The notes beneath the pieces were generated by a model. That model saw nothing but the letters and a program-made list of their open reading frames with translations, had not been told where the DNA came from and did not search any database. A DNA stretch of 63,739 nucleotides, filler included, from a bacterium (GTDB lineage: Bacteria; JBDRGX01): the NCBI GenBank assembly GCA_043817485.1. It is 7 parts of 7 records of this genome, joined end to end, with 100 filler letters (N's around TTAATTAATTAA, not from the genome) between each part and the next. Parts side by side here need not be neighbours in the genome. Positions count along the whole stretch, not along the records: positions 17,504 to 25,412 come from JBDRGX010000046.1; 6 more parts are not named here. One strand, given 5' to 3'. Both the position numbers and the translations under genes were made by a program. This document shows, piece after piece, positions 1 to 63,739 of the stretch; position 1 is the first letter of the stretch; every line of letters starts with the position of its first letter.

Positions 1-98
1 TATATTTTTATTTATATATTTATAAAAGATTATTCTTTTACAAAAAATTAACATTTCTATTTAGTAATTATCGTTAACATTTTGATTTAGTAATCACA
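1..98. repeat. 98-bp AT-rich intergenic block, identical to 47897..47994
   Basis: Base-by-base identity of the two segments; contains an internal 21-nt direct repeat (48..68, 74..94). Confidence 0.85.
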
Positions 99-113
99 AT
101 TGATACAAAAAAC

Positions 114-144
114 TTGACAAAAGATTTAGATAAAAATATAAAAT
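114..144 (+). promoter_or_regulatory. Putative sigma70 promoter of tldD-pmbA
   Basis: TTGACA at 114-119 with TATAAA 17 bp downstream; GGAGA RBS before the GTG at 169. Confidence 0.5.
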
Positions 145-168
145 TTAAGAATAAAATGGAGAATCATA

Positions 169-1536
169 GTGAAACAAAAATTACAAAATATAATTAAAAA
201 AAGTAAAGCTGATTTTACAGAAATACGAATAGAAAAAAAAGTTTCTACAAAAATTCAATTTAGGGGAAAACTTTTAGAAATGGCTAATTCAAATCAAGAA
301 GTAGGAGGATTTATTCGCTGTTTAATTTACAATAAAGGCTGGGGAATATCAATTTTTAACTCTATTGATGATATTGAAAAATTTTTACAAAAAGCTTATG
401 AATCTGCTTCTTTAATTAAAACTGAAAAAATTGGATTAGCTCAAATTCCTCCAATTGAAATTGAAATTTTTGCTAATATGCAAGAAGATTTTAGAAAAAT
501 TTCTCTTAAAAGAAAAAAAGAATTAGTAGAAAAATATAACAAAATTATATTAGAAGAAAATGAAAAAATAAAAGATACTTCTGTATTTTATGCAGATGTT
601 TTTACTGAATATTATTATGCTAATTCTGAAGGGACTTATATTAAAGAAGAAAAACCATATATTTGTCTTTCTATGAAATCTTTAGCAAAAGAAAAAGATA
701 ATGTTCAAATAGGAATGGAAAGTATTGCTAAAAAAAAAGGTTTTGAAGCAGTATTAAATTTAGATAATTTAGCTAAAAATGCTGCAAAAAAATCTGTGGA
801 TTTACTTTCTGCTCAAGAGATAAAAGCTGATAAATACACAGTAATTTGCAATCCTAAATTGGCTGGTGTTTTTATTCATGAAGCATTTGGTCATTTAAGT
901 GAAGCAGATCATATTTATGAAAATGAAAAAGCTCGAGAAATGATGGTTTTAGGAAAAAAGTTTGGATCTCCAATTTTAAATGTATTTGACGATGGTAGTA
1001 AAGATGATTTAATTGGTGGATATCAATTTGATCAAGAAGGAGTAAAATCTCAAAAAACTTATCTTATTAACAATGGTATTTTAACAGGAAGGCTTCATTC
1101 AAGAGAAACTGCTTTTAAAATGAATGAAAAACCTACTGGAAATGCTCGTGCTATTTCTTATGCTTTTTCTCCTATTGTAAGAATGACAAATACAGCCATT
1201 GAACAAGGAAAATCTTCTTTTGAAGAAATGATTAAGGATATAAAATTAGGTGTTTATGCTTGTGATTATTTTGGTGGACAAACTATGTTAGAAAAATTTT
1301 CATTTTCATCAGCTTATGCTTATATGATTAGAAATGGAAAAATTGAAGAAATGGTTAAAAATGTAGTTTTATCTGGAAATATTTTTTCGACTCTTTCTAA
1401 TATTGAAAAAATTGGTAATGATTTTAAATGGTTTGAAACTGCTGGAGGATGTGGAAAACAAGATCAATCTCCTTTGCCAACAGTGGAATGTTCTCCACAT
1501 ATTAGAATTAAAGATGTAATTATAGGAGGCAAATAA
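169..1536 (+). CDS. tldD: TldD metalloprotease subunit
   Basis: HEAFGH zinc motif, TGNARA..RMTNT, GGCGK near C-terminus. Confidence 0.92.
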   Translation: MKQKLQNIIKKSKADFTEIRIEKKVSTKIQFRGKLLEMANSNQEVGGFIRCLIYNKGWGISIFNSIDDIEKFLQKAYESASLIKTEKIGLAQIPPIEIEIFANMQEDFRKISLKRKKELVEKYNKIILEENEKIKDTSVFYADVFTEYYYANSEGTYIKEEKPYICLSMKSLAKEKDNVQIGMESIAKKKGFEAVLNLDNLAKNAAKKSVDLLSAQEIKADKYTVICNPKLAGVFIHEAFGHLSEADHIYENEKAREMMVLGKKFGSPILNVFDDGSKDDLIGGYQFDQEGVKSQKTYLINNGILTGRLHSRETAFKMNEKPTGNARAISYAFSPIVRMTNTAIEQGKSSFEEMIKDIKLGVYACDYFGGQTMLEKFSFSSAYAYMIRNGKIEEMVKNVVLSGNIFSTLSNIEKIGNDFKWFETAGGCGKQDQSPLPTVECSPHIRIKDVIIGGK

Positions 1537-2804
1537 TGAAAAATAAAGAAATTTTTAAAATTACATCTTATCAAACAGAAGTTTTATTTCAAGGAAATAA
1601 ACTTAAATCTGCAATAGAAAAAGAAAATAGCAGTATTGCTGTTAGAGTTATAAAAAATAATAAATTAGGATTTGCAAGTGGTATCGGAATAAAAGATGAA
1701 AAAAAAATAATTAAACAAGCTGAAGAAAATTCTCTGTTTGGAGAAATAACACAATTTGATTTTCCTTCTAATAATTCTTTTATCAAATTAAATACTTATG
1801 ATATTGATACAGCAAACTTATCTTTATCTAAAATGACAGAAATTGGTAAAGAAATATTAGAACCAATAAAAGCAAAATATAATAAATCAAACATTAATAT
1901 AAAAATAAACAAAGCAATTTGTTTATCAGAAATTACAAATACTTCTAAATTAAAAGCATCAAGTAAAAATACTTTTTTTACAGCTGTTTGTGAATTAGAA
2001 AAAATGGAGCAAAATGATATTTTATTAGTTTATGATTATATAGTCGATTATAAAGAAAAAAATGAACATAAAAAAATTGCAAAAGAAATTTTTCGTAAAT
2101 TACAATTATCTGAAAAAATAGTTAAACTTTCTTGTAAAAATATTCCCGTGATTTTTACTCCAGAAGCTGTTTCTATTTTAACTTTACCTTTATTGCAAGG
2201 ATTAAATGGAAAAGCAATAGCACAAAAAATTTCTCCAATGTTTGATAAATTAGGTAAAAAAATATTTGATGAAAAATTAAGTTTATGTGACAATCCTCAT
2301 ATAGATAAAAAACCTGCAAGTATGGGTTTTGATGATGAAGGTGTTCCTACAAAAAAAAATATTTTAATTGAAAAAGGAAAAATTAAAAACTTTTATTTTG
2401 ATTTAAAAACAGCAGCATTTTGTAAAGAAAAAAGTACGGGAAATGGGAAAAGAAGTTCTATTACTTCTATTCCGTCTCCAGAAATTCACAATCTTATTTT
2501 TAAATCTGGAAATAATTCTTTAAAAGAAATGATTGGATCTATAAAAAATGGGTTAATTGTAGATACAGTATTGGGATTAGGACAAGGAAATACTATTAGT
2601 GGGGCATTTTCTACTCCTTTAGATTTGGGATTTAAAATTGAAAATGGTGAAATAATTGGTCGTGTAAAAGAAGTTTTTATATCTGGAAATATTTATGATT
2701 TATTAAAAAATATTTTTTGCATAAGCAAAGAAAAAAAATGGGTAAATGGTAATTGTTTGTTTCCTTATGTATTGTTAGAAAATGTTTCTGTAATCGAAAA
2801 ATAA
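1536..2804 (+). CDS. pmbA: PmbA/TldE family protein
   Basis: FDDEG, STGNG, GNTISGAFS motifs; no HExxH; coupled to tldD. Confidence 0.88.
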   Translation: MKNKEIFKITSYQTEVLFQGNKLKSAIEKENSSIAVRVIKNNKLGFASGIGIKDEKKIIKQAEENSLFGEITQFDFPSNNSFIKLNTYDIDTANLSLSKMTEIGKEILEPIKAKYNKSNINIKINKAICLSEITNTSKLKASSKNTFFTAVCELEKMEQNDILLVYDYIVDYKEKNEHKKIAKEIFRKLQLSEKIVKLSCKNIPVIFTPEAVSILTLPLLQGLNGKAIAQKISPMFDKLGKKIFDEKLSLCDNPHIDKKPASMGFDDEGVPTKKNILIEKGKIKNFYFDLKTAAFCKEKSTGNGKRSSITSIPSPEIHNLIFKSGNNSLKEMIGSIKNGLIVDTVLGLGQGNTISGAFSTPLDLGFKIENGEIIGRVKEVFISGNIYDLLKNIFCISKEKKWVNGNCLFPYVLLENVSVIEK

Positions 2805-2817
2805 TATAATACAAAAA

Positions 2818-2990
2818 AGAGAATTCAGGAGTCAGAATCCAGAATTCAGAATAATTCAAAGATAAATACAATATATAATTAAAAATTAGAAATTATGAAT
2901 TAAAAATGAGGGAAAAAGAAATAGAATTTAGGAGTCAAAATGAAGAAAAGATAATACAATATAAAGAAAGAATACAGAATTCAGAATAAA
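2818..2990 (+). repeat. Short tandem heptamer-like repeats (CAGAATT/CAGGAGT units)
   Basis: gaattcaggagtcagaatccagaattcagaa and related runs; similar runs near 3602 and inverted near 16279-16307. Confidence 0.55.
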
Positions 2991-3138
2991 GCAAGTATTT
3001 TCATTTTAATTTTTGTATTTTGACTTTTTGCTTGAGCATAAGCTTTGATGACAACTTAATATAACATATTTTTATTGATAGAATTAAATCTTTATGTCAA
3101 TTAAATTAAGTTATTGTATATAACATTTTGCTTTATTA

Positions 3139-3491
3139 TTGTCATCTCGACCGAAGGGAGAGATCTCATGGCCAAAGAACATCATTATTATGTATACCTG
3201 TTGACAAACAAAAGCAACAAAGTTATGTATATTGGCATAACCAATAATCTTCAGCAACGAGTGTATGAGCACAAAATGAAAATGGGTTTAGGTTTTACGG
3301 AAAAGTACAATGTAAATAAACTGGTTTATTTTGAAGAGACGACTGATGTCTATTCTGCAATAGCAAGGGAGAAGGAACTCAAAAAATGGCGTCGAGAGAA
3401 AAAAAATAATCTGGTTATTGCTGTCAATTCTAAGTGGAAGGATCTAAATGAAGAGGTATTTTGAGATCTCTCTCTTCGGTCGAGATGACAA
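3139..3491 (+). mobile_element. Inverted-repeat-bracketed GIY-YIG nuclease cassette
   Basis: 30-bp inverted repeats 3139..3168 and 3462..3491 (1 mismatch) enclosing one ORF; visibly more GC-rich than host genes. Confidence 0.7.
3168..3464 (+). CDS. GIY-YIG nuclease (YhbQ/UPF0213-like)
   Basis: YYVYLL..MYIGIT..RVYEH..AREKELKKWRR motifs; ATG at 3168 follows a GGGAG RBS (ORF-track start 3114 probably too far upstream). Confidence 0.9.
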   Translation: MAKEHHYYVYLLTNKSNKVMYIGITNNLQQRVYEHKMKMGLGFTEKYNVNKLVYFEETTDVYSAIAREKELKKWRREKKNNLVIAVNSKWKDLNEEVF

Positions 3492-3800
3492 GAGAGATGA
3501 TGGTCAAAATGCCAGTTTATATTGAATTACTATATTAATGACAAAAAATAGTTGTTTATATATAATTAAGAATTAAAAATGAAGGAAGAATATAATAAAA
3601 GACAGAATTCAGAATATAGAATGAAATTTTGATAGAAAAATTCCACCCTCTGTCCTAATGGACAACCATGCCAGCAGGGGACATTAGGAGTATTGAAAAA
3701 TTTTATATTTTCAATCCAAAATCTAAATTCTAAAATTGAAAAAGCCGTAATAAAATCAACACAGTTAGTGTTTGAATACAATTTGGGAAAGAGGCATATT

Positions 3801-4268
3801 TTGAAAATAGGAATAGGTTATGATATTCATTGTTTAAAAAAAAATAGAAAATTAATTTTAGGTGGCGTTGAAATTCCTTATCTTTTTGGATTGTTTGGAC
3901 ATTCTGATGCTGATGTTTTACTTCATGCTATTTGTGATGCTATATTAGGTGCTTGTGGACAAGGTGATATTGGAATACATTTTCCTAATACAAATCCAGA
4001 ATATAAAAATATTTCAAGTTTAATTTTGTTAAAAAAAGTAAATGAACTTCTAAAAAAAAGAAAATTAAAAATCAATAATATTGATACTACAATTTTAGCA
4101 GAAGAACCAAAATTAAGTCCTTATTATGAAGAAATGAAAAAAAATATTGCTAAAACATTAAACACAATATCAAAAAACATAAATATAAAATCTACTACTA
4201 TGGAAAAATTAGGATCTATTGGTAAAAAAAAAGCTATAGCTGCTTATGCTATTGTAAGTATAAAATAA
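3801..4268 (+). CDS. ispF: 2-C-methyl-D-erythritol 2,4-cyclodiphosphate synthase
   Basis: IGIGYDIH, GHSDADVLLHAICDAILGA, GDIG; probable TTG start at 3801 after GAGG. Confidence 0.93.
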   Translation: MKIGIGYDIHCLKKNRKLILGGVEIPYLFGLFGHSDADVLLHAICDAILGACGQGDIGIHFPNTNPEYKNISSLILLKKVNELLKKRKLKINNIDTTILAEEPKLSPYYEEMKKNIAKTLNTISKNINIKSTTMEKLGSIGKKKAIAAYAIVSIK

Positions 4269-4278
4269 AAGGAAAGAA

Positions 4279-4953
4279 ATGAAAAAATATATTTTAATTA
4301 TGATATTTGTTTTTACTTTTTGTTTTCAAAGTTTTGCTGAGTTTAAAAATCCTTCAAATATAGGAACTGATGGTTTTTCATTAGGTATAAATATAATTGT
4401 TCCTTTTGTTGTAGGACATGGATTAGGGATAAAAGAAATACTTTTGCAAAATTCATTTCTTGAACTTTTACCTTTTGTTTCATTAGAAATAAAAAAAGCT
4501 TTAGGAGCAAATGCTGTTTTTGGATGTGAAGTATTTCCAATAGGAATTTCTCTTTTTACTCAATTTAGAATTTTAGATGAAAAAAGTATTTTTCCAATAT
4601 CTGGCTATACTAAATTTTCTTTTAACAAAGAAGGAGATTTAAGTATAATGTTTTATGGATTATTCGATAAATTTATTGGTGAGGAAAAAAAATATAGAAT
4701 ATATTTAGGTCCTGGTTTTGGCATTAGTACAGGGAAAAATATTTTATCTCAAAATACTGTAATAATGTTAGGAAATATAAAAAGCATTGTTTGTGGAATT
4801 GAATCTACTTCTAAATTAGGGAAAAATAATAAATTAATTGGTGAATTAAATTATAGAATGGTTAAATTTGCAAATTTTCAAGAAAAACAAAAAACATTTC
4901 CTTTTGTTTTCATAGGAACAAATTTTTATAATTATAATAAATATGATAAATAA
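4279..4953 (+). CDS. Hypothetical exported protein, possibly outer-membrane beta-rich
   Basis: Signal-peptide-like N-terminus, alternating hydrophobic strands. Confidence 0.55.
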   Translation: MKKYILIMIFVFTFCFQSFAEFKNPSNIGTDGFSLGINIIVPFVVGHGLGIKEILLQNSFLELLPFVSLEIKKALGANAVFGCEVFPIGISLFTQFRILDEKSIFPISGYTKFSFNKEGDLSIMFYGLFDKFIGEEKKYRIYLGPGFGISTGKNILSQNTVIMLGNIKSIVCGIESTSKLGKNNKLIGELNYRMVKFANFQEKQKTFPFVFIGTNFYNYNKYDK

Positions 4954-6055
4954 AAACATTTCTAAATCTATATTTTTTATGGAAAAAGCGTATAAATTAG
5001 CAAAGTTAGGCATAGGAAAAACTAATCCTAATCCTTTAGTCGGTGCTATTATTGTTAAAAATGATACCATTGTTGGGCAAGGATATCATAAATGTGCAGG
5101 AGATGCTCATGCAGAAATATATGCTTTAAACCAAGCAGGAAAAAAAGCTAAAAATGCTGATTTATATGTAACATTAGAACCTTGTTCTCATTATGGAAAA
5201 ACTCCACCATGTACTGAAGCAATAATTAAAGCAGGTATTAAAAAAGTTTTTATTGGAATAAAAGATTCTAATCCTTTAGTCAATGGGAAAGGAATTAAAA
5301 TTTTAAAAAATGCTAATATAGAAGTAAAAATTGGTATTTTAGAAGAAAAAATAAAAGAAATGAACCAATTTTATGCAAAATATATTACTCAAAAAATTCC
5401 TTATGTTATTTTGAAAGTAGCTACAAGTTTAGATGGAAAAATTTGTACAGAGACTGGTGATTCAAAATATATTACTAATGAAATTTCTCGAAATTATGTA
5501 CATAAATTACGTAGTCAAATAGACGCTATTATTGTAGGAATAGAAACTATTAAAAAAGATAATTCTAAACTTACTTGTAGATTAAAAAAAGGGGGAAATC
5601 CTATAAGAATAATTTTAGATACAAAAGGAAAAATTCCTTTAAACTCCAATGTTATTACTCAAAATTTTGATAAAAAAACTTATGTTGCTCTTACTGATTT
5701 AGCTTCTTTTGAAACAATAAAAAAATTAGAACAAAAAGATATAAAAATTCTTAAAATAAAAACAAAAAATGGACAAATAGATTTGAATGATTTGTTGAAA
5801 AAATTGTGGGAAATGAAAATATCTAATGTTTTAGTAGAAGGTGGAGAAAAAGTTTTTACTTCTTTTTTAGAAAATAAATTAGTTGATAAAATTATGGTAT
5901 TTATTGCTCCAATGCTAATAGGAGGAAAATCTAAAACTTTTTTTTCATCTCAAAAAATAAAAAAAATAACTGAAAGTATAAAACTTACAAAAACTTCTTT
6001 TAAAAAATTTAGAGAGGATATTTTAATAAATAATTATGTTTACTGGTATAATTGA
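4943..6055 (+). CDS. ribD: Bifunctional riboflavin biosynthesis deaminase/reductase
   Basis: PNPLVGA, HAE, TLEPCSHYGKTPPC, SLDGK, VEGG. Confidence 0.95.
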   Translation: MINKNISKSIFFMEKAYKLAKLGIGKTNPNPLVGAIIVKNDTIVGQGYHKCAGDAHAEIYALNQAGKKAKNADLYVTLEPCSHYGKTPPCTEAIIKAGIKKVFIGIKDSNPLVNGKGIKILKNANIEVKIGILEEKIKEMNQFYAKYITQKIPYVILKVATSLDGKICTETGDSKYITNEISRNYVHKLRSQIDAIIVGIETIKKDNSKLTCRLKKGGNPIRIILDTKGKIPLNSNVITQNFDKKTYVALTDLASFETIKKLEQKDIKILKIKTKNGQIDLNDLLKKLWEMKISNVLVEGGEKVFTSFLENKLVDKIMVFIAPMLIGGKSKTFFSSQKIKKITESIKLTKTSFKKFREDILINNYVYWYN

Positions 6056-6626
6056 AGAAATAGGCATTATTGAAAAATTAGAAAGAAAAAACAATTTAAT
6101 TACCATAAAAATTGAAGCAAAAAAAATCACACAAGAATTAAATATAAGTGATAGTATTGCTATAGATGGTATTTGCTTAACTTGTGTTAATTATTATGAT
6201 AAAAAAAATTTTACTGTTAATGTAATGGAACAAACTTTTAAAAAAACTACTTTATTATCTAAAAAAATTGGAGATAAAGTTAATTTAGAAAAAGCATTGA
6301 AATTAAATGGAAGGTTAAATGGACATATTGTTACTGGACATATTAGTGGAATTGGAAAAATAGTAAAATTGATAAAATCTAATGAAACTGGAAAAATAGA
6401 AATTTTGGTAGATAAAAATTTATCTAAATACATTGTTTTCGAAGGTTCTATTGCTATTGATGGGATTAGTTTAACTATCGGAGAAATAAAAAGCAATATT
6501 TTTTCTATATATTTAATTCCGCATACATTAGAAAATACAACTTTATTATCTAAAAAAATTGGGGAAATGCTAAATATTGAAGTAGATATTCTTGCAAAAT
6601 ATTTAGAGAAATTAATAATTAAATAA
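6036..6626 (+). CDS. ribE: Riboflavin synthase alpha chain
   Basis: MFTGII N-terminus, SIAIDGICLT, GHIVTGH, duplicated domain. Confidence 0.95.
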   Translation: MFTGIIEEIGIIEKLERKNNLITIKIEAKKITQELNISDSIAIDGICLTCVNYYDKKNFTVNVMEQTFKKTTLLSKKIGDKVNLEKALKLNGRLNGHIVTGHISGIGKIVKLIKSNETGKIEILVDKNLSKYIVFEGSIAIDGISLTIGEIKSNIFSIYLIPHTLENTTLLSKKIGEMLNIEVDILAKYLEKLIIK

Positions 6627-6645
6627 ATTTACCAATTAGGAAAAA

Positions 6646-7488
6646 ATGAAATTAATAAAATCTATTAATTTAATGCAAAGAGTTATAAAGGATTTAAAAA
6701 AGCAATATACTATTGGATTTGTGCCTACTATGGGATTTTTACATGAAGGACATATTTCTTTAATTAAATCTGCTCGAAAAGAAACAGAAAAAGTTATTGT
6801 AAGCATTTTTATTAACCCTATTCAATTTAACGATAAAAAAGATTTCAACAAATATCCAAAAAATATTCAAAAAGATATAAAAATTCTTGAACAAGAAAAT
6901 GTTGATTATGTTTTTTTACCTCAATCTACAAAAATATATCCACAAAATTTTTGTACTTATATTAACATTGAAAATTTATTTTCTAAATTATGTGGGAAAT
7001 CAAGGCAAGGTCATTTTCAAGGGGTTGCAACAATAGTTTTAAAATTATTTAATATTATTCATCCTAATATTGCTTATTTTGGACAAAAAGATGCTCAACA
7101 AACTATAATTATTAAAAAAATGGTAAAAGATTTGAATGTTGATGTAAAAATAAAAATACTTTCTACTATAAGAGAAAATAGTGGATTAGCTTTAAGTTCT
7201 CGAAATACTCATCTTTCTAATTTAGAAAAACAACAAGCTTTATGTTTATATCAATCTTTAAAAAAAGCAAAAGATTTAATGAAAAAAGGAATAAGAAAAT
7301 CTAATATAATTAAAGATGAAATGCAAAAAATTATTTCTCAATTTAAAAATGCAAAAATTGATTATATTGCTATTGTTAATTCTCAAAATTTAGAAGATGT
7401 AGATTTTGTTCAAAACAAGGATTTGATTGCTTTAGCAGTAAAAATAGGGAATACAAGATTGATTGATAATATAATATGTAATTTTTAA
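6646..7488 (+). CDS. panC: Pantoate--beta-alanine ligase
   Basis: GFVPTMGFLHEGH, FGQKDAQQ, GLALSSRN, TRLIDN. Confidence 0.96.
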   Translation: MKLIKSINLMQRVIKDLKKQYTIGFVPTMGFLHEGHISLIKSARKETEKVIVSIFINPIQFNDKKDFNKYPKNIQKDIKILEQENVDYVFLPQSTKIYPQNFCTYINIENLFSKLCGKSRQGHFQGVATIVLKLFNIIHPNIAYFGQKDAQQTIIIKKMVKDLNVDVKIKILSTIRENSGLALSSRNTHLSNLEKQQALCLYQSLKKAKDLMKKGIRKSNIIKDEMQKIISQFKNAKIDYIAIVNSQNLEDVDFVQNKDLIALAVKIGNTRLIDNIICNF

Positions 7489-7664
7489 ATGTAAAATATT
7501 CAAAAATTACATTAAGCATTTAACAAAATTTTTTATAAAAAATATATTTTAAAATTATTTATTGNNNNNNNNNNNNNNNNNNNNNNNNNNNNNNNNNNNN
7601 NNNNNNNNTTAATTAATTAANNNNNNNNNNNNNNNNNNNNNNNNNNNNNNNNNNNNNNNNNNNN

Positions 7665-7777
7665 GTGTCATAACTCTAAATCTAGACATCCACACCACAA
7701 CATATTGTGGTTTTGTGGAAACCTACCACTTTATGTTGTAAAACAATTGCCGTGAAATTGAATTATGACACAGTCTC
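7665..7777. mobile_element. MITE-like element, copy A (left 6 bp cut by contig end), with two NrdR-box-like sites
   Basis: Ends gtgtcataa / ttatgacacagtctc are inverted repeats; internal ccacaacatattgtgg (7695) and ccactttatgttgtaa (7726). Confidence 0.7.
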
Positions 7778-7792
7778 ATGAATTGCCCCTAC
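7778..7792. repeat. Right half of a GTAG-type REP palindrome
   Basis: atgaattgcccctac is the right arm of gtaggggcaattcatgaattgcccctac. Confidence 0.65.
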
Positions 7793-7802
7793 AAAATTAT
7801 TT

Positions 7803-9230
7803 TTACTTCAACATCAACATTTTTTTACAATTTTGTGTTTTGTTATCAACAATTGTTTCATAAAAATACATTCCTGATGAAACTTCTTTTCCTAAATTAT
7901 CTCTTCCATCCTAATATACTGAATTATTTGAATTATTTGTAATTACTTCTCTAACTACTTGACCAAGGATATTGTATATTTTTACTTTAACATTTGAGGT
8001 TTGATTTTTGTTGTTTGAAATTTCTATTGGAATATAACATTCGGGATTAAATGGATTTGGATAATTTTTAATTTTAGATAAATTCAAAGAATCTTTATTA
8101 TAATTTAAAGAAGTGTCTTCTACTGTTAATTTAATAGAATTTAATATAGCACCCTTAGGATAACTCGGAACATATTCTGGAGGATAATGAGGATTACTAT
8201 AGTTAGAGGTATGATCATTAAAAGCAACTAATCTAAATTCTATTGTTTTGCCATCTACTTCTGCTTCTATAAAGCACTGTTCGCCTTCTCCCCAAACATC
8301 ATTTTCTTGAAGACCTAATCTATATCTTTGTTCAGGGTTATTATATGATTCAAGAAAGTTACTACTGTATGTCCAAGTTCCATTTGCACCACCTGAAGGT
8401 ACTTCTATAAAATACATACCATGTCTTAATGTTCTATAATATATATGATCATGCCCATGTAACCAAGTAATAGTAAAATATTTTTTATTGGGATATTTAT
8501 TTGCAAAATAATCATACATCTTCTTTAATTTTTGAATACTATTATCACTATATCGATGACAAGGAGCATAAGCACTTACATGCTGAAAAAGAACAATGTG
8601 ATCTATTTTCCCAATAGCACTATTAAAAAGATCATCTAAATAATTTTGTAATTCTGTCATTCTATTATTATTTATAGGATCATCCCAAATATATTGACCA
8701 TTTTTATAAATAAATTGGCTGGCATTTATACTAATAAACCTAACATTTCCAAAATCAAAATAATAATCCATATTTTCTTTAGTTTGTCCAGGAAATCCTG
8801 ATGCTTTTAAATATTTATCAAAATCTTCATCATTACTACTATCACGATGAACGTCATGATTTCCAGGACTAATAAAGTGAGCAATTTGTGAACGATTCGT
8901 TCCCCATAATTCTTCAAACTTAGCCCAGTCTTTTACATCTGTTCCAGCACCATACCAACTAATTACATCACCATTATTTAGTAATAATTGAATATTTCTT
9001 TCTAATAAAGTAGATTGAAATATATTTGTTTTTTCAAGATATTCAGCTGTTACTGTTGATGCTGTATGAATGTCTGCTGTAGCTCCAAATTTCCATTTTC
9101 CCGTAGGAGAAGGTTTTTGGGATAAAATATCCATAGGATTATATCCAAAAACATTGGTAGCAATAAAAACCAACAGAAAAATTAAAACTCTTTTATATAT
9201 CTTTATATACTTTTTGTTAATTTTTTTCAT
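7803..9230 (-). pseudogene. Secreted calcineurin-like metallophosphoesterase with FlgD-Ig/T9SS-type tail, interrupted by in-frame TAG at 7911-7913
   Basis: ADIH, GDV, PGNHD, HGHDH motifs; NYPNPFNP; the frame continues past TAG as DGRDNLGKEVSSGMYFY..MLMLK, matching the paralog at 42155. Confidence 0.8.
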
Positions 9231-9286
9231 AAATTCCTCCTTATTTTAAGAAAAAAAAGACCATCTACTTTTTTATACAAAATTTG

Positions 9287-9565
9287 TCAATATTTAATTT
9301 CAAAATTAGTAAATTCATCAATATATTTTTCATAAATAATTTTTACATTTTTGACTTTTGCTTCAGAAGGTCCTTTATTTGCCCATTTAATTAAACAAGC
9401 AATATTTTGTTCTTCACCTTCTAATACTGCTTCTACTTGTCCATTAGAAAGATTTTTAACCCAACCTTTTACTTCAAATTTTAAAGCTTCTTTTTGCATA
9501 CAATATCTAAAAAAAACTCCTTGAACATATCCCAAAATATATAAATGTGCTCTTATTTTTGTAAT
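9287..9565 (-). CDS. acyP: Acylphosphatase (start codon uncertain, possibly ATT at 9565)
   Basis: RAHLYILGYVQGVFFR, GWVKN, GQVEAVLEG, GPSEAKV. Confidence 0.88.
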   Translation of the reverse strand: MTKIRAHLYILGYVQGVFFRYCMQKEALKFEVKGWVKNLSNGQVEAVLEGEEQNIACLIKWANKGPSEAKVKNVKIIYEKYIDEFTNFEIKY

Positions 9566-9606
9566 GTTAATTCTCCGAATGTTAATTCCTTGAATGTTAA
9601 TTCTCC
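9563..9606. repeat. Three tandem 15-bp-period repeats
   Basis: aatgttaattctcc / aatgttaattcctt / aatgttaattctcc at 9563, 9578, 9593. Confidence 0.85.
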
Positions 9607-10641
9607 AATTCTTTTATTTTTTCTACAATATCAGATTGATTTGGATTTAATTCTAATGATTTTTTTAATTCATAAATAGCTTTTTCTTTTTGATTGATTT
9701 TTAAATAACAAAAGCCCAAATTATTATGTTTTTGCCAACTTATTTTTTCTATTGTTAAATATTCTTTTATTGCTTCTTGATATTTTTCTTGTTTAACATA
9801 AATATATGCTTTATATTCAGCTATTTCATCAAAAGATATAATTTTATTTATTTTTTTTAAAGTTTTTAAAGCTTTTTTAAAATTAGAAAGACAAATATAA
9901 CTTTCTAAAAGTTTTAAATATGATTCTTTATCTTTTTTTGAAAGTTTTATTGCTTGTTTAAATGAATTACAAGCTAACTCATATTTTTTACTTCGTAATG
10001 CAGCTTTTCCTAATCCTAAATAACAAGAAAATGATTTAATATTTAGGTCTAAAGCAACTTGATATTCAAAAACAGCTTCTTCATACATTTTCAAATCTAA
10101 ATATATTTTAGCAATTGTTTCTTGTGCTTTTTTTTCCTTCAAAACTAAAGGGCTTTAATTCAACAACTTTTTGATAATTTAATATAGCTTCTTCCCAATT
10201 TTCTAATTTTTGAAAAACACGGCCCATATTCAAATAAGATTCCAAATTAGATGGATTTATTTCTAAAGCTTTTTTTAAAAATAAAATAGCATTTTCATAA
10301 TCTTCTTTATACAAATAAACACAACCAATATTTTTATAAACTTTTTCATAATTAAAATTCTCTTGTTTAGAATCTATTATTTTTTGAAAACATTCAATAG
10401 ATTTATCCCATTCTTGTATTTGTCGATAACAAATACCTAAAGCATTATAAACTTCAAAATAGTTTTGATCTATTTCTAAAGATTTAAGATAAAAGTCTAT
10501 AGCTTTTGTATACATCATTTTTTCGTAAAATTTATTTCCTTGTTTATAATATTTTTCTGATTCTTCTGATGGAATATAAGATTCAGAAAAAACAAATAAA
10601 ATTTGAAATACAAACAAAATAATAAAAAATTTATTTTTCAT
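9597..10641 (-). pseudogene. Exported TPR protein split by a frameshift in an A8 run (10128-10135)
   Basis: Two overlapping TPR ORFs (10108..10641, 9597..10142) fuse in frame (..FEGKK|AQETIAK..) if one A is removed. Confidence 0.7.
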
Positions 10642-10766
10642 AAATACCTCAATTATTAATTTCCAACAATGTAATTTTTAATTACATTTTCACAAAATCT
10701 CTATTTTTAAGCATTAAAATTATTTAAAAAAATATTTCATTTTTTTTTGATTTTATTTTATAACTT

Positions 10767-13550
10767 TTAAAACATATTATTCCAATATAAATAAAATACA
10801 GGTTGTTTTTTTATAGGAAGTGTCCATGCCCAATCAAATCTCCAAATAATTGGCATAAAAGAAAAAATCATTCGTAATCCTAATCCAGTGCTTATTTTTA
10901 AATCAGACCATTTTTTTTCTGTTGAAGAAAAAATACTTCCACCATCTACAAAAACAACTCCATAAACTCCATAAACAGTATTTAGAATATTATTAAAAAA
11001 TAAAGTTCTTATTTCTATATTAGATAACCCAAATCCCATTCCTTTAAATTCTCCATATTCATAACCTCTTATAGTATCTTGACCACCTACATAAAAATCA
11101 TATTCATTTTGATTATATCCAGATTTTATTCTTCCACATAAAACAACTCGATTATTTAATGAATGATATTTTCTATAATCTAATTGAATGCTGTTAAATT
11201 TTGTATTTCCTCCTAATATTTTATCAACTAAAATTAAAGTGTATTTACTTCTAATTCCATCTATAGGATAATAAAAAAAATCCATTTTAGCATTATCAAT
11301 AATAAAAGAAGATTCTAACCCTCTTAGAATATAAGTTTTATCACCTTCCCATTCATCAGATTGAAAAATAATTCCGCTTTCTAATCTTTTAAATTTATCA
11401 AAAGGGTATTTTATATTAAAATTTATTCCTGATAAATATCTTGATTGTAAAACAAAATTGTCATTTTTTAAATAATATAAAGGAATATTAAAATATCCTA
11501 TTTGATAAGACAATCTATTTTTAAAAGAAAAATAATTTGTCATAAAAAGAGTATTTTTAAATTGTTTATTTAAAGGTTCATCTTTTTTATTTATTTGTAT
11601 ATTAAGATTTTCTCCTTGTGCTATTATATATTTATTTCCCAACAAATCGCTTGCAATAAGTCCAAATCCTATGACACTTTCTCTAACTAAATCATAAGAA
11701 AAATAAGGAAATATTTTATCTAAACTTATTCCCAAATTAGGTTTTTCTTTAATTTCATTTTCATCACCAATAAAATTTCTATTTTCTTTTTTTATTTCTT
11801 TTTCTTGAGGTTTTATTTTTAATTTAATTTTTTCATATTCATATTTTTCTTGATAAGGAGAAATAAAAATAAGTTTTTCTTTTTGAATAATAGAGGGAAT
11901 TATTTCTTTTAAAGATATTTCATATAAATTCATTTTTTCTTTTAAAAATACATTACATAAAATTCTATTTTCAAAAACAGAAGGTAAAAATACTCCTCCA
12001 TTTATATCAGTAATTTGTTTTAAATTATTTCCAGTAATATCCATTTCATAAAGATTAAAGATTTCACAATCTTTATCAGAAATAAAAAATATTTTATTTC
12101 CATCTTGAGAAATAATTGGTTGAATATTATTATTTTGTTTAGTTAAAGAAAAAGGAGTGTTTTGAGGTGCATCTAAAAGAAAAATTTGTATTCCTTCATT
12201 TCGTTCTGCTGAATAAATAATTCCTTTATTGTTTGGTAATCCAATTGGTGTATTTTCTTGAAATTCATCATTTGTCCATTTAATTAAATTTTGCCCATTT
12301 TTATCAATTGAATAAATATCAGATTGTCCATTTTTAAATCCAACAAAAATTATTTTATCTTCATACCAATTAGGAGAAATAATATCATCCAAAGGAACAC
12401 TTATTTTTTTAGCAATTTTTCGATTATATATATTTTGAATAAAAATATAATTTTTGCCTTTTTGTTGAGCAATAAAAATAATTTCTTCACTATTAGAAGC
12501 CCATGAAAAAATATTTCCAGTTTGTGTATAACAAATATTTTCAAAAAATTTTCCACAAAGATATTTTGAAAGAGAAATTTCTTTTTTAGAAAAATCAGAA
12601 TTTTGTAAAAATAATTCAGTAAAATTATTTTTAGTAGAAAAATAAATAACTTTTTTTCCATCTGGAGAAAATTGCGGATTTATTTCAGAAGAAAATGTGT
12701 TTTTATTATTATTAACAATTTTTACATCATTTAAAGAAATATTTTTTTTTGTAGTAAAATTTATATGTTTTCTTTTTAAAAAAATACGCCAAAGAATATC
12801 TAATTCTTTGGTATTTATATTAATACTTTTTTGAAGTGCTTCATCAAAAGAAAGTGTTTCTTTTGAATATCTAAAAATATCTATTAATTTATGCTCTCCA
12901 AAACAAGAAACAATATATTCTATAAGAGAATGTGCTTCTTTATAAGCTAAATAAACAGATCCTTTTCCTGAAAGAGCATCATTTAAGTTTTCAATAGGAA
13001 TAAAAGTATCATTTAAAATAGCATCTCTAATAAGCATTTTTTCATAAGTACTCCAATGAGATGCTTGATATTCAGCTAATCCTTCCATAAACCATAAAGG
13101 AATATTTTTTATTTGCTGTTCAGAAACAAAATTCAAATGAACTACATGAGTAAATTCATGAGTAATTATTCTTTGTAATTCTTTTTTTGAAAAATCTAAA
13201 GGAATTACTATTCTATTTTTTGAAAAGGTAGTAAAACCTCCTACTCCTTCTCCAATAAAATCTGGACTAACATTTGTTTCTTCAAATTCATTATGAGATT
13301 TATAGATAATTAAAGGAGTAATTTTTGTAGGAATATATTTTAAACTATTTGTTACCTTGTCATAAGATTGTTCTGCCATTTTTGCTATTTTTTCAATTAA
13401 AATTTCATCACAATCATAATAAAGAATTTCAAAATGTTTAGCAGAATAAGTTTTCCAAATAAAATTACGATAACAAACTTTATTTTTTCCAAATTCTTGA
13501 GCATTTATTGTTGTTATAAAAAATAAAAAAATAATAAATATTTTTTTCAT
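10767..13550 (-). CDS. Peptidase MA-like / PD40 beta-propeller / Omp85 (BamA/TamA-like) barrel protein
   Basis: QEFGKNKV N-terminus, HEFTH + PLWFMEGLAEY, TolB-like repeats, C-terminal IRGYEYG and GLGLR..RFDWAW barrel motifs. Confidence 0.8.
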   Translation of the reverse strand: MKKIFIIFLFFITTINAQEFGKNKVCYRNFIWKTYSAKHFEILYYDCDEILIEKIAKMAEQSYDKVTNSLKYIPTKITPLIIYKSHNEFEETNVSPDFIGEGVGGFTTFSKNRIVIPLDFSKKELQRIITHEFTHVVHLNFVSEQQIKNIPLWFMEGLAEYQASHWSTYEKMLIRDAILNDTFIPIENLNDALSGKGSVYLAYKEAHSLIEYIVSCFGEHKLIDIFRYSKETLSFDEALQKSININTKELDILWRIFLKRKHINFTTKKNISLNDVKIVNNNKNTFSSEINPQFSPDGKKVIYFSTKNNFTELFLQNSDFSKKEISLSKYLCGKFFENICYTQTGNIFSWASNSEEIIFIAQQKGKNYIFIQNIYNRKIAKKISVPLDDIISPNWYEDKIIFVGFKNGQSDIYSIDKNGQNLIKWTNDEFQENTPIGLPNNKGIIYSAERNEGIQIFLLDAPQNTPFSLTKQNNNIQPIISQDGNKIFFISDKDCEIFNLYEMDITGNNLKQITDINGGVFLPSVFENRILCNVFLKEKMNLYEISLKEIIPSIIQKEKLIFISPYQEKYEYEKIKLKIKPQEKEIKKENRNFIGDENEIKEKPNLGISLDKIFPYFSYDLVRESVIGFGLIASDLLGNKYIIAQGENLNIQINKKDEPLNKQFKNTLFMTNYFSFKNRLSYQIGYFNIPLYYLKNDNFVLQSRYLSGINFNIKYPFDKFKRLESGIIFQSDEWEGDKTYILRGLESSFIIDNAKMDFFYYPIDGIRSKYTLILVDKILGGNTKFNSIQLDYRKYHSLNNRVVLCGRIKSGYNQNEYDFYVGGQDTIRGYEYGEFKGMGFGLSNIEIRTLFFNNILNTVYGVYGVVFVDGGSIFSSTEKKWSDLKISTGLGLRMIFSFMPIIWRFDWAWTLPIKKQPVFYLYWNNMF

Positions 13551-13647
13551 GTAAAAATCCTTTTTTTATCTGGGAGTGTCAATAATAATATATTTTCCTT
13601 GCAGAGAAAATCCACTGTCATTTATCGGGAGAGATTCATATATTTTT

Positions 13648-15021
13648 TTAAAAAGTAATTTCCTTAATTATTTCATCTCCTATTTTATAAACATCTCCAG
13701 CTCCCATTGTAATAATTAGTGCATCTTTTGCAAAATTATTTATTACAAAATCAACAATGTCTTTTTTTTCTTTAATGAAAATTACATTTTTATGTCCATA
13801 TTTTTTAATTATATTAGCCAAAAATTCTCCATTAATTCCTTCTATAGGAAATTCTCCAGCAGAATAAATTTCAGTAATAATTAAAACATCAGCATTATGA
13901 AAAACTTTTGTAAATTCTTCTAACATATCATTTGTTCGAGTATATCTATGAGGTTGAAAAATACATACAATTTGCTTATCCCAATTTTCTTTAGTAGCTT
14001 TTAAAGTAGCTTCAATTTCTTTTGGATGATGAGCATAATCATCAACAATAACTATATTTTTAGACTGTTTTTTAATTTGAAATCTTCTTTCAACTCCAGT
14101 AAATTCTTCTAAACCTTGCTTGATTGTTTTAAATTCTAAGCCCAATTCTAATCCTACAATAATAGAGCCCAAAGAATTTAAAATATTATGTTTTCCAGGA
14201 ACATTTAATTTTATTTCACCTAATAATTTATTTTTATAAAAAGCTTTATATGCAGAACCATAGTTTTTAGATTTAATATCTTTTGCGATTATATCTGCTG
14301 AAGTATAAATTCCATAAGTAATATATTTTTTTACTATTAAATGTAAAATAGATTGAATATTTGTATCATCAAGACAAAGAATAGCAGTTCCATAAAAAGG
14401 AATGTGATTAATAAATTCTACAAAAGCAGTTTTTATATTATATAAATTTTTGTAATAAGGAAGATGTTCTTTATCTATATTAGTAACTAATGCTATAGTT
14501 GGATGAAGATGTAAAAATGAACCATCACTTTCATCAGCTTCTGCTATTAAAAATTCACCTTTTCCTAATTTAGCACTAACTCCTCCAATAGAATTTAATT
14601 TTCCACCAATAATCATTGTAGGATCTAATCCTGCTGTAGAAAACATTAAAGAAATCATTGAAGTAGTTGTAGTTTTTCCATGAGAACCAGATATAGCAAT
14701 ACTATATTTTGCTCGCATAAGTTCTGCTAACATTTCTGCACGAGGAATAACTGTAATTTTTCTATTTTTTGCAGCAATAATTTCATCATTATCAGAAAAA
14801 ATAGCTGAAGAAAATACAACAACATCAACATCTTTTATATTTTCTGCTTTATGTGAATAATATATTTTTATTCCTTTTTGTTCTAATCTATGAGTTATAC
14901 TTGTTTCTTTAATATCAGAACCACTTATTTTATAACCTAAATTTAATAAAATTTCTGCTATTCCACACATTCCAATACCACCAATTCCAACAAAATGTAT
15001 TTTAGTGTTTTTTTTAATCAT
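13648..15021 (-). CDS. murC: UDP-N-acetylmuramate--L-alanine ligase
   Basis: GIGGIGM, GSHGKTTTT, EADESDGSF, DDYAHHP, FQPHRYTRT. Confidence 0.97.
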   Translation of the reverse strand: MIKKNTKIHFVGIGGIGMCGIAEILLNLGYKISGSDIKETSITHRLEQKGIKIYYSHKAENIKDVDVVVFSSAIFSDNDEIIAAKNRKITVIPRAEMLAELMRAKYSIAISGSHGKTTTTSMISLMFSTAGLDPTMIIGGKLNSIGGVSAKLGKGEFLIAEADESDGSFLHLHPTIALVTNIDKEHLPYYKNLYNIKTAFVEFINHIPFYGTAILCLDDTNIQSILHLIVKKYITYGIYTSADIIAKDIKSKNYGSAYKAFYKNKLLGEIKLNVPGKHNILNSLGSIIVGLELGLEFKTIKQGLEEFTGVERRFQIKKQSKNIVIVDDYAHHPKEIEATLKATKENWDKQIVCIFQPHRYTRTNDMLEEFTKVFHNADVLIITEIYSAGEFPIEGINGEFLANIIKKYGHKNVIFIKEKKDIVDFVINNFAKDALIITMGAGDVYKIGDEIIKEITF

Positions 15022-16121
15022 TATCGTCTCCTTTGAGCTATTTTATAAATAATCTTAACAATTTTATCTGTTGCATTTTCAATAAATAATGCTTTACTTT
15101 TTTCACTCATTTTTTTAAGTTTATTTTCATCATAAATTAAAGAAAGAATTAAATTTTTTAATTTTGATATTGTAATTTCTTTTTGTTCTAAAACAATTGC
15201 TGCTCCATTATTTTCTAATGTTTTAGCATTATGCCATTGATGATTATTTGCTGCATAAGGAAAAGGAATAAATATAGCAGGGATTCCAATGCTCATTATT
15301 TCAGAAATACTTATTGCTCCAGATCTACTAATAATTAAATCAGCTGCACAATAAGCATCTTCTATATTAGTTAAAAAAGGCTTTCTTATAAGAGAAATAA
15401 ATTCATAATTTTGTTTCAAATTAAAAGATACATAATCTTTTTTTCCAGTAATATGAATAATTTGAAAAGAATGTTTTTCTTCTTCTAATATGTTTATAAC
15501 TTGATTTGTTATTTCGTTGATAAAATGAGATCCTTGGCCACCACCTAAAAATAAAATAGTTTTTTTGTTTTTAGATAAAGCAAAAAATTTTAAAGATAAT
15601 TCTTTAGTATTATTTAATATTTTTTTTCTTATTGGATTTCCAGTATTTTCTTTTTTATTAGAACTAATTTTAAAATATTTACTTGCTTGTTCATTAGGTA
15701 AACAAACATAATCAACTAAATGCGATAAAATTTTATTAGCAATACCAGGAATTGTATTTTGCTCTAATATAATTCTTGGATATTTTAAAATCCAAGCAGC
15801 AATTAAAACTGGTACAGAAACATAACCACCTGTTCCAATTACTATATCTGGTTTTAATTTAAAACAAATTGAGAATGCTTTCATTAAAGCAAAAAATAAA
15901 TCAAAAAAAGAAATAATTTTTTGTAAAAATGGTTTTCCAACAATTCCTTTTACATTAAGAAATAAAAGTTTAAAATTATATTCTGGAAGAATTTTTGCTT
16001 CTAATCCATTTTTAGTTCCAATAAAAATAATTTCATTATTTAATTCTTGTAATTTTTCAGCAATACAAATACCTGGATAAAGATGCCCACCAGTACCACC
16101 TCCAGCAATAATTATACGCAT
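15021..16121 (-). CDS. murG: Lipid II GlcNAc transferase
   Basis: GGGTGGH, GTGGYVS, EQN, GNPIR, SRSGA, NHQ..NA; probable ATG at 16121 after GAGGT. Confidence 0.96.
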   Translation of the reverse strand: MRIIIAGGGTGGHLYPGICIAEKLQELNNEIIFIGTKNGLEAKILPEYNFKLLFLNVKGIVGKPFLQKIISFFDLFFALMKAFSICFKLKPDIVIGTGGYVSVPVLIAAWILKYPRIILEQNTIPGIANKILSHLVDYVCLPNEQASKYFKISSNKKENTGNPIRKKILNNTKELSLKFFALSKNKKTILFLGGGQGSHFINEITNQVINILEEEKHSFQIIHITGKKDYVSFNLKQNYEFISLIRKPFLTNIEDAYCAADLIISRSGAISISEIMSIGIPAIFIPFPYAANNHQWHNAKTLENNGAAIVLEQKEITISKLKNLILSLIYDENKLKKMSEKSKALFIENATDKIVKIIYKIAQRRR

Positions 16122-16310
16122 AAATACCTCTTTATTCAATATTTTCTTGTAGATACAAATCTTTTGATTACCTTATTAACAGGAACAAACTATGCACAAT
16201 ATAATTTTATTAGCAATAAACCAAAATAAAGCATTTCCCCCTCAAATGGATTATAAAAAAAATTCTATATTTTTTTTTATTCTGAATTCTAACTCCTGTA
16301 TTCTGTCTTT

Positions 16311-16391
16311 CTACAATAATACCACCCTTTCAGGGTTTTAACTGAAATTATTAATAATATGCTATAATAATATCATCCCTTCGGGATTAAA
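16311..16391. repeat. Two direct repeats, each with a small GC hairpin (REP-like)
   Basis: ctacaataataccaccctttcagggttt and ctataataatatcatcccttcgggatt, period 51; partial third copy 16468..16480. Confidence 0.6.
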
Positions 16392-16408
16392 TTTTTTGTT
16401 TTTTTCTT

Positions 16409-16430
16409 TGTCCCCTGCTGGCAGGGGACA
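16409..16430. repeat. 22-bp GC-rich palindrome tgtcccctgc-tg-gcaggggaca
   Basis: Perfect 10-bp arms; 15-bp reverse-complement match at 3669..3683. Confidence 0.65.
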
Positions 16431-16510
16431 TTTATAAGTCATTGCACTACCAATTCCATGAGGTTATCAATAATACCACCATTCAAATGAGAACAAAGCA
16501 TCCACACCCC

Positions 16511-16547
16511 CGAATATATTATAATTAACATAATTATAATATATTCG
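16511..16547. terminator. 17-bp-stem hairpin downstream of the aminotransferase gene
   Basis: cgaatatattataatta-aca-taattataatatattcg. Confidence 0.5.
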
Positions 16548-16583
16548 AAAATTTAGTTTGTTAACATTTAATAATTTATTATT

Positions 16584-17403
16584 TTATTCCAATATTTCAA
16601 ATGCTTTTTTTATTCTATTACAAGCATTTATAATGTTTTCCATTGAAGTAGCATAAGAAAGTCTTAAATGGTCATTTTTACCAAATCCTTCTCCAGGAAC
16701 AACAGCAACTTCTGCTTTTTCCAAAAGATATTCTGCTAAATCTGCTGCACTTTCTATTTTTTTTCCTGAATAATTTTTGCCTAATAATTTTGATATATCA
16801 AGAAAAAGATAAAAAGCACCTTCTGGTTTAAGACAAGAAACATTTGATAAAGTATTAAAAAAATTCCAGATATAATCACGCCTTTTTTCAAATTCTTTTT
16901 TCATTGTTTCTATTTTTTGAGAAGAATAAGAAAAAGCTTCTAATGCTGCTTTTTGAGAAATAGAACAAGGATTTGAAGTAGAATGACTTTGAAGTGTATC
17001 TATAGCAGAAATAATTTCTTTTTTTCCAGCCAAATAACCTATTCTCCAACCTGTCATTGCATAAGTTTTCGAAACACCATTTACAATTAAACAAAGTTCT
17101 TTTATTTTATCATTTAAAGAAGCAATACTTATATGAATTTTGTCATCATAAATTAATTTTTCATAAATTTCATCAGAAATACAAAAAATATTTTTTTCTA
17201 CTAAAACTTGGGCAATTTGTTCTAATTCTTTTTTTGAATATATAGAACCAGTAGGATTATTAGGAGAATTAAGTATAAATAATTTTGTTTTAGAAGTAAT
17301 AGCTTTTTCTAATTCTTCTTTTGTAATTTTAAATTTATTTTCTTTTAAAGTTTCAACAATAATTGGTGTAGCACTAGCAAGTTTTATTTGTTCAAAATAA
17401 CTT
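16584..17403 (-). CDS. Class I/II PLP aminotransferase (aspartate aminotransferase-like), 5'-truncated by contig end
   Basis: Frame open upstream of the ORF-track start: LNSPNNPTG, SDEIY, NGVSKTYAMTGWRIGY, PEGAFY, LRLSYA. Confidence 0.9.
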
Positions 17404-17503
17404 NNNNNNNNNNNNNNNNNNNNNNNNNNNNNNNNNNNNNNNNNNNNTTAATTAATTAANNNNNNNNNNNNNNNNNNNNNNNNNNNNNNNNNNNNNNNNN
17501 NNN

Positions 17504-17625
17504 CCAAATCCTTCAACCTAATCCTTAAGGATTAGGTTGAAGGATTTGGTTGAAGAAAAAAGAATGACAGCAATCACGCGTAGTCAACCGAATCCTTAAG
17601 GATTCGGTTAAAGAATTCGGTTGAA
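17504..17625. repeat. Cluster of perfect CCTTAAGG-centred palindromes, one nested inside another
   Basis: 46-bp palindrome 17504..17549; 24-bp palindrome 17586..17609 followed by an extra arm. Confidence 0.8.
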
Positions 17626-17766
17626 GGAAAATTGGGATTCATTATTCTAATATTAATTGTGTAAAAGTATGGAAAGAAGTAAAACTTGAGCAAGTTATTT
17701 TTGTTATCAATAAAAAAAAGTCGTCAAAATATACTTCTGGCAAATTTGAAAGGTGATAATGTATGG

Positions 17767-17796
17767 TTGAACCGACGATTTAAATCGTCGGTTCAA
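17767..17796. repeat. 30-bp perfect palindrome upstream of pyrG
   Basis: ttgaaccgacgattt|aaatcgtcggttcaa. Confidence 0.8.
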
Positions 17797-17869
17797 GGTG
17801 TTGGTTCACAAGGTATCTGTCCAAGAATAAGGATTATTTAACAACAGTAATGTTGAAAGGAATAAATAT

Positions 17870-19483
17870 ATGGCTAAATACATTATTATTACTGGTGGCG
17901 TTGTTTCAAGTTTAGGAAAAGGAATAGCTTCTGCTTCTATTGGAAAACTTTTAGAAGAACATGGTTTAAAAATTTCTTTAATAAAATGCGATCCTTATAT
18001 TAATATTGATCCTGGAACAATGAGTCCATTTCAACATGGTGAAGTTTATGTCACAGATGATGGTGCAGAAACAGATTTGGATTTAGGACATTATGCTCGA
18101 TTTACAAATACTTCTTTAGCCAAAGAAAATAATATTACTACTGGTAAAATTTATTATTCTGTTATTATGAAAGAAAGAAAAGGAGATTATTTAGGAAAAA
18201 CAGTTCAAGTAATTCCTCATATTACTACTGAAATTAAAAATTCTATTAAACAAATTTCTCATAAAAAAGATTTAGATGTAGTAATAGTAGAAATAGGTGG
18301 AACAGTAGGCGATATTGAAAGTCTTCCTTTCTTAGAAGCAGTTAGACAAATAATGTTAGAAGAAGGACAAAACAATGCTATTAATATTCATTTAACTTTA
18401 ATTCCCTATATTAAAAGTGCTGATGAAATTAAAACAAAACCTACTCAACATAGTGTAGGGAAATTAAGAGAAATAGGAATTCAACCAAATATTCTTTTAT
18501 GTCGAACAGAAAAACCTTTTTCTTCAGAAGTAAAATCTAAAATTGCTTTATTTTGCAATGTTAAAGAAAATGCTGTTATTCAAGCATTAGATACAGATAA
18601 TATTTATGAAATTCCTATTATGTTTCAAAAAGATAACCTTGATAATTTAATTATAAATATGCTTGATTTAAAAATAAAACCATGTAAAAAATATCTTGAA
18701 GAATGGAAAAAAATTATTAATATTCAAAAAAATTTAAAACAAACAATAACAATTGCTGTAGTTGGTAAATATATTATACTTCAAGATGCTTATAAATCAA
18801 TTTATGAATCTTTAACACATGCGGGAATTGCTAATAATGTAGAAATTAAACTTAAAAAAGTAGATTCAGAAAAAATTGAAAAAGAAGGAGCAAAAAAATA
18901 TTTACAAGATGTTCAAGGAATTCTTATTCCAGGTGGTTTTGGATCAAGAGGAATTGAAGGGAAAATTGAAGCTGTAAAATTTGCGAGAGAAAATAAAATT
19001 CCTTTTTTTGGAATATGTTTAGGTATGCAAATAGCAGTAATAGAATTTGCTCGAAATGTTTGTGGATTTTTAAAAGCAAATTCAACTGAATTTGAAAAAA
19101 ATACTCCTTATCCAGTAATTAGTCTTCTTGAAAACCAAAAAAATATAAAAGATAAAGGTGGAACAATGCGATTAGGTGCTTATTTGTGTTCTCTTGAAAA
19201 AAACACACATTCTTTTCTTGCTTATGAAAATATAAAAATTTACGAAAGACATAGACATAGATATGAATTTAATAATAAATATAAAAATTTAATGAAAAAA
19301 AAAGGACTTGTAATTGCTGGAATTCATCCTAAAGGAAATTTAGTAGAAATAATTGAATTAAAAAATCATCCATGGTTTTTGGCTTGTCAATTTCATCCAG
19401 AATTTAAGTCTAAACCAGATAATGCACATCCTTTATTTAAGTCTTTCATAGAAGCAATTTTGAAACAAAAAAACATATTATAA
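17870..19483 (+). CDS. pyrG: CTP synthase
   Basis: [54 protein letters not shown]. Confidence 0.98.
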
Positions 19484-19548
19484 AATTTTTCTTGACTTTT
19501 AAAATACAATAAAATATTTTTTAGTTTTTACTTTTATAATGGAAAAAA

Positions 19549-20280
19549 ATGAAAATAGAATATGAAATAAAAACTAATGTTGGAAAAATAAGAAAATTGA
19601 ATGAAGATAATTTTCTTGCTATTCCTTCTATGAATTTTTTTGTTGTTGCTGATGGAATGGGTGGACATAAATGTGGAGAAATAGCAAGTAAAATAGCAGT
19701 AAATACTTTAAAAGAAATATTATTATTATATAAAAAAAATGCAGAAAAAAATGAAGAAAAAATGTTAATAGAAGCAATAGCAATTGCCAATAATGAAATT
19801 TATGAACAATCAATAAAAAATGAATTTGCAAAAGGAATGGGAACTACAATTACATCAGTTTTAATTAAAAATGATGTAATTTATTTTGCCAATGTAGGAG
19901 ATAGCCGAACTTATCTTATACGAAATTCTTCAATTCAACAAAAAACAGATGACCATTCTTGGGTCTATGATCAAGTTAAAAATAATCTTCTTTCTAAAGA
20001 AGAAGCAAGAGTTCATAAATATAGAAATATAATTACACGAGCTTTAGGCATAGAAAAAAATATAAAAGCAGATATATTTAAAGAAAATTTACAAGAAGGA
20101 GATATTTTGCTTTTATGTTCTGATGGCTTAAATACTATGTTAGAAGATGAAAAAATTAAAAATATTATTATAGAAAATAGTAATAATCTTAAAAAATGTT
20201 GTCAAAAATTAATTGATGAAGCAAATAATAAAGGAGGTGAAGATAATATTACTATAATTGTAGTTAAAGTTAAAAAATAA
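19549..20280 (+). CDS. PP2C-family Ser/Thr protein phosphatase (Stp1/PrpC-like)
   Basis: NEDN, VADGMGGH, GMGTT, NVGDSR, LCSDGL, GGEDNIT. Confidence 0.93.
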   Translation: MKIEYEIKTNVGKIRKLNEDNFLAIPSMNFFVVADGMGGHKCGEIASKIAVNTLKEILLLYKKNAEKNEEKMLIEAIAIANNEIYEQSIKNEFAKGMGTTITSVLIKNDVIYFANVGDSRTYLIRNSSIQQKTDDHSWVYDQVKNNLLSKEEARVHKYRNIITRALGIEKNIKADIFKENLQEGDILLLCSDGLNTMLEDEKIKNIIIENSNNLKKCCQKLIDEANNKGGEDNITIIVVKVKK

Positions 20281-20330
20281 ATATTGTTTAAAATTATAAA
20301 ATTGTAATTTTAATTTTTAAGGAGAAATAA

Positions 20331-21602
20331 ATGGTAAAAGAAACAGAAGTAACAAAAGAAAAGAGTGAAGGTGGAATTACAAGTGCTTATGCTACAGGAG
20401 ATCAATGGTGGCCTAAAATAAAAGTTCCTTATCTTTTTTTTGGATCTATTTTTGATGAAGAAGAAGAAAAAGCAGTTCTTGCTGCGATGAAACAAGATTC
20501 ATTAACTATGGGAGCAAATACAGCAGCTTTTCAAAAAGAATTTGCAGCATATACTGGTGTTAAACATGCTTTTGCTACTACAAGTTGCACAACAGCAATG
20601 CATGTAGCAACTCAAGTTTTTAATATAAACGCTGGAGACGAAGTAATTGTAACACCAAATACTTTTATTGCTACAAGTTTAGTAATTTTAAAAGAAGGAG
20701 CAATCCCAGTCTATGTTGACATTGATCCCAAAACTTATAATATTGATCCTAATAAAATTGAAGCAAAAATAACTCCAAAAACAAAAGCAATTTATGTAGT
20801 TCATTATGCTGGATTAATGTGTGATATGGATCCAATTATGGAAATTGCTCGCAAACATAATCTTTATGTTTTAGAAGATTGTGCACATGCTCCAGGAGCA
20901 GAATATAAAGGAAGAAAAGCTGGATCAATCGGAGATATAGGTTGTTTTAGTTTTCATTCTTTGAAAAATATGACTACTTTAGGCGAAGGTGGAATGATTA
21001 CTACTAATAGAGATGATTTTGTAAAACCAATAAGTATGTTAAGATGTATGAATCTTCAAGAATGGTCAGAACATAAAAGAACAGAAGATTATTGGTATCC
21101 TTCTCATTTTGATGTAGATGATGTAAATGGAAAATGGGGTTGTAATTACAGAATGAATGAATGTCAAGCAGCAGTAGGTAGAACACAACTTAAAAAATTA
21201 GATATGTTAAGTGCAAAAAGACAAGAAATTGGTAGATATATAACAAATGGTTTAAAAGGAGTTGAAGGAATTGAAATAACTTCAGAAGTTGAGAATAGTA
21301 AACATGTATATCATCTTTATACTGTTTGTGTTAAAGAAGAAATATTGGGCGTAGATAGAGATACTTTTTTAAGAGTACTTTATCGTGAAGAAGGAGTTCA
21401 AGGAATTCTTCATTATGAACCTAATTATATGTTCACTGGTCTACAAAAAACTGGTAGATATAAAAAAGGCGATTGTCCAATTGCAGAAAAATTCTTTTAT
21501 AAAGAACAATTTAATGTTCCTATGCATCCTCGTTTAACTAAACAAGAACAAAATGATATTATAGAAGGATTGAAAAATACAGTTAAAAAAGTAAAAAAAT
21601 AA
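20331..21602 (+). CDS. DegT/DnrJ/EryC1/StrS family PLP sugar aminotransferase
   Basis: SCTTAMH, VHYAG, EDCAHA, FSFHSLKNMTTLGEGG, NYRM. Confidence 0.92.
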   Translation: MVKETEVTKEKSEGGITSAYATGDQWWPKIKVPYLFFGSIFDEEEEKAVLAAMKQDSLTMGANTAAFQKEFAAYTGVKHAFATTSCTTAMHVATQVFNINAGDEVIVTPNTFIATSLVILKEGAIPVYVDIDPKTYNIDPNKIEAKITPKTKAIYVVHYAGLMCDMDPIMEIARKHNLYVLEDCAHAPGAEYKGRKAGSIGDIGCFSFHSLKNMTTLGEGGMITTNRDDFVKPISMLRCMNLQEWSEHKRTEDYWYPSHFDVDDVNGKWGCNYRMNECQAAVGRTQLKKLDMLSAKRQEIGRYITNGLKGVEGIEITSEVENSKHVYHLYTVCVKEEILGVDRDTFLRVLYREEGVQGILHYEPNYMFTGLQKTGRYKKGDCPIAEKFFYKEQFNVPMHPRLTKQEQNDIIEGLKNTVKKVKK

Positions 21603-21685
21603 TTTTAGATTATACATTGAAAAAATTGATAACCAAAGTCAACACAGTTTTTAGCGTTTAAATGTGATTTGGTATTACACAAAAC

Positions 21686-21723
21686 AAAAAAAGCAACATA
21701 TGATTAAATATGTTGCTTTTTTT
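21686..21723. terminator. Bidirectional intrinsic terminator between convergent genes
   Basis: aaaaaaagcaacatat...atatgttgcttttttt. Confidence 0.75.
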
Positions 21724-21736
21724 ATTTATATGCAAT

Positions 21737-22705
21737 TTATTTCCATTGTGGAACAGAAAAATTTTCTTTTATATAATTTTGTGCTGGCAAAATATCTTCT
21801 TTAGAAGTTAAATCTGGAACATGTTCTTTCCAAAAAATACATTTAATAGTTTTAAGATTTTTTTCTTGAATTAAAAAATTATTAAATTTTCTTAAAAAAC
21901 TAATTTTTCTTTCAATAAAATCTCTGGTAAAAATTCGCAAATTAGTGTTATAAACCATATTTATTTCTGCAGTTGGTAATTCTTTTTCATCTCTTTCTGG
22001 ATGTTTTTGAACTGTTTCTAAATATGGCATTAAAGCATCATAATGATTTTTCCAAGCATTCATACTAACACCAATTTTTTCATTTTTATCTTTAGCAAAT
22101 TCTATTTGTTTAGAAGTAGGTTTTTCAATAATATCTACTAAATAATCATTTTTTTTTACTGTTACAGCAAATCTTTCAATTCTTTCTTTAGGGAATAAAA
22201 GAGAATCTCTATCATAATCAAGCATTACATTTTCACATGAATCTTCATATAAAGTTTTAAGTGCTTTTGCAGAATATAAATTATCACTGTTAACAATTGC
22301 AAAAACACTTTTTTTAAATTCTGGAAATTGAATTAAAGCTTGATATACAGCATCAGCAGTGCCTAATGGTTTTATTCTTTCTTTAGGAATATATTGAATA
22401 GCATAAGAAATATTTAAACCATAAAAATTATTATTTTTTAATTTTTCGCCATAATAATTTTTTATGGAAAAATCTTTTTCTCCAATAACAATAATTACTT
22501 CATCATATTCAGCTTTTTTAATTTCATAAAGCAAATAATCAAGAAAAGGTCTTTTTCCATCACCTAATCCAATCATTGCTTTAGTTTTTTCATTAGCATC
22601 TTTAATTAAAGATGAATCTAATGATGAAATTTCTGAAGATGATTTTTTCATTCTTGAAGAAATACCACCAGCCAATACAATTATTTTTCTTGACATTGAA
22701 AACAA
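21737..22705 (-). CDS. Sugar-phosphate nucleotidyltransferase family protein
   Basis: LAGGISSRMK, RPFLDYLL, KPLGTADA, NSDNLY, IIEKP. Confidence 0.8.
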   Translation of the reverse strand: MFSMSRKIIVLAGGISSRMKKSSSEISSLDSSLIKDANEKTKAMIGLGDGKRPFLDYLLYEIKKAEYDEVIIVIGEKDFSIKNYYGEKLKNNNFYGLNISYAIQYIPKERIKPLGTADAVYQALIQFPEFKKSVFAIVNSDNLYSAKALKTLYEDSCENVMLDYDRDSLLFPKERIERFAVTVKKNDYLVDIIEKPTSKQIEFAKDKNEKIGVSMNAWKNHYDALMPYLETVQKHPERDEKELPTAEINMVYNTNLRIFTRDFIERKISFLRKFNNFLIQEKNLKTIKCIFWKEHVPDLTSKEDILPAQNYIKENFSVPQWK

Positions 22706-24072
22706 TTCCTTTCAATTTTATCTACTTGAAAACCTAATCCATAACCTTGAATACTATTAGTTTGCACACATCCATCTTTTCTAATGAAAATATTTGGATG
22801 TATTTTAGTTTCAGGATCAGATGTTTTGGGAAAAAATTGTGATGAATTAGATTCAACACCTTTCATTGGATTAAGTCTTGCTCCTAATCCAACTGAATGA
22901 ATTAAAGATAATCCAGGATTAGTTAAATCTTGTATAGTGTAAGGTATTTTTAATTTTTCAGATTTTACTGCATACAACAATGCTGTAGAATGACCTTTGC
23001 AAGTCTTAAGTGCAATTCCAGACCAACCTAATTCTATTGCTAAATCAAAATCTTCCATACCAATTAAACTTTCATCTATAATTACTGGTTTAAGATTACC
23101 TATTTTCCTCATATCATATTTATGTGCTCTTAAATCTCTTTCTGTTGGTTGTTCTACATACAAAAGTTCTTTAAAAGCAATTGGAGATAAATCTTTTAAC
23201 TTCATTAAATATTCTACAATATAATCTGGATGTTCACATTGTTCATTGGTATCAGCAGAAAAATAAAGTTCGTTTTTTCCATATTGAGATTGAATTTCAT
23301 GAGCAATAGAAACTACTTCACAAGTTCTATCCAAATCCCATTTTAAATTATTTCCTTGAAGTTTTATTTTTAAACAAATTAATCCATCTCTTTTAATCCA
23401 TTGATCTAATGTAACTGGAATACCATCTTTAGGATCTTTATCATTTATTTCTGTTTCTCTTAATTTATCTAATCCACCTACTAAATGAAAAACTGGAACT
23501 TTTTCACAATAATCTTTTTTTAAATAATTAGAAATATATTCTCCCTTATAATTATTGCCTAAATAATAAGAAAGATCTTTTTCCATAAATTCTGGACCAT
23601 AACCATCATAAGAAGAAATTTTATTTACATTTCCAAAAGCATCATGTAAAGCAGCATCAATTGGTGATGCACAAACTAAACTTGCTAAAAATGGAAATTC
23701 TTCTATTAAAGAATATTTAGAAGTAATTGCTTTATTTATTTGAACAAAATGTTTTTTAATTTCTAAAAAAATATCTATTGGATGAGAATAATTTTTATAA
23801 TTTTCTGTTAATTTAGAAATTTCAATTACGGCATCTTTCATTGCTTTATCTTTAATTTCATGGGAAATGTCTTTTGTTGGAAATGCCCAAGTATCAGAAA
23901 GAAAAATACTACCCCATCCATAAGCAATTTTTCCATCTTGATTTTCTACTTTTGCCCTTACATGGCAATAAGTAAGTTCATCCATTACTACATTCCCAAA
24001 TTTAAGAGGAACTCTACATACCTCATAACTAAAAAATGGTTTAACCTCTAAAACTTTAATATCTGATTTCAC
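22681..24072 (-). CDS. Enolase-superfamily (mandelate racemase/MLE-like) enzyme
   Basis: DAALHDAFG, LKIKL, ADTNE, VEQP, IIDES, ALKTCKG. Confidence 0.82.
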   Translation of the reverse strand: MKSDIKVLEVKPFFSYEVCRVPLKFGNVVMDELTYCHVRAKVENQDGKIAYGWGSIFLSDTWAFPTKDISHEIKDKAMKDAVIEISKLTENYKNYSHPIDIFLEIKKHFVQINKAITSKYSLIEEFPFLASLVCASPIDAALHDAFGNVNKISSYDGYGPEFMEKDLSYYLGNNYKGEYISNYLKKDYCEKVPVFHLVGGLDKLRETEINDKDPKDGIPVTLDQWIKRDGLICLKIKLQGNNLKWDLDRTCEVVSIAHEIQSQYGKNELYFSADTNEQCEHPDYIVEYLMKLKDLSPIAFKELLYVEQPTERDLRAHKYDMRKIGNLKPVIIDESLIGMEDFDLAIELGWSGIALKTCKGHSTALLYAVKSEKLKIPYTIQDLTNPGLSLIHSVGLGARLNPMKGVESNSSQFFPKTSDPETKIHPNIFIRKDGCVQTNSIQGYGLGFQVDKIERNCFQCQEK

Positions 24073-24109
24073 TGTAAAACTCCTTTTATTAAAAATAAAT
24101 TAGATATAT

Positions 24110-25225
24110 TTAATGATTTAACCCTGTTTTTTTAAATGCTTTCCAAGTATATTTACATCTTGGATTCCAAAAAAGCCATTCTTTAATATCACAATCATAA
24201 CTTGCTTTAATTTGAGCAAAAATTTCATTTTCTCCATAATCATATTTTAAAGAAAAATTTTGAAGCCAAGGTCTTATTTTATATTTTTCTTCTTTTAATT
24301 GTTTTATTGCATCTTGTAAAGATAAAAAAATTATTTTATAAGGATCCTTTTCAGGCACTTTAATATTATAAGAATTTTCATAATAATGAGAAGGATAAAT
24401 CATTGGACAAATAAAATCTACATATTCAGCTATTTTTTTAAAATTTTGACCAATTCCAAAATCTCTTCCAGTAGTAGTTACTCCAAAAACATCTATTGAC
24501 AAAAAACCAAAGAGTCTTAATTCTTTTGATGCTAATTTAACAAAATCTAAAATAGCATCGTCTTTAATTTTATAAAGTTCATTTTTTTCATAACAACAAT
24601 TTTTTAAAATACCTTTATCTGGAAATCTAACATAATCAAAATTTACTTCATCAAAACCTAAATCTAAAGCTTCTTTTGCTAAAGCAATGTTATATTGCCA
24701 AACTGTTTTCATATAAGGATTTGCCCATGAACAACCTGTTTCATCCTTCCAAATTTTTCCATCTACAGTTTTAATAGATAATTCTTTTTTTTGAGAAGAT
24801 AAAATTGGATCTTTAAAAACCACTATTCTCGCAATTTTATAAAGATTATTTTGTTCACAAATAAAAATTATATTTTTTAAATTAGAAATGCGTTTTTCAA
24901 CAGCATTTATTTCATAAGCTAAAGGAATTTTTGTTTCATAACTTACAATTCCATCAGCTTCTTTAAGATCTATGACAACAGAGTTTATTTCAGATTTTTT
25001 TATATTTTCAATTATTTCAAAAAATATTTTTTGTGTTCCTACTACCCAACTTGTTAAATGAATGCCTTTAACATTCTCTGGTTTTTTTCTAATTAATGAA
25101 GTAGGCTTTTCAATTAATAAAGGTTTTTGAATAATTTGAGGAAAAAACAAAATAAAAAAATTTATTAAAAAAATACTTATTAAATACCGATATGTTTTAA
25201 TATAATTTCCTTTCCCATTTCCCAT
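24110..25225 (-). CDS. Putative glycoside hydrolase (DUF4015-like)
   Basis: VKGIHLT, NSVVIDLKE, ARIVVFKD, GFDEVNFDYVRFP, PMIYPSHY, RPWLQ. Confidence 0.85.
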   Translation of the reverse strand: MGNGKGNYIKTYRYLISIFLINFFILFFPQIIQKPLLIEKPTSLIRKKPENVKGIHLTSWVVGTQKIFFEIIENIKKSEINSVVIDLKEADGIVSYETKIPLAYEINAVEKRISNLKNIIFICEQNNLYKIARIVVFKDPILSSQKKELSIKTVDGKIWKDETGCSWANPYMKTVWQYNIALAKEALDLGFDEVNFDYVRFPDKGILKNCCYEKNELYKIKDDAILDFVKLASKELRLFGFLSIDVFGVTTTGRDFGIGQNFKKIAEYVDFICPMIYPSHYYENSYNIKVPEKDPYKIIFLSLQDAIKQLKEEKYKIRPWLQNFSLKYDYGENEIFAQIKASYDCDIKEWLFWNPRCKYTWKAFKKTGLNH

Positions 25226-25288
25226 TTTAATACTTCCATTTTTATTTATCGTTCAATTGGTAAAGGCAAATGATGAGCCCGTGTTGTT

Positions 25289-25307
25289 GTAGAGAGGGCA
25301 ATTCATG
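25289..25307. repeat. Left half of a GTAG-type REP palindrome
   Basis: gtagagagggcaattcatg, complementary to the half-site at 7778..7792. Confidence 0.6.
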
Positions 25308-25412
25308 GAGACTGTGTCGCAATAGAAATTTGGCATGAGAAGTATACAACATGTTGTGCCAATATTAGCAATAAATACTATATATGGGATAGTTTTGCCA
25401 TTAATTATCAAT
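25308..25412. mobile_element. MITE-like element, copy B (right end cut by contig end), with two NrdR-box-like sites
   Basis: Starts gagactgtgtc; atacaacatgttgtgc (25344) and atactatatatgggat (25375) at the same offsets as in copy A. Confidence 0.65.
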
Positions 25413-25610
25413 NNNNNNNNNNNNNNNNNNNNNNNNNNNNNNNNNNNNNNNNNNNNTTAATTAATTAANNNNNNNNNNNNNNNNNNNNNNNNNNNNNNNN
25501 NNNNNNNNNNNNAAAGAGAATCTGTATTAAACAAAACAGTCCAAGAAAAAAAAAGACAAAAAAAATTTGCCAAATTAAGCCCCTTTTAATAAAATAAATA
25601 AAAATTAAAA

Positions 25611-26586
25611 TTACATACTTATTAATTTTTCTATTTCTTTTAATTCCATAGGATATACTTTTATTTCTTTATTCTCTTGTCCAATACAAATTGTAATTAT
25701 ACTTCCATCTTTAATAGCATCACTATACCAAGCCGTAAGTTCAGCAGCAATTTTAATACTTTCTATTGTTTCTTTTTGAAGAATGGTTATAGGCCCTTTA
25801 TAATCTTTTGCTTGTAAAAATACATTATTTTTTTCTAAACAATCAAGCAATTGATTATTTTCTTTTTCATTTCTTCCAACTATAATTTTTATTCCATCTT
25901 TTGTTCTAAAATGTCTACCTATTTTAAGTAAATTAATATTATTTATAGTAAATTTTTTTTCATTAGCAAAAAGTTCTTTTAATCGCAAAGAAAATTGTGG
26001 TTCTGTAAGTTTACATCCACCAGCTGGTGTAGGATAATCTTTAATTCCAAATTCTTGTGCTAATTGTATTTGTAAAGATCTTTTTCTTCCTGAAATTGCA
26101 AGAAGTTTTTCTCTATCCACTAATTCTTTATTTTCTACAATAGTTTTTTCTAAAAGTTTTGCTGATAAAGGTCTTAAAAGTTTTCCTTTATATCCAGATT
26201 CTTTTTCTACTGTCATAAGTCCAAAAGCATTTTGAGATTTTGGTCTTTCTCCCAATACTTCTCCAGTAACAATAAAATCTGCTCCTATTTTTTCCATATA
26301 TTCTCCAGCTTTTTTCACCATTAAAAGATGACAATCTATACATGGATTCATATTTTTTCCATATTTATATTTAGGATTTTTTTAGTATTTCTAAAAGTTC
26401 TGGAGTAATATCTATTATTTCTAATGGAATTTTAAGATATTCATTAGCTTTTAAAGCTGCTTTTTCTTCAAAAAAACAAGATTTAAAAGTTATTCCAATA
26501 ACATCAATTCCTTGATTTAAAATAAGTTTTGTTGCTAATATTGAATCTAATCCACCAGATAAAAGAGAAACAGCTTTAACTTTCAT
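25611..26586 (-). pseudogene. ThiI/MnmA-like PP-loop tRNA thiolation protein, frameshifted in an A7 run (26377-26383)
   Basis: SGGLDS in the first ORF; NPCIDCH, TGEVLGERPKSQ, PAGGC in the second; removing one A gives LKNPKYKYGKNMNPCIDCH. Confidence 0.8.
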
Positions 26587-27361
26587 TTTTTTCAGCTTCT
26601 CCTTTAATTACTTCAAAAGTAGCATAAACACCATTGTTTTCTTTAAAATTATGATCATAATAATGTAATAAAGAAAATAATAATGTTTTTCCAAAAAGTC
26701 CAGAAGATCTATTTAAAATAGAAGGAGATCCTATATTTTTAATCCATTTTAAAAAAGAAATACTATCTGGGAAAAAAATTTTTTCTTTTGTACTTGTAAT
26801 TTTTATATTACAAAAATTTAATTCTTTTAATATTTTTTCAATACTTAAAGTACAAATATTTATTTTTTCAACATCTAAATTATTTTTATCAAAAAAACTA
26901 ATAAGTTCTAATAATGATTCTTTTCCAAAAGTAGTAAAATATATTTTACCATTTGGTTTAAGTACATTTTTTATTTCTACAAAAAGATTTTTTATATTTT
27001 TTATCCATTGAAAACTGGTATTAGAAATAACTAAATCAAAGCAATTTTTTTTATAAGGTAATTTTTCTGCATCAGATTGTTGAAAAAAAATTTTTGTTCT
27101 ATCAGAATATTTTTTTTGAGCATATAAACTCATTCCAAAAGCTATATCACAACCAAAAATTTTTGCTTGAGGAAATATTTTTTCTAAAATAGAACAAATT
27201 TCACCCGTGCCTGAACCTATATCTAAAATATATTTTATATTATTTTGATTTTTTATTTTTTCAATCAATTCATGAGCTAATTTTCTTTGTAAAAAAGCAT
27301 ATTTATCATAATGTGAAGCTACTTTAGAAAAACTTTGACTAATTTTAGATTTACTTACCAA
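26576..27361 (-). CDS. bioC: SAM-dependent methyltransferase, BioC-like
   Basis: ISQSFSK..YDKYAFLQ, LDIGSGTG, DAEKLP, FDLVISN..QW, ATFEVI. Confidence 0.75.
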   Translation of the reverse strand: MVSKSKISQSFSKVASHYDKYAFLQRKLAHELIEKIKNQNNIKYILDIGSGTGEICSILEKIFPQAKIFGCDIAFGMSLYAQKKYSDRTKIFFQQSDAEKLPYKKNCFDLVISNTSFQWIKNIKNLFVEIKNVLKPNGKIYFTTFGKESLLELISFFDKNNLDVEKINICTLSIEKILKELNFCNIKITSTKEKIFFPDSISFLKWIKNIGSPSILNRSSGLFGKTLLFSLLHYYDHNFKENNGVYATFEVIKGEAEKNES

Positions 27362-27410
27362 AATTTTCCTTTCCTATAAAATAATCTTGAAAATTCTATG
27401 GCTCTAAAAT

Positions 27411-27457
27411 ATTAAAACTTCTGCAAAATATTGATTATTATTTGCAGAAGTTTTAAT
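27411..27457. terminator. Hairpin terminator after the NrfD-family gene
   Basis: 17-bp arms attaaaacttctgcaaa / tttgcagaagttttaat. Confidence 0.65.
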
Positions 27458-27509
27458 GTTTTATTTATCACAAAAATTTAGTTAACATTTATTTATTAAT
27501 ATCAAAATT

Positions 27510-28349
27510 TTATAAACAACTTTGTCCAGATAAAAGAATAACATATCTTAGAATTAATCCACCAACAAGAACAAGCAAAGCAGCAATTTTAGATGTTTTA
27601 TGTTGAAGTTCCAAAATTAAAGGTAAAATTAACCCAATAATAACAACACCAATCCAAAATAATGCACTGTATTGACCTACAAGCATTGGTTTTAAACTTA
27701 AAGGTGCTATTTTTGCTAAACTAATAAAAAATATTACCATAATAATAAGTTCTATAATAATTGCAATACAATCAGCTTTAATTAATTTATTTAAAAAAAA
27801 TTCATTTTTTTTTGCAAATAATATTATAACACTAATACCTGTTGAAACTGCTGAAGCAAAAAATAAGCAAGGTAAAAAACAAGTACTACTCCATAGAGGA
27901 CAAGAAGTAGCTGCTAATAATACACCTGTATAAACTGCTGTAAGAACAGCAAAAATAAAACCTATATACCCAACAAATTTTCTAAGTCCATCTTTATTTT
28001 TTAAAATAGATAAAATTGGTAAATTACTATTTTCTGCTATATGAAAAGCGGGATAAATAACACCACCAACAGTAGTAAAAGCTACTAAAATCCAAACACC
28101 TTGAGACATTACTGAGGTTTCACTTAAAGTTAAAAGTAATCTCCAAAATCTTAAAGGACTACCTAAATCAAGAATAAGTAATAATAAACCAATCATTATA
28201 GAAATAAGAACTAAATAAGAAGCAATTTTTGCAATAATTTTATATTTTTTACCACCAAAAAATTCAGACAATATTCCAGTAAAAAAAGCACCAGATACTA
28301 CACCTCCAATAAATAAATAAATTGCAATTGGTATTCCCCACATATGCAT
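27510..28349 (-). CDS. NrfD/PsrC family membrane anchor
   Basis: WGIPIAIYLFIGG, DLGSPLRF, SVMSQG, YTGVLL..PLW, about 8 TM segments. Confidence 0.88.
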   Translation of the reverse strand: MHMWGIPIAIYLFIGGVVSGAFFTGILSEFFGGKKYKIIAKIASYLVLISIMIGLLLLILDLGSPLRFWRLLLTLSETSVMSQGVWILVAFTTVGGVIYPAFHIAENSNLPILSILKNKDGLRKFVGYIGFIFAVLTAVYTGVLLAATSCPLWSSTCFLPCLFFASAVSTGISVIILFAKKNEFFLNKLIKADCIAIIIELIIMVIFFISLAKIAPLSLKPMLVGQYSALFWIGVVIIGLILPLILELQHKTSKIAALLVLVGGLILRYVILLSGQSCL

Positions 28350-28350
28350 A

Positions 28351-29145
28351 TTAATTACCTCCTTCTTCTTTTGTTTGTGAATTTTCTTTTGTTTTTTTGA
28401 AAAGCAACCAAAAAGGTAATATAGTCATTATTGCTACTGTTCCCAATCCAAAAAACCATTTTTTTAAAGAATTTTCTGTTGCAGATTTAGGATTTACTGG
28501 TAATCTAAATTTTTCTGGGCTATCTAATAAAACAGAAATAACTCCAAGTCCACCAAGTTCATTTTCCCCATATAAACAAGCGTTCAAATATCCATTAGTT
28601 TTAAGTATTTCAATTCTTTTTTTACCAATATCTAAAATTTTGTCTCTATCTTCAAATTGTAAAGCTCCACTAATACAAGATTTAATACAAGCTGGTTTAA
28701 GTCCTTGCAAAACTCTATCTATGCAAAAAGTACATTTCATAACAATACCTTTCTCTTCACTAAATCCACAAAATTGAAATGGACAAGCAACTACACAATT
28801 TTTACAACCAACACAAATATTTTTATCAATTAAAATTGCTTCATCAATATAAGTACTTCCAATTTGAGTTTCTTTTACAGCTTTTGCTGGACATACATTT
28901 ACACAGCTTGCTTCTTCACATTGCATACATTGTTGTTTGTAAAAAAACCATTTAAAATCACCATTATTTTCATTTTCTATAAAAGCAATTTTTGTCCAAG
29001 TATTACCAGTTATATGAGATGGATTTTCATAAGTTCCAGAACAATATGTTTTTTCAGCAGGTAATTGGTTCCACTGTTTACAAGCTATTTGACAACCACG
29101 ACAACCAGTACATTTGCTTGTATCAATAAGCATTGCTTTTTTCAT
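28351..29145 (-). CDS. 4x[4Fe-4S] electron-transfer subunit (FdnH/HybA/NrfC-like) with C-terminal TM helix
   Basis: CTGCRGCQIAC, CMQCEEASCVNVCP, CVGCKNCVVACP, KCTFC..PACIKSC. Confidence 0.9.
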   Translation of the reverse strand: MKKAMLIDTSKCTGCRGCQIACKQWNQLPAEKTYCSGTYENPSHITGNTWTKIAFIENENNGDFKWFFYKQQCMQCEEASCVNVCPAKAVKETQIGSTYIDEAILIDKNICVGCKNCVVACPFQFCGFSEEKGIVMKCTFCIDRVLQGLKPACIKSCISGALQFEDRDKILDIGKKRIEILKTNGYLNACLYGENELGGLGVISVLLDSPEKFRLPVNPKSATENSLKKWFFGLGTVAIMTILPFWLLFKKTKENSQTKEEGGN

Positions 29146-29221
29146 AATTACTCAATCCTCCACATTTTAAAAATTAATATTAAACTTAAATTAAATAAAA
29201 AATTGAGAGATTTAAAGAAAA

Positions 29222-29298
29222 TGGTGGGCGGTACTGGATTCGAACCAGTGACCTTTTGCGTGTCGAGCAAATGCTCTAACCAACTGAGCTAACCACCC
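29222..29298 (-). tRNA. tRNA-Val(GAC)
   Basis: Cloverleaf GGGTGGT..TAGCTCAGTTGGTTAGAGC..TTTGC-TCGACAC-GCAAA..GGTTCGAATCC..ACCGCCC-ACCA. Confidence 0.96.
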
Positions 29299-30265
29299 CT
29301 ATTTCTTTCCACTCACCTATTTTTCTAAACTTATTATAACGAGTTTCAATTAATTTATCACAAGATAATTTTGTCAAAATATTCAAATGTTTTATTAAAG
29401 ATTTTTTTAAATTTTTTGCTATACTTTCCTTATCACAATGAGATCCACCAACTGGTTCTGAGATAATTTCATCTATAATCCCTAATTTTAATAATTCTTG
29501 AGCAGTTAATTTAAGAGAAATAGATGCATCTGCAGCTTTTGATTTATTATCCCATAAAATAGCAGCACAACCTTCTGGAGAAATAACAGAATAAATAGCA
29601 TGTTCTAACATTAAAATTTTATCTCCAATTCCTAATGCTAATGCACCGCCACTTCCTCCTTCTCCTGTTACTATAACTAAAATAGGAGTTTTAATATCTA
29701 TCATCTCTCTCAAATTAATAGCGATAGAAGTTCCTTGTCCTCTTTCTTCAGCTTCAATTCCTGGATACGCTCCAGGAGTATCAATGAAAATAATTATAGG
29801 AATTAAAAATTTATCAGCTAATTTCATTAATCGTAAAGATTTTTTATATCCTTCTGGATGAGCCATTCCAAAATTTTTTTTAATATTATCTTGTAAATTT
29901 TTTCCTTTTTGATGACCAATTACCATTACTGGTTTATCATCAAAATTAGCTAATCCTCCAAGAATTGCTAAATCATCTTTAAAATTTCTATCTCCATGAA
30001 ATTCTACAAAATTTTCCATCATTAAATTAATATAATCATTTATTCCAGGTCGATTTGTATGTCTAGCTACTTGAACTTTTTGCCATGGAGTTAAATTATT
30101 ATAAATTTTTTTTTTAATTTCAAAAGATTCTTTTTCTAATTGTTTAATTTCTTTTTCTAAATTAATTTTTTTATTATTAGCAATATTTTTTAATTCTTCT
30201 ATTTTTTTTTCTAATTCTATAATTGGTTTTTCAAAATCTAAAATAACCATATTTTCCCCATTCAT
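29276..30265 (-). CDS. accA: Acetyl-CoA carboxylase carboxyltransferase alpha
   Basis: LDFEKPI, FHGDR, DTPGAYPG, GEGGSGGAL, SVISPEGCAAILW. Confidence 0.96.
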   Translation of the reverse strand: MNGENMVILDFEKPIIELEKKIEELKNIANNKKINLEKEIKQLEKESFEIKKKIYNNLTPWQKVQVARHTNRPGINDYINLMMENFVEFHGDRNFKDDLAILGGLANFDDKPVMVIGHQKGKNLQDNIKKNFGMAHPEGYKKSLRLMKLADKFLIPIIIFIDTPGAYPGIEAEERGQGTSIAINLREMIDIKTPILVIVTGEGGSGGALALGIGDKILMLEHAIYSVISPEGCAAILWDNKSKAADASISLKLTAQELLKLGIIDEIISEPVGGSHCDKESIAKNLKKSLIKHLNILTKLSCDKLIETRYNKFRKIGEWKEIGVVSSVG

Positions 30266-30459
30266 ATTTTTAAATTAATTTTTAAAATTATTAAGTTTTA
30301 GTTTTCTATTATATCTTATTTTACTTGTCAAGAAAATTTTTAGATATATAATAATTTACTAATACAATTATACATTTTACTTGACATTAACAAAATAAGA
30401 AGTATTAAAATTTTCTAAAATTAGAACAATTATATTTTTTTAAAAAGGAGTTAATTTTT

Positions 30460-31707
30460 TTGGAAAAAATAGAAATTTGTGGTGGACAAAAATTAAAAGG
30501 TTCTGTTGAAATTAGTGGTTCTAAAAATTCGGCTTTACCAATTATGGCAGCTACTTTGCTTACATCTGGCACTTCTATTCTTGATAATATTCCTTGGTTA
30601 AAGGATATTGAAATTATGAAAAATATAATAGAATCTTTAGGTTGTTCTGTAGAAAAAAAAAATCATAAATTAAAAATAAATACTTCTAATCTTCAAAAAT
30701 ATGTTGTTCCTTATGAATTAGTAAAAATGATGAGAGCATCTTTTGTGCTTCTTGCTCCAATATTAGTTAAATTAGGTAAAGTTGAAATTTCTTTGCCTGG
30801 AGGATGTGCTATTGGAACACGACCCGTAGATATTCATCTTTCTGGATTAGAAAAATTAGGTGCTAAAATAGAATTAAAAAAAGGATATATTGCAGTAAGT
30901 GGTAAATTAAAAGGAGCTGAAATTACTTTATCTTATCCTAGTGTTGGAGCAACGGAAAATTTAATAATGGCTGCTAGTTTAGCTGATGGAAAAACTATAA
31001 TTAAAAATGCTGCTCAAGAACCAGAAATAATTGATTTAGCAAATTTTCTTAAAAAAATGGGAGCTATTATTCATAATGCTGGACAAAAAACAATAGAAAT
31101 AGAAGGAATTAAAGAACTTAAACCCGTAAAACACACTATTATTCCCGATAGAATAGAAGCTGCTACTTTTATTTTTGCATGTGTAATTACACAAGGAGAA
31201 ATAGAAATAATTAATTGTAATTTTAATCACTTAAAAGAAGTTATTTATAGTTTAGAAAAAAGAGGAGTTCATTTTTCTTGTACTGATGAAACAATTAAAG
31301 TTAACGGCAAAAATGAATTAAATCCTCTTGTTATAGAAACTACTCCTTATCCAGGTTTTCCTACAGATTTACAATCTCCTATAAGTGCTGTATTATCTAT
31401 TGGACATGGAAAAAGTAAAATTAAAGACACAGTATTTCCTAATCGTATAGGACATATTTCTGAACTTTCAAGAATGGGAGCTAATATAAAAATAGAAAAT
31501 ACAGAAATAATAATAGAAGGTGTTCCAAAATTAAAAGGAACAGAAGTAATGGCTTCAGATCTTAGAGCAGGTGCAAGTTTAATTATAGCTGCGCTTGCTG
31601 CTCAAGAAAAAACAGTAATTTCTCGTGTCTATCATATAAGACGCGGTTATGAAAATATTGAAAAAAAATTAAAAAAATTAGGTGCTCAAATTAAAAAAAT
31701 TGAATAA
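30460..31707 (+). CDS. murA: UDP-GlcNAc 1-carboxyvinyltransferase
   Basis: GSKNSALP, PGGCAIGTRPVD, SVGATEN, PDRIEA, PGFPTD, DLRAGA. Confidence 0.97.
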   Translation: MEKIEICGGQKLKGSVEISGSKNSALPIMAATLLTSGTSILDNIPWLKDIEIMKNIIESLGCSVEKKNHKLKINTSNLQKYVVPYELVKMMRASFVLLAPILVKLGKVEISLPGGCAIGTRPVDIHLSGLEKLGAKIELKKGYIAVSGKLKGAEITLSYPSVGATENLIMAASLADGKTIIKNAAQEPEIIDLANFLKKMGAIIHNAGQKTIEIEGIKELKPVKHTIIPDRIEAATFIFACVITQGEIEIINCNFNHLKEVIYSLEKRGVHFSCTDETIKVNGKNELNPLVIETTPYPGFPTDLQSPISAVLSIGHGKSKIKDTVFPNRIGHISELSRMGANIKIENTEIIIEGVPKLKGTEVMASDLRAGASLIIAALAAQEKTVISRVYHIRRGYENIEKKLKKLGAQIKKIE

Positions 31708-31721
31708 TTAGAAATTAAAAT

Positions 31722-32459
31722 TTATTTAATTTCTAATATCAAATCACCAAATTTATCTGGAATAAATGAACTTTCTGTAAAAGTAGGAAACAATGAAGTA
31801 TCTTCAAAACCATTGCCTTTATCTTGATAACCACGATTTAGATTAATTCCACAAATATTTTTAAATGGCTTTTCTATTCCAATATTTTTAAACGGAATTT
31901 TTACTTCTACTATCCAAAAATCTTTTTCTATAGAAGTAGCTACTTGAAAATCTAAATCACAAGAAATATTTTCTTCAAAAAGTTCTATATTACAAAAATT
32001 GTCAAATATTGTTCCATTAGGATTAATCATAATCTGGTAAGCTGTTTTATGATTATGTTTTGTATCTAAAAAAATTTCTATATAATCATCTCCCCAAACT
32101 TTACCATCTCGTTGTGTCACATTATTTTCTAATTTGTCCATTTGACTATCAAAACATTTAAAAGAAATATATAAATTTTCATTATCATAAACTAAAAATG
32201 TTTTTGTTTTTTCTGTTGGAAATGTTTCTTGATTTCCACTTAAAAAACCAAATTCTAATCCTGTATAATTTTTCCAACATTTATCATCTAATTTTCCATC
32301 TATAATAGGAGATTGTTTTATTTTAGGAATTTTAATTTCTGTAATTTCACCTATTTTTTGAGTTTGCATTCCATATTTTACTTTTGCATCTGCTGCTCCA
32401 CTTATTTCTATTTTAATAAATGTTATTATTGCTATTATTAAAATCATTGTTTTTTTCAT
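31722..32459 (-). CDS. Secreted CBM9/DOMON-like sugar-binding protein
   Basis: Signal peptide, PIIDGKLDD..W, YDNENLY, DDYIEIFLD, W.VEVKIPF. Confidence 0.8.
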   Translation of the reverse strand: MKKTMILIIAIITFIKIEISGAADAKVKYGMQTQKIGEITEIKIPKIKQSPIIDGKLDDKCWKNYTGLEFGFLSGNQETFPTEKTKTFLVYDNENLYISFKCFDSQMDKLENNVTQRDGKVWGDDYIEIFLDTKHNHKTAYQIMINPNGTIFDNFCNIELFEENISCDLDFQVATSIEKDFWIVEVKIPFKNIGIEKPFKNICGINLNRGYQDKGNGFEDTSLFPTFTESSFIPDKFGDLILEIK

Positions 32460-32531
32460 TACAAAATCCTCCTATTAAAAAATATCAAAAACTAAACATA
32501 AACAATTTTTAAAAATTGTTTAATTAAAAAA

Positions 32532-32723
32532 TTAAATAACTTTTACTACTTTATCAGATCTTTCACAACGAGAACAAATATTTATTCTTTTTACAGTTCC
32601 ACCAATATTAGTTTTTATTTTTAACAAATTAGGATGCCATGATCTATTTGTTTTATGATTAGAATGACTTACTTTGTGTCCAAATTGTAATCCTTTTCCA
32701 CAAACTTCACATTTTTTTGCCAT
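32532..32723 (-). CDS. rpmB: 50S ribosomal protein L28
   Basis: CEVCGK..GHKVSHSN..R..PNL..CSRC. Confidence 0.95.
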   Translation of the reverse strand: MAKKCEVCGKGLQFGHKVSHSNHKTNRSWHPNLLKIKTNIGGTVKRINICSRCERSDKVVKVI

Positions 32724-32743
32724 TGATTAACCTCCAAAAGTTA

Positions 32744-33616
32744 TTATTTAGCCTCATAATTAATATTTTGTACATAATTTTTTTGTTTTAAATAAAGTTG
32801 AGCACATTGATTCGACAATGATTTTATTTTTAAAATATAATTTCTTCTTTCTGCCTGACTAATAGCTCCTCTTGCATCAAGAAGATTAAATGTATGAGAA
32901 CATTTAATTATATATTCATAAGCAGGAAAATATAATTTTTCCTTAAGTAAATTTTTCACTTCATCGAAATATATTTGAAACATTTCAAATAATCTTTTTA
33001 AATCAGCTATTTCAAAATTATATTTAGAAAATTCTTTTTCTCTTTGATAATTAATACTACCATAAGTTATATTTTCTGTCCAAATAATTTCTCTATAATC
33101 TGTTTTATTTTGTAAATACATAGCAATTCTTTCTAATCCATAAGTTATTTCTACTGAAATTGGATTTAGATCAATTCCTCCAACTTGTTGAAAATAAGTG
33201 AACTGCGTAATTTCTATCCCATCTAAAAGCACTTGCCAACCTAAACCCCAAGCTCCTAATGTAGGAGATTCCCAATCATCTTCTATAAATCTAATATCAT
33301 GTTTTTTTAAATCTATTTTTAATTCTTTTAAACTTTCTAAATAACAATTTTGAATATCTGCAGGAGTTGGTTTAAGAATTACTTGATATTGATAATATTT
33401 TTGCAATCGATTAGGATTTTCACCATATCTCCCATCTTTAGGTCTTCGACAAGGTTGTACATAAGATACCTTAAAAGGATCTTGTCCTAAAACAGATAAA
33501 AAAGTAGCTGGATGAAAAGTTCCAGCTCCTACTTCCATATCATAAGGTTGTTCAATTAAACAACCTTGTTTCATCCAAAAATTTTGTAATAATAAAATAA
33601 TTTCTTGAAAAGTCAT
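32744..33616 (-). CDS. glyQ: Glycine--tRNA ligase alpha subunit
   Basis: [53 protein letters not shown]. Confidence 0.96.
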
Positions 33617-33697
33617 AATTATCATAATTAAAGTTATAATTTTAAAAATATAATAAATAGTTAAATTTATTACTAATGTCAAGAAAAAATCAATTAT

Positions 33698-35008
33698 TTA
33701 TCCTACTAATTTTTTAGGATTTTCTTGTAAAAGTAAATTTGCTGTTTCAAGAGCTTTTTCTTCAGTAAAAGAAAAAATACTTAAATTGGCTTTACTATTA
33801 ATTACCATTTCAGATAATACATTAGAAAGAATCCATTTATACATTTTTATTTTTGGTAAAATAAATTCTATTTTATAAGCATCACTATAAATACCAATTA
33901 GTTTAGTTTTTGGTACTGAAAAAAGTCTTCTTTTCAAATCTATGCTCATTTCTACTGGATTTCCAGAATACCACCAATGTCCAGAAGGATAAACATTATG
34001 TAATAACCAACCATAACAAGCTAATTCTAAATTCTGTGTATTACACAAATTAGAAGCTATGAATTTTACATTTGGATAAGTATTAAACAAATATTGTAAA
34101 GAAGACATACTATTTAAAGGATTAAATATATCTTGTCCAGATTTAACTCCATGTTGATAATATTTACGAATAGGCCCCATCATTAAATGCATAGGTATTT
34201 TATTTTGCTGATTATTTTCAGCTAATACATTAACAATATATGCATTTATTTGTTTTTTTTCTTGTTCAGATAAAAGTATGTTTTTTAATATTTTATCATA
34301 AATATTAGAAGCTACAGATTTTTCTATTTTATTAGTTTCAAAATTAGGATGTAAATCAATCATAGAATAAGTAGCACCATGTTCATTAAAATATTTATAA
34401 ATACTGCTAATAGCTGCTTCATAATCTTTTAAACTACTAATAGAAATATTTGTTTTTTTTTCTAATCTTTTTCTTATTTCTAAATTTTCTATTTCTTTGG
34501 TAAAAACTTCTAATCTTAAACAAGGAACAAATATTTCTTTATCTACTTCTTCCAAATTATCATCTAAAGTATTACTTAAAAAAATTTTTTCAATATTGGA
34601 AGTTTTAAGTAACCATTTTAAATAATTTTGTTCTTTAGATTTTTTTTCTATAGTATCATATAAAAGTTTCCAATTTTTTATAGTTAAATCATTGTCTTGA
34701 AATCCAAAAAAATCCTTACACATAGAAATAAGCCAAGAATATTGAAAAGTATTACTAATATGTGGCAAAACTTTTACTATTTCTTCTACTTTTTGTTCTT
34801 TTGATAAAGTTTCATCTGTCCATTTTTTAGTATAAGTAGCTGAATGACATAATTCAGTATAATAATGGTATCCTAATATATCTAATAAATTATTAGCCAT
34901 TGGTTGCTGATATGGTATATGAGAATGAGTATCAAAAATAGGAATTTTATTTATTTCTTTATATAAAATCTGGCTTAATTTATATACATCTTTATTTTGA
35001 ATAATCAT
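33698..35008 (-). CDS. Uronate isomerase-like amidohydrolase
   Basis: DTHSH metal motif, GYHYYTEL, GHWWY, YSDAYKIEF. Confidence 0.75.
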   Translation of the reverse strand: MIIQNKDVYKLSQILYKEINKIPIFDTHSHIPYQQPMANNLLDILGYHYYTELCHSATYTKKWTDETLSKEQKVEEIVKVLPHISNTFQYSWLISMCKDFFGFQDNDLTIKNWKLLYDTIEKKSKEQNYLKWLLKTSNIEKIFLSNTLDDNLEEVDKEIFVPCLRLEVFTKEIENLEIRKRLEKKTNISISSLKDYEAAISSIYKYFNEHGATYSMIDLHPNFETNKIEKSVASNIYDKILKNILLSEQEKKQINAYIVNVLAENNQQNKIPMHLMMGPIRKYYQHGVKSGQDIFNPLNSMSSLQYLFNTYPNVKFIASNLCNTQNLELACYGWLLHNVYPSGHWWYSGNPVEMSIDLKRRLFSVPKTKLIGIYSDAYKIEFILPKIKMYKWILSNVLSEMVINSKANLSIFSFTEEKALETANLLLQENPKKLVG

Positions 35009-35066
35009 TTTATTTCCTTAATTTTTAAATATAATAAATTAGTCATTTGATAATAGTCAATTTTTT

Positions 35067-35591
35067 TTACTTCTTTATTTTTTGTAAATATGCTTTTAAA
35101 GAATTTAAAAAAGCAAAAAATCCAAAAGCTAAAAGAAATAAAAAAAGTGGTATTTTAATAAAATTTATTTCAAATATATAAGCAATTAATACTAAAAAAA
35201 AAGTAAAACCAAAAAATTTTCCATAAATAGTAGAAATAGTTATTTGTCCTTGTTTAATCCATAAAATACTACCACCAATAACCATTAAAACTTCTTTGCT
35301 AATTAAAAAAATACCTACAATAATAGGAAAATTTTTAAAAATAACAAATAAAATAATTAAACCTAAACTAATAATTTTATCTATAAAAGCATCTAATGTA
35401 GCACCAAAAAAAGATGTTTGTTTCCATTTTCTGGCTAAATATCCATCAATAATATCACTTAAATGCATATATAAAAGTAAAAATAAAGAACAAATTTTAG
35501 CTTTTATTGAAAAATGTTGTAAAGAAAAATACATCACTGGTAAAATTAAAATTCTGGAAATAGTAATAATATTAAGTAATTTATTTTTCAT
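35067..35591 (-). CDS. CDP-alcohol phosphatidyltransferase (PgsA-like)
   Basis: NIITISR, SDIIDGYLARKWKQTSFFGATLDAFIDK. Confidence 0.9.
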   Translation of the reverse strand: MKNKLLNIITISRILILPVMYFSLQHFSIKAKICSLFLLLYMHLSDIIDGYLARKWKQTSFFGATLDAFIDKIISLGLIILFVIFKNFPIIVGIFLISKEVLMVIGGSILWIKQGQITISTIYGKFFGFTFFLVLIAYIFEINFIKIPLFLFLLAFGFFAFLNSLKAYLQKIKK

Positions 35592-35655
35592 AATATTCTC
35601 AAAAAAAAATTAGAAAAATTGCTTTCAATAAATTTAAAACTCTGATTATTTTTTT

Positions 35656-36198
35656 TTATTTTAATAATTTATCTACCATATCAACTATTTTTTCTAAACA
35701 AATTAATCTTCCTTCATCTTCTTTTCCACAAGCTAATTTTCCTTTTTCTGGTCCAATAAATTTATAATTTAAAGTTTGTAATTTTTTAATATTTTGTTGA
35801 ACTATTAGATTATTATACATATTTACATTCATTGCTGGAGCAATTAAAACTTGAGATTTAGTAGCCATAATTACGGTACTTAATAAATCATCAGCAATAC
35901 CAGAAGCAATTTTACCAATAATATTAGCTGTTGCTGGAGCAATTAAAATTAAATTTGCTTTATCTGCTAAAGCAATATGTTCGATTTCAAAATTATTTAG
36001 AGAATTAAACATATCAATTAACACTGGTTTATTTGATAAAGTTTGTAAAGTAAGAGGAGTAATAAATTGGCAAGCATTTTTAGTCATAATAATATCTAAG
36101 TTATATTTTTTTTCTTTTAATATTCTAACTAAACTAACTATTTTATAAGCTGCAATACTACCAGTAATTCCTAAAATAATATTTTTTTCTTTCAACAT
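35656..36198 (-). CDS. coaC: Stand-alone phosphopantothenoylcysteine decarboxylase
   Basis: GITGSIAAYK, EHIALA, APATAN, APAMN..M, GKLACG..GR; no CoaB half. Confidence 0.88.
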   Translation of the reverse strand: MLKEKNIILGITGSIAAYKIVSLVRILKEKKYNLDIIMTKNACQFITPLTLQTLSNKPVLIDMFNSLNNFEIEHIALADKANLILIAPATANIIGKIASGIADDLLSTVIMATKSQVLIAPAMNVNMYNNLIVQQNIKKLQTLNYKFIGPEKGKLACGKEDEGRLICLEKIVDMVDKLLK

Positions 36199-36336
36199 TA
36201 TTCCCTTTTCATTTCAAAACATTATTATTTTTATAATTGCTATTTTTTTGTAGATATAATATTGACAAAAATTCTTTTTGTCAATATTTATTTTACAATA
36301 TAAAAGGTTTATTTTTCAAAATATGGGAGTACATTT

Positions 36337-37575
36337 ATGAAAATTGCTTTTAAAACAATTGGATGTAAATTAAATCAAGCAGAAACAGAAATATTAAAAT
36401 ATCAATTTAAAAAAGAAAATTTTACTCTTGTAAAATGGAAAGAAGAAGCAAATATATACATAATTAATACTTGCTGCGTAACTAATCGTAGTAGTTATAA
36501 ATGTCGTCAAGCAATTTCTGAAATACAAAAAAGACAAAATAATTCTAAAATAATAGTTACTGGATGTTATGCTCAAGTTTATCCAGAAGAAATTAAAAAT
36601 GTAGATTTTGTTATAGGAAATTTTGAAAAAAATAATTTACTTAATTATATAAAAAACATTTTTCCAAAACAAACAACTTCTTTTTTTCCTATTGATGATT
36701 TTACTGATAGAACTCGTGCTTTTGTAAAAATTCAAGATGGTTGTAATAATAAATGTAGTTATTGTGTAGTTCCATTAGCAAGAGGCAAAAGTAGAAGTGA
36801 AAATCCAAATGAAATTTTAGAGCAAATAAAAAATATTATTGCAAATGGTTATCAAGAAATAGTACTCACTGGTGCTAATTTAGGATCTTATTATTATGAA
36901 AATACCACTTTAGCAAAACTTCTTAAACAAATAATTGAAATTCCAAAATTAGGAAGAATTAGACTTTCTTCTATTGAATTAACAGAATTTGATGATGATT
37001 TAATAGAAATAATAAATTCATCTAAAATTTGTAATCATCTTCATATTCCTTTACAAAATGGTAGTGAAAAAATTTTGAAAAAAATGAATAGAAATTACAA
37101 ATTAAATACTTATGAAAATTTAATTGAAAGGTTGAACAAATCTAAACAAGATTTAAGTATAGGAACAGATATTATAATTGGATTTCCAGAAGAAACAGAA
37201 AAAGATTTTCTTGAAACTTATAATTTTTTAAAAAAATTGCCTTTTTCTTATTTTCATATTTTTCCTTATTCTCCTCGTCCTAAAACTACAGCTTATAATT
37301 TTGAAAACAATATATCTTCTATTGATATAAAAAATCGATGTAAAAAAATAAAAATTCTTGATTTAGAAAAAAGAAAAAATTTTGAAAAAAATTTTTTAAA
37401 TAAAGAATTAGAAATAATCGTTGAAAATACTCGTGATAAAAAAACCAATTTATTAAAAGGTCTATCTTCTAATTATTTGAAAATATTAGTTGATGGACCA
37501 AATACTTTAAATAGAAAATTAATAAAAATAAAAGTTACAGAAATAAAAGATGAAATACTTTATGGTATTCTTTAA
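36337..37575 (+). CDS. mtaB: tRNA t6A37 methylthiotransferase
   Basis: GCKLNQAE, INTCCVT, TRAFVKIQDGCNNKCSYC, RLSSIE, HIFPYSPR. Confidence 0.92.
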   Translation: MKIAFKTIGCKLNQAETEILKYQFKKENFTLVKWKEEANIYIINTCCVTNRSSYKCRQAISEIQKRQNNSKIIVTGCYAQVYPEEIKNVDFVIGNFEKNNLLNYIKNIFPKQTTSFFPIDDFTDRTRAFVKIQDGCNNKCSYCVVPLARGKSRSENPNEILEQIKNIIANGYQEIVLTGANLGSYYYENTTLAKLLKQIIEIPKLGRIRLSSIELTEFDDDLIEIINSSKICNHLHIPLQNGSEKILKKMNRNYKLNTYENLIERLNKSKQDLSIGTDIIIGFPEETEKDFLETYNFLKKLPFSYFHIFPYSPRPKTTAYNFENNISSIDIKNRCKKIKILDLEKRKNFEKNFLNKELEIIVENTRDKKTNLLKGLSSNYLKILVDGPNTLNRKLIKIKVTEIKDEILYGIL

Positions 37576-38129
37576 AATTCCATAATTTCTTTTTCTTTTT
37601 TCAATAAAATTTGTTCTACTTCATGAGTATATTTATCTATAATTTCTTGAATTTTTTCTGTTGCTTTTATTGCATCATCTTGAGGAATTTTACCATCTTT
37701 TTCCATTTTTTTAATTTTTTCAATAACATCTCGACGTAAAGAGCGAAGAGAAATTTTACCTTCTTCACCTTTTTCTTTAACTAATTTAACCATTTTTTTT
37801 CTATTTTCTTCAGTTAAAGAAGGAATATTTATTCTAATTACTTTACCATCGTTTAAAGGAGTAAGTCCAATATTAGATTTCAAAATAGCTTTTTCAATAT
37901 CTCTTAAAATAGACTTATCCCATGCTTGAATAACTAAACTTCGTGCACTTGGAACTCCTATATTAGCTACTTGGTTTATTGGCGTAAATGCTCCATAACA
38001 TTCTACTTCAATTTTATTTAACAATGCTGGATTGGCTCTACCTGTACGAACTTTTAAAAGTTCTTCATGTAAAGATTCAATAGTTTTTTTCATTTGATTT
38101 TCTAATAATAAATAAGTTTCTTCTAACAA
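37572..38129 (-). CDS. frr: Ribosome recycling factor
   Basis: RTGRANP, GLTP.NDG, LTEE.R, KEKEIM. Confidence 0.96.
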   Translation of the reverse strand: MLEETYLLLENQMKKTIESLHEELLKVRTGRANPALLNKIEVECYGAFTPINQVANIGVPSARSLVIQAWDKSILRDIEKAILKSNIGLTPLNDGKVIRINIPSLTEENRKKMVKLVKEKGEEGKISLRSLRRDVIEKIKKMEKDGKIPQDDAIKATEKIQEIIDKYTHEVEQILLKKEKEIMEF

Positions 38130-38235
38130 AATAATACCTCCTTTTACTTAAAAAATTTTTTAATATTAATTCAACAATTTTTTTTATTTTACTTCAAATA
38201 TATTTATTTTTAAAATTAAATTCTTTGTTGATATA

Positions 38236-38979
38236 TTAAAGTTTTTCATTTTTTTCTTTCTTATTTTCTACTAATGTTCCGATTTTTTCCCCTAATATAA
38301 CTTTTTTAATATTTTCTTTTCCATTAATGTTAAAAACAATTATAGGTAAATTATTATCCATACAAAGAGATATTGCCGTAGTATCCATAATTTTTAATCT
38401 TTTTTTAATTACTTCTAAATAAGTAAGAAAAGCATATTTTTTTACATTTTTATTTTTAAAAGGATCTCCAGAATATATTCCATCTACTTTTGTTGCTTTA
38501 AGAATTACTTCTGCTTCTATTTCTTTTGCTCGAAGTGCAGCAGCTGTATCTGTAGTAAAATATGGATTTCCAGTACCTCCAGCAAAAATAACTACTCTGT
38601 TTTTTTCCAAATGTCTAATAGCTTTTCTTCTAATATAAGGTTCTGCTAATTCTTGCATATGAATAGATGTTAATACCCTTGTTATTATACCATGTTTTTC
38701 CAAAACATCTTGAAGAGCCAAAGCATTTATTACTGTTGCCAACATTCCCATATAATCAGCACTTACTCTATCTATTCCATGATTACTTAATTCTGCTCCT
38801 CTTAATATATTTCCTGCACCAATTATAATCCCTAATTCTACACCTAATTTTTTAATTTCTTTTATTTCTTCAGATAATTTATTTAATACATTTATATCAA
38901 TTCCAAAACCTAATTTACCTTGAAGTGCTTCTCCACTTAATTTAAGAAGAACTCTTTTGTATTTTATTTTTTGTTGCAA
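38236..38979 (-). CDS. pyrH: UMP kinase
   Basis: [37 protein letters not shown]. Confidence 0.97.
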
Positions 38980-39070
38980 AAATTTACCTCATTCTTATCT
39001 TATTTGAAATTTTGTATCTATTGAAAAAATTTTTCTATAAGAAAAAAACAATTAGGAAAATAAATTATTT

Positions 39071-39661
39071 TTATTTTCCTAATTCATATCTTATAAATCT
39101 ACGAATAATAATATTTTCCCCAAGTTTAGAAATTTTTTCACCTATCAATTTTAGAATAGTCAAATCTCCATTTTTCACAAAAGGTTGTTCTAATAAACAT
39201 ACCATTTGATAATATTTTTCCAATTTTCCTTTGATTATTTGTTCTATTATTTTTTCTGGTTTATTTTGTTGTTCCATTTCTACTTTATATATTTCCATTT
39301 CTTTTTCTATTATTTCTTGTGGAATTTCACTTTGAGAAATATATAAAGGATTAGTAGCTGCTATGTGCATTACAATGTCTTTTCCTAAATTTTGAAAATC
39401 TTCTGTTTTTGCTACAAAATCAGATTCACAACACAATTCTAACATTACGCCTATTCTATTGCTAAAATGAATATAAGAAAATATTATTCCTTCTTTAACT
39501 TGTCTAACTTTTTTTAATTCTGCAGAAGATAATCCTTTTTTTCTTAATATTTCTATTGCTTTTTCTAAAATACCTTGACTTTCTGCTAAAGCTTTTTTAC
39601 ATTCCATTATTCCTAATCCAGTTTTTTCTCTTAACTCTCTTACTTGTTCTGCTGATACCAT
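39071..39661 (-). CDS. tsf: Elongation factor Ts (short form)
   Basis: LREKTG.G.MECKKAL, ESDFVA, LLEQPFVK. Confidence 0.96.
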   Translation of the reverse strand: MVSAEQVRELREKTGLGIMECKKALAESQGILEKAIEILRKKGLSSAELKKVRQVKEGIIFSYIHFSNRIGVMLELCCESDFVAKTEDFQNLGKDIVMHIAATNPLYISQSEIPQEIIEKEMEIYKVEMEQQNKPEKIIEQIIKGKLEKYYQMVCLLEQPFVKNGDLTILKLIGEKISKLGENIIIRRFIRYELGK

Positions 39662-39708
39662 AATCTATATACCTCCTATTTTATTTTTTTATAATCTAAT
39701 TTTTGGCA

Positions 39709-40437
39709 TTAATCTTTTTTATCAACTAATTCTTCTAATACTTGTTCTTTTTTAAGGTTTGTTTCATTAGCTTCTATACAAGCATTAGCAATAGTAGAAG
39801 TAATTAATTTTACAGATTTTATAGCATCATCATTAGCAGGAATAGGATACGTAATTTGTTTAGGATCACAATTAGTATCGATAATAGCAATTATAGGAAT
39901 ACCAATTTTAAAAGCTTCTTTAATAGCTGTTTGTTCTTTTTTTACATCTGTAATAAATATTGCTTGTGGAAGTACATTCATAGTTTTTATTCCATTTAAA
40001 ATTTGGAATAATTTATTTTTTTCTCGTTGTAAAAGAGATATTTCTTTTTTTGTATAAGATGATGTATTTTCTAATATTTCTTCCATTTTTCTTAATTTAT
40101 CAACACTTTTTCTAATTACTGAAAAATTAGTTAAAGTTCCTCCTAACCACCGTAAATTAACATAAGGCATATTACATCTTATAGCTTCTTCTACCATAAT
40201 ATCTTGAATTTGTTTTTTAGTTCCAACAAAAAGTAAATAACCTTTATTTGTAACTATTTTTTTCACAAATTCATAAACAATATTAATATTTTTTATTGTC
40301 TGTTGAAGATCAATAATATGAATTCCATTTTTTTCACCAAAAATATATCTTTTAATTGCTGGATTCCAACGATTTCTTTGATGTCCAAAATGTACCCCAG
40401 CTTCTAACAAATCTTTTATTGAAACAACATCATTCAC
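39709..40437 (-). CDS. rpsB: 30S ribosomal protein S2
   Basis: LLEAGVHFGH, HIIDL, RWLGGTLTN, DTNCDP, PANDD. Confidence 0.97.
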   Translation of the reverse strand: MNDVVSIKDLLEAGVHFGHQRNRWNPAIKRYIFGEKNGIHIIDLQQTIKNINIVYEFVKKIVTNKGYLLFVGTKKQIQDIMVEEAIRCNMPYVNLRWLGGTLTNFSVIRKSVDKLRKMEEILENTSSYTKKEISLLQREKNKLFQILNGIKTMNVLPQAIFITDVKKEQTAIKEAFKIGIPIIAIIDTNCDPKQITYPIPANDDAIKSVKLITSTIANACIEANETNLKKEQVLEELVDKKD

Positions 40438-40465
40438 TTACAAATCCCTCCTTATTTAATACCAA

Positions 40466-40564
40466 ATTGTATTTAAATGCTAACTATGTCGAGCTTCTTC
40501 AGCGTATTATTTATATGCTTTTGTCGCCTTCTCCTTGTGCCTATGTTATCATTTTGAATGCAAC
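40466..40564 (-). promoter_or_regulatory. Putative structured rpsB leader
   Basis: Imperfect ~20-bp stem (40466.. with ..40564) enclosing a GC-richer core, between a TTGACA box (~40656) and rpsB. Confidence 0.45.
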
Positions 40565-40667
40565 TTAGTATAAAAACTATTTTAAAAAAAATTTAATAAA
40601 ATTATTAACTATTTTATTTTTTAAAAAGTTTAATTTATATATCATAGATAAAAAATGTCAAGAAAAA

Positions 40668-41417
40668 TTACTGATTTAATGAAAATGAATTTGACAACAT
40701 TATTTTTTTTACTTTTTCTAAATCTTCTTTTGTATCTATTCCAATAGATGAAAAATTAGTTTCTTTTACTTTAATTTTATATCCATTTTCTAAAACTCTT
40801 AATTGTTCTAATTTTTCCATTTGTTCTAAAAAAGTAGGAGTAAAAGAAGAAATTTTTAATAAAAAATCTTTTTTATAACCATAAATTCCTATATGTTTAT
40901 AAATTGTTTTTTCATCATTTTCATCCCTTAAATAAGGAATAGGATAACGAGAAAAATATAAAGCATAATCATTTTTATCAACAACTACTTTAACAACATT
41001 AGGATTATTAATTTCTTCTGAATCAAGAATTTTTGTTCTCAAACTTGCCATTTCTACAAAAGAATCCTCAAGAAAAATAGAAATTAATTCATCAATCATT
41101 TCAGAAAAAATTAATGGTTCATCTCCTTGAATATTGATAATTACATCTGATTCTATATTTAAAGATGCTTCTGCTACACGATCTGTACCAGATTGACAAT
41201 TTAATCTTGTTAAAACTACTTTTCCTCCAAATTCTTTTACTTTATCAAATATTCTTTGATCATCAGTAGCAATCAAACAATCATTCAACAAACAAGATGC
41301 TCGTGCTTTTTCATAAACATATTGAATAATACTTTTACCTGCTATTTCAATAAGTGGTTTACCTGGTAATCTTACAGATCCAAATCGAGCTGGAATAATA
41401 CCAATTACTTTATACAC
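40668..41417 (-). CDS. kdsB: 3-deoxy-manno-octulosonate cytidylyltransferase
   Basis: IPARFGSVRLPGKPL, SGTDR, NIQGDEP, HIGIY, LEQLR.LENG. Confidence 0.95.
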   Translation of the reverse strand: MYKVIGIIPARFGSVRLPGKPLIEIAGKSIIQYVYEKARASCLLNDCLIATDDQRIFDKVKEFGGKVVLTRLNCQSGTDRVAEASLNIESDVIINIQGDEPLIFSEMIDELISIFLEDSFVEMASLRTKILDSEEINNPNVVKVVVDKNDYALYFSRYPIPYLRDENDEKTIYKHIGIYGYKKDFLLKISSFTPTFLEQMEKLEQLRVLENGYKIKVKETNFSSIGIDTKEDLEKVKKIMLSNSFSLNQ

Positions 41418-42025
41418 TAATCATAACCTCGTATTTGTCGAAGAATTTCTTTTTCTTCATCAGTTATTTCTCTTATAACTTTGGCTGGAACACCAGCAAT
41501 AACAACATTTGATCCAAAAGAATTTAAAACTACAGCATTAGCACCAATTATAACATTATCTCCAATAGTAATATTTCCTAATATTTTTGCTCCAGCTCCA
41601 ATTAATACATTGTTTCCAATATAAGGCATTGGTAATCTTTTTTCTTTTGAAATAGCTGGTTTAGCATTACCAAGATTAACACCATTTAAAATCATTACAT
41701 TATTTCCTATTTTTACTCTTGAACCAATTACAGTTCCTTCTGCATGCATTAAATTAAATCTTTCTCCAATTTCTGCTTTATCATCAATTAAAATACCATA
41801 TCTACGAAGAGATCTATTCATAAATATTCTTACTAAAGTTTCTGAAAAACCATATTTACCATATTTATCATATATTTTTCTAATAATTCTATAAGTTATA
41901 TTTGATTGAAAATCTAATGAAAATAATAAAAGAGATAAAACATTTTTTAAATTAGGTGAAGCATAACAAACTTTAGCTTCATTTTTTATTATTTTCAATA
42001 ATGACCAATCTTTATAAAAATACAT
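41417..42025 (-). CDS. Serine-acetyltransferase-like hexapeptide acyltransferase
   Basis: Hexapeptide repeats, PYIGNNVLIGAGAKILG, AGVPAK. Confidence 0.85.
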   Translation of the reverse strand: MYFYKDWSLLKIIKNEAKVCYASPNLKNVLSLLLFSLDFQSNITYRIIRKIYDKYGKYGFSETLVRIFMNRSLRRYGILIDDKAEIGERFNLMHAEGTVIGSRVKIGNNVMILNGVNLGNAKPAISKEKRLPMPYIGNNVLIGAGAKILGNITIGDNVIIGANAVVLNSFGSNVVIAGVPAKVIREITDEEKEILRQIRGYD

Positions 42026-42071
42026 TTTTTTCTCCTATGTTAGAATATTAAAATAGCTTTAATTACTTGTA

Positions 42072-42094
42072 TAAACGCACTAATTTTGCGTTTA
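42072..42094. terminator. Small hairpin after the phosphoesterase gene
   Basis: taaacgca-ctaattt-tgcgttta. Confidence 0.45.
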
Positions 42095-42154
42095 CAAATA
42101 TTGCATAATAAAAGTTAGAATTATTCCAAATTATATTATATTTTAATATTTTTT

Positions 42155-43485
42155 TTATTTCAACATCAGCATTTTTTTACAATTTTGTGTTTTGTTGTTT
42201 ATAATTGTTTCATAAAAATACATTCCAGAACTTACTTCTTTTCCTAAATTATCTCTTCCATCCCAATATATACTATTACTTGCATTGTTTGTAATTACTT
42301 CTCTAACAACTTGACCAAGAATATTGTATATCTTTATTTTAACATTTAGATTTTGAGATTTGTTATTTGGTATTTCTATTGGTATATAACATTCTGGATT
42401 AAATGGATTTGGGTAATTTTTATTAATAAAATTCATAGAATCTTTATTATTATTTAAAGAAGTATCGCCTTCTACTGTTAATTTAATGGAACTTAATATA
42501 TCACCTTTAAAATAAGGCACACAATCATTAAAAGCAACTAATTTAAACTCTATTGTTTTCCCATCTACTTCTGCTTCTATAAAACATTGTTCACCTTTTC
42601 CCCAAACATCATTTTCTATAAGATCTAAATAATGTTTGTACTCTGGGTTATTATATAAGGAAAGAAATTGGCTACTATATGTCCAAGTTCCATTTGCACC
42701 ACCTGAAGGTACTTCTATGAAATACATACCATGTCTTAATGTTCTATAATACATATGTGCATGACCATGTAACAAGGTAATAGTAAAATATTTTTTATTG
42801 GGATATTTATTTGCAAGATAATCATATATTATTTGTAATTTTGCAGAATTATTACTATCATATCGATAACAAGGAGAATAAGCATCCATGTGTTGAAAAA
42901 TAATAATGTGATCTATTTTTCCAATAGCACTATTAAAAAGACCATCTAAGTAATTTTGTAATTCTATCTTTCGATCATCATTTATCCCTGTGGCATATTT
43001 ACCATTTCTATAAAAAAAATCATTACTATTTATACAAATAAACCGCACCTTTCCAAAATCAAAAAAATAATCCATTTTTTCTTTAGTTTGTCCAGGAAAT
43101 CCTGTTGCCTTTATATATTTATCAAAATCTTTTTCATTACTAACATCACAGTAAACTTCATGATTTCCAGGAGCAATAAAATGAGCAATTTGTGAATTAC
43201 TTGTTCCCCATAATTCTTCATATTTAGCCCAATCTTCTATATTTGTTCCAGCACCATACCAATTAATTACATCACCAGCATTTAGTAACAATTGAATATT
43301 TCTTTCTAATAAAGTAGATTGAAATATATTTGTTTTTGGAACATAGTCAGGACTATATTTCTCAAGAATCTCTCCTTGAATATATTTAGATACATGAAGA
43401 TCTGCTGTAACTCCAAATTTCCATTTTCCTACAGGAGAAGGTTTTTTGGATAAAACCTCCATAGGATTATATCCAAAAACATTAG
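42155..43485 (-). CDS. Secreted metallophosphoesterase with FlgD-Ig/T9SS-type tail (5'-truncated); paralog of 7803..9230
   Basis: ADLH, GDV, PGNHE, HGHAH; NYPNPFNP..YWDGRD..SSGMYFY; long identical peptide stretches with the other copy. Confidence 0.85.
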
Positions 43486-43585
43486 NNNNNNNNNNNNNNN
43501 NNNNNNNNNNNNNNNNNNNNNNNNNNNNNTTAATTAATTAANNNNNNNNNNNNNNNNNNNNNNNNNNNNNNNNNNNNNNNNNNNN

Positions 43586-43891
43586 ATTGGTACTAGTACA
43601 ATATTTCATTGGAATAAAAAAGTTTGTACTTTACTTATAATATTAGTTGGATTAGCTACAAAAATTTTTGCTCAAGTAATTATTTTGATTGGATTAATTC
43701 CTATAATAGGTCCATTCATAGCTCAAATATTATCATGGCCATTATTTTTTACACTTAATATTATTGCTTATTTAGTTACTCTTATTACAGTAAAAAGTGG
43801 TGGAAAAAAAGATATTATTAATACTAAAATATTGGTTACAATATTTTTGGCTGGTGTCATAATAGGTATTATCATAGGAAATTTATTATAA
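43586..43891 (+). CDS. Hypothetical membrane protein, 5'-truncated
   Basis: Open frame from contig start; hydrophobic helices; TAATG coupling to next gene. Confidence 0.6.
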   Translation: MGTSTIFHWNKKVCTLLIILVGLATKIFAQVIILIGLIPIIGPFIAQILSWPLFFTLNIIAYLVTLITVKSGGKKDIINTKILVTIFLAGVIIGIIIGNLL

Positions 43892-44982
43892 TGAAAAAAA
43901 TAGCTATTATTCATGATTGGTTAGTAAAAATGAGAGGAGGAGAAAAAGTATTAGAATCTTTATGTGAAATTTTTAAAGAAGCAGAAATTTTTACTTTAAT
44001 TTATGATGAAAAAAATATCTCTTCTTTAATAAAACAAAAAAAAATAAATACTTCTTTTCTTCAAAATTTTTTAGGAATTAAAAAACATTATCCTTTTTAT
44101 CTTCCTTTATTTCCTCTTGCTATAGAACAATTTAATTTGAAAAAATTTGATTTAATTATTAGTAGTAGTCATTGCGTAGCAAAAGGAATTATTCCTCATT
44201 CTGATACTTGTCATATTTCATACATTTATACACCTGCAAGATATATTTGGGACTTTTATTTTGATCATTTTGAAAATAAAAATCCTTTTAAAAAAATTTT
44301 TATTCCTTTAATAATTAATTATCTTCGTATTTGGGATGTTATTTCTTCTTATAGAGTAGATTATTTCATTGCTTGCTCTGAATATATAAAAATGAAAATA
44401 GAAAAATATTATCGTAAAACATCTACAGTAATTTATCCTCCTATAGATACATCTTTTTTTACTCCAGAAAATGTAAATGAAAATTATTATTTAATTGTAA
44501 GCGCTCTTACTCCTTATAAAAAAATAGATATAGCTATTAAATCTTTTAATAAATTAAACCTTCCTCTTATTATTATAGGAAATGGATCAGAACAAAAAAA
44601 ACTTAAAAAAATGGCAAACAAAAATATTAAATTTCTAAACTGGCAATCAAATATAGAAATTAAAAAATATTATGCTTATGCAAAAGCTTTAATTTTTCCA
44701 ATGCAAGAAGATTTTGGGATAAGTTCATTAGAATCACAATCTTGTGGAAGACCTGTTATTGCTTATAAAAAAGGTGGTAGTTTAGAAACTATTATAGAAA
44801 ATAAAACTGGAATATTTTTTGAAGAGCAAAATGAAGATTCTCTTATAGAAGCAGTATTAAAATTTCAAAAAATGAAATTTGATAAACAAAAAATTAGAGA
44901 ACATTCTTTAACTTTTGACAAAGAAATATTTAACCAAAAATTTAAAAATTTTGTGAAAGAAAAAACTAATTTTAACTTATGA
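43891..44982 (+). CDS. Glycosyltransferase family 4
   Basis: HDWL..RGGEKV, SSSHCVAKG, EDFG...ESQSCG.PV. Confidence 0.92.
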   Translation: MKKIAIIHDWLVKMRGGEKVLESLCEIFKEAEIFTLIYDEKNISSLIKQKKINTSFLQNFLGIKKHYPFYLPLFPLAIEQFNLKKFDLIISSSHCVAKGIIPHSDTCHISYIYTPARYIWDFYFDHFENKNPFKKIFIPLIINYLRIWDVISSYRVDYFIACSEYIKMKIEKYYRKTSTVIYPPIDTSFFTPENVNENYYLIVSALTPYKKIDIAIKSFNKLNLPLIIIGNGSEQKKLKKMANKNIKFLNWQSNIEIKKYYAYAKALIFPMQEDFGISSLESQSCGRPVIAYKKGGSLETIIENKTGIFFEEQNEDSLIEAVLKFQKMKFDKQKIREHSLTFDKEIFNQKFKNFVKEKTNFNL

Positions 44983-45713
44983 TAAATATTCACCGTTTTT
45001 TTGTAAAACCAGAAAATATAAATGAAAATAATATTACTATATTAGATGAAGAATTTTATCATCTTCATAATGTACTTCGATTGAAAATAAACGATAAAAT
45101 ATTAATTTGTGATAATACTGGAAAAGAATATATAGTAGTTTTGCAAAAAATTTCAAATTCTTATGCAGAAGGTAAAATAGAAAATTGCTCTATATCTATA
45201 ACAGAGCCAAAAGTAAAAATTACTTTAGCTCAATCTATTCCTAAAGCAAAAAAAATGGATTTTATTATTGAAAAAAATACTGAATTAGGTATAACACAAA
45301 TTATCCCTTTAATAACTCATAGATGTGTTGTAAATATAAAAAATGAAATTTTGCGTTATAATCGTTGGGAAGAAATAGCTAAAAATGCTGCCAAACAATC
45401 TCAAAGAGCAATTATTCCTAAAATAGAAAAAATTACTTCAATAAAGGAATTAGATTTAAAAGAATATGATTTAATTATTGTTCCTTATGAAAATGAAAAA
45501 AATAATTTAAAAAATATATTAAAAAATTTAAAAGAAAAAATAAAAAATATAATAATTTTTATTGGACCAGAAGGTGGTTTTGAAAAAGAAGAAATAATGT
45601 TTTTACAAGAACAAAAAGGAATATCAGTTTCTTTAGGTAAACGAATTTTAAAAACAGAAACTGCTAGTATAACTACTCTTTCTATAATATTATATGAATT
45701 AGGAGAATTATAA
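44979..45713 (+). CDS. rsmE: 16S rRNA m3U1498 methyltransferase
   Basis: HLHNVLR, K.TELG, IGPEGGF, LGKRILKTETA. Confidence 0.95.
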   Translation: MINIHRFFVKPENINENNITILDEEFYHLHNVLRLKINDKILICDNTGKEYIVVLQKISNSYAEGKIENCSISITEPKVKITLAQSIPKAKKMDFIIEKNTELGITQIIPLITHRCVVNIKNEILRYNRWEEIAKNAAKQSQRAIIPKIEKITSIKELDLKEYDLIIVPYENEKNNLKNILKNLKEKIKNIIIFIGPEGGFEKEEIMFLQEQKGISVSLGKRILKTETASITTLSIILYELGEL

Positions 45714-46930
45714 TGAAAAAAAATATTTTACTTTCCATTTTAATATTTGTTGGAATCATTACAATATATTTAATTGCAGAACAACAAATAATAAATTTTG
45801 TCAATTCTGAAACAATAGCTCGAGGAAAAATATTAGTAAATAATTTTACTTACAATGCACAAACTCCATTAAATAAAAAAGATGATATTTCTCTTTATTT
45901 TCTTATTTCTCAAATAATGAAAAATAATGATGTAATTTATGCAAAAATTATTGATAATACTAATACTATTGTTGCTACTAATAATAGTGATGAACTTAAT
46001 AAAAAATACATTTGTCCTAAAAAAAAATTAGATAATAATACATTTACTTTGAAAAAATCTCTTATTGATTGTGCTGAAATTATTAAAAATGAAAATGAAA
46101 AAATAGGAGAAATTCACATTGGAATTTCTAATGTAAATATTGTAAAAAATATAAAAAACCATAGAAAAAAAAATATAAGTATTCTTTTTATTTTTTATAT
46201 TTTAGGAGCATTTATTGTTTTAATTTTATCAAAATTTTTCAAAATTTCTAAATTGAGAAAAAAAATACCATTAATTGTTTCAAAAGGTCATTTTGGATAC
46301 AAAATTGCTATTTATTCTCATGCAAAAACAAACAAAGAAAATAATTTATTTAAACAAATAAATTATCATTTAAAAGAAAAAATAAAAACTCTTTCAAATG
46401 AAAAAATAGAAAAAATTTTAATTTATTTGCAAAACGAAAAACAATTTTTAAATTTAGATGAAAAAATAGAACTTAATTTATCTTTGATGAATTTAAATGA
46501 ATCTATTGAAAAAAATATTCAACTATTTGATACAGAAATTGTAAAAAAAAATATACATTTATCTTTTTATTTAACTCCAGATTTAGAAGAAATTTTAGTA
46601 GATGAAAATAAAATAAATTCTGCATTTCAAAAATTAATTTCAAATGCTTTTTATTTTCTTTCTGTTAAACAAGATTTAACAATTTCTACGGAATACAAAA
46701 CAAAAGAATTTGTAAATATTAAACTTTCTTATACAGGAAAAGGCATCAAAAAAAAATATATCAATGAAATTTTTAATCCAGATTTTTTCATAGGAACATA
46801 TAATTTAGGATTAGATTTATTTATTATCTATAGAATCATTGAAGCACATGAAGGAAGTATAGAAATAGAAAGTAATTATCAAAAAGGAACTACTTTTGAA
46901 ATTATTTTACCAATAAAAAAATTAAAATGA
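45713..46930 (+). CDS. Membrane sensor with degenerate histidine-kinase ATPase domain
   Basis: Two TM segments; LISNA, YTGKGI, LGLDL, HEGSI..GTTFEI; no clear H-box. Confidence 0.7.
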   Translation: MKKNILLSILIFVGIITIYLIAEQQIINFVNSETIARGKILVNNFTYNAQTPLNKKDDISLYFLISQIMKNNDVIYAKIIDNTNTIVATNNSDELNKKYICPKKKLDNNTFTLKKSLIDCAEIIKNENEKIGEIHIGISNVNIVKNIKNHRKKNISILFIFYILGAFIVLILSKFFKISKLRKKIPLIVSKGHFGYKIAIYSHAKTNKENNLFKQINYHLKEKIKTLSNEKIEKILIYLQNEKQFLNLDEKIELNLSLMNLNESIEKNIQLFDTEIVKKNIHLSFYLTPDLEEILVDENKINSAFQKLISNAFYFLSVKQDLTISTEYKTKEFVNIKLSYTGKGIKKKYINEIFNPDFFIGTYNLGLDLFIIYRIIEAHEGSIEIESNYQKGTTFEIILPIKKLK

Positions 46931-47217
46931 AAAATATAATTTGTTTTGAATGTAAATTTTATAAAAAAATAAGTGAAAAAATTGGAGATTGTTTTGGGTT
47001 TAAAATATCTCATTATAGAAATGTTTTAGATTGTCCAGAAAAAGCATTTGTTCCAAAAGAACAAGGAGATACAAAAATTTCGAATATTTGCGAAAATTGT
47101 TATTTTTATCAACCTTCATCTTTAAATTCTAAAAAAGGGATATGTTATGATGGCCATGAAGTTGCTTGGAATAAAAAAGCTAATTCTTGTCCTCAAAATG
47201 TATTCAAAAAAAAATAA
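46927..47217 (+). CDS. Small 8-Cys protein with an internally duplicated metal/Fe-S motif
   Basis: Two copies of CxxCxFY..GxC..CP...F. Confidence 0.7.
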   Translation: MKNIICFECKFYKKISEKIGDCFGFKISHYRNVLDCPEKAFVPKEQGDTKISNICENCYFYQPSSLNSKKGICYDGHEVAWNKKANSCPQNVFKKK

Positions 47218-47220
47218 TAT

Positions 47221-47756
47221 TTATTCTTTAATAGATTTTACCTCAATTTTCAACATTTTTTTTGTTTCATTTGTAATTTTTCCTATTTCTGAAGTTCTAT
47301 ATCCAATAATCCAAAAAATATTTTTACTATCACAAAAAAAAGAAATTTTATTTCTCATATCTTTTGGTATTTTTTCATTAATAAAAAAATCACTTAATTT
47401 TTGATAACTATTCATTCCTAATGGAATAAATTTATCTCCTTTGTGTTTATTACGAATAAAAAAAGGTAAAGATATTTTATTATAATCTAAATAAATTACT
47501 TGATTATTTTTAGATTGTAATTTTATTTCTTTTAATGGACCTACAGGTAAAATAGAAATTGTAATTTTTATTTTTAATTTTGGAATAATAGTTGTGCCTA
47601 AAGAATCAATTTTAAAACAATATTCAGATATTTTTTGAAGTTTTTCTTTTTCAATTATCAAATCTTCATATTGTTTTTTAATAACAATTTTATTAGGTAA
47701 GTTTATAAAAGAAGTAGTTTTGCCATTTTTTAAAAATAAAATAATATTCTCTAAAT
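47221..47756 (-). CDS. tilS: tRNA(Ile)-lysidine synthase, C-terminal part (5'-truncated)
   Basis: RN..GDKFIPLGM...KLSDFFINEKIP...R, IFWIIGYR. Confidence 0.88.
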
Positions 47757-47896
47757 NNNNNNNNNNNNNNNNNNNNNNNNNNNNNNNNNNNNNNNNNNNN
47801 TTAATTAATTAANNNNNNNNNNNNNNNNNNNNNNNNNNNNNNNNNNNNNNNNNNNNTTCATAGTAACTCCATTCATGAATAACCTCCTTTTATTTA

Positions 47897-47994
47897 TATA
47901 TTTTTATTTATATATTTATAAAAGATTATTCTTTTACAAAAAATTAACATTTCTATTTAGTAATTATCGTTAACATTTTGATTTAGTAATCACA
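47897..47994. repeat. Second copy of the 98-bp block at 1..98
   Basis: Identical sequence; flanked on its left by a minus-strand AGGAGG RBS and ATG (MNGVTM..) running off the contig. Confidence 0.85.
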
Positions 47995-48075
47995 GTATTA
48001 ATTTTTTTCTTGACATATTTAACATATTAATAATAAATTTATACAAAAACAACAAAAATAAGGAGATAATTTTAT

Positions 48076-48552
48076 ATGGAAATATTTGATTTTTTAAGTA
48101 AAGATGCTATTATTATGGATTTTCAAGCTAAAAATAAAGATGATGCTATTAAAAAATTGGTAAATTTTTTAGTAGAAATAAAAGCAATTGAAAAAGTTAA
48201 ATCTACTATTTTAAAAGTACAAGAAAGAGAAAGTTTAGGGAGTACAGCACTTGGAAATGGAGTAGCTATTCCTCATGCTAAATCAAAAGATATTAAAAAA
48301 ATAACTGGTGTTTTAGCAATTTCTTCAAAAGGAGTTGATTTTAAATCATTAGATGGAGAGTTATCACATATTTTTTTTCTTTTACTATCACCTCTTGATG
48401 TTTCTAATTTTCATTTAAAAGCATTATCAATCATTGCTCGATTATTAAAAAATAAATTTTGCCGAAATGATATTTTAAATGCTAAAAATAAAGATGAAAT
48501 AATTAAAATAATTGAAAAAGAAACAAAATTATTAGTGCAGGAAAATAAATGA
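48076..48552 (+). CDS. ptsN: PTS IIA (Fru/Ntr-type) protein
   Basis: RESLGSTALGNGVAIPHAK, DFKSLDG, HLKAL..IAR. Confidence 0.88.
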   Translation: MEIFDFLSKDAIIMDFQAKNKDDAIKKLVNFLVEIKAIEKVKSTILKVQERESLGSTALGNGVAIPHAKSKDIKKITGVLAISSKGVDFKSLDGELSHIFFLLLSPLDVSNFHLKALSIIARLLKNKFCRNDILNAKNKDEIIKIIEKETKLLVQENK

Positions 48553-49490
48553 ATAAAATAACTGTAAAAAATTTTTATGAAGAAGAGAAAAAAACACTTC
48601 AATTAAAATTAGTTTATGGGAAAGAGGGATTTTCTAATATTGTTGAACATGCAGAAGTTAATAGAGTAGGATTATTTTTATCTGGATATTTTGATTATTT
48701 TCCTTATGAAAGAATTCAAATTTTAGGGAAAGCAGAAATTTCTTATTTGAATTCTTTAGAATCTAAAAAAAGAGAAGAAATTTTAAAAAAACTTTTTGAT
48801 TATAAAATTCCTTGTTTAATTATTGCTCATGATATGAAAATACCTTCTGAAATAAAAAAAATAGAAAATGCAAAAAAAATTCCTATTTTTAAAACAAAAT
48901 TATCTACATTTAGAATAATAAATGCTTTAACTATTTATTTAGAAGAAAAAATTGCTTTTCAAATAACTATGCCAGGTTCAGTATTAGAAGTATATGGTAT
49001 TGGAATTTTACTTTTAGGAAAAGCTGGAGTAGGTAAAAGTGAGTGTGCAATATCTTTAATAGAAAGAAAACATCGATTAATTTCTGATGATGCTGTTGTT
49101 CTTAAAAAATTACCTAATGGAGTATTATTAGGTTGTAGTTCTGATGTAGTAAAGCATTGTATGGAATTACGAGGATTAGGAATTGTAGATATTAAAGAAT
49201 TGTATGGAATAAGTGCTGTTAAAAATAAAGTATCTATTGAATTAGTTATTTCATTTAAGGAATGGAACATAGAAAGAGAATACGATAGAATAGGGTTACA
49301 AGAAAAAGATATAACTATTTTAGGAATAAAAATACCTAAAGTAGTTATTCCAATAAAACCTGGAAGAAATTTAGCATCTCTTGTAGAAGTTGCAGTAATG
49401 AATCATCGACTAAAAAGTATGGGAATTTATTCGGCTCGAGAAATAAATAAAAATCTTTCTGATATTTTACGCAAAAAAACAGAAAAATAA
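48549..49490 (+). CDS. hprK: HPr kinase/phosphorylase
   Basis: RIQILG..E, GKAGVGKSE, HRLISDD, MELRGLGI, PGRNLA. Confidence 0.95.
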   Translation: MNKITVKNFYEEEKKTLQLKLVYGKEGFSNIVEHAEVNRVGLFLSGYFDYFPYERIQILGKAEISYLNSLESKKREEILKKLFDYKIPCLIIAHDMKIPSEIKKIENAKKIPIFKTKLSTFRIINALTIYLEEKIAFQITMPGSVLEVYGIGILLLGKAGVGKSECAISLIERKHRLISDDAVVLKKLPNGVLLGCSSDVVKHCMELRGLGIVDIKELYGISAVKNKVSIELVISFKEWNIEREYDRIGLQEKDITILGIKIPKVVIPIKPGRNLASLVEVAVMNHRLKSMGIYSAREINKNLSDILRKKTEK

Positions 49491-49498
49491 ATTTTATT

Positions 49499-50647
49499 GT
49501 GAATAAAAAAATAGAATCAAAAGAAAATACAAATCTTTTAAAAAAAACTTTTCAAAAAAATAATATTTTTCTTTTTGGAATAGCTGATTTAGAAAATATT
49601 AAAAAAAATCATAATTATTCAAATGAACTTTTAAATGATTTTAATTTTGGAATATCTATAGGTTGCGCACTTTCTTTTTCAATTCTTAAATTAATCAAAA
49701 ATACCCCTACCTCATTATATCTTTATCATTATAAGCGAGTAAATATTTTTCTTGATGATATAGCATTAAAAATATCTGGAATTATTCAACAAAAAGGATA
49801 TAATGCTTTACCAGTTCCCTCTTCTCATATTACTGATTGGCAAATAATGGAAGGAGATTATTCTCATAGACAAATTGCTTTATATGCTGGATTGGGATGG
49901 AGAGGTAGAAATAATCTTTTAGTTAATCCAATTTTTGGAGCACAAATTAGATTAGTAAGTGTTTTAACAAATATGCCTTTACTTGCCAATACTCCTTTAA
50001 ATACAAATTGTAAAAATTGTTTTGCTTGTGTTAATGTTTGTCCAGCTAAAGCAATAAAAGAAAATAGTTTTGATTTAGATAAATGCAAAGAGCAACTTAA
50101 TCTTTTTTCAAAAGAAGTAGGTGTTAGTGTTTGTGGAATATGTGTAAAAGTATGTTCAAGAAAAGGGAATAAAAATAAGCTAAAAATTATTTGTCCAGAT
50201 TGTAAAGAAGAATTAGAAAGTGTAGTCTACCAAGATATCATTATTAGTAAATGTTTAAAATGTAATAGTTTTTGGTTAAACAAATATGAATTATATAAAA
50301 TTCAGAATGAAAAAAATATAGAAAATTTAGAAAAAATACATTCTTTTAAAAAAAAATCTTTTGAAATAAAAAAAAGTGAAAAATATTGTCCTCAATGTCA
50401 ATCTATTTTATATCAAGTAAAATATTTAAACTATAATATTATTGTAGAAGCATGTAAAGATTGTTTAGGAATGTTGTTAAATAAAGAATCTTTTGATAAA
50501 ATTCATAAATATATTAAAGATTATCCTTTTGATTTAAAACTTGATTTAGAAGAAAAAGAAGAAATAAAAAATATGATTATTGTAATAAAAGTGTTTGCTA
50601 TTAAAATAGCATTGCATTGTAGTAAGCAAATAGAGAATATGGAATAG
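49499..50647 (+). CDS. QueG/reductive-dehalogenase-like Fe-S domain fused to two TFIIB-like zinc ribbons
   Basis: SHRQIA.YAGLGWRGRNNLL..P.FG..IRL, CKNCFACVNVCP, CGICVKVC; then two CPxC..CxxC modules. Confidence 0.75.
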   Translation: MNKKIESKENTNLLKKTFQKNNIFLFGIADLENIKKNHNYSNELLNDFNFGISIGCALSFSILKLIKNTPTSLYLYHYKRVNIFLDDIALKISGIIQQKGYNALPVPSSHITDWQIMEGDYSHRQIALYAGLGWRGRNNLLVNPIFGAQIRLVSVLTNMPLLANTPLNTNCKNCFACVNVCPAKAIKENSFDLDKCKEQLNLFSKEVGVSVCGICVKVCSRKGNKNKLKIICPDCKEELESVVYQDIIISKCLKCNSFWLNKYELYKIQNEKNIENLEKIHSFKKKSFEIKKSEKYCPQCQSILYQVKYLNYNIIVEACKDCLGMLLNKESFDKIHKYIKDYPFDLKLDLEEKEEIKNMIIVIKVFAIKIALHCSKQIENME

Positions 50648-50751
50648 TGGTAAATGTAGACTTTGTTTTTTCAGAAATTATTTTTTTGTTTTAAACATTT
50701 GTATTTGTTTTAAATTGAAAATTGAAAATTTATTTTGAGTTTAAATATCTA

Positions 50752-51903
50752 TTATTTCGCATTAAAATTAATATTTGAAAATTGTTTTACACCAATATTT
50801 TTTTCTTCACTTGTAATTACTAATCTTTCAATAATATTTTTTAATTCTTTGACATTTCCTGTCCAATGATATTTTTTTAAAATTTCTATTCCTTCATCAG
50901 AAATTTCTTTTTTAAATATTCCTTCTTTTTCACAAATTTGTTTAATAAAATATTTAGATAAATTAGAAATTTCTTCTTTTCTTTCTTTTAAAGAAGGAAT
51001 ATAAATAACTGTAGTATTTGTTTCGTTAAATTTTAATTTTCCTATTTGAAGATTTTTTCTTATATCAAAAGTTGTAGAAAAAATTATTTTTGTTTCAAGA
51101 TTTATTGGTTCTAATCCTCCAATTCTTTGAAAAACTTTTTTTTTAATAGTATATAATAATTTTTCTTGTAAAGGTAAAGGGATAGAATCAATTTCATTTA
51201 AAAATAAAATTCCATTTTGATTTAATTCAAGTTCTCCTCTATGTCGGTTTTTTGCTTCAACAAAAGCTCCTTTTTCATAGCCAAATAATTTTAATTCCAA
51301 AGCATTTTCTGAAAAATTTTGGCAATTTAATACAGAAAAAGATAAAGCAGAAATATGTTTATAAATTAAAAATCCAGATAATCTTTTCCCTACTCCTTTT
51401 TCTCCTATAATTAAAACATTGTTATTATTAGATTTAATTTCTTTTAATTTAGAAAAAACTTCTTCTTTTAATTTTTTACTAATTACCATTTCTTTTTCTT
51501 CTAATAAGTTTTTGAATTTTTCATTTTCTTCTTTTAATTTTTTTAAAACTAAAGCATTATAAACATAATTTAGCACTATATCTAAAGAAAGTGGTTTATT
51601 GATAAAAGCATAGGCTCCAAATTTTATAACTTGCCTAATAATTTCTGAATTTCCATGCCCAGAAATAATTATAATTGGCAATTTTGGATCAATAGATTTT
51701 ATTTCTTTTAAAGTTTCTATTCCATCTATTCCGTACATAAAAATATCTAATAAAACTAAATCAAAAACAGAATTTCTAATTATTTCAAGGGCTTCAATTC
51801 CATTTCTACTTATTTCTACTTGATAACCTGCATCAGAAAGAATTCCTTTTAAAGAAGAACATATATTTATTTCATCATCTATTACTAATATATTAGCTTT
51901 CAT
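50752..51903 (-). CDS. NtrX/NtrC-like response regulator with degenerate AAA+ domain and no evident HTH
   Basis: REC (VIDDE, LLDIFM, SGHG, KP), GEKGVGK, LFGYEKGAFVEA, LFLNEI, WTGNVKELKN. Confidence 0.85.
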   Translation of the reverse strand: MKANILVIDDEINICSSLKGILSDAGYQVEISRNGIEALEIIRNSVFDLVLLDIFMYGIDGIETLKEIKSIDPKLPIIIISGHGNSEIIRQVIKFGAYAFINKPLSLDIVLNYVYNALVLKKLKEENEKFKNLLEEKEMVISKKLKEEVFSKLKEIKSNNNNVLIIGEKGVGKRLSGFLIYKHISALSFSVLNCQNFSENALELKLFGYEKGAFVEAKNRHRGELELNQNGILFLNEIDSIPLPLQEKLLYTIKKKVFQRIGGLEPINLETKIIFSTTFDIRKNLQIGKLKFNETNTTVIYIPSLKERKEEISNLSKYFIKQICEKEGIFKKEISDEGIEILKKYHWTGNVKELKNIIERLVITSEEKNIGVKQFSNINFNAK

Positions 51904-51923
51904 AAAATGCCTCCATTAGAGTA

Positions 51924-52966
51924 TTATTTAATTATTGGCAAATTAATTTTTACTGTAGTTCCTTGATTTTCTTTACTTTCAATTAAAATAGAACCATTGT
52001 GTTCTGTCATAATTCTATGAACTATAGCCAAACCTAATCCCATACCTTTTTTTTTATTTGAAAAATGAGGATAAAATATTTTATCTTTAATTTTTTCTGA
52101 AATTCCACAACCTTCATCTTGTATTTCTATTTGAATAGAAAAATTATTTTGAAAAGTTTTAATTTTAATTTCTCCTCCAGAAGATAAAGATTCAATTGCA
52201 TTTTTTACAAGATTAATAAATACTCGTTTTAATTGCTCAAAATCTCCTAAAATTAAAGGTAAATTTTTATCTAAATTTTCCTTAATTTTAAATTTTGGAG
52301 ACAAATGAGAATATAATTCTAAAATTGTATTTATTATTTCATTAACATTAATTTTTTCAAAAATTGGATTAGGAATACGAGCAAATTCTGAAAATTCATT
52401 TATTAAAGATTCTAAATTTTCTGTTTCTTGAATAATAGTATTTGTAGATTCTTTTAATATTTTTTCATATTGTTTTGAATTTTCTTTGTAAGTTTTTTCT
52501 AATCTTTCTGCACATAATTTAATTGGAGTTAAAGGATTTTTTATTTCATGAGCTAATTCTTGAGCCATTTCTTTCCATGTAGCAATTTTTTGTGTAGAAA
52601 TAAGTTCTTGTTTATGTTTTCTTAAATCTTCTATCATTTTATTAAAAGATTTTATTAATATTTCAAATTCATTTTTTCCTTTTAAAGGGATTTGATAATT
52701 AAAATTTTCACAAGCAATTTCTTCAGTTCCTTTAATTAATTCTTGTATTGGAGATATAATTTTTTTTGCAAATAAAAAACTTACCCATATAGCCAAATTA
52801 ATTAATAAAAATGTAAGTATTACAAAAAATACTATAATAATAATTTTTAATGGATTTCTAATTAATTCTATTTTTTTATAAGTTTGTAAAGATTTTTGTA
52901 ATTTATATACTTTATCAGCATCTATTTTAGTAATTTCTTTATCTTTGTAAAAATAATTAATCATAT
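51924..52966 (-). CDS. NtrY-like HAMP sensor histidine kinase (5'-truncated)
   Basis: W.EMAQELAHEIKNPLTPI, NLVKNA, DEGCGI, GMGLGL. Confidence 0.9.
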
Positions 52967-53067
52967 NNNNNNNNNNNNNNNNNNNNNNNNNNNNNNNNNN
53001 NNNNNNNNNNTTAATTAATTAANNNNNNNNNNNNNNNNNNNNNNNNNNNNNNNNNNNNNNNNNNNNA

Positions 53068-53421
53068 GTTTATCTCTTTGATATTAAGACAGCAAAACCT
53101 AATGCAGGTGGCTTCAAAGAATTTAAGCGGACACTTTTAGAATGGATTGCTGCAATACTTGCAACAAACCCGACAGAAAATGTTCAATCGCTCATTGCAA
53201 TTCCTTACAATCCTTATGAACCACAGCCCTACAATCGCTGGACAATGCGAGGGATGTTAGACCTTGACAATGAATTAAAGGTCGCCAATGAGTTTTGGGA
53301 CTTTATTGGTGGCTCTGGTGCATATCTTGACTTGCTGGACATCTTTGAGAGGATTGGGATTGAATTACGCCCAGAGATTGACCAATATTTTGCACGATAT
53401 AACAAACTCAATGCAAAATAA
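53068..53421 (+). CDS. Type II restriction endonuclease (TdeIII-like), C-terminal part; not in the ORF track
   Basis: Manual translation VYLFDIKTAKPN..KRTLLEW..AIPYNPYEP.PY.RWT..EFWDFIGG..Y.DLL..FE..G.ELR.EID; more GC-rich than host genes. Confidence 0.75.
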   Translation, partial: VYLFDIKTAKPNAGGFKEFKRTLLEWIAAILATNPTENVQSLIAIPYNPYEPQPYNRWTMRGMLDLDNELKVANEFWDFIGGSGAYLDLLDIFERIGIELRPEIDQYFARYNKLNAK

Positions 53422-53484
53422 TTTTACTTTTGTTTTATAAAATTAAAATTTATAAAAATAATGAAAAAAATTGATACAAAAACA

Positions 53485-53512
53485 GTAGGGGCAAACGACC
53501 GTTCGCCCCTAT
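53485..53512. repeat. Intact GTAG-type REP palindrome
   Basis: gtaggggcaaacg-ac-cgttcgcccctat. Confidence 0.75.
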
Positions 53513-53569
53513 CTGTAATTATCTTTAAAAGCAATTAAAATATTTTTTAAATTTTTTTCTTAGGAGTAA

Positions 53570-56182
53570 ATGTTGAAAAGTATAGAAGTAAGAAATAAAT
53601 TTTGTAATTTTTTTAATAAAAAAAATCATAAAATTTTACCAAGTTTTTCATTATTACCTAAAGATGATCCAAGTTTGCTTTTTATAAATGCTGGAATGGC
53701 TCCATTAAAAAATTTCTTTTTAGGAAAATCTTTACCACCATCTAAAAATATTGTCACTATTCAAAAATGTCTTCGTATTAGTGGAAAACATAATGATTTA
53801 GAAAATGTAGGACAAACTCCAAAGCATCATACTTTTTTTGAAATGATGGGCAATTTTTCTTTTGGAGGTTATTTTAAAGAAACTGCTTGTGAATTAGCAT
53901 GGGAATTTTTAACAAAAGAAATGGAAATTCCACAAGAAAAATTATGGATTGCTATGGTAGAAGAAGATGATGAAGTTTTTAAAATTTGGCATCATAAAAT
54001 AGGAATTCCACAAGAAAGAATTAAAAAATATCCTTTAAAAGATCTTTTTTGGGAAATGGGAGAAATAGGTCCTTGTGGTTCTTGTACAGAAATTCATTAT
54101 GATTATGAAATAAAATGTAAATATAAAAATATTGATTGTGGGCCTTTATGTGATTGTGGTCGGTTTTTAGAAATATGGAATATAGTTTTTCAAGAAAAAG
54201 AAAAAACACTAAATGGTCAATTAATTTCTTTACCTCAAAAAAATATTGATACTGGAATGGGATTTGAGCGATTATGTGCTCTTGTTCAAAACTGTAATTC
54301 TAATTTTGAAATTGATATTATAAAACCACTTATTATACAAGTTGCTGAAATGAGTAAATTAAATTATGGAGAAAATAATACTTCTAACATTGCAATGAGA
54401 GTTATTGTTGATCATATTAGAACTTTGGTTTTTGCTATTGCTGATGGAATTTATCCAGCCAATATAGGACAGGGTTATGTTTTAAGAAAACTTTTACGAA
54501 GAGCAGTTAAATATGGAAAACATCTTAATTTAGATAAATCATTTTTATATCTTTTAGTCCCTTCTGTAATAGAATTGATGAAAAATCCATATGATCAATT
54601 AATACAAGCAAAAAAAGAAATTGTTGAAGTTATTTTAAGAGAAGAAGAAAATTTTGAAAAAACTTTAAGCAAAGGTAAAGAATTATTTGAAAAATATAAA
54701 TCAGGTGATGCAATTTTTGGAAAAGAAATTTATTATTATTATGATACTTTAGGTATTCCTATGGATTTAATGGAAGAAATAGCCATAGAAAAAAGTTTGA
54801 AATTAGATAAAGAAGATTTTAGTAAAATAATTGCTGAACAAAAAAATCTTTCGAGAAATATTACAAAAAATATTCAAACAAAAATAGAAGAATTAGATCC
54901 AAAAATTAAAAATTTAGAAAAAAGTGTTTTTAAAGGTTATGAATTAGATGAAATTGAAACAGAAGTAATTGCTATATTGAAAAAAAATACATTAGTAGAA
55001 GAAATTTGTGATAATGAAAAAATAGGTATTATTCTTAAAGAAACACCTTTTTATGCTGAAGAAGGTGGACAAATAAGTGATAAAGGGATAATTGAAGGAA
55101 ATTTTGGAAAAGTAGAAGTAGAAGAAGTAAAAGAAATTTTTCCAGATATTTTTTCTTGTTTTGGAAAAGTAATTGGAAAAATAAAATCGGGCGAAAAAGT
55201 AAAAGCAAAAATAGACACATGCCATAGACATGAAATTTCTGCTAATCATACAACAACACATATTCTTCATAGTATTTTAAAAACGGTTTTAGGAGATCAT
55301 GTTCGTCAAGCTGGTTCTTTAGTAACAGAAAATAAATTACGGTTTGATTTTACTCATTTTGAAGCAATAGATAAAAAAAATCTTTTTAAAATTGAAGAAT
55401 TAGTAAATGAAGAAATAAAAAAAAATACAAAAGTAGAAATATTAGAAATGTCTTTTACTCAAGCTAAAGAACAGGGCTCTATTGCTTTATTTGAAAAAAA
55501 ATATAAAGATTTTGTAAGAGTAGTTAAAATAGGTTCTTTAAGCATGGAACTTTGTGGAGGCACACATTTAAAAAATACACAAGAAATAGGTTTATTTAAA
55601 ATAGTTCAAGAAACAAATATAGCTGCTGGAATAAGAAGAATAGAAGCTTTAACTGGAAAATTAGCTTATAAATGTTTTAGAGAAAAAGAAGAAAAATTAT
55701 CTTTTTTATTAGAAGAATTAGAAATACAAGAAAATAATTTATTTTTGCATATTAAAAAATTAAAAGAAGAACATAAAAACTTAATTAAAGAAAATAATTC
55801 TTTGAAAAATAAATTATTGCTTTATTCTATTCAAGAATTATTAGATAAAATTCAAACAATAAATGGAATAAAAGTTTTAAGTATAAGAAAAGATTTAGAT
55901 AATGTTTCAATGAAATTTTTAATTGATAAATTAATGAATGAAATAAAAGACGGAATAATAGTATTAGGCTCTATCTATGAAAATAAAATAAATTTAATGG
56001 TTAAAGTAAGTTTAAATTTAAGCGAAAAAATATCAGCAAATGAACTTATTAAAAAAATAGCATTTATTTTCGAATCTAAAGGTGGTGGAAATTCAATTTT
56101 TGCTCAAGCAGGTGGTGGAAATTTATACAAATTAGATGATGCTTTAAATTCTGTTCAAGAAATTATTAAAACAAGTTTTTAA
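53570..56182 (+). CDS. alaS: Alanine--tRNA ligase
   Basis: LLFINAGM, HHTFFEMMGNFSFG, DTGMGFER, TPFYAE.GGQ, HTTTH, ELCGGTH, GKGGG-like C-terminus. Confidence 0.97.
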   Translation: MLKSIEVRNKFCNFFNKKNHKILPSFSLLPKDDPSLLFINAGMAPLKNFFLGKSLPPSKNIVTIQKCLRISGKHNDLENVGQTPKHHTFFEMMGNFSFGGYFKETACELAWEFLTKEMEIPQEKLWIAMVEEDDEVFKIWHHKIGIPQERIKKYPLKDLFWEMGEIGPCGSCTEIHYDYEIKCKYKNIDCGPLCDCGRFLEIWNIVFQEKEKTLNGQLISLPQKNIDTGMGFERLCALVQNCNSNFEIDIIKPLIIQVAEMSKLNYGENNTSNIAMRVIVDHIRTLVFAIADGIYPANIGQGYVLRKLLRRAVKYGKHLNLDKSFLYLLVPSVIELMKNPYDQLIQAKKEIVEVILREEENFEKTLSKGKELFEKYKSGDAIFGKEIYYYYDTLGIPMDLMEEIAIEKSLKLDKEDFSKIIAEQKNLSRNITKNIQTKIEELDPKIKNLEKSVFKGYELDEIETEVIAILKKNTLVEEICDNEKIGIILKETPFYAEEGGQISDKGIIEGNFGKVEVEEVKEIFPDIFSCFGKVIGKIKSGEKVKAKIDTCHRHEISANHTTTHILHSILKTVLGDHVRQAGSLVTENKLRFDFTHFEAIDKKNLFKIEELVNEEIKKNTKVEILEMSFTQAKEQGSIALFEKKYKDFVRVVKIGSLSMELCGGTHLKNTQEIGLFKIVQETNIAAGIRRIEALTGKLAYKCFREKEEKLSFLLEELEIQENNLFLHIKKLKEEHKNLIKENNSLKNKLLLYSIQELLDKIQTINGIKVLSIRKDLDNVSMKFLIDKLMNEIKDGIIVLGSIYENKINLMVKVSLNLSEKISANELIKKIAFIFESKGGGNSIFAQAGGGNLYKLDDALNSVQEIIKTSF

Positions 56183-56226
56183 ATTAATTAATAAATTTTA
56201 AATAATAGGAATTTACAAAAAAAATT

Positions 56227-57270
56227 GTGAAAAAAATAATTTATATTATTATATTTTTTTTTATTTCTATTTCTTTTACTTATCATTATTATCTAAATTT
56301 TTCTCGAAAAGCCTTTTTTGCACAAAAATTTATTGATAATAATTTAATCAAATCAAACATATATCCGAAAGATATTATCGAAGAAAAAATTTTATTTAAA
56401 AAACAAAATTTTAGTAAATGGCCTTGTAAATACAAAAAAATTGCTATTCCTAAATTTTCATCATTTCAAATTTATCAAAAAAATATTTTTCTTATTTCTA
56501 AAAAAATAAATGCTAAAATTACAAGTTGTGAAAAAGAAAATTCTTGCAATATTAGTATAAAATTAAATGACAAAAATATTTATTTTTTAACTTTAATTAA
56601 AAAACCATCTTTAGTTTTAATTATTGATGATTTTGGATATGGGAAAAAAATAGCTCAAAAATTTCTAAATTTAAAAAATATTGGTTTAACTTTTTCTATT
56701 TTACCACACCTACCTTATTCTTTACAAATAGCACAAATAGCTCAAAAAAATGGATTTGAAATAATATTGCATCTTCCAATGGAGCCCTGTGAAAAACACT
56801 TAAAAAAAATAATGGAAAAACAAACAATAATGAATTATATGCAAAAAGAAGAAATTGAAAAAATAGTACAAAAAGGAATAAAAAGCATGCCAGAAATAAA
56901 AGGTGTAAACCAACATATGGGTTCAAAAATTATACAAAATAAAAAAATTATGGAAATTATATTAACAGAATTAAAAAAAGAAAATTTATATTTTATTGAT
57001 AGTTTAACTAATTCCAAATCTGTAGTTAAAATGCTTGCAAAAGAAATTGGAATACAAATAAATACAAATAATTTATTTATAGATAATAAAAAAGATATTG
57101 TTTGTATTAAAGAAATGCTTAATAAATTAGTTTTGAGAAGTTTGAAAAAAGGAGAAGTAATTGGAATTGGACATGTCAACGAAATAACTTTTCAAGCAAT
57201 TAAAGAAAGTATTCCATTGTTTAAAAATAAAGATGTTTGGTTATTTTATGCTTCACAACTGGTAAAATAA
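56227..57270 (+). CDS. Divergent polysaccharide deacetylase family protein
   Basis: IIDDFG, LHLPMEP, GVNQHMGS, FIDSLT, FIDN, IGIGH. Confidence 0.88.
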   Translation: MKKIIYIIIFFFISISFTYHYYLNFSRKAFFAQKFIDNNLIKSNIYPKDIIEEKILFKKQNFSKWPCKYKKIAIPKFSSFQIYQKNIFLISKKINAKITSCEKENSCNISIKLNDKNIYFLTLIKKPSLVLIIDDFGYGKKIAQKFLNLKNIGLTFSILPHLPYSLQIAQIAQKNGFEIILHLPMEPCEKHLKKIMEKQTIMNYMQKEEIEKIVQKGIKSMPEIKGVNQHMGSKIIQNKKIMEIILTELKKENLYFIDSLTNSKSVVKMLAKEIGIQINTNNLFIDNKKDIVCIKEMLNKLVLRSLKKGEVIGIGHVNEITFQAIKESIPLFKNKDVWLFYASQLVK

Positions 57271-57271
57271 T

Positions 57272-58636
57272 TTATTTTCCAATACAAAAATTAGAAAATA
57301 TGTGATTAAGAATATCTTCTGTAGAAGTTTCCCCAATAATATTTCCTAATTCATTTAAAGATTCTTTTAATTCTAAAGAAATAATTTCTATTCCTTGATT
57401 TTTTTCAATTAAAAGAAAAGCAGATTTTAAATGATAAATTGTTTTTTCTAAAGCACATTTATGTCTTAAATTCGTAATCATTACTTCTTCTAAATTAAAA
57501 TTTTCAGATAAAAATTGCTTTACAATTAAATCTTCTAAATCATCCATTCCTTGACAAGTCAAAGCAGAAATTTTTACAATCATTTCATTTTTAAAATAAT
57601 CTGTATCAAGCATTGTAGATAAATCTATTTTGTTAATAACAATAATTCTTTTTTTATCTATTATTTTTTGAAAAATATTTTTATCCTCATCATTAAATAA
57701 TTGAGAATTATCTAAAACAACTAAAATTAAATCTGCTTCATTTATTGATTTGTAAGTTCTTTCTACCCCTTTTTGTTCAATTATAGAATTAGATTCTCTT
57801 ATTCCAGCTGTATCAACTAAAGTAATCGGAATACCTTTAATATTTAAACTTTCTTCAATAGTATCTCTTGTAGTGCCAGGATATTCTGAAACAATGGCTC
57901 TATCTTTTTTTAACAAAGAATTTAAAATACTTGATTTTCCTACATTGGGCTGTCCAATAATAGAAATTTTTAATCCTTCTTGAAATAATTTTCCTTGTTC
58001 AAAAGTTTTTGATAAAAGTTTGCATTTATTTTTTACTTTTTGAATTTTTTCTTGAATTTGATAAGCAGAAAGAAAATCAATATCTTCCTCAGAAAAATCA
58101 ATACTTACTTCAATTAAAGCAAGTATTTCTATAATTTCATTTTTTATTTCATTTATTTTTTGAGATAAACTGCCTTCTAATTGTTTTAAAGCTATTTTTA
58201 AAGAAATTTCTGTTTTTGCTTTTATTAATGATAATATTGCTTCTGCTTGAGAAAGATCTATTCTTCCATTTAAAAATGCTCTTTTAGTAAATTCACCTGG
58301 TTCTGCTATACGAGCATTATTTTGAAGAACTTCTTTTAAAACTAATTGACTACAAATAATACCACCATGACAATGAATTTCAACAATATCTTCTTTAGTA
58401 TATGTTTTTGGTGATTTCATTATTAAAACTAAAACTTCATCAATAAGTTTTTGAGTAGTAGATGAAATGATGTGTCCATAATGAATAGAATGAGATTCTT
58501 TTGAAAAAAAATTACCTTTTTTCTTTTTAAATATTTTTTTAAGAATAGGAATAGATAAACTACCACTTATCTTAACAATACTAATACCACCTTGACCTAT
58601 AGGTGTAGAAATAGCAACAATTGTATCATTAAACAT
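57272..58636 (-). CDS. mnmE: tRNA modification GTPase
   Basis: DTIVAIST, GEFTKRAFLNGR, GQPNVGKSS, GTTRD, DTAG, FCIGK. Confidence 0.97.
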   Translation of the reverse strand: MFNDTIVAISTPIGQGGISIVKISGSLSIPILKKIFKKKKGNFFSKESHSIHYGHIISSTTQKLIDEVLVLIMKSPKTYTKEDIVEIHCHGGIICSQLVLKEVLQNNARIAEPGEFTKRAFLNGRIDLSQAEAILSLIKAKTEISLKIALKQLEGSLSQKINEIKNEIIEILALIEVSIDFSEEDIDFLSAYQIQEKIQKVKNKCKLLSKTFEQGKLFQEGLKISIIGQPNVGKSSILNSLLKKDRAIVSEYPGTTRDTIEESLNIKGIPITLVDTAGIRESNSIIEQKGVERTYKSINEADLILVVLDNSQLFNDEDKNIFQKIIDKKRIIVINKIDLSTMLDTDYFKNEMIVKISALTCQGMDDLEDLIVKQFLSENFNLEEVMITNLRHKCALEKTIYHLKSAFLLIEKNQGIEIISLELKESLNELGNIIGETSTEDILNHIFSNFCIGK

Positions 58637-58714
58637 AAAATATAATCTTTTTTTTATTTAAATAATTCATTATTATTTTGTAATTTTGTATATGAAAAAA
58701 TAAATTTTTATAAT

Positions 58715-59566
58715 TTATTTTCCCCCCCAAATTATACTTAAAGAAATTACATGAGGAGCTTCATTTATTTTAGAAGATAAATAAGCATAATCAATTTTAT
58801 ATTGATTATATTGAATACCTACTCCTACGCAAGGATTATTTTTTTCCATACCTGCTCTTAAAGCAAATATTTTAATTATTTGATATTCTACTCCAAAATT
58901 TAAAAAAACATTAAGTTTTTTGTCTTCTACTTCTGATTTAGTTACCACATCTAAAGAACATTTTAATTTATTTTCTAAAAATCTAATTGCAGTTCCTATT
59001 CTATAAGAACATGGAGCTATTTCATTTTTTACATCACTACTAATATTTTTTCCTACCATTCCTATAGAAAAATTTTCATAAGGAAAAAATAAAAATCCTA
59101 AATCAAGTCCTAATCCAGCACCTCCGCCAATTTTAGAATTAATTGAAAATCGTTTTACATTTAATCCTAAAAAGAAAGCATCTGTTATTTTTAGTCCATA
59201 TCCTAAAGAAAAAACATCATCTATCATTTTGCTTTTTTCTTCTTCTCGTCCTTGTTTAAGAGTACCAGTAACATTTGACCATGAAAGTCCAATTGCACTA
59301 TTTTTCAAAGGATGAACATGTGCAAAATAATTAAAATTATAACCTAAATCAGAAAATTTATACATGCCAATTGTTTCGTCTTTTTTCACTTGAGGAAGTC
59401 CAGCTGCATTCCAATAACAAGCATTAACATCATCAACTAAAGCAGTAAAAGCACTTCCCATTCCTTGTGGTCTTGCTCCTAATTGCCAATCAATAGATGT
59501 TCCAAAAAGAAAAGAATTAACAGTTAAAACCAATATAATTAATATCATTTTTTTCAAAATAAACAT
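58715..59566 (-). CDS. PorV/PorQ-like outer-membrane beta-barrel protein
   Basis: Signal peptide, GARPQGMGSAFTALVDD..A.YWNAAGL, ALRAG, IDYAY. Confidence 0.8.
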   Translation of the reverse strand: MFILKKMILIILVLTVNSFLFGTSIDWQLGARPQGMGSAFTALVDDVNACYWNAAGLPQVKKDETIGMYKFSDLGYNFNYFAHVHPLKNSAIGLSWSNVTGTLKQGREEEKSKMIDDVFSLGYGLKITDAFFLGLNVKRFSINSKIGGGAGLGLDLGFLFFPYENFSIGMVGKNISSDVKNEIAPCSYRIGTAIRFLENKLKCSLDVVTKSEVEDKKLNVFLNFGVEYQIIKIFALRAGMEKNNPCVGVGIQYNQYKIDYAYLSSKINEAPHVISLSIIWGGK

Positions 59567-59584
59567 TTTAACCTCCCTATTATT

Positions 59585-62500
59585 TTATTTTACAACACCA
59601 ATTAAATTAGAAAATTTCTTTATTTCTTTATCTGTTTTTATTTCTATTCGATAAATATAAATACCAGAACCTACATAATTATCAAATTGATTTAAACCAT
59701 TCCAAGCATAAGAATTATTTTCACCAGCTCTTTCTGATTTATCCTTAACTAATACTCTAACTAAATCACCCATTATATCATATATTTTAATAGTAATAGA
59801 ACTATCTTTTACAAGATCTATAACAAAAGTAGTACCATCTTCTAATCTAAAAGGATTTCGAGTAAGAAATGCTTTATCTTTTTTAACAAATGGGTCTAAA
59901 TTTATTCCTATTCCAAAAATTCCTAAATGATTTACTTTAACAGAAATTAAATTTTCAGACACATCTCTTTTTTCAATACCACATCTTACCCATTCTTGTC
60001 CTTCCCAACAAAAAATTTCTAATTTATTTTCTTGTTCAAGAGAAACATCTTTACTTAATTCTATATCAGAATGAGTATAAGGAATTGTAATAATTACAGG
60101 TTTGTAAAATACTAAATTTTCTGGTCCAATTTTTCTAAATCCACTTACTAATTTTAATTGGGGATCTAATGGTTTAACTAATAAATTAGGAGAAATTGTT
60201 TGAATAGAAATTTTTATATCATTCTGTAAAGCATTTATAGGTATTTCAATACTTGTTCTATCTGGACTTTTTATTATTCCACCATTTATTCCAATTGTAT
60301 CACTATTTTTAGGAATTTTATAAAAAATTGTTTGTTTATAAGTTTCAGACTTGTTTGAAATTTTATCAAAAGCTATAATAGAAATATTATTACTTCCTTC
60401 TACTAATTGAGGAATATAGGCAATAATTTTATTTTCAACTGGTACAATTTCTTTTTTAAAAAATTCTTCTTCTTTATTATTAATAATTTTTAAATTAATT
60501 GTTTTAACACCAGAAGTTTCATCTTTTGTAATAATAGTCAAAGTGATTTTTTCTACATAAACTTCTTGTTCTTTATCTACTTTTACTGGTAATGGAGTAA
60601 TAATAACAGATTCTATTTTAGGAGATGTGTTATCTATTGTTATTTCGACTTTATTTGAAACAAGTTTGTTATTTCTTTGATCATAAACTATACTATATAT
60701 GTCATATAATCCATCTTCTATTTTTAATGTATCCCATACAATTTTCCAACCATTTTCTTTTGAAGTATCTAATCCTATTATTGTCTCTTCTTTTTCTTTT
60801 TTTTGACTATAAAATTCGATTTTTTCAATACCTATAGCATCAGCAACACTAGCTTCTATGGTTAAACTTCCTTTATGAATAGAATTTGGTAAAGGTTTAG
60901 TAATAACACAATTTTCTGGAGAAGTATTATCTATTGTAATAGCAATGCTTTCTGATGCCAATTCATTTCCACTTTTATCAATAGCTTTAACATATAAAGT
61001 ATGAGCACCATCATCTTTATTTATTGTATTCCAAGTATAGGTATAAGGACTTGTTTTATCTTCTCCTAATTTTGCTCCATTTTTATAAAATTCAACTTTG
61101 TCTAAATTTATATCAGTAGCTTCTGCTGTTAATACAAGATTCCCAGAATAAATACCAGATATTGGAGAAGTCAAGGTAGATACTGTTGGTTTTGTATTAT
61201 CAATAGTTATTGTTATTGCTTCACTATCTTTAAAATTTTCTGTATTATCATAAACTCTAACATATAAATTTTTTATTCCATCATCTTGTTGATTTGTTGT
61301 CCAAATATATTCATAAGGACTTGTTTTATCTTCTCCTAATAAAATACCATTTGCTGTAGGATTTCCATTGTAAAAAACTATTCTATTTATACCAATTGCA
61401 TCAGTTCCATTAGCTACAATTTTAAATGTTTCTTTAAGATAAGTATTAACTAATGGTAAGGTAATATTGGTAATTGTAGGAGTTGTATTATCTATTGTGA
61501 TAATAATAGATCTCGAATCAAGCATATTTCCCTGTCCATCAATTGCCCGAGCGTAAATATTATGTATTCCATCATTTGCTGATGTTGTTCCCCATGTATA
61601 TATCCATCCATTACTACTTCCTATATCTTCTCCTAATTTTGTTCCTGTTCCAGGAATTCCATCCCAAAATTCTACTTTTGCAATGCTTAAATTATCTGCA
61701 ACTAATGCTTCAATAATAAGATTTCCTTTATGATAACTATTTTGAATTGGAAAAATAATTCCTATTGATTGAGGTGCAGCATTATCAACAACAATCAATC
61801 GAATTTCAGAATAACCTATTTTATTTAAACTATCTGTAGCTTTAATTCTAAAAATATGTGATCCATTTGGAATATTTGTAGTATCCCATATATAAGGAGA
61901 AGTTGCTGATGTATAAGTAGATCCATCAAAGGAAATTTCTGTACTAACAATAGTAGCAGGATTAACAGCAATTGCTGTAAAATTGATGGAAATAGAACCA
62001 GAAACAGCTGTCCCTGAATTTGGTGTAGAAATTGTAACTGTAGGTAAATTAATATTATTTGTTGAATTATTTTGAATAGTTATATTTCTTATTTGAATAA
62101 TTTCTATATTAGAAGAATCAATTGCTTTTATTTTTAATTCATAAGTTCCATCTGCTCTAATCATTGTATTAAAATCAGCTACAAAGTAAGGCGTATTAGA
62201 TATTTGTGTCATTTGTATCCAATTACTATCTCCTTCAATCTGATATTCTACTTTACTGATAGATAATCCCCAAATATCAGCAGGAAGAACATAAGCACAT
62301 AAAGGATAAGTTCCCTCAATAATACTATTTTTTGAAGGATACATTACTTGTAAATAAGGAGCACCCAATTGTAGATATGCCCAACCAATACTTATATTCG
62401 TAGATGTACTTGTACTATCTACAAATTGTGTATCAGTATTAGCTATAGATTCCAACCAAAAATTTTGTCTTCCTAAAGGCATATCTTCATCATGATATGA

Positions 62501-63739
62501 AATTAAAAACCCAATTAGAGAATTATCATCTACAGTAAGATCATAAAAACTTCCTGTATAATAATGTATTCTAAATTCATAATCCCAATAATTAGAACCC
62601 AAAGCATAAGAAGAATTTCCTTGTTGAATACCAACACCATTTGGATCTACTGACCAACTTCCAGATCCCGTATTATTAAAATAACGATCAGATAAAGTTC
62701 CATTTGTTACACGCAAAGCATTTTCATAATCATTATTTAATTTAAAATCACGAGGAACAGTAGAAGAAAAAGGATTAGATTGTTCTTGATAAATTTGACA
62801 ATAATCATTAGAGTTTTGTGTAGTATCATATACTCTTAAACCACAATAAATATATTCAACTCCAGTTGAATTCTGAGCTAAATAAAGAATAGCATTTTTA
62901 GTATCTCCAGCAAGATTAGTTAAAAGAATATTTTTTTCATAATAACCTCTCCATTCATTTTCACCAATAGTTCCATTAATAACTGGATTTGACATACCAT
63001 TAGGAATATTAGATGTTCCAAAAATAAAATTTTTTTTAGAAGTTCCTAATCTAATATCTGCCCAACCAGGAGAAACATTAGCATTATTAGAATTTCCATT
63101 GGTTGCATTCCAATAAACTAAATCAGGAGATGCTCCATTTTTAAATATTTCTAAAAAAAAACCTAATTCATTACCAGAAGCACTCGATGTTCCTCCATTA
63201 ACAAAAAGATCCTGTGACCCTCCATTAATAGGTATTCTAAATTCCCAATTATAAACATTGGTAAAATAAGCTTCTGCTGCATCCAAGTTTATTGATGTAT
63301 CATTTGTCCAAATTGACCCATTCCAATAACGATCATAAGGACTCCATGCTCCTCCTCTACGATTTGAACTAACCATATTATCGTTATTTGTATCTAAATT
63401 ATCATTATGGTTACCATTTGGAAAACCTTGATCAAAATATAAAGTTACACGGTTATTATTAGAATTATTTTCAAACCAATAAACTAAGCCAACATAAAGA
63501 TTATTAGCATCATTCATTAAATATAAATAAGCAGAATTCCCATCACTAAGAGTAATTTGTCTAACAGAAGCATCTTTCCATTCAGTTGGTGTTGTTCCAG
63601 AAATAGTTGTTCCTATAGAATTTATTTTATCAGTAATACATCCATTAATTACAGGTGGAGAATCACACCAATTACTATAAAGTTGTAAAGATTTTCCTTG
63701 TTTTTCTAAAACATGAGATTGAGCAAAATTAAAAAATAA
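59585..63739 (-). CDS. Large secreted protein with tandem bacterial Ig-like repeats and FlgD-Ig/T9SS-type tail (5' end outside window)
   Basis: Frame open to window end; repeated KVEF..LGED..PY..W.T..DG....A.D..N..IDNT units; C-terminal NPF..IKIYD.MG.LVR..WNG.N..GSGIYIY. Confidence 0.85.
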   Translation of the reverse strand, partial: LFFNFAQSHVLEKQGKSLQLYSNWCDSPPVINGCITDKINSIGTTISGTTPTEWKDASVRQITLSDGNSAYLYLMNDANNLYVGLVYWFENNSNNNRVTLYFDQGFPNGNHNDNLDTNNDNMVSSNRRGGAWSPYDRYWNGSIWTNDTSINLDAAEAYFTNVYNWEFRIPINGGSQDLFVNGGTSSASGNELGFFLEIFKNGASPDLVYWNATNGNSNNANVSPGWADIRLGTSKKNFIFGTSNIPNGMSNPVINGTIGENEWRGYYEKNILLTNLAGDTKNAILYLAQNSTGVEYIYCGLRVYDTTQNSNDYCQIYQEQSNPFSSTVPRDFKLNNDYENALRVTNGTLSDRYFNNTGSGSWSVDPNGVGIQQGNSSYALGSNYWDYEFRIHYYTGSFYDLTVDDNSLIGFLISYHDEDMPLGRQNFWLESIANTDTQFVDSTSTSTNISIGWAYLQLGAPYLQVMYPSKNSIIEGTYPLCAYVLPADIWGLSISKVEYQIEGDSNWIQMTQISNTPYFVADFNTMIRADGTYELKIKAIDSSNIEIIQIRNITIQNNSTNNINLPTVTISTPNSGTAVSGSISINFTAIAVNPATIVSTEISFDGSTYTSATSPYIWDTTNIPNGSHIFRIKATDSLNKIGYSEIRLIVVDNAAPQSIGIIFPIQNSYHKGNLIIEALVADNLSIAKVEFWDGIPGTGTKLGEDIGSSNGWIYTWGTTSANDGIHNIYARAIDGQGNMLDSRSIIITIDNTTPTITNITLPLVNTYLKETFKIVANGTDAIGINRIVFYNGNPTANGILLGEDKTSPYEYIWTTNQQDDGIKNLYVRVYDNTENFKDSEAITITIDNTKPTVSTLTSPISGIYSGNLVLTAEATDINLDKVEFYKNGAKLGEDKTSPYTYTWNTINKDDGAHTLYVKAIDKSGNELASESIAITIDNTSPENCVITKPLPNSIHKGSLTIEASVADAIGIEKIEFYSQKKEKEETIIGLDTSKENGWKIVWDTLKIEDGLYDIYSIVYDQRNNKLVSNKVEITIDNTSPKIESVIITPLPVKVDKEQEVYVEKITLTIITKDETSGVKTINLKIINNKEEEFFKKEIVPVENKIIAYIPQLVEGSNNISIIAFDKISNKSETYKQTIFYKIPKNSDTIGINGGIIKSPDRTSIEIPINALQNDIKISIQTISPNLLVKPLDPQLKLVSGFRKIGPENLVFYKPVIITIPYTHSDIELSKDVSLEQENKLEIFCWEGQEWVRCGIEKRDVSENLISVKVNHLGIFGIGINLDPFVKKDKAFLTRNPFRLEDGTTFVIDLVKDSSITIKIYDIMGDLVRVLVKDKSERAGENNSYAWNGLNQFDNYVGSGIYIYRIEIKTDKEIKKFSNLIGVVK

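Follow-up and report, generated by a model that had tools for sequence, protein, structure and literature searches.

Is the short repeat that opens contig C44 a mobile element with an operator for NrdR, the repressor of ribonucleotide reductase (RNR) genes, at its centre, or do its two palindromic boxes have another meaning? The locus was analysed within a DNA stretch of 63,739 nucleotides, hereafter called the window, which is composed of seven whole contigs (C43, C44 and C46-C50) joined by N44-TTAATTAATTAA-N44 linkers. The contigs belong to a MAG of 1.42 Mb (146 contigs, 24% GC, 92% complete). A preliminary description had reported two copies of a repeat with paired NrdR-like boxes in the window. 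What it stated about sequences and coordinates, about boxes at offsets 37 and 68 and about 15-bp linkers was all borne out (Table 1), and the observation itself, i.e. a repeat with paired boxes, is confirmed as real.

The two copies in the window

Both copies are located at contig extremities: the first base of C44 already belongs to copy 1, and copy 2 extends to the final base of C46. This position is explained by the abundance of the repeat, which was too high for the assembly to cross it. Likewise, many contigs stopped about 140 bases past a MITE terminal repeat. The full type A unit, to which copy 1 belongs, is 119 bp long and reads GAGACTGTGTC...GACACAGTCTC. Its leftmost 'gagact' lies outside the window at copy 1 and had only been deduced; it is displayed by 11 complete units elsewhere in the genome. 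Copy 2 had been presented as a second unit of the same kind. This stood as far as boxes and offsets are concerned, but not for a closed 119-bp unit: identical copies on other contigs continue directly into unrelated repeat DNA and display no second terminal repeat, so that copy 2 represents an end of some longer repeat.

Copy 1 is accompanied by an ORF resembling metallophosphoesterases (7911-9230, minus strand), and copy 2 by an unrelated ORF of 371 aa (24110-25225, minus strand), in agreement with the reported absence of an adjacent nrd gene at either copy. The copies followed no pattern relative to the genes around them, being downstream of one and upstream of another.

Table 1. Location of the two repeat copies, their boxes, ends and surroundings in the window.
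Feature	Position	Strand	Remarks
Artificial linker, C43/C44 junction	7565..7664		non-genomic
Type A MITE copy (copy 1)	7665..7777		left end lost at C44 start
Copy 1 box 1, CCACAACATATTGTGG	7695..7710		NrdR key positions 6/6
Copy 1 box 2, CCACTTTATGTTGTAA	7726..7741		key positions 5/6 (T for A6); 15-bp linker between box 1 and box 2
Copy 1 right terminal inverted repeat core, GACACAGTCTC	7767..7777	-	
Target palindrome right half, ATGAATTGCCCCTAC, beside copy 1	7778..7792		half-site of GTAGGGGCAATTCATGAATTGCCCCTAC
Target palindrome left half, GGGCAATTCATG, beside copy 2	25296..25307 (25290-25307)		
Type B1 copy (copy 2)	25308..25412	+	terminal repeat and box pair, to C46 last base
Copy 2 box 1, ATACAACATGTTGTGC	25344..25359		key positions 6/6
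Copy 2 box 2, ATACTATATATGGGAT	25375..25390		key positions 6/6; linker 15 bp
Artificial linker, C46/C47 junction	25413..25512		non-genomic

At gathering score, Rfam returned a single tRNA for the whole window (29225-29298, minus strand) and no family on the element; with E-values up to 1, the eight loci searched gave spurious miRNA-type matches, beside the element only. The window also contained a second, unrelated repeat family with inverted ends TACCAAGTCGCATTCAAACGCTAACTGTGTTGGC ... GTTATCATTTTGAATGCAACTTGGTA (about 3640-3790 and about 21648), of which some two dozen copies occurred genome-wide. Some of these displayed an inserted GC-rich hairpin module (CCCCCGCTGGCGGGGG), and this family had no Rfam match at gathering score either.

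Copy kinds and their divergence

Genome-wide, about 29 assembled copies of box-bearing kinds were recorded, distributed into 11 of type A, 14 of type B1, three of type B2 and one diverged. The 11 type A copies (nine of them complete) shared 98-100% identity; the diverged A copy stood at 77%. Altogether, the genome displayed 11 complete units with both ends and about 50 assembled ends, and closed B-type units with both ends present were located on C75, C102 and C103. Units were 117-119 bp long without coding capacity, and all types could be aligned along their entire length.

Comparison of types A and B1 revealed identity at 51 of 105 aligned positions, which was unevenly distributed. Terminal repeats shared 12 of 17 positions, box 1 12 of 16 (75%) and box 2 9 of 16 (56%), whereas the spacers were at 26-41% (5/19 in arm 1, 4/15 in the linker and 9/22 in arm 2). 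Boxes are thus better kept than spacers, and the claim that the copies differ over most of their interior yet keep both boxes was upheld.

Beyond type B1 the sequence continues as TGTATATATAAAGACTT..., and this region adjoins type A as well, in the opposite order. This continuation was observed at the contig ends C60, C63, C67, C68, C79, C89, C109, C139 and C140, as well as at C58:32013-32165. One flank of type A was always constant, and the larger repeat that joins B1 and type A was absent from the assembly. Three groundwater metagenome runs from one study contained at most 0.19 of the sampled words and left copy 2 unextended; they provided short contigs on the repeat only, with other flanks and with the variant that has a 2-nt deletion in box 1. 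A metagenome scan with a 39-nt B1-specific word gave no match. One type A copy (L001:3566-3684, i.e. C78:40565-40683) seemed to interrupt the 3' part of an ORF and not a palindrome; it was followed by a tandemly duplicated unit of about 140 bp and by the start of a DUF559-like gene.

An IS1182-type MITE

The terminal repeat can be written as (G/C)AGACTGTGTC followed by R-Y-AAT. Its 18-base form, GAGACTGTGTCGTAATTA, also bounds a decayed IS1182-type element (C104:4862 to about 6128) whose reading-frame fragments match PF13751 (DDE_Tnp_1_6, 72.8 bits) and NCBIfam NF033551. A second IS1182-type remnant, with a stop codon, was found on C105. The IS1182 transposase copies assembled in this genome were all decayed, and multi-copy ISs may escape an assembly of 146 contigs. 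An intact element was uncovered in genome G043, a member of the Bacillota with box-bearing MITEs. It is 1,599 bp long and encodes a transposase of 449 aa (373 bits against NF033551, for a cut-off of 270), and its variant end, CAGACTGTGTCAAAAC, is common to the intact IS and to the MITEs of that genome.

Since its ends are common to elements with an IS1182-family transposase, the unit is almost certainly a MITE of IS1182 type. This agrees with the earlier proposal of a non-autonomous transposon, for which the unit has the gene-less organization, the many copies and the ends, and also with the parent family that had been guessed, as the same ends were found on the decayed C104 element and on the intact G043 one. 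In G041 (Omnitrophota, 2.1 Mb), the terminal-repeat word occurred 123 times, for no occurrence of its reversed control, and many of these words were solo ends beside REP-like hairpins. Two terminal-repeat pairs spaced by 1.15-1.3 kb in G041 were considered as autonomous elements and rejected, as they enclose ordinary genes and no transposase.

The usual insertion site of the MITE is the centre of a 28-bp palindrome, GTAGGGGCAATTCATGAATTGCCCCTAC. A half-site of this palindrome adjoined 23 element ends, and the palindrome was found intact ten times (e.g. C78:17570-17597). It is dispersed and looks like a REP-like family used as a landing site. Flanks in other genomes were also inverted repeats, specific to each genome, and no consistent target duplication was observed at non-palindromic sites. 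Some IS1182 members are described as targeting palindromes, and IS1272 as inserting into inverted repeats without target duplications (accessible part of PMC5678879). In single-strand folding, only the terminal repeats paired (z of -4.0 and -2.2), with neither a long fold-back nor pairing between box 1 and box 2.

The box pair and the NrdR rule

According to the accessible part of PMC13584703, the experimentally derived NrdR site consists of a pair of 16-bp boxes with 15-16 bp of linker between them, the boxes being highly conserved at C4, A6, A8, T9, T11 and G13. C4 and G13 are critical, with at least 63% AT between them, and Table 1 of that source reports NrdR proteins binding heterologous boxes; the proteins of E. 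coli and S. coelicolor are among those described as doing so. Over the 12 key positions of a pair, copies 1 and 2 scored 11/12 and 12/12, respectively, with C4 and G13 intact in both boxes. The AT content between C4 and G13 amounted to 75-88% across the four boxes of the window.

Ten pairs with a 15-16 bp linker reached 12/12 in the whole genome, all in this repeat, for a mean of 0.03 in 30 local shuffles; MITE copies are non-independent events, yet the four diverged kinds (A, diverged A, B1 and B2) each keep the pair. When the threshold was set to at least 11/12 with C4 and G13 present, 22 pairs were obtained (mean of 2.7 in 30 local shuffles), among which 17 were in the repeat, one just upstream of nrdD and four elsewhere. 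Only 17 of the 29 copies passed the NrdR rule in this genome. The looser regular expression for box pairs that appears in the accessible part of PMC12051234 yielded 69 matches versus 31 in shuffles in this 24% GC genome; the six-position rule was preferred because this expression is unspecific in an AT-rich genome. As a positive control, the strict pattern picked nrdD promoters in two other genomes, among two and four matches.

The description of the boxes as NrdR-like was thus supported, since they fit the rule in the accessible part of PMC13584703 well above the shuffle background. The central pair displays every sequence feature of an NrdR operator, and, as far as sequence can tell, the MITE boxes are probably true NrdR sites.

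Elements with the same ends in other genomes

One genome per species was scanned for AGACTGTGTC followed by 92-102 bases and GACACAGTCT, which provided at least 63 loci, whereas about six chance matches were expected (our own estimate). Hosts were quite diverse and included Omnitrophota, Desulfobacterota-type lineages, Clostridia, other Bacillota, Bacteroidota and Elusimicrobiota, together with Schekmanbacteria, Firestonebacteria, Binatia and Nitrospirota-type MAGs. The matches listed were 112-122 bp long each, with widely different interiors, many of which contained two GC-rich hairpins. The 40 genomes in which relatives were compared share only the domain with the present one, which is alone in its phylum there.

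A pair of at least 11/12 was present in 14 of the 63 elements among the matches listed, versus none of 123 flank controls of the same size. In all 14 of these elements among the matches listed, the first box started at offset 35-37, and 13 of them had a linker of 15-16 bp. At the level of clusters, again among the matches listed, 11 of 41 held a pair of at least 11/12 and 30 did not.

The ten box positions that had played no part in the selection could be read from the 22 boxes of the 11 clusters as A-Y-A-.-W-.-Y-.-.-R-.-W-.-T-R-K (A1, C/T 2, A3, W5, T/C 7, A/G 10, W12, T14, A/G 15 and T/G 16). They match both the consensus of the preliminary description and the validated boxes listed in Table 1 in the accessible part of PMC13584703. 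The starts of single boxes were concentrated at 35-38 and 66-68, and linker lengths had their maximum at 15-16 bp. From lengths and offsets, the pair was centred between arms of 34-36 bp in 10 of the 11 box-bearing clusters. Box-bearing lineages spanned 27-46% GC, and their arms and linkers could not be aligned with one another. A metagenome scan for the end combined with the strict pair gave 13 loci, and one metagenome lineage of about 30% GC displayed near-ideal boxes (GCACTATATATAGTGC and ACACTACATGTTGTGT).

Variation inside the genome

The critical C4 of box 1 was replaced by T in 4 of the 11 type A copies, at different loci, and a 2-nt deletion in box 1 was common to 5 of the 14 B1 copies. 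Variable sites were denser in the boxes (6/64 positions) than outside (8/166). Since box-broken variants have multiplied, no evidence of recent purifying selection is seen, and spread in this host did not require the boxes. The boxes are thus conserved over the long term between lineages, whereas constraint is relaxed among the recent copies. Such relaxation fits either a host that lost NrdR or copies spreading within larger repeats, and the box module may be losing its function in this MAG. The earlier argument that conserved boxes imply selection finds support between lineages, where boxes and geometry recur with unalignable spacers, but not among the recent copies of this genome.

nrdR and ribonucleotide reductase genes

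A search for nrdR in the host genome, as had been advised, did not recover the gene from this 92%-complete assembly: nothing matched TIGR00244, the best tblastn E-value obtained with four NrdR queries was 0.63, and the only ATP-cones were the two in NrdD. With the MAG 92% complete, the gene may have been left out of the bin, and its absence is unproven. The only RNR gene found was nrdD (class III, contig C32, L015:1-1803), with two N-terminal ATP-cone matches. Its promoter displays a box pair of its own (11/12, linker of 16 bp), which argues for an NrdR that would be present or recently lost. A TTGACA motif stands four bases before the first NrdR-type box of this promoter.

Elsewhere, nrdR occurred in all seven other genomes whose MITEs hold a pair of at least 10/12 (the match in G042 had two stop codons), and also in 21 of the 28 genomes whose MITEs lack boxes. 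This association is weak (one-sided hypergeometric of about 0.18, calculated by hand), and nrdR presence was discarded as a discriminator of box-bearing MITEs. One Bacteroidota genome without nrdR had box-less MITEs. In G043, a strict 12/12 NrdR-type pair (C28:18463-18503, i.e. L106:2464-2504) was observed where an ORF begins whose product has a family A DNA polymerase domain; here NrdR could act on a gene other than those for RNR, perhaps in a prophage replication module.

Alternative explanations

The reading of both loci as ordinary nrd promoters, with genes hidden in contig gaps, could appeal to the fact that both copies adjoin contig ends. It is excluded by copy number and flanks: the same units occurred at about 29 loci with differing flanks, complete copies were found between unrelated genes or inside an ORF, and the single RNR gene, nrdD on C32, has its own operator. 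A second possibility is that the boxes are not NrdR sites. They could be short palindromes extruding as cruciforms, or sites of the transposase or of another factor, which resemble NrdR boxes by composition and symmetry. Each box is indeed a small palindrome that folds by itself, AT-rich palindromes are common at 24% GC, other family members have a pair of GC-rich hairpin palindromes in this position, and box-broken copies still spread. Yet the NrdR pattern holds at all 16 positions across lineages with GC contents of 27-46%, the linker has the 15-16 bp required by NrdR, and nrdD promoters are what the strict rule otherwise finds. Moreover, the ends of full-length, autonomous ISs have no boxes (best pair scores of 7-9, which is the background level), so that transposase sites are improbable in particular. 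We consider this explanation unlikely as a whole.

The same modest credit is given to the possibility that the boxes are real NrdR sites but only cargo, acting either as decoys that titrate NrdR and thereby raise RNR expression or as portable operators through which neighbour genes would respond to dNTPs. It shares the motif evidence of the best explanation, and about 17 intact pairs face one nrdD operator in this genome; one B2 copy even displayed a promoter-like TTGACA-16-TATTGT overlapping box 1. However, promoter scans remained at shuffle level with no promoter-like site common to the subfamilies, flanking genes showed no pattern of arrangement, and nrdR was not found in the assembly. The fixed central position and the equal arms would also be left without reason. 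A relic, finally, would have arisen by ancestral capture of a piece of nrd promoter, with functionless boxes kept by recent copying only. IS1182 elements seek palindromes (accessible part of PMC5678879) and NrdR boxes are palindromes, which together with the unconstrained boxes of this genome would favour such an origin. It is nevertheless quite improbable, given that boxes remained intact while arms and linker diverged beyond alignment across several phyla, and given the box identities of 75% and 56% between A and B1 versus 26-41% in arms and linker.

Proposed role of the box pair

The best explanation overall, with a probability of roughly 0.35, is an IS1182-type MITE with an NrdR operator at its centre that would serve to bend the element. 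An IS1182-family transposase would move the MITE of 117-119 bp in trans via the shared ends. Its exact centre would be an NrdR operator made of two 16-bp boxes, 15-16 bp apart, and in hosts making NrdR the tetramer loaded with dATP/ATP would bind this pair. NrdR is reported to introduce a kink of nearly 90 degrees into each box (accessible part of PMC9110341). Bound to the MITE, it would thus produce two in-phase kinks of about 90 degrees and give the element the shape of a U whose two arms each measure about 35 bp. With a central pair, arms of 34-36 bp and such kinks, the two ends would be brought together for the transposase, and folding would offset the stiffness of so short a DNA. The 1.6-kb parent would need no such aid, and it has no boxes. 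Sister MITE lineages, with two hairpin palindromes at the same place, may carry a protein-free equivalent. A folding role would account both for the constant length and for these two-hairpin centres. This bending and end-pairing role of the box pair is put forward tentatively.

Since DNA binding by NrdR requires loading with both dATP and ATP (accessible part of PMC13584703), mobility would follow dNTP status, and a requirement for NrdR would tie the MITE to it. In its widest form, the proposal would make NrdR a host architectural cofactor of a MITE family spanning phyla, with transposition licensed only at high dNTP pools; this extension is rather doubtful.

Relation to known elements and operators

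IS1182-family elements that target stem-loops, such as IS1272 of staphylococci, and their miniatures resemble the present ones by shared ends, insertion into palindromes and lack of a consistent target duplication. Their full-length members have ends without NrdR-type boxes, and the central pair is specific to the miniature form. The MITE pair likewise shares with the NrdR operators of RNR promoters the two 16-bp boxes, the key bases, the linker of 15-16 bp and the AT-rich core. It differs from them in that it occurs outside an RNR promoter, in about 29 mobile copies and in an assembly where nrdR was not found. It was therefore not classed as an RNR operator, as it departs from these in location and in a detectable cognate repressor.

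Host-factor sites are known from other mobile DNA. Correia elements (CREE/NEMIS) of Neisseria carry IHF sites, and IHF and DnaA sites are located at the ends of IS10/Tn10 and IS50, respectively. Such sites for host bending or replication proteins shape the transposition complex or couple it to the state of the cell. The MITE would similarly carry a host-factor site, in this case for a putative NrdR, but unlike these examples it displays a two-box operator at the exact centre of the element. REP/BIME sequences are dispersed and intergenic like the target palindrome, and sister MITE lineages have REP-like hairpins in their centre. In contrast to REP/BIME, the MITE has transposon ends and a transposase partner.

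To our knowledge, NrdR has so far been tied to RNR genes only. In the literature, no paper was found that links NrdR with MITEs, transposition or repetitive elements, nor any description of a central NrdR-type pair in IS1182-type MITEs. IS1182-derived MITEs are known, and what appears to be new is the predicted NrdR-type box pair in their centre. Surveys of NrdR sites were restricted to the 500 nt upstream of RNR operons, according to the accessible part of PMC12051234, and could not have seen sites in MITEs because of this restriction. Searches of this kind miss such sites, and in repeat-rich genomes the copies could far outnumber true operators.

If NrdR binds these MITEs, its regulon would extend beyond RNR genes, and a sensor of the nucleotide pool would be wired into mobile DNA of many phyla. 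Transposition would then be linked directly to dNTP status, or RNR control to the load of repeats. The fixed length and the swappable, symmetric centre of a very short transposon would find an explanation as well.

Follow-up and report, generated by a model that had tools for sequence, protein, structure and literature searches.

What lies at the end of a contig where a GTAG-headed palindrome, cut at its centre just upstream of a three-gene operon, runs directly into a repeat that carries a pair of NrdR-type boxes? A preliminary description of this locus had taken it for the second copy of a MITE that had entered a REP palindrome, and had proposed that such insertions deliver operators to intergenic sites. 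We addressed this question in the window, by which we mean the whole stretch of 63,739 nucleotides analyzed here, and in the complete assembly from which it derives (146 contigs, 1.416 Mb, 24.8% G+C, 92% completeness), for which all 30 comparison genomes share only the domain and a phylum-level search returned this genome alone. The window is composed of seven contigs (C43, C44, C46, C47, C48, C49, and C50) with N44-TTAATTAATTAA-N44 linkers between them, and segments that are neighbors in the window need not be adjacent in the genome. The features on which the following analysis turns are these.

7565-7664, 17404-17503, 25413-25512, 43486-43585, 47757-47856, 52967-53066: artificial contig joins (N44-TTAATTAATTAA-N44), non-genomic
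25255-25288: outer module of the composite REP unit (TTGGTAAAGGCAAATGATGAGCCCGTGTTGTTG), on the downstream-gene side in intact units
25289-25307: left half of the REP palindrome, cut at the centre (GTAGAGAGGGCAATTCATG); intact form at C78:17572-17599
25308-25412, plus strand: first 105 bp of the type A non-autonomous element, which stops at the contig end; 14 copies in the assembly
25308-25323: terminal inverted repeat of the type A element (GAGACTGTGTCGCAAT)
24110-25225, minus strand: DUF4015 gene, with its ATG at 25225
22681-24072, minus strand: enolase-C-like gene, downstream of DUF4015
21737-22705, minus strand: nucleotidyltransferase gene, downstream of the enolase-C-like gene
7665-7777, minus strand: type B/C MITE-like unit of 119 bp, without its first 6 bases (contig start); 11 copies of the outer end
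7778-7820: right half of the REP palindrome (ATGAATTGCCCCTAC, 7778-7792) and REP tail (AAAATTATTTTTACTTCAACATCAACA), on the side facing the 3' end of the upstream gene
53485-53512: uninterrupted REP of a second subtype (GTAGGGGCAAACGACCGTTCGCCCCTAT); DNA fold of -6.9 kcal/mol

At the junction 25307|25308, the half palindrome GTAGAGAGGGCAATTCATG (25289-25307) abuts the terminal repeat GAGACTGTGTCGCAAT, which opens with the 11-mer GAGACTGTGTC (25308-25318). The mirror-image junction, 7777|7778, consists of GACACAGTCTC (7767-7777), where the outer terminal repeat of the type B/C unit ends, followed by ATGAATTGCCCCTAC (7778-7792). Re-reading of the letters confirms the sequence and coordinates of both junctions as first described, and insertion at the CATG centre of a GTAG-headed palindrome is borne out at each; the uninterrupted relative that had been listed at 53485 is present as well, though it is of a related but distinct subtype, with the centre GAAACGACCGTTC instead of AATTCATGAATT. 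Both junctions do lie at contig ends, that in C46 (window 17504-25412) at the 3' end and that in C44 (7665-17403) at the 5' start, because the window is made of seven contigs joined by linkers; the explanation we offer for the assembly break points themselves is that the element is multicopy. The last three bases of the left half, ATG, are a candidate target duplication. ATG is carried by both window junctions, and their assignment to one insertion is only a candidate pairing.

The palindrome is part of a larger REP unit that is oriented with respect to transcription. Ahead of the palindrome, the module TTGGTAAAGGCAAATGATGAGCCCGTGTTGTTG recurs at intact sites in C119, C90, C60, and C104 and at occupied halves in C28, C63, C81, and C109, and the tail AAAATTATTTTTACTTCAACATCAACA also flanks intact palindromes in C15 and C146. 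Intact units share one polarity: the tail, toward the 3' end of the upstream gene, is followed by the palindrome and then by a second, hairpin-like module toward the 5' end of the next gene. With the closest ORF of 90 aa or more as the reference, 10 of the 14 type A ends point to the 5' end of a gene and 10 of the 11 type B ends to a 3' end (combined binomial p 0.004). The REP unit keeps a fixed orientation where it lies between genes of the same direction, and the element is in most cases oriented with respect to it, so that the type A end with its box pair usually points to the 5' end of the next gene. In the window, the box pair lies 119-165 bp from the ATG at 25225, in good agreement with the 120-165 bp estimated earlier for the DUF4015-enolase-nucleotidyltransferase genes, and this upstream position is largely a consequence of REP unit orientation.

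Two further annotations concern the window. A tRNA gene at 29225-29298 on the minus strand is the sole Rfam match in the window at the gathering threshold. The minus-strand gene at 7911-9230 encodes a 439-aa calcineurin-like phosphoesterase with a C-terminal match to Por_Secre_tail (type IX secretion sorting) that, at 25.2 bits, falls just under the Pfam cut-off of 27.

Insertion sites across the assembly

The 11-mer GAGACTGTGTC occurs exactly 34 times in the 1.416-Mb assembly versus ≈0.1 occurrences expected from base composition. A 15-mer rule returned 54 ends: nine are internal copies, always found after the same neighboring repeat, one (C16) was judged a chance match, and 44 are outer ends. 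A script divided the candidates into 24 AATTCAT-type halves, three GAAYRG-type halves, and 18 non-REP flanks; revision of these 18 by eye moved C65 (GGTAAAGGCGAACGCC) to the REP halves and dropped C16. The outcome is that, of the 44 outer ends, 28 adjoin one half of a REP divided at its centre and the remaining 16 lie in non-REP DNA, a pattern that, taken with the frequency of the 11-mer, is far beyond chance. Further REP insertions, whose absence would have counted against the preliminary description, therefore exist in number, and although 16 of the 44 flanks are non-REP, the other 28 are REP halves.

The uninterrupted palindrome is kept at 11 loci, which represent empty sites. One example, GTAGGGGCAATTCATGAATTGCCCCTAC at C78:17572-17599, folds as DNA into a 12-pair stem with a CATG loop at -12.6 kcal/mol, and under a simple rule that calls ORFs from 90 aa upward, all 11 loci fall between ORFs. 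We assign these sequences to REPs because one subtype is represented by 11 intact loci and by 24 halves, other subtypes occur as well, and the palindrome has a GTAG head; a looser regular expression gave 559 matches, was too permissive, and was left out of all counts. Insertions at a single palindrome position coexist with empty sites, which is the behavior of a hairpin- or REP-targeting element. Palindromes of other sequence are also split near their centres in C65, C67, C68, and C78, and together with the 16 ends that lack a REP half, this indicates that the halves come from the target and do not belong to the element.

The opposite assignment, which takes the palindrome halves for the element's own long outer terminal repeat and reads the intact REPs as minimal elements or as scars of excision, with no target preference, has some initial appeal, since long inverted ends look identical to insertion at the centre of a palindrome, and halves (24) do outnumber intact sites (11). 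It is nonetheless very improbable. Sixteen of the 44 ends keep the inner repeat without any REP half, four ends interrupt palindromes that have another sequence, what separates CAT from AGACTG differs among ends (G in 11, GG in five, GC in three, C in four, and GCAG in one), and the intact palindromes sit inside a longer, asymmetric REP unit with fixed polarity to genes.

That the pattern is instead an assembly artefact of chimeric or collapsed contig ends is scarcely credible. Every one of the 14 type A copies does lie within 91-155 bp of a contig end, but short-read assemblers break in this way at true multicopy repeats, complete related units are found inside contigs C75, C102, C146, C15, C78, and C113, and contigs from public runs hold the same sequence together with the REP junction. 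These last come from two of the four public groundwater runs searched, where the element is found at ≥99% identity with both a REP and a non-REP junction; they may derive from the source sample or a neighboring one and are hence not independent support, and the unique flank of C46 was not found in contigs of the four runs. An exact-pattern scan for the type A interior gave no match in public genome contigs and none in metagenome contigs. The same scan for the junction of REP and terminal repeat gave no match in public genome contigs and one in metagenome contigs, and we rejected the latter as a chance 21-mer in an unrelated, G+C-rich contig.

The wider repeat content of this genome offers several further observations. 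Contig C46 holds two more palindromic repeat families, of the TCAACCGAATCCTTAAGGATTCGGTTAA and GTTGAACCGACGATTTAAATCGTCGGTTCAAG types, at 17584-17611 and 17766-17797 (C46:81-108 and 263-294), both of which recur on several other contigs; the hairpin census behind them allowed at most one mismatch and so missed imperfect REPs. The ends at C103:212 and C117:6644 have a common non-REP flank, CTGTCATTTCGAA, which may be another preferred or repeated target. A search with PF01797 (Y1 transposase) found no stand-alone RAYT gene in the assembly, and its sole match (E 3e-10) lies in a 688-aa ORF on C84:1-2068. This ORF is N6-adenine-methyltransferase-like, with the Y1/HUH domain embedded in frame.

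Transposon family and structure of the element

Only one insertion sequence in the assembly, C104:4864-6132, has these ends (GAGACTGTGTCGTAAT and GAAATGTGTCGTAAT) and a transposase gene. The gene is broken by a frameshift near its start and by a TAG stop; its pieces match NF033551 (IS1182 family) with E values of 2e-42 and 3e-8 and PF13751 (DDE_Tnp_1_6) with 8e-20, the fragmentation of the gene leaving the NF033551 score under the curated cut-off. The terminal inverted repeats of the window element are those of this IS1182-family IS. Beyond C104, the assembly contains only further transposase fragments and no intact gene, and for this reason we only infer mobilization in trans. Three identical ends of another subtype, found at contig ends in C67, C89, and C105, probably mark an active IS whose interior is unassembled.

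These findings make it very probable that the locus is an IS1182-family derivative integrated in the CATG centre of a 28-bp GTAG-headed REP palindrome. The element would then be a multicopy, non-autonomous derivative of such an IS, with positions 25308-25412 as its REP-proximal end. A DDE transposase supplied in trans, its probable source being the unassembled active IS with identical ends at three contig ends, would bind the 16-bp terminal repeats ([G/C]AGACTGTGTC-R-Y-AAT) and join the element to the centre or loop of a hairpin-forming palindrome, recognizing structure rather than sequence and duplicating about 3 bp, here ATG. The terminal repeats held in common, the position of insertion, the empty sites, and the multicopy state are directly observed, the last from 14 type A copies and 11 type B ends that each have a different flank. 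That REP targeting is real and non-random, and that it is explained by the element's transposon family, is well supported.

The size of the target duplication is best read as 3 bp, yet it is not uniform. Among four complete short relatives inside contigs, taken with an 11-bp reading of the terminal repeat, the C146 element is flanked by ATA and ATA and that of C75 by ATG and ATG, whereas C102 has ATG versus ATA (two of three bases alike) and the flanks of a 217-bp element in C67 agree only in AT (2 bp). The short ATG duplication proposed earlier is thus plausible, with matching triplets at two of the four. Wherever both flanks are visible, in C75 and in the 217-bp C67 element, both palindrome halves are retained, which speaks against replacement of the stem-loop of the IS1272 type.

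The earlier designation of the window sequence as a MITE copy stands in part. Its 105 bases are collinear with complete 118-119-bp MITEs, with 81 of 104 positions identical to C102 and 78 of 105 to C75 (74-78%). These complete relatives (C75, C102, C146, and the B/C unit) measure 118-119 bp and have two terminal repeats and no transposase gene. In 12 of the 14 type A copies, those assembled that far, the inner terminal repeat is instead replaced by TGTATATATAAAGAC or CGTATATATAAAGAC, after which the sequence continues into a module of 50-75 bp, for a repeat of at least 154 bp. It follows that the type A piece in the window may be one end of a larger composite. The B/C unit at 7665-7777 has both terminal repeats, and its inner side is always fused to a homologue of the type A module, in every B/C copy that reaches that far (nine internal ends; C31 and C44 start inside the unit).

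This arrangement raises the prospect that both window junctions belong to a single insertion, one at each of its ends, with C46 continuing into C44, and that A and B are the ends of a composite of ≈300 bp made up of the A unit, a middle module of 50-75 bp, and the B/C unit. Several features favor such a structure: ATG is present on both sides and the flanks are complementary sides of one composite REP unit; the gene order fits (3' end of the metallophosphoesterase gene, B to A, 5' end of DUF4015); the copy numbers of A and B are close (14 and 11); the modules that follow type A and precede the B/C unit are homologous and suitably oriented; and type A has no inner terminal repeat. On the other hand, no contig of the assembly, or of the public groundwater data followed as far as base 105 of the element, bridges A to B, in four of 11 B copies it is the leader repeat of a DUF559-type gene and not A that precedes the module, and about five other B ends match C46 equally well. 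We consider a single insertion doubtful, with a modest chance of being correct. The repeat fused to the B/C unit (C78:40681-41062, C113, C2, and C15) consists of a 52-bp module and one or two leaders of ≈140 bp, each leader containing two small hairpins and lying ahead of a DUF559-like ORF. One copy of the leader-plus-module repeat, at C92:32240-32798, occurs without a B/C unit.

NrdR-type box pairs

Each of the two elements in the window contains two 16-bp boxes, located as follows.

25344-25359: NrdR-type box 1 (ATACAACATGTTGTGC), 6/6 key positions
25360-25374: 15-bp linker between boxes 1 and 2
25375-25390: NrdR-type box 2 (ATACTATATATGGGAT), 6/6 key positions
25341-25371, minus strand: weak, outward-facing promoter-like motif TTGCTA-N19-TATACT, overlapping box 1, read from sequence
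7695-7710 and 7726-7741: boxes of the B/C unit (6/6 and 5/6 key positions, respectively), with a 15-bp linker

NrdR sites are described as two partly palindromic 16-bp boxes with C4, A6, A8, T9, T11, and G13 and a linker of 15-16 bp, both boxes being required by NrdR, for which heterologous binding is also described (PMC13584703). The type A pair of the window agrees at 12 of 12 key positions and the B/C pair at 11 of 12; judged by its sequence, the type A pair is the full signature of an NrdR operator. Genome-wide, 30 pairs score at least 11/12 versus 4-16 (mean 8.3) in 20 block shuffles. Eighteen of the 30 are in the elements, one is upstream of nrdD, and 11 are elsewhere, which is about chance level; all 10 perfect pairs of the genome are inside the elements. 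Between MITE clades that are 50-56% identical, only the ends and the boxes stand out as conserved islands.

Two other origins for the boxes were considered. We rejected a by-product of arm symmetry, in that the single-stranded DNA of the C75 element pairs only at its ends (z -1.85). General transposase-binding sites are a weakened candidate: no box pair is present in IS remnants or in box-less relatives, and a variant with a broken box 1 is present at five different loci.

The more ambitious proposal is that the box pair is a working NrdR operator and that REP insertion makes downstream operons responsive to dNTPs, perhaps through an outward promoter. Beyond the agreement at all key positions with a 15-bp linker and the confinement of perfect pairs to the elements, this proposal draws on nrdD (class III, with two ATP cones), the only ribonucleotide reductase gene found, whose upstream region (C32:11975-12070) has an 11/12 pair with a 16-bp linker. 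The conservation of boxes and ends in arms that are otherwise not complementary, the type A ends that face gene 5' ends, and the outward TTGCTA-N19-TATACT motif that overlaps box 1 are also in its favor. Against these points, the assembly yielded no nrdR gene with TIGR00244 (0 matches), with tblastn of two NrdR proteins (E above 0.5), or with the ATP-cone model, which had no match outside NrdD; since the assembly is 92% complete, this is no proof of absence. In addition, a 2-bp deletion breaks box 1 in five of the 14 type A copies, at five different loci (C58, C63, C67, C68, and C81), although NrdR is reported to need both boxes (PMC13584703), and the distance to the next start codon varies from ≈85 to 540 bp. 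The same deletion shortens the TTGCTA/TATACT spacer from 19 to 17 nt; the promoter scan reported the motif only in the C58 deletion variant, with 9/12 matches and at noise level (five versus 3.5 expected), and all matches in promoter and terminator scans were at the level of shuffled sequence, with no convincing promoter. REP-unit polarity, finally, accounts for the orientation bias. No ribonucleotide reductase operon adjoins the window pair, the nearest genes being DUF4015, the enolase-like gene, and the nucleotidyltransferase.

On balance, a working operator that makes downstream operons dNTP-responsive is improbable, and the suggestion that REP insertion delivers operators to neighboring genes is not supported by these results, given the failure to find nrdR, the broken box 1 in five of 14 copies, and a placement that follows REP orientation; we regard operator delivery as conjecture. 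The operator-like cargo is nonetheless a real, unexplained feature of the element. Also rather unlikely is the idea that selection maintains a genuine NrdR-type operator pair as the core of the 118-119-bp elements. The host repressor, which bends DNA sharply, might then act as an architectural factor that brings the ends of a short element together, which would tie element mobility to the dNTP state of the cell; alternatively, amplified copies might spread or titrate repressor sites across the genome. In either case this would be the first bacterial MITE family organized around the operator of a global nucleotide sensor and placed into REP hairpins in a fixed orientation relative to the next gene. 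If NrdR does bind these pairs, mobile DNA would be spreading or exploiting the operator of a dNTP sensor.

Relation to known systems

Correia elements of Neisseria are MITEs in which a host-factor binding site occurs together with promoter elements and which can change how neighboring genes are expressed. They resemble the present elements as bacterial MITEs, differ from them in transposon family and in the host factor, which is IHF, and are not known to target REP centres. The literature searched yielded no paper that combines NrdR with MITEs. NrdR operators as described in the excerpted account (PMC13584703) are like the pairs studied here in their two 16-bp boxes, their C4/A6/A8/T9/T11/G13 positions, and their 15-bp linker; they are located at reductase promoters, whereas the present boxes are in a transposable element of a genome in which no nrdR was found.

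A second comparison is with MITEPye1 of Paracoccus yeei, an IS1182-derived MITE with 4-bp direct repeats (PMC11578231). It is likewise small, intergenic, devoid of a transposase gene, and bounded by IS1182-like terminal repeats and short direct repeats; it differs in its 1-3 copies per chromosome and in the 4-bp length of those repeats, and the excerpted account mentions neither REP targeting nor operator-like boxes (PMC11578231).

As the preliminary description noted, some IS families target REP or hairpin DNA, in agreement with PMC1525189 and PMC5678879. REPs are insertion targets for five IS families, IS3, IS110, IS4, IS256, and IS5, with examples that include IS1397 and ISKpn1 (IS3), IS621, ISPpu9, ISPpu10, and ISPa11 (IS110), ISRm22 (IS4), ISRm19, and ISPsy8 (PMC1525189). 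As in the present case, these elements enter a fixed point inside the REP, often in REP clusters, and empty REPs coexist with occupied ones; unlike them, the elements described here are mostly non-autonomous and belong to the IS1182 family, which is absent from the five named in that excerpt (PMC1525189). The host also differs, here being an uncultured lineage.

The closest parallel is IS1272, a member of the IS1182 family that targets inverted-repeat or stem-loop structures of varied sequence; the same report cites a review according to which some IS1182-family members target palindromes (PMC5678879). Shared with IS1272 are a hairpin-forming palindromic target of no single fixed sequence, a transposase of the same family, and insertions that are mostly just downstream of genes, and the tandem end duplication reported for IS1272 resembles the B/C unit with its degenerate neighboring module (PMC5678879). 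IS1272, however, reportedly removes its target stem-loop without producing a duplication (PMC5678879), whereas the halves are kept here and ≈3 bp are apparently duplicated, and the present elements are non-autonomous and carry box pairs. Insertion at the REP centre in this genome is therefore a new example, from a poorly sampled lineage, of a behavior already known for the family. With 28 half-sites occupied, 11 sites empty, and insertions in two or more palindrome subtypes, the genome provides a data set on how IS1182-type transposases choose hairpin centres, a mechanism that published work, in the excerpts consulted, infers from few cases only.
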